17,255 bases of DNA, taken from Octopus sinensis (lineage: Eukaryota). Positions within the stretch are counted from its first letter, which is position 1. Every line of letters starts with the position of its first letter. Shown piece by piece: positions 1 to 17,255 of the stretch. The notes under the pieces were generated by a model, which saw only the letters and a list, made by a program, of their open reading frames with translations, searched no databases and was not told where the DNA came from. The translations under genes and the position numbers were made by a program. The stretch covers positions 1 through 17,255 of the forward strand of contig NW_021824925.1 of assembly GCF_006345805.1 (NCBI RefSeq), in the 5' to 3' direction.

Positions 1-247
1 AGATACTAATTTAATAGTATATTTATTCAACACCAAGTGGCCTAGTGCTACGAGAAACCTGGATTATTATATATTTTATAACATATTATAATATTTTACA
101 AAATAAATATAAGAGAGTGGTCAATATATTGCTCACTCTTGCACCAGTTAATCCAAAAGGTTTCAACCACGAAGATACATGTTTCCCATGAAAGCCAGTA
201 CGACTGTTAGCTCACACGGACAGGGCAAGTAAAAAATAACAAAAATA

Positions 248-342
248 CAGATTATTTTGGGACAATTGTTTCGCTATTAATGAATATATGTAATATTACT
301 TACAAAAAAATCCATTTGTAGCTCGTCAGCCAAGACTATCTG
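248..342 (-). ncRNA. Type I hammerhead ribozyme, array copy 1
   Basis: Minus strand: CAGAU-AGUC-UUGG (stem I 5') CUGACGA GCUA...UAGC (stem II, G10.1-C11.1) GAAA C-AAUU-G U C (stem III, GUC cleavage triplet) CCAA-AAUA-AUCUG (stem I 3'). All conserved core nucleotides are present. Predicted cut between 261 and 260. Confidence 0.9.
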
Positions 343-777
343 GATGAAATCCACTCAATCACACGCCAGATTTTACCATAACGATAAATAACGCGTGTGG
401 TTCAATTGATTACATCCGACGTTATAATTCAAATGCCCCAACCAACAGCGCGCCAAACTTTCACGGAAAACAAATACAGCATTTAGAAATAAATGCAGCA
501 TAATTATAATTATTAATAAGGGTGAGAGAATTAGATACTAATTTAATAGTATATTTATTCAACACCAAGTGGCCTAGTGCTACGAGAAACCTGGATTTTA
601 TAATATTTTATAACATATTATAATATTGTTACAAAATAAATATAAGAGAGTGGTCAATATATGCTCACTCTAGCACCAGTTAATCAAAAGGTTTCAACCA
701 CGAAGATACATGTTCCCATGAAAGCCAGTACGACTGTTAGCTCACACGGACAGGGCAAGTAAAAAATAACAAAAATA

Positions 778-873
778 CAGATTATTTTGGGACAATTGTT
801 TCGCTATTAATGAATTATATGTAATATTACTTACAAAAAAATCCATTTGTAGCTCGTCAGCCAAGACTATCTG
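778..873 (-). ncRNA. Type I hammerhead ribozyme, array copy 2
   Basis: Same core and stems as copy 1, intact. Predicted cut 791/790. Confidence 0.9.
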
Positions 874-1312
874 GATGAAATCTACTCAATCACACGCCAG
901 ATTTTACCATAACGATAAATACGCGTGTGGTTCAATTGATTACATCCGACGTTATAATTCAAATGCCCCAACCAACAGCGCGCCAAACTTTCACGGAAAA
1001 CAAATACAGCATTTAGAAATAAATGCAGCATAATTATAATTAATTAATAAGGGTGAGAGAATTAGATACTAATTTAATAGTATATTTATTCAACACCAAG
1101 TGGCCTAGTGCTACGAGAAACCTGGATTATTATAATATTTTATAACATATTATAATATTTTTACAAAATAAATATAAGAGAGTGGTCAATATATTGCTCA
1201 CTCTAGCACCAGTTAATCCAAAAGGTTTCAACCACGAAGATACATGTTTCCCATGAAAGCCAGTACGACTGTAAGCTCACACGGACAGGGCAAGTAAAAA
1301 ATAACAAAAATA

Positions 1313-1408
1313 CAGATTATTTTGGGACAATTGTTTCGCTATTAATGAATTATATGTAATATTACTTACAAAAAAATCCATTTGTAGCTCATCAGCCAAG
1401 ACTATCTG
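1313..1408 (-). ncRNA. Type I hammerhead ribozyme, array copy 3 (CUGAUGA variant)
   Basis: Plus strand GCTCATCAGCC gives CUGAUGA; the change falls on the freely variable position 7. Predicted cut 1326/1325. Confidence 0.9.
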
Positions 1409-1840
1409 GATGAAATCCACTCAATCACACGCCAGATTTTACCATAACGATAAATACGCGTGTGGTTCAATTGATTACATCCGACGTTATAATTCAAATG
1501 CCCCAACCAACAGCGCGCCAAACTTTCACGGAAAACAAATACAGCATTTAGAAATAAATGCAGCATAATTATAATTAATTAATAAGGGTGAGAGAATTAG
1601 ATACTAATTTAATAGTATATTTATTCAACACCAAGTGGCCTAGTGCTACGAGAAACCTGGATTATTATATTTTATACATATTATAATATTTTTACAAAAT
1701 AAATATAAGAGAGTGGTCAATTATTGCTCACTCTAGCACAGTAATCCAAAAGGTTTCAACCACGAAGATACATGTTTCCCATGAAAGCCAGTATGACTGT
1801 TAGCTCACACGGACAGGGCAAGTAAAAAATAACAAAAATA

Positions 1841-1936
1841 CAGATTATTTTGGGACAATTGTTTCGCTATTAATGAATTATATGTAATATTACTTACAAA
1901 AAAATCCATTTGTAGCTCGTCAGCCAAGACTATCTG
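1841..1936 (-). ncRNA. Type I hammerhead ribozyme, array copy 4
   Basis: Intact core and stems. Predicted cut 1854/1853. Confidence 0.9.
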
Positions 1937-2364
1937 GATGAAATCCACTCAATCACACGCCAGATTTTACCATAACGATAAATACGCGTGTGGTTCAATT
2001 GATTACATCCGACGTTATAATTCAAATGCTCCAACCAACAGCGCGCCAAACTTTCACGGAAAACAAATACTAGCATTTAGAATAAATGCAGCATAATTAT
2101 AATTAATTAATAAGGGTGAGAGAATTAGATACTAATTTAGTATATTTATTCAACACCAAGTGGCCTAGTGCTACGAGAAACCTGGATTATTATAATATTT
2201 TATAACATATTATAATATTTTTACAAAAATATAAGAGGTGGTCAATATTGCTCACTCTAGCACAGTTAATCCAAAAGGTTTCAACCACGAAGATACATGT
2301 TTCCCATGAAAGCCAGTACGACTGTTAGCTCACACGACAGGGCAAATAAAAAATAACAAAAATA

Positions 2365-2459
2365 CAGATTATTTTGGGACAATTGTTTCGCTATTAATGA
2401 ATTATATGTAATATTACTTACAAAAAAATCCATTTGTAGCTCTCAGCCAAGACTATCTG
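2365..2459 (-). ncRNA. Type I hammerhead ribozyme, array copy 5 (core lacks N7: CUGA-GA)
   Basis: Plus strand GCTCTCAGCC has one base missing from the CUGANGA box; the rest is intact. Either an inactive copy or a sequencing deletion, since this unit has many 1-bp deletions. Confidence 0.7.
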
Positions 2460-2894
2460 GATGAAATCCACTCAATCACACGCCAGATTTTACCATAACG
2501 ATAAATACGCGTGTGGTTCAATTGATTACATCCGACGTTATAATTCAAATGCCCCAACCAACAGCGCGCCAAACTTTCACGGAAAACAATACAGCATTTA
2601 GAAATAAATGCAGCATAATTATAATTAATTAATAAGGGTGAGAGAATTAGATACTAATTTAATAGTAATTTATTCAACACCAAGTGGCCTAGTGCTACGA
2701 GAAACCTGGATTTATTAATAATATTATCAACATTTATAATATTTTTACAAAATAAATTTAAGAGAGTGGTCAATATATTGCTCACTCTAGCACAGTTAAT
2801 CCAAAAGGTTTCAACCACGAAGATACATGTTTCCCATGAAAGCCAGTACGACTTTAGCTCACACGGACAGGGCAAGTAAAAAATAACAAAAATA

Positions 2895-2988
2895 CAGATT
2901 ATTTTGGGACAATTGTTTCGCTATTAATGAATTATATGTAATTACTTACAAAAAAATCCATTTGTAGCTCGTCAGCCAAGACTATCTG
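2895..2988 (-). ncRNA. Type I hammerhead ribozyme, array copy 6
   Basis: Intact core; 2-bp deletion only in the distal part of stem-loop II. Predicted cut 2908/2907. Confidence 0.88.
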
Positions 2989-3422
2989 GATGAAATCCAC
3001 TCAATCACACGCCAGATTTTACCATAACGATAAATACCGTGTGGTTCAATTGATTACATCCGACGTTATAATTCAATGCCCCAACCAACAGCGCGCCAAA
3101 CTTTCACGGAAAACAAATACCGCATTAGAAATAAATGCAGCATAATTATAATTAATTAATAAGGGTGAGAGAATTAGATACTAATTTAATAGTATATTTA
3201 TTCAACACCAAGTGGCCTAGTGCTACGAGAAACCTGGATTATTATAATATTTTATAACATATTATAATATTTTTACAAAATAAATATAAGAGAGTGGTCA
3301 ATATATGGCTCACTCTTGCACCAGTTAATCCAAAAGGTTTCAACCACGAAGATACATTTTCCCATGAAAGCCAGTACGACTGTTAGCTCACACGACAGGG
3401 CAAGTAAAAAATAACAAAAATA

Positions 3423-3518
3423 CAGATTATTTTGGGACAATTGTTTCGCTATTAATGAATTATATGTAATATTACTTACAAAAAAATCCATTTGTAGCTC
3501 GTCAGCCAAGACTATCTG
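3423..3518 (-). ncRNA. Type I hammerhead ribozyme, array copy 7
   Basis: Intact core and stems. Predicted cut 3436/3435. Confidence 0.9.
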
Positions 3519-3957
3519 GATGAAATCCACTCAATCACACGCCAGATTTTACCATAACGATAAATACGCGCGTGTGGTTCAATTGATTACATCCGACGTT
3601 ATAATTCAAATGCCCCAACCAACAGCGCGCCAAACTTTCACGGAAAACAAATACTCATTTAGAAATAAATGCAGCATAATTATAATTAATTAATAAGGGT
3701 GAGAGAATTAGATACTAATTTAATAGTATATTTATTCAACACCAAGTGGCCTAGTGCTACGAGAAACCTGGATTATTATAATATTTTATAACATATTATA
3801 ATATTTTTACAAAATAAATATAAGAGAGTGGTCAATATATTGCTCACTCTAGCACCAGTTAATCCAAAAGGTTTCAACCACGAAGATACATGTTTCCCAT
3901 GAAAGCCAGTACGACTGTAGCTCACACGGACAGGGCAAGTAAAAAATAACAAAAATA

Positions 3958-4053
3958 CAGATTATTTTGGGACAATTGTTTCGCTATTAATGAATTATAT
4001 GTAATATTACTTACAAAAAAATCCATTTGTAGCTCGTCAGCCAAGACTATCTG
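3958..4053 (-). ncRNA. Type I hammerhead ribozyme, array copy 8
   Basis: Intact core and stems; the array ends 35 bp upstream of it in RNA sense. Predicted cut 3971/3970. Confidence 0.9.
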
Positions 4054-4086
4054 GATGAAATCCACTCAATCACACGCCAGATTTTA

Positions 4087-4148
4087 CCGTGTGAGCTACA
4101 GTCGTACTGGCTTTCATGGGAAACATTTATTAATGAATTATATGTAAT
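4087..4148. other. Array-end junction made of templated fragments (40-bp inverted copy + 21-bp direct copy of unit sequence)
   Basis: 4087-4126 is the exact reverse complement of 3890-3929 and shares the GACTGTAGC 1-bp deletion unique to copy 8. 4128-4148 equals 3985-4005. CC microhomology at 4087-4088. Confidence 0.9.
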
Positions 4149-4150
4149 TT

Positions 4151-4176
4151 GTGCCTTTCGAAACACGTGTAGAATG
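4151..4176 (+). ncRNA. Possible 3' half of a minimal (Penelope-type) hammerhead, 5' half missing
   Basis: GTGCCTTTC-GAAA-C-ACGT-G-T-A: GAAA box, palindromic stem III ACACGUGU and GUA triplet. No CUGANGA box upstream because the array junction lies there. Confidence 0.35.
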
Positions 4177-4387
4177 AAATAAAACGATTTCTGTTCAATC
4201 TGCGTTCAGCTCCATTTCTTCAATTCACCAATAATGTTTTAATTTCAATTATCCGCACCAACGCACGGTTGCAACGCCAGATGGTTGTACCTCCAACCGT
4301 GCTGTTCACTGCTGTGATTTTTGCTACTAAGGTATCGGTTAAACTTTTGATTAATCTACTACAAGATTATTCATCTTTCTATTTCAC

Positions 4388-5125
4388 ATATATATATAAT
4401 ACGTAATATATATTATATATTATATATATACGTATATATATATATAATATATATACGTATATATATATATATATATATATATATACGTATATATATATAT
4501 ATATATAACGTATATATATATATAATATATATATACGTATATATATATATAGATATATATATAGATATACGTATATATAAGATATATATACGTATATATA
4601 TATATATATATATTATACGTATATATTATATATATATATATACGTATATTATATATATATATATACGTATATATATATATATATATACGTATATATATAG
4701 ATATATATACGTATATATATATATATTATATATACGTATATATATATATATATATATATACGTATATATATATATATATTATATACGTATATATATATAT
4801 ATATATATACATACGTATATATATATATATACATACGTATATATATAATATACATACGTATATATTATATATACATACGTAATATATATATATACATACG
4901 TATATATATTATATATTAGATACGTATATATATATATATAATATATTAACATATATATATATATATATACGTATATATATATATACGTATATACGTATAT
5001 ATACATATATATATATATACGTATATATATATACGTATATATATATATATACGTATATTATATATATACATATACATATATATATATACGTATATATATT
5101 ATACATATACATACATATATATATG

Positions 5126-5172
<47 letters not shown>

Positions 5173-5200
5173 GTATATATATATATCTATATATATATAC

Positions 5201-5248
<48 letters not shown>

Positions 5249-5284
5249 TATATACGTATATAATATATATATATATATATATAC

Positions 5285-5330
<46 letters not shown>

Positions 5331-5558
5331 GTATATATATATACATATATATATATACGTATATATATATATACATATATATTATTATATACGTATATAT
5401 ATACATATACGTATATAATATATACATATATATATATACGTATATATATATATATACGTATATATATATATATATATACGTTATATATATATATACGTAT
5501 ATATATATATATATATACGTATATAATATAATATACGTATATTATATATATATATACG

Positions 5559-5590
<32 letters not shown>

Positions 5591-5595
5591 CGTAT

Positions 5596-5629
<34 letters not shown>

Positions 5630-5825
5630 CGTATATATATATATATTATATATACGTATATATATATATACATATACATATATATATATATATGTATATG
5701 TATATATATATATACATATACATATATATATATATGTATATACATATACATATATATATATATATATATAATATATATATATATATATAATGTATATATA
5801 TGTATATATATATATGTATATATAT
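4388..5825. repeat. (TA)n microsatellite field punctuated by CG (TACGTA) and, distally, CA/TG
   Basis: Directly visible; TACGTA recurs roughly every 15-30 bp from ~4400 to ~5660. Confidence 0.97.
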
Positions 5826-5888
5826 ATAATAGTTATCGCCATACTAATATGGCATTCTTATAAAAATTAGTATGGCGATAACTATTAT
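5826..5888. repeat. Perfect 23-bp inverted repeat with 17-nt spacer; probable end or core of a small non-autonomous DNA element (5826-~5947)
   Basis: ATAATAGTTATCGCCATACTAAT (5826-5848) and ATTAGTATGGCGATAACTATTAT (5866-5888) are exact reverse complements. The element identity is inference only. Confidence 0.9.
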
Positions 5889-5947
5889 TTTCCGGAAACG
5901 CTGCCGTTGTTCTCTTTTAGAGAGACTTAGTAATTTTAATATTTCTA

Positions 5948-5948
5948 T

Positions 5949-5983
<35 letters not shown>

Positions 5984-6007
5984 GTATATATATATATACA
6001 TATATAC

Positions 6008-6079
<72 letters not shown>

Positions 6080-6104
6080 TACATATATATATATATATAT
6101 ATGT

Positions 6105-6138
<34 letters not shown>

Positions 6139-6439
6139 ATATATTATATTGTGTATGTGTATTATATACATGCTGTATGTGTGTATTGTATGTGTATATA
6201 TATGCTAGGTGTATTTGTGTGATATTTATATTATGTATGTATGTGTGTGTGTGTGTGTGTGTTGTGTGTGTATGTGTGTTATATATGTGTGTATATTATA
6301 TATGAATACGTTATATTTGTGTGCTGTGTGTATATATTATATATGTGGGTGCGTTGTGTGTGTGTGTGTGTTCTGTGTGTGTGTGTGTGTGTGTTGTGTG
6401 TATGTGGTGTGTGTTTGTATACTATGTGTGTGTGTGTTG

Positions 6440-6471
<32 letters not shown>

Positions 6472-6478
6472 GTGTGTG
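5948..6478. repeat. Compound (TA)n/(TATG)n/(TG)n microsatellite
   Basis: Directly visible. Confidence 0.95.
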
Positions 6479-6717
6479 ACAAACAGACGCTGTCTGACCA
6501 GCAGGCATGGACACATCTATTCACACCTGCATACTAACCTCCTGATAACCCCAAAATCATTGATGCTTAAAGGGGAAGTATACACCACACTGGGTACATC
6601 TTTTTTTCTCTCAATTCAACCTTTCTGCTAAAACAAACAGGTCAGTAAAAACATATTCTCGCCTTCAACTTAAAATATTCTGAGATGTATAAAAAATCCA
6701 TTTTAATTTTTCCTGTC

Positions 6718-6779
6718 AAAAGACTGTATATATATACCAAAGACTGTATATATATATACCAAAGACTGTATATATATAC
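6718..6779. repeat. 3 tandem copies of CAAAGACTG(TA)nC (20-22 bp)
   Basis: Directly visible at 6718, 6738 and 6760. Confidence 0.9.
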
Positions 6780-6985
6780 ATGTAATGTGACAATTTGCGA
6801 CAACCAATAATTAACGCAACCAAATTTCCAATAATATATTTGTTTTATCCTTTTCTGCCAAATTTTCCCAAATATTCTCATCACACTATTGAACTTCTTT
6901 GTTACCAAACACTATATTTATACATGTAATGTGACAATTATGTATAAAAAAACATTTTTGAATTCATAATATCCAATGTGACAAT

Positions 6986-7097
6986 ATATATATACATATA
7001 TATATATACATATATATACATATATATATACATATATATATATATACTATATATATATACATATATATATATTATATATATATATAGACATATATAC

Positions 7098-7133
<36 letters not shown>

Positions 7134-7143
7134 CATATATATA

Positions 7144-7176
<33 letters not shown>

Positions 7177-7232
7177 CATATATATTATATATATTATACA
7201 TTATATATATATATATATATACATATATATAC

Positions 7233-7263
<31 letters not shown>

Positions 7264-7264
7264 C

Positions 7265-7329
<65 letters not shown>

Positions 7330-7340
7330 CATATATATAT

Positions 7341-7416
<76 letters not shown>

Positions 7417-7528
7417 TAATATATATATAATATATATATATATATTATATATATATATATATATATCTAATATATATATTATATATATATATATACTATA
7501 TATATATATATAATATATATATATATAT

Positions 7529-7593
<65 letters not shown>

Positions 7594-7635
7594 TATACAT
7601 ATATATATTATACATATACACATATATATATATCA

Positions 7636-7676
<41 letters not shown>

Positions 7677-7715
7677 CTATATATATATATATATATATCT
7701 ACATATTATATATAT

Positions 7716-7755
<40 letters not shown>

Positions 7756-7878
7756 TAATATATATATATAACTATATATATATATATATATACATATATA
7801 CAATATATATATATATATATATATATACAATCTATCTATATATATATAATACTATATATATATATATATATATTTACA

Positions 7879-7910
<32 letters not shown>

Positions 7911-8050
7911 TTACATATATATGTATAATATATATATATATATTTACATATATATGTATATATATATATATATAAAATATAGATATATATATATTTACAT
8001 ATATATGTATATATATAGTATATATTATATATAACATATATATGTATATG
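6986..8050. repeat. (TA)n microsatellite field punctuated by CA (TACATA)
   Basis: Directly visible; no CG interruptions seen, unlike 4388-5660. Confidence 0.97.
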
Positions 8051-8253
8051 TGACCGCATGCGTACCGTTGGCGATTTTTTTCCTCCGTCTTCCCTTCTCT
8101 GGCTTTCCTTTTCCTATGTTTCTGAAGAAGAGCTCTGCCTCGAAACGTTAAACCCTCCTTCTTCCCTTCCTTCCTGAGCGTCCAATAATACTTTATTTGT
8201 TCCACCTCCTCGCGTTGTTGTGTCTTCTCTTTGTGTTTTCATATTTGGATTAA

Positions 8254-8256
<3 letters not shown>
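8051..8256 (+). mobile_element. Short hammerhead-bearing island between (TA)n tracts; probable Penelope-derived pseudo-LTR or short non-autonomous retroelement
   Basis: Pyrimidine-rich, more GC-rich 206-bp island containing a minimal hammerhead. Minimal hammerheads are typical of Penelope-like element termini. Confidence 0.6.
8118..8153 (+). ncRNA. Minimal type I hammerhead ribozyme (Penelope-type)
   Basis: GUUU (stem I) CUGAAGA A GAG-CUCUGC-CUC (stem II) GAAA CG U U AAAC (stem I'). Loopless palindromic stem III (AACGUU), GUU triplet, predicted cut after 8149. Confidence 0.82.
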
Positions 8257-8296
<40 letters not shown>

Positions 8297-8318
8297 CATG
8301 TATATATATATATATATA

Positions 8319-8360
<42 letters not shown>

Positions 8361-8395
8361 ATATATATATATGCATGTATATATATGTATATCTA
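8257..8395. repeat. (TA)n microsatellite
   Basis: Directly visible; it replaces the extreme 5' end of the Penelope-like ORF. Confidence 0.95.
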
Positions 8396-8965
8396 TGTTA
8401 TATAAATTTTATTAATAATATTAAGGATTTTGTTTCTAGAATAAATGGAAAGCCTACTATTATAACTATAATATATCTAATTTTAATGATAGTATGAACG
8501 ATAATAATTTTACTTCTAATTTTAAATCTAAAGAAGAACCCCCATATAATAGAGACTTACAGATCCTAGAAGATAATATTTGGAAGGTGGTGAAAAACAC
8601 TAAATTTCATAAATACCCAAACAGAAATAATGAATATTCAAGAAATATAGCTATTAGAATTAAAGAAATGAGAAATATGGATGGTATTATTGTACAATCA
8701 GATAAAACTAGAAATCTATATAAATTGGATGTTAAATTATATGATAACCTCTTAGAGAAAGAGATAATTAAAAAATATAAAATTTTTCTCTAAATTAGCC
8801 ATGATAAACTATGAGTTAGATAATAAAACTGAACCTTATGTACCTATGCACCCTAGAATTACTCTGAAAGACCATAAAGATAATTTTTATTCAGACCCTA
8901 AAGTTAGATTAATTTGTCCATGTAAATCTGACCTTGGTAAATTGAGTTAACTTATTTTAGATAAA
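8396..8965 (+). pseudogene. Penelope-like ORF, N-terminal region and start of RT (two frameshifts, one stop)
   Basis: ORF 8494-8793 plus ITLKDHK at 8858-8878 in a shifted frame; TAA in KLS*LILDK. Confidence 0.85.
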
Positions 8966-9454
8966 TCTATATATATAAAACTGTAGTTGTGTGAGTGTCT
9001 GTCCCCTTCGATTTAGATTCCTAACTACTCCCACATTTTGCGGTGCAGTTTAACTAAATTCGGGTATCTTATGGTCGTGATTCATATCGAGGCCGTCTGG
9101 GTATTAGCGCGCGTCTACGATGAGTCTACGATTTTAAAAATAATTTAACATCATTTTTTATTCCATTTTAATGCATAATTTTTCGTGTGTCGATGGCGGC
9201 GGAGTTGGCATCCATGGTCACACCTGCACCTGTTTGCTTCTCCCCCTTCTTCCCTCCCTCGTGAAGCTGTGGGGAAGGGAGTGTAAGGAAATCAACGTCG
9301 TAAAGCATTGTCAAGGAGACCAGCGTTCTTTTAGAACAACGACTTCATGGCTAGAAGACACCAAAACAGAAATGGCTAAGGGAAGTAACTCTCTAAAAAT
9401 GCTTATATAGTTATTTCCCTTACAAACCCGAGCAACGCCGGGCGATACTGCTAG
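8966..9454 (+). mobile_element. Non-autonomous Helitron (489 bp)
   Basis: 5' TCTATATATATAAAA; 3' hairpin CCCG-A-GC-AAC-GC-CGGG (9427-9442) followed 8 nt later by CTAG; inserted between A8965 and T9455 with no TSD. Removing it restores the host RT frame (LILDK|YINKLN). Confidence 0.93.
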
Positions 9455-10222
9455 TATATTAATAAATTAAATAAGCTTAACTACCTAAAATTATGGTATA
9501 GTAATAATAATACTTTAAATTGGTTTAATAATATTAAAGAAAAAAATCGATATAAATTTATTCAAATAGATATAGATAATTATTATTCTTCTGTTAATGA
9601 AATTGTGTTTAATAAGGCCCTTATATTTGCAATGAATAAAGTGGCAATGACTTTTGAAGAGGTTAATGTAATCAAAATGGCTAGGAAATCGTTTATTAGA
9701 TACAAAAATAAATTATGGGCTAGGAAGGACTATTTTGATATACCTATGGGGGCACCCGATTCTGCACAAGCTACGGATTTGGTAGGTATTTATCTATTAT
9801 CTGAACTTCAATTAGAAAATTTAAAAATAGAGGGTGGTTTATATAGGAATGACCTTTTATTAATTACTAAGAATTGCACTAATAGGAACCTAGAATTATA
9901 TAAGAAAAAACTTTATAGTTTCTTTAAAAGATATGGTTTTAGTATTACTATTTATAATGAGAATTTTAATGTTAATTATTTAGATGTTAATTTTAATCTA
10001 ATTACGGGTAAAACACAACCATATCATAAACTTAATGAAAACCTTAGATATATAAATGTTAATAGTAATCACCCACCATCAATTAAAAAATTGTTGATTA
10101 ATAATATAAGTAAGCGTATATCATTACTTTCTTATGATTTAGAGATTTTTAATAAACATGCATCTTATTACAATAAGGTCCTAAGAGAGGCAGGTTATAA
10201 TAGTAATAAAATTTTTTATTAA
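9455..10222 (+). pseudogene. Penelope-like reverse transcriptase core and thumb
   Basis: Open frame containing FIQIDI, FDIPMG, GGLYRNDLL (catalytic DD changed to ND), NYLDVNFNL and NSNHPPSI. Confidence 0.9.
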
Positions 10223-10520
10223 AAATAAAGATAAAAATATTAATAATAATTATAATAATAATATTAGTAGTAATTTTAGTAATTATAAAAATAAAAATAA
10301 AATTTAAAATAAGACAAACTTTAATAATTCATTAAATGTTAATTATAATTATAAATTTAAATTTAATAATATTATAAAGAAATATAATAATAGTAATGGT
10401 AATAATAATGATAATGGTAATAATAATGATGGTAATAATAATATGATTAATTATAATAATGATAATAATGAGAAGAATAAGAATAATAATGATAGTGATA
10501 ATAATAATAAGAAGAAAAAT
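10223..10520. repeat. (AAT)n-rich low-complexity tract inside the Penelope-like element
   Basis: Directly visible; lies between the thumb and the IWLIVPY motif. Confidence 0.85.
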
Positions 10521-11206
10521 AAGAATAAAATTTGGTTAATTGTTCCTTATGGTGCTCAGGTTAAAACGAACATTATTAAAGAGATTTTAGATATTATTGA
10601 ACAATTTATTAATGATAATAGTAAATATAAAAAATTTCTCTAGTTATAACTTTGAAGTAGGTTATTCTACCACTATATGGTAGTAACATTATTTCTTCTT
10701 TAACAAATTAAACTGAATAATTTTTATAAAAATAAATTTTATAATAATACCAATAAATAAAGACAAGACACTCATTAACTGTACATGTAGAGATAAAACT
10801 AAGTTCAAATTTAATAATAAATGTGATATAAACGATGTAGTGTATAAATGTATAGTTACATTACTTAATGAGAATAATAGGAATAATAATAACTTAAACA
10901 CAATATATATAGGGTCCACTTCCTCTAAAATAAAATTAATAATCACACAGCATATGCATTCATTTAAAAATAAAAACCTAATTAACTCAATAAGACTTAG
11001 CAAGTATATATGGGGACTTAAATCCCAGTACTAAGTATGATTTAAGGTGGGAAATAATTAGTAAGGCTAAATCATATAGTATAGGAGGAAATTATTATTA
11101 TTTATGTTCTAATGAGTTTAAAGAAATTTTATTTTATGAGCATAATAATTTAGTGTATACTCTGGATGAGCATAAAATAAAATGCAGACACAGGTTACTT
11201 TACTTA
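10521..11206 (+). pseudogene. Penelope-like linker and GIY-YIG endonuclease (frameshifted)
   Basis: KIWLIVPYGAQVKTNI; NCTCRDK...KCDINDVVYKC; IYIGSTS; HSFKN; LSKYIW; WEIISKAKSY; KCRHR. Confidence 0.82.
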
Positions 11207-12685
11207 CCGTATTTGACGGCATATTAGACGCACCCTCATTTCAGCGGGTCAAATTCAGGAAAAAAAGTTTTAAGTGTATTTAACATATATTGTTGAAAGC
11301 AGTCTAGCAGCACATTACAAAAGCAGAAAAAATTGCTGTATAAAGCAAGCATACAAAGGAAAGCATACAAATTACAATAGTAATCATCTTTATCATCTTT
11401 TTAACCAGAAAACTCTTCATCATCTTCTACACCAGAAAAGTCTTCATCATCTTCACAACAAGGAACATCTTCATCACTCTGCTGAAATTAATGTCTTCAA
11501 TATGCATCATCTTTGAGCCATCAAGGCATTGCTAATGCCACACTCTTAAAAGCCTTCACAATGATTTCAGGCCTAACATCATCCCAAGATTTCTTCACCC
11601 ACTCACACTTCAGCAATGGTGGGCCGCTTCATTCTTCCTGTGGGTGTGAGGACATGATGTGGCTCTGCCATCCACTTGTTCCAATGTTCACGCATGTTCT
11701 GCTTAAATGGCTTATTCACAGACACATCTAAAGGCTGCAATTGGCTCGTCAGTCCACCAGGAATGACAGCTAACTGCATTTTCAATTCTCCCACCCTTTT
11801 TTTAATGGCTTCAGTTCTATGTGCTCTAAACTGATCCCAAACCAGAAGAGAAGGTTTTCTTAATAGTCCACCAGGACGCCCTTGACCATATATTTTGTAA
11901 CCACAGTTTCATTCCATTTTCGTCCATCCAGCCTTTTTGTGAACATGAACTAGACACTTTGGAATTTTATCCTTAGGCTGAGTTTTTCTCTTAAATATCA
12001 AAAGAGGTGACAGTTTTATGCCATCAGCACAACAACAGGCCAGAGCTACTGTATAGTGGGTCATTTCGTGGCCAGTGGTTTTTATCAAAACCATTTTAGA
12101 CCCTTTGACACTCACAGTCTTGTTGGATGGTACATCAAATGTGAGTGGAACTTCGTCCATATTCCCTATTTGGCCCAGTTCAAAACAAGTTTTCTTTCTT
12201 GCATTTATAACAAATCTATGAAAATCTAATATTTTTTCTTCATAATCAGCAGGCATTTTTTGTGCAATGGATGTTTTTGTACGCATTGATAAACCCTTCC
12301 GTTTCATAAACCTGTAACACCAACCTTCTGTTCCTGCAAAGTTCTGTATCCCTCATTGTTCTGCTACTCTCATGAATTATCATTTTGGTAGATACACTTC
12401 TCCCTGATTGCTTTGATTTTTATGATAATTCGTATTTTAAAGTAATAATACTGGTAATAATAATAATAATAATAATAATACTAGCAATAAAATAATGATG
12501 CATGAGTATGGAAAATATCATTAAGGCATTAGCGTAGGTAGAAATACTTATCGTAAGCTAGGTTAGTGAGCGTCTGGGAGAAGATTAGCCTACGGGAGGG
12601 TCTTGACTTTGCATATTAGACGCAGGGCGATTTTTTGAGCCAAACTTTTTGGAAAAAAGTGTGTCCTATATGACGTCAAATACGG
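11207..12685 (-). mobile_element. pogo-family (Tigger/POGK-like) DNA transposon, defective, 1479 bp
   Basis: Imperfect ~27-bp TIRs CCGTATTTGACG(G/T)CATAT(TA/AG)GAC(G/A)CAC at both ends; TA TSD at 11205-11206 and 12686-12687. Confidence 0.92.
11380..12410 (-). pseudogene. pogo DDD transposase remnant (CENP-B-type HTH + DDE_1 domain + acidic tail), frameshifted and N-terminally deleted
   Basis: VSTKMIIHE...GWCYRFMKRKGL; NMDEVPL; LLVWDQFRAH; VIPGGLTSQLQPLDVSVNKPFK; WVKKSWDDV; 27-bp repeats encoding EDDE(D/E)FSG. Confidence 0.9.
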
Positions 12686-13234
12686 TATATAATAAATTTC
12701 TAGATAAATAATGTATATATCTTAACCCTTTTTAGTTCCTTATTTGTTGATTTATGTATTAGTATTAATCTAAAATTTAGTATGTGATTTATAATACTTA
12801 TTACATGATTTTATATGCTATATTAAATAATGTAATATTATAATAATTTTATAAATATATTATTTTATAGTAGTGTTGTGTATCTAATTCTTTATGAGGT
12901 TTTGTATTAGTGTATTATAGTTATTAAAGGTTCTTTATTTACTTAAAGTTAGTTTATATTTAGTTTTATTACTAAATATTTAATGGTTTTATTGAATATA
13001 ATTTTAGGAAGGTTTTATTTTTGAATGTATAGGACAATTTTCTTTTCTTTATGTAATATTTTTTATAATGATAATTTATTCAATTATAGAACAATGTATT
13101 TAATCTATTGATAAATTAATTTACCTATTTAATTAGATTAATTTTATACTTATTATTGATTAATATTTATTTTGAGTATTAATAATATGATATATATATA
13201 TATATATAATATATATTATATACATATATATATA

Positions 13235-13455
13235 CAGTGGCGACCAAAATGTTCAGAACGGCATTGTTTTCGTCAGAAATAGATATAATTTTTTATGAAA
13301 GTTGTTTTAGATTCTATAATTTTCACAGACAATAAATACGATATTATTGTTATTGCCTGAGATTTTTGGTGTAATTGAGAGGATAATACAAAAGTTATGG
13401 ATGATTTAGGGATTTACTGCAAAACCCATGGCGGCCAAAATGATCAGAACAGTTG
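13235..13455 (+). repeat. Left Tc1 TIR (221 bp) with outer and inner direct repeats
   Basis: GGCGACCAAAATGTTCAGAAC (outer) and GGCGGCCAAAATGATCAGAAC (inner). Confidence 0.92.
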
Positions 13456-13526
13456 CTTTTACTCCATGTTTTAGTATATTTAACCGGCGAACTCTAAGAA
13501 TATTTGCCATGTACTTTGTTAATATA

Positions 13527-14524
13527 ATGCCACTGGCTCCATTACCAATTCGTCAGCAGATTATTAAGCTTCGAAGGAATGATAATTTAAGTATTGGATC
13601 TATTGCAAAGATTGTTAACAAGTCAAAAAGTGTTGTACATGGTATTCTTAAGGTAAACGATGATTGTGATTCGTGTGAAGCAAGAAAGTTTACAGGTAGG
13701 CCAAGAAAAATGACCAAGAGAGAAGATCGTGCTATGGTAAAGTTGGTTAAAAAGAACAGATTTAAAACTGCTGCTGCTGTTTCTCGGAAAATGAGCATTG
13801 TATTGAAGAAAACTTTATCTCAAAAAACTGTCTCTCGTCGTTTAGTTGAACATGACCTACAAGCAAGAGCACCTGCAGTGAAGCCACTGATCAGCTCCAA
13901 GAATAAAAAGTGTCGTCTTACCTTTGCAACCGAACATGTGTTGTGGTTTCAAGAAAAATGGCAAACGGTGCATTTCAGTGATGAATCTAAGTTTATGTTA
14001 TTTGGCTCAGATGGGAAACGGTACGTTCGTAGAAAAGTAGGTGAAAAATTGTCGCCTAAGTGCCTTAAGACTAGTGTTAAATTCGGTGGAGGAAGTGTCA
14101 TGGTTTGGGGGATGATATCTGGGGATGATATCTGGAGATGGTGTGGGCCCTTTGGTGCGATTACATGGAAAGGTAAATGCAGGAGTTTATAAACAACTTG
14201 TAAAAAATCATGTTTTGCCTGTGCTGAGAAATTCAACTAAGCGACCACCCATATTCATGCCCCATGAACTTCCTCAAGGCTGAAAAGGTTATTGTTATGG
14301 ATTGGCCTGCTCAAAGCCCAGATCTCAATCCTATTGAAAATGTATGGAATATTCTAGGAGGACGTTTGAAAGCCAGAAATCCTAAAACAACTGAGCAATT
14401 ATGGAATACCCTTCAGGAAGAATGGAAAAAGATCACCCAGCAAGAAATTGAAAATTTAATTTCCTCATGCAGTCGAAGATGTCAGAGTGTGATTGAAGCT
14501 AAAGGGCTTCACACTAAATATTAA
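13527..14524 (+). pseudogene. Tc1 DD34E transposase pseudogene
   Basis: Paired-like HTH, GRPRK, FSDESKF, VMVWG, WPAQSPDLNPIEN, terminal TKY*. A 13-bp tandem duplication (14108-14133) shifts the frame and the second catalytic Asp (QDNAP..H motif) is missing at ~14260. Confidence 0.93.
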
Positions 14525-14570
14525 ATAATTCTAGTATTCTCTGTCATTTTTGATTATTTTGTTATTTTTT

Positions 14571-14794
14571 CAACCGTTCTGATCATTTTGGCCGCCATGG
14601 GTTTTGCAGTAAATCACTAAATCATCCATAACTTTTGTATTATCCTATCAAATTACACTAAAATCTCAGACAATAACAATTAAAATTGTATTTATTGTCT
14701 GTGAAAATTATAGAATATAAAACTACTTTGATAAAAACTTATACTTACTTTTCTGACGAAAACAATGTCGTTCTGAACATTTTGGCCGCAACTG
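14571..14794 (-). repeat. Right Tc1 TIR (224 bp)
   Basis: Reverse complement of 13235-13455 with scattered substitutions. Confidence 0.92.
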
Positions 14795-15029
14795 TATATC
14801 TTATACTAGAGTTAAGTTTATATTTTGTTATATTTCTGTTATAAATTAAATTCATTTATTTGTATGTAATTTCTTTATATTTGAAATAGATTTGTTTAGA
14901 TGTTTATTTAATCAATTTTTATTTAATATAGACATATAGATTAGTAAGATAGAATAAATGGATAAAACTAAATGTTTACCTGTATGTTTGTATGGAAGTA
15001 TGAATGTAGGCATTTATATACGTATCTAT

Positions 15030-15205
15030 TCATATGATATATGTGTATGTGTGTGTGTATGTATGTATATATATGTATATGTATGTGTACGTGTATATAT
15101 ATGTATTTATATATATATATATATGTGTGTGTGTGGATGGGTATATATATATGCATATGTATGTATTGTGTAGTGTATGTATATATATATATATGTATAC
15201 ACATG
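15030..15205. repeat. Mixed (TG)n/(TA)n microsatellite
   Basis: Directly visible. Confidence 0.9.
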
Positions 15206-15439
15206 CACAATAATACCTCACCTTATGAGAAGTGATTTATGGGACATTGGTTCTGTTCACGAGTTTTAGCTTAAAAATAAAAGCATACTTTGAGAAAGAA
15301 TTTACTCGTATGTTGAGGCGTTACTATAATTTTTTTTATTAATCTTATAAGATTTTTAGAGTATACATAGTAATTAGTTGTCATTAATTATTTTATTATT
15401 TAATTTATTTAGTATTAGGTATTATTTATCATAGTTATT

Positions 15440-15700
15440 TTAATAATAAATCTTATAGTATGGAGTGGTTCTATTCTTTAATTGTGATTTCATTCTATTT
15501 ACATTTATTGATAAACCATAACATTTTCCATTGACAATTTTCATTGATAAAGCGTGTTTGTAGTTCTTCACTGTTAAAGAATTCTTCAACAATTTATTCT
15601 TTTTTTCTTAATAACGTACGTAATTCCACGAGTATTCTTATAAACGCTGAAAAGATGTTTTCTGATTTAAAATTTTAGTTCATCACAAAACCTCACAAAG
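15440..15700 (-). pseudogene. Probable heavily decayed RTE-like LINE reverse transcriptase fragment
   Basis: Across frameshifts on the minus strand: SENIF, RGI, KRIN, NSEELQT, GKCYGLSINVNRMKS. The order matches LINE RT motifs (LYSExIF...GI..G..IN.LRYADD...SEEELQ...YGL.IN..KTK), but YADD itself is not visible. Confidence 0.45.
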
Positions 15701-16859
15701 CTAAGTATATATTTATATTTAAGATTTTTTAATTTTTAAATTTAAATATTTTAATAAGTCTTATTGTATAATTTTGTATTTTATATAAATACTGATTGTT
15801 ATGTAATGATCTAGTTATCGTAGTTTTTTATATAATTATTAGATTTTAACTATACGTTTATTCGTAAGACTTTACTTCGCCAAAGAGATATATAGATCGT
15901 TAAAGTTAGGTTTCATGTATATACATGTATTGATAGCATAAATTTTAGTCTTTAATTACTATATTTGTTGATAGTTATTTTAATATTTTATAATTGTTAT
16001 TATAACTTATATATTGTTTTTTTCAATTGATAATCGGTAGTAGTATTTCATTGATAAATATATTCGTAGTATTTATTGGATACTATATAAATATGGATTG
16101 ATTATTTCATTAAGTATTTTATTATTTCATTTTAGTTCTTTACTATAAGGTTTTTGTAAGTTATTAATTAGCCAACGAGATATATGGATCGTTAATTAGT
16201 TATAGCATTCTTTTAAGATAGTTTGTTAGTGTTTACAATTTGCTTCTTCATCTTTAATCTTTTACTATATTTATAAGTAATAATTTATTAGGTATTTATT
16301 ATATGTGCATATATATTTATTGATAGAGATAATTTTAGATCTTAATTCTTATATTTATATACATTTATATATATTCATTGATAATTTTGTTATTATTCAA
16401 ATATTATGTAATTATTTGACTTCAAATTAAATTTAATAATATGAATAGTGATTTTTTTTTTTTTATATTTAGGTAATTAGATATTGATTATAACTGAGAT
16501 TAGATTATTTGTGGGTGTATTATGTTTTTTTAAAGCCATATTATATTTGAATAGATAAATACATTTTCTATCTATTCTTACCTTAAAAATTAATACATAA
16601 AAATTAATATTTAACATTATAATCGATTGTATGACATAATCATAATCGTTAAAGTTTCAAGTTTGGTAATAGAGTTTTTTATAAGAAAAATTATTATTTA
16701 TTTAATTCTTAAAAAAATATTGTTTAAATATATTTAATTATTTACTTAAATATTATCATTAACCTGAAGATTGACTATAACCATAATTCGAATTATTAAT
16801 TGAATTTAAATTATTGTTATTCGAATTAGGTTATCGGCATGAAACAATCGTAGTGGTTT

Positions 16860-17255
16860 TACTTTTTATCTTTTATTAAACTTGTTAATACTTTTTGATA
16901 GTTATATATATTTAATATAATAATATTATAATATAAAAATAAAATAAATAAATAAATAAATATATTTAAATAAATAATATAATTAGATAAATAAAAAATA
17001 AAAATATAAATACAAAATTAAAAGATAGTAAAATATCTATATATATTATATATATTATATAAAATATTAATTAAGTATAAATAAATAATTTAGAATTTTT
17101 TTAAATTTTAACTTTTAATTTAAATAATTTAAATTTTGAATATTGTATTTTATATATTTTGTATATTATATTAATTAAATTTATTTCTATGTTTTGGTTT
17201 ATATTTTTCATGGTTTGATTTGCCTACTAGTGGTTTTATCTCTAATTTAATATAT
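16860..17255. repeat. AT-rich low-complexity sequence
   Basis: Almost only A/T, with no periodic unit that I can define. Confidence 0.7.

What the first reader, a model, noticed from the sequence alone, without database searches (positions are those of the whole stretch)
1..4088. A ~530-bp tandem satellite in which every unit encodes a hammerhead ribozyme: candidate new retrozyme / circular RNA family
Seen: on the minus strand each unit has the full hammerhead core (CUGACGA...GAAA...GUC) with correctly pairing stems I, II and III, at 248, 778, 1313, 1841, 2365, 2895, 3423 and 3958. Established: tandem type I hammerhead repeats (newt satellite 2, Schistosoma Sm-alpha, cricket pDo500, metazoan non-LTR retrozymes) are transcribed as concatemers that self-cleave to monomers, which can circularise. 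Inference: read-through transcription here would release monomers of 524-535 nt (consensus ~535). As I recall, that is longer than most described metazoan non-LTR retrozymes, so this may be an undescribed family.
Basis: partly seen in the sequence, partly recalled or inferred. Interest (0 to 1): 0.92.

Follow-up and report, generated by a model that had tools for sequence, protein, structure and literature searches.

The report
Hammerhead retrozyme array, Penelope-style insertion
The 4-kb repeat is one arm of a young, non-coding mobile element (an animal "retrozyme") whose ~530-base units each carry a hammerhead self-cleaving RNA motif. Its layout, and its direct junction to the tail of an active Penelope-like retrotransposon, point to that kind of element as what copies it, so it is a new member of a known class, not a new kind or a satellite.

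Summary
Window 1-4088 is a head-to-tail array of 523-535-bp units. Each unit carries a type I hammerhead (HHR) on the minus strand, at exactly the stated positions. Seven of the eight cores are intact; the one at 2365-2460 has lost core base N7.

It is not a satellite. The genome (2.72 Gb, probably an octopus) holds at least 1,314 intact HHRs of this family, in short arrays on many chromosomes. These arrays lie inside (TA)n microsatellites. Most consist of two head-to-head arms with variable 5' truncation and two fixed outward 3' ends. That is the insertion signature of Penelope-like elements (PLEs).

In this window the array's inner end is joined through a scrambled 56-nt junction to the last 245 nt of the 3'UTR of a very young, HHR-bearing, divergent PLE.

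The element fits the known class of non-LTR retrozymes. Its length (530 nt) lies inside the published range of 51-972 bp, so length does not argue for novelty. I found no paper on cephalopod retrozymes. However, this scan has already reported the same family (s1-105052) and many sister families in this genome.

Self-cleavage, circular RNA and expression remain untested.

The parts
1..4088 (-). One arm of a retrozyme insertion. It holds a partial unit (1-261, cut by the scaffold start), seven full units of 523-535 bp, and a 5'-truncated inner unit (3972-4088 = unit 415-530). The outward 3' end lies beyond the scaffold start.
   Evidence: Unit BLAST map. Direct-repeat families with 523-535 bp spacing. 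No ORF over 85 aa. GC 0.32.
248..343 (-). Hammerhead 1: core CUGACGA, cleavage after C261.
   Evidence: Rfam RF00163 at 27.5 bits over the full model. The minimum-energy fold gives stems I and II, z = -3.15.
778..874 (-). Hammerhead 2: CUGACGA, cleavage after C791.
1313..1409 (-). Hammerhead 3: CUGAUGA (N7 = U), cleavage after C1326.
1841..1937 (-). Hammerhead 4: CUGACGA, cleavage after C1854.
2365..2460 (-). Hammerhead 5, defective: CUGA-GA. N7 is deleted, which shifts G8 and A9.
2895..2989 (-). Hammerhead 6: CUGACGA, with a 2-nt deletion in the stem II tip. Cleavage after C2908.
3423..3519 (-). Hammerhead 7: CUGACGA, cleavage after C3436.
3958..4054 (-). Hammerhead 8: CUGACGA, cleavage after C3971.
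4087..4143 (.). Scrambled inner junction. 4087-4130 is unit 43-86 in the opposite (+) orientation. It is followed by about 21 nt of the stem II region in minus orientation, which overlaps the next element by the 5-nt microhomology GTAAT.
4144..4388 (+). Second arm: a 5'-truncated copy (the last 245 nt) of the 3'UTR of a divergent Penelope-like element. It starts inside that element's own hammerhead (the GAAAC-ACGU-GUA half is present) and ends in (TA)n.
   Evidence: At least 40 genomic copies are 100% identical over the 241-nt query (window 4150-4390), out of 528 candidates. Other copies continue upstream through a complete HHR and, about 0.9 kb further up, the C-terminal endonuclease of the ORF. 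L051 shows a tandem copy whose ORF starts 40 nt after this tail.
4388..8049 (.). (TA)n-rich microsatellite tract, the target-type sequence in which both arms' family members end.
   Evidence: TRF row 4388-8049, period 2. GC 0.05-0.2. All sampled insertions of the family abut (TA)n.

Best explanation
Window 1-4088 is one arm of a single insertion of a non-autonomous, non-coding retroelement of the non-LTR retrozyme class.

Shown:
- Each ~530-nt unit encodes on the minus strand a type I hammerhead with an intact core, a 12-bp interrupted stem I, a long stem II (4 bp, an internal loop, then about 13 more bp) and a 2-bp stem III capped by the palindromic loop AAUU.
- The family is young. It is dispersed in short arrays inside (TA)n, usually as two head-to-head arms with variable 5' truncation.
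- The outward 3' ends fall at two fixed UA-rich points of the unit, about 287 ('A') and about 160-193 ('B').
- Here the second arm is the 3' tail of a recently active, hammerhead-bearing Penelope-like element.

Inferred:
- Arrays are transcribed, and the hammerheads cut after GUC. They may act singly or as dimers, because ACAAUUGU is self-complementary. Monomers can then be ligated into circles.
- A PLE reverse transcriptase/GIY-YIG endonuclease nicks (TA)n. The exposed TA 3' ends anneal to the UA-rich sites of the RNA and prime reverse transcription around the circle (or along a multimer), giving tandem cDNA units.
- Both ends of the break prime, giving two arms whose truncated 5' ends are joined by template switching or microhomology.

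Confidence in the class and in Penelope-type insertion is about 0.85. Confidence in the whole chain, including the circular template, is about 0.6.
For: HHR anatomy and significance. Genome-wide enrichment: 2007 vs 14 and 1314 vs 0.

Selection on the ribozyme:
- Subfamilies that are 70-90% identical over the unit keep every core base, while N7 is C, U, G or A.
- Stems stay paired in 95% of cells, against 31-42% when partners are slid. Four pairs changed on both sides, three of them in stem I.
- Unrelated HHR families in the same genome share the architecture with different helices.

Monomer fold: z = -5.9.

Mobility:
- At least 259 scored matches out of 909 candidates on more than 25 large contigs, at 95-98% identity.
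- All sampled ends lie in (TA)n, at two fixed points.
- 12 of 12 two-armed insertions with both ends visible have one A end and one B end.
- 19 of 19 mixed-orientation clusters listed on contig 1 are ordered minus then plus, i.e. head-to-head.
- Substitution divergence within an insertion has a median of 0.0037. Between opposite arms the mean is 0.0048, against 0.010-0.012 between insertions. This indicates one template per event.

PLE link:
- The tandem/inverted, 5'-truncated, microsatellite-biased layout is the published PLE signature (Craig et al. 2021, PMC8557442).
- PLE ORFs (RVT_1 + GIY-YIG) are abundant here, and the two full-length copies examined (L043, L044) abut (TA)n.
- The window's own chimeric junction joins the array to a PLE 3'UTR.
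Against: - No cleavage, circle or transcript was seen.
- The Rfam score is below the gathering threshold.
- The covariation rests on essentially one deep split between subfamilies.
- The unit shares no detectable sequence with any sampled PLE UTR, so no partner is identified by homology.
- The chimeric junction is a single case among about 17 insertions examined. It could instead be a retrozyme insertion into a pre-existing PLE tail. The scaffold ends before the other side can be checked.
- The strict pairing of A and B ends has no tested explanation. A predicted A:B helix was not found.
Confidence: 0.62

Rival explanations
1. Same element and same PLE-type insertion, but the template is a linear multimeric read-through transcript of an existing array, not a circle. 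The hammerhead only trims RNA, or is a passenger inherited from a PLE terminal repeat.
For: Units within an insertion are near-identical, which fits either template. Arrays of up to about 17 units exist as possible sources. Craig et al. note that PLEs without HHRs proliferate well. Li et al. 2026 derive retrozymes from PLE terminal repeats.
Against: The HHR core is kept across subfamilies that are 25-30% diverged, with only N7 varying. 46 of 52 sampled full units keep the core. One single-arm copy starts and ends at the same A site, i.e. it is exactly one unit long, as expected from one turn of a circle.
Confidence: 0.25
2. A classical satellite DNA, expanded locally by unequal crossing-over or replication slippage. 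The hammerhead-like motif is a relic without function.
For: Head-to-tail units of uniform length in the window. Units within the window array differ by about 1.9%, as an old array might.
Against: Hundreds of short arrays lie on many chromosomes, with the same two termini, always in (TA)n, and with head-to-head arms that share their variants. The family-wide divergence of about 1% indicates recent dispersal.
Confidence: 0.04
3. The element is mobilised by a LINE or another non-PLE reverse transcriptase, with twin priming giving the inverted arms.
For: Twin priming by LINE-1 is known to make 5' inversions (established knowledge). LINEs are present in this genome according to earlier scan notes, which I did not test.
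Against: There is no poly(A) or LINE-like tail. The targets are (TA)n, as for the PLE copies examined here. The head-to-head, two-3'-end layout is the rule rather than the exception. The array is physically joined to a PLE tail. HHR-bearing PLEs with the same ribozyme architecture coexist.
Confidence: 0.08

Closest known systems
Metazoan non-LTR retrozymes (Cervera and de la Pena 2020, PMC7229834; coral, mussel, axolotl)
   Same: Non-coding, low-GC tandem units, each with a type I hammerhead. Short multimers are dispersed in the genome, the monomer is highly self-paired, and PLEs coexist in the same genome.
   Different: The unit is 523-535 nt, against the ~170-400 nt described there (though inside the 51-972 bp range of Li et al. 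2026). Stem II is unusually long, about 47 nt between its basal 4 bp. The host appears to be a cephalopod, for which I found no published retrozyme. RNA forms were not examined here.
Penelope-like elements and their hammerheads (Cervera and de la Pena 2014, PMC4209133; Craig et al. 2021, PMC8557442)
   Same: Partial tandems, an adjacent inverted 5'-truncated copy, a microsatellite (TA)n target bias, and type I HHRs with a short helix III and a palindromic loop. Paired HHRs on opposite strands 100-700 bp apart are reported there too.
   Different: There is no ORF, so the element is non-autonomous. No sequence similarity to the sampled PLE UTRs was found. The units repeat many times rather than once as a pseudo-LTR.
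Newt satellite 2, Schistosoma Sm-alpha and cricket pDo500 hammerhead repeats
   Same: Tandem type I HHR repeats transcribed as multimers that self-cleave. This is known from the literature (summarised in PMC7229834) and was not tested here.
   Different: These are different sequence families with shorter units (~330 bp in newts). The newt helix III has 1 bp and needs dimers, whereas this one has 2 bp plus a tetraloop, as in invertebrate retrozymes.
Plant LTR retrozymes (Cervera et al. 2016, PMC4918200)
   Same: Non-autonomous elements proposed to spread through 600-800-nt hammerhead-processed circular RNAs.
   Different: Plant elements have type III HHRs in LTRs, a PBS and PPT, 4-bp TSDs and Gypsy partners. 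None of these features is present here.

Membership tests
Hammerhead ribozyme, type I (Rfam RF00163) | Conserved core CUGANGA ... GAAA ... UH, with a G10.1-C11.1 pair | tested here: met
   7 of 8 window units. The core is invariant and N7 varies among subfamilies.
Hammerhead ribozyme, type I (Rfam RF00163) | Three helices around the core, with helix I open (type I) | tested here: met
   Descriptor hits. 95% of cells are paired, with 4 double changes. The CM alignment spans model positions 1-45.
Hammerhead ribozyme, type I (Rfam RF00163) | Score at or above Rfam's gathering threshold (34 bits) | tested here: not met
   27.5 bits. The shortfall is due to a 38-nt insertion in stem II.
Hammerhead ribozyme, type I (Rfam RF00163) | Mg2+-dependent self-cleavage 3' of H17 | not testable with these tools
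   Needs in vitro transcription of monomer and dimer.
Non-LTR retrozyme | Tandem non-coding units, each with a type I HHR, low GC, and no LTR/PBS/PPT | tested here: met
   No tRNA-like part.
Non-LTR retrozyme | Dispersed multicopy insertions (a mobile element rather than a local satellite) | tested here: met
Non-LTR retrozyme | Expressed as linear and circular monomer RNAs | tested here: inconclusive
Penelope-like element (autonomous) | ORF with a reverse transcriptase and a GIY-YIG endonuclease | tested here: not met
   No ORF over 85 aa in the array, so the element is at most a non-autonomous dependant.
Penelope-like element (insertion signature) | Partial tandems, an adjacent inverted 5'-truncated copy, and a microsatellite target | tested here: met
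   compared with the description in PMC8557442.
Satellite DNA | Long homogeneous arrays at few loci, expanded by unequal exchange | tested here: not met
   Arrays have mostly 1-6 units (the longest seen has about 17) at hundreds of loci with fixed termini.

The most novel reading that the evidence does not exclude
The window preserves a single integration event in which a currently active, divergent Penelope-like lineage copied its own 3' tail from one end of a (TA)n break and a retrozyme RNA from the other end. This lineage has an RT plus a C-terminal GIY-YIG-like domain that Pfam does not recognise, and a hammerhead in its 3'UTR. Together with the strict rule of one 'A' end and one 'B' end per insertion, this would mean that both ends of the break prime on neighbouring UA-rich sites of the same circular RNA and run around it (twin-primed rolling-circle reverse transcription). 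That would be direct structural evidence for how, and by which partner, animal retrozymes are mobilised.
Probability: 0.3. Interest if true: 0.65.

Novelty: new member of a known kind. Interest (0 to 1): 0.4.

Why it matters
Retrozymes are the main home of hammerhead ribozymes in animal genomes, and they are a source of abundant small circular RNAs. How they move is still a hypothesis: PLEs are suspected from co-occurrence, shared HHRs and, in Xenopus, homology to PLE terminal repeats.

This family is very young and has hundreds of clean insertions. Its junctions therefore record the integration reaction:
- (TA)n targets;
- two fixed priming sites, always one of each per insertion;
- two arms made from one template;
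- here, a junction with the tail of an active PLE.

That makes the partner question and the circular-template question testable in a cephalopod. As an object, however, it is an ordinary member of a described class, and the scan has already met it repeatedly in this genome.

Tried and rejected
1. Rfam over the whole window at gathering, and over 1-4400 at E<=10, gave no hammerhead. The match appeared only when 136 nt were searched.
2. TRF cannot see periods above 500.
No read-level RNA evidence could be obtained.
4. Idea: the A and B sites pair with each other in the RNA and so explain the A/B rule. The circular minimum-energy fold leaves A unpaired and puts B in a local hairpin, so I rejected it.
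5. Idea: the arms arise by snap-back copying. The inner truncation points of the two arms differ in every retrozyme insertion, so I rejected it.
6. Looking for the partner by homology. The unit has no significant similarity to the canonical PLE (L043/L044), to ten other PLE loci, or to the divergent PLE's 3'UTR.
7. The window ORF 9605-10222 against the canonical PLE ORF gave only weak collinear matches (E 0.4-0.7). Its identity came instead from relatives.
The architecture statistics therefore rest on about 17 insertions plus the coordinate lists.
9. The look-up of encoding contigs for the PLE ORF found nothing on record. The host organism is not confirmed here: 'octopus' comes from earlier scan notes and from my memory of assembly statistics.
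10. No complex prediction, structure or fold-search jobs were run. They would not bear on the claim.
Full report
**The observation.** Window 1-4088 is a head-to-tail array. Direct-repeat families recur every 523-535 bp. Mapping one unit (window:262-791, minus strand) back on the window gives a partial unit at 1-261 (cut by the scaffold start), seven full units, and a 5'-truncated unit at 3972-4088, all on the minus strand and 96-100% identical. TRF missed the array because its longest period is 500.

On the minus strand each unit carries a hammerhead motif at 248-343, 778-874, 1313-1409, 1841-1937, 2365-2460, 2895-2989, 3423-3519 and 3958-4054. The scissile C lies 13 nt further in (261, 791, and so on).

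The hammerhead anatomy is:
- Stem I: 12 pairs interrupted by two mismatches.
- Core: CUGACGA.
- Stem II: GCUA/UAGC, a CA/AA internal loop, then about 13 further pairs.
- GAAA, then stem III: A-U and C-G capped by AAUU.
- GUC, followed by the cleavage site.

Six cores read CUGACGA and one reads CUGAUGA. The core at 2365-2460 has lost N7 and is broken. So the claim holds for seven of eight units.

**Is it more than chance?**
- A strict descriptor finds the seven intact motifs and none elsewhere in the window. It found none in 3000 simulated 4.1-kb sequences of the same dinucleotide make-up.
- In the whole 2.72-Gb genome, a loose HHR pattern gives 2007 matches against 14 for the reversed control.
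- The family-specific pattern gives 1314 matches against 0.
- Rfam found nothing at gathering or at E<=10 over 4.4 kb. When only 136 nt were searched, Hammerhead_1 aligned over its full model (27.5 bits, E 3.4e-5; gathering score 34), with a 38-nt insertion in stem II that explains the shortfall.
- The 111-nt region folds into stems I and II (z = -3.15).
- The whole monomer is strongly self-paired (z = -5.9).

**Selection on the ribozyme.** The genome holds subfamilies of the same element. Subfamily 'c' is about 82-90% identical to the window unit, and subfamily 'd' about 71-77% identical over the whole unit.
- In an alignment of eleven distinct hammerheads from these subfamilies, every core base is invariant except N7, which is C, U, G or A. 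N7 is the one core position known to be free.
- 95% of cells form standard pairs, against 31-42% when the partners are slid.
- Four pairs changed on both sides, three of them in stem I.
- This rests on essentially one deep split, so it is supportive rather than conclusive.
- Independently, unrelated HHR families in the same genome have the same architecture (long stem II, 2-bp stem III, palindromic tetraloop) with entirely different helices.
- Of 52 sampled full units, 46 keep the core pattern. Most of the defects are single-base indels.

**It is not a satellite.** A search of the genome with one unit gave at least 259 scored matches out of 909 candidates, on more than 25 large contigs, at 95-98% identity. 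Mapping the unit on about 17 independent loci shows short arrays, mostly of 1-6 units. The longest array, seen in the coordinate lists, has about 17 units.
- Most insertions consist of two arms in head-to-head orientation. The inner (5') ends are truncated at variable and unequal positions.
- The outward (3') ends fall at only two places in the unit: about 287 ('A', after ...TTAATTATA) and about 160-193 ('B', after ...TATTTATTT).
- In every case the element runs directly into (TA)n.
- All 12 two-armed insertions with both ends visible have one A end and one B end, never two of a kind. Either arm can be the longer one, and A falls on either side equally often.
- Among the places listed on contig 1, all 19 clusters with both orientations are ordered minus then plus.
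- Single-arm insertions also exist, flanked by the microsatellite on both sides. One is exactly one unit long, from the A site to the A site.
- Units within an insertion differ by a median of 0.37% in substitutions. Opposite arms differ by 0.48% on average, against 1.0-1.2% between insertions (only five insertions have full units in both arms). So both arms of an insertion come from one template.
- The window's own array is the most diverged internally (1.9%). It lies on a small unplaced scaffold, so age and assembly error cannot be separated.

**Comparison with the literature.** Partial tandems, an adjacent inverted 5'-truncated copy and an insertion bias for microsatellites, (TA)n among them, are the published signature of Penelope-like elements (Craig et al. 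2021, PMC8557442). Cervera and de la Pena (2014, PMC4209133) describe metazoan type I HHRs with a 1-2-bp helix III and a palindromic loop that can act as dimers in tandem transcripts. They also describe paired HHRs on opposite strands a few hundred bases apart. Here ACAAUUGU is self-complementary, so a trans helix III is possible.

Cervera and de la Pena (2020, PMC7229834) define non-LTR retrozymes: non-coding, low-GC tandem units with type I HHRs, expressed as ~170-400-nt linear and circular RNAs. They propose PLEs as mobilisers. Li, Clavereau and Pollet (2026 preprint) report consensus lengths of 51-972 bp and homology to PLE terminal repeats in Xenopus. The present element meets the structural definition.

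I found no paper describing retrozymes or HHR repeats in cephalopods. I did not confirm the host myself. Earlier notes of this scan call the genome an octopus, and the assembly statistics match my memory of one.

**PLEs in this genome.** A GIY-YIG search gave 5029 candidates, many inside 760-883-aa open frames. [quoted passage not shown] They are arranged as partial tandems, and their ends abut (TA)n. Several PLE families coexist. None of the sampled PLE loci shares detectable sequence with the retrozyme unit.

**The junction in this window.** The inner end of the array (unit position 415, at 4088) is followed by three pieces:
- 44 nt of unit 43-86 in the opposite orientation;
- about 21 nt of the stem II region in the original orientation;
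- from 4144, overlapping by GTAAT, a different sequence that runs to the (TA)n at 4388.

That 245-nt stretch has at least 40 copies that are 100% identical over the 241-nt query (window 4150-4390), out of 528 candidates. In other copies it continues upstream through a complete hammerhead (CUGAAGA, a long stem II, GAAAC-ACGU-GUA). About 0.9 kb further up is the end of an open frame.

The relatives of that frame are ~700-900-aa proteins (3673 hits at E<=1e-3). Pfam does not recognise them. Their core aligns with the canonical PLE reverse transcriptase (E 2e-4), and their C-terminus has a cysteine cluster and a weak GIY-YIG match (E 0.006). In L051 the tail is followed after 40 nt by the start of the next tandem copy's ORF.

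So the second arm in this window is the 5'-truncated 3' tail of a very young, hammerhead-bearing, divergent PLE, placed head-to-head with the retrozyme arm and ending in (TA)n. This is what a two-armed PLE-type insertion would look like if the two arms were copied from two different RNAs. It is one case among about 17. The alternative is a single-arm retrozyme insertion into a pre-existing PLE tail. That cannot be excluded, because the scaffold ends before the other side. It would, however, be the only insertion seen outside (TA)n.

**Mechanism.**
- Shown: the ribozyme anatomy and its conservation; the dispersal; the target; the two fixed 3' ends and their pairing; the one-template origin of both arms; and the junction with a PLE tail.
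- Inferred: transcription of arrays; cleavage after GUC; ligation to circles; priming by the TA 3' ends of an endonuclease-cut microsatellite on the two UA-rich sites of the RNA; repeated passage around a circular (or along a multimeric) template; and joining of the two cDNA 5' regions by template switching.
- The A/B rule suggests that the two ends of one break engage neighbouring sites on one RNA. A test of one version of this idea, an A:B helix, failed.

**Not obtained.** No RNA evidence was obtained. Runs whose contig sets are small enough to be transcriptomes hold 34-51% of the unit's words, in six studies and two organism labels, but the tool marks them only as guesses.

**Earlier notes of this scan.** The scan's earlier notes show that it has met this class hundreds of times in this genome, including the same ~535-nt family (s1-105052), with the same reading. 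I reached the reading before consulting them. They count as agreement, not as independent evidence.

**Verdict.** This is a real, nearly intact hammerhead array. It is a new cephalopod member of the known non-LTR retrozyme class, inserted Penelope-style, and it is not a satellite. Length gives no argument for a new family. The mechanistic by-products (the A/B end rule, the one-template arms and the chimeric junction with an active PLE) are the parts worth following.

Noticed in passing
window 4144-4388 (+); L047-L052: The last 245 nt of the 3'UTR of a divergent Penelope-like element. At least 40 genomic copies are 100% identical over the 241-nt query (window 4150-4390), out of 528 candidates, so the element was active very recently. 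Its own hammerhead (CUGAAGA ... GAAAC-ACGU-GUA, long stem II) lies about 300 nt from the 3' end.
   Followed up: yes
window 8521-11191 (+): A decayed, AT-rich copy of the same divergent PLE clade. It matches relatives P0003/P0008 over aa 62-745, in pieces. ORF 9605-10222 is 48% identical to the L051 copy (E 2e-64). Pfam finds nothing in it or in its full-length relatives, so this large RT + GIY-YIG-like family (3673 hits) seems to lack a Pfam model that detects it.
   Followed up: partly
window 11606-12352 (-): Fragment of a pogo/Tc5-type DDE transposase (PF03184 E 5e-13; weak HTH_Tnp_Tc5), broken by a stop.
   Followed up: partly
window about 13225-14810: A Tc1-like DNA transposon. It has roughly 50-bp terminal inverted repeats (94% identical) that end in ...CAGT next to TA, and an ORF at 13428-14192 with HTH_Tnp_Tc3_2 (E 1e-18). 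The CTGACGA words inside its inverted repeats are not hammerheads.
   Followed up: partly
window 4388-8049 and 8257-8404: A 3.6-kb (TA)n-rich tract, interrupted by GC-richer insertions around 5500-7000, one of them a repeat shared with L048. It looks like a hot spot that has collected several (TA)n-targeting elements.
   Followed up: no
L044:6150-6260 and L043 (minus strand) equivalent: The 3'UTR of the canonical PLE (RVT_1 + GIY-YIG) ends with a hammerhead-like stretch in which the core reads UUGAUAA, i.e. U3 and A8 in place of the C3-G8 pair. It is followed by a GGUUC/GAACC hairpin and GAAAC-AUGU-A. This could be a compensated core variant or a relic.
   Followed up: no
L003-L028, L041 (genome-wide family): Every two-armed insertion has one arm ending at unit ~287 and the other at ~160-193 (12 of 12). 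No explanation tested so far accounts for this strict pairing.
   Followed up: partly
L048:1258-1600 (oriented): An insertion of the divergent PLE tail forms a perfect palindrome: both arms are truncated at the same base. This is a snap-back type of junction, unlike the unequal arms of the retrozyme insertions.
   Followed up: no
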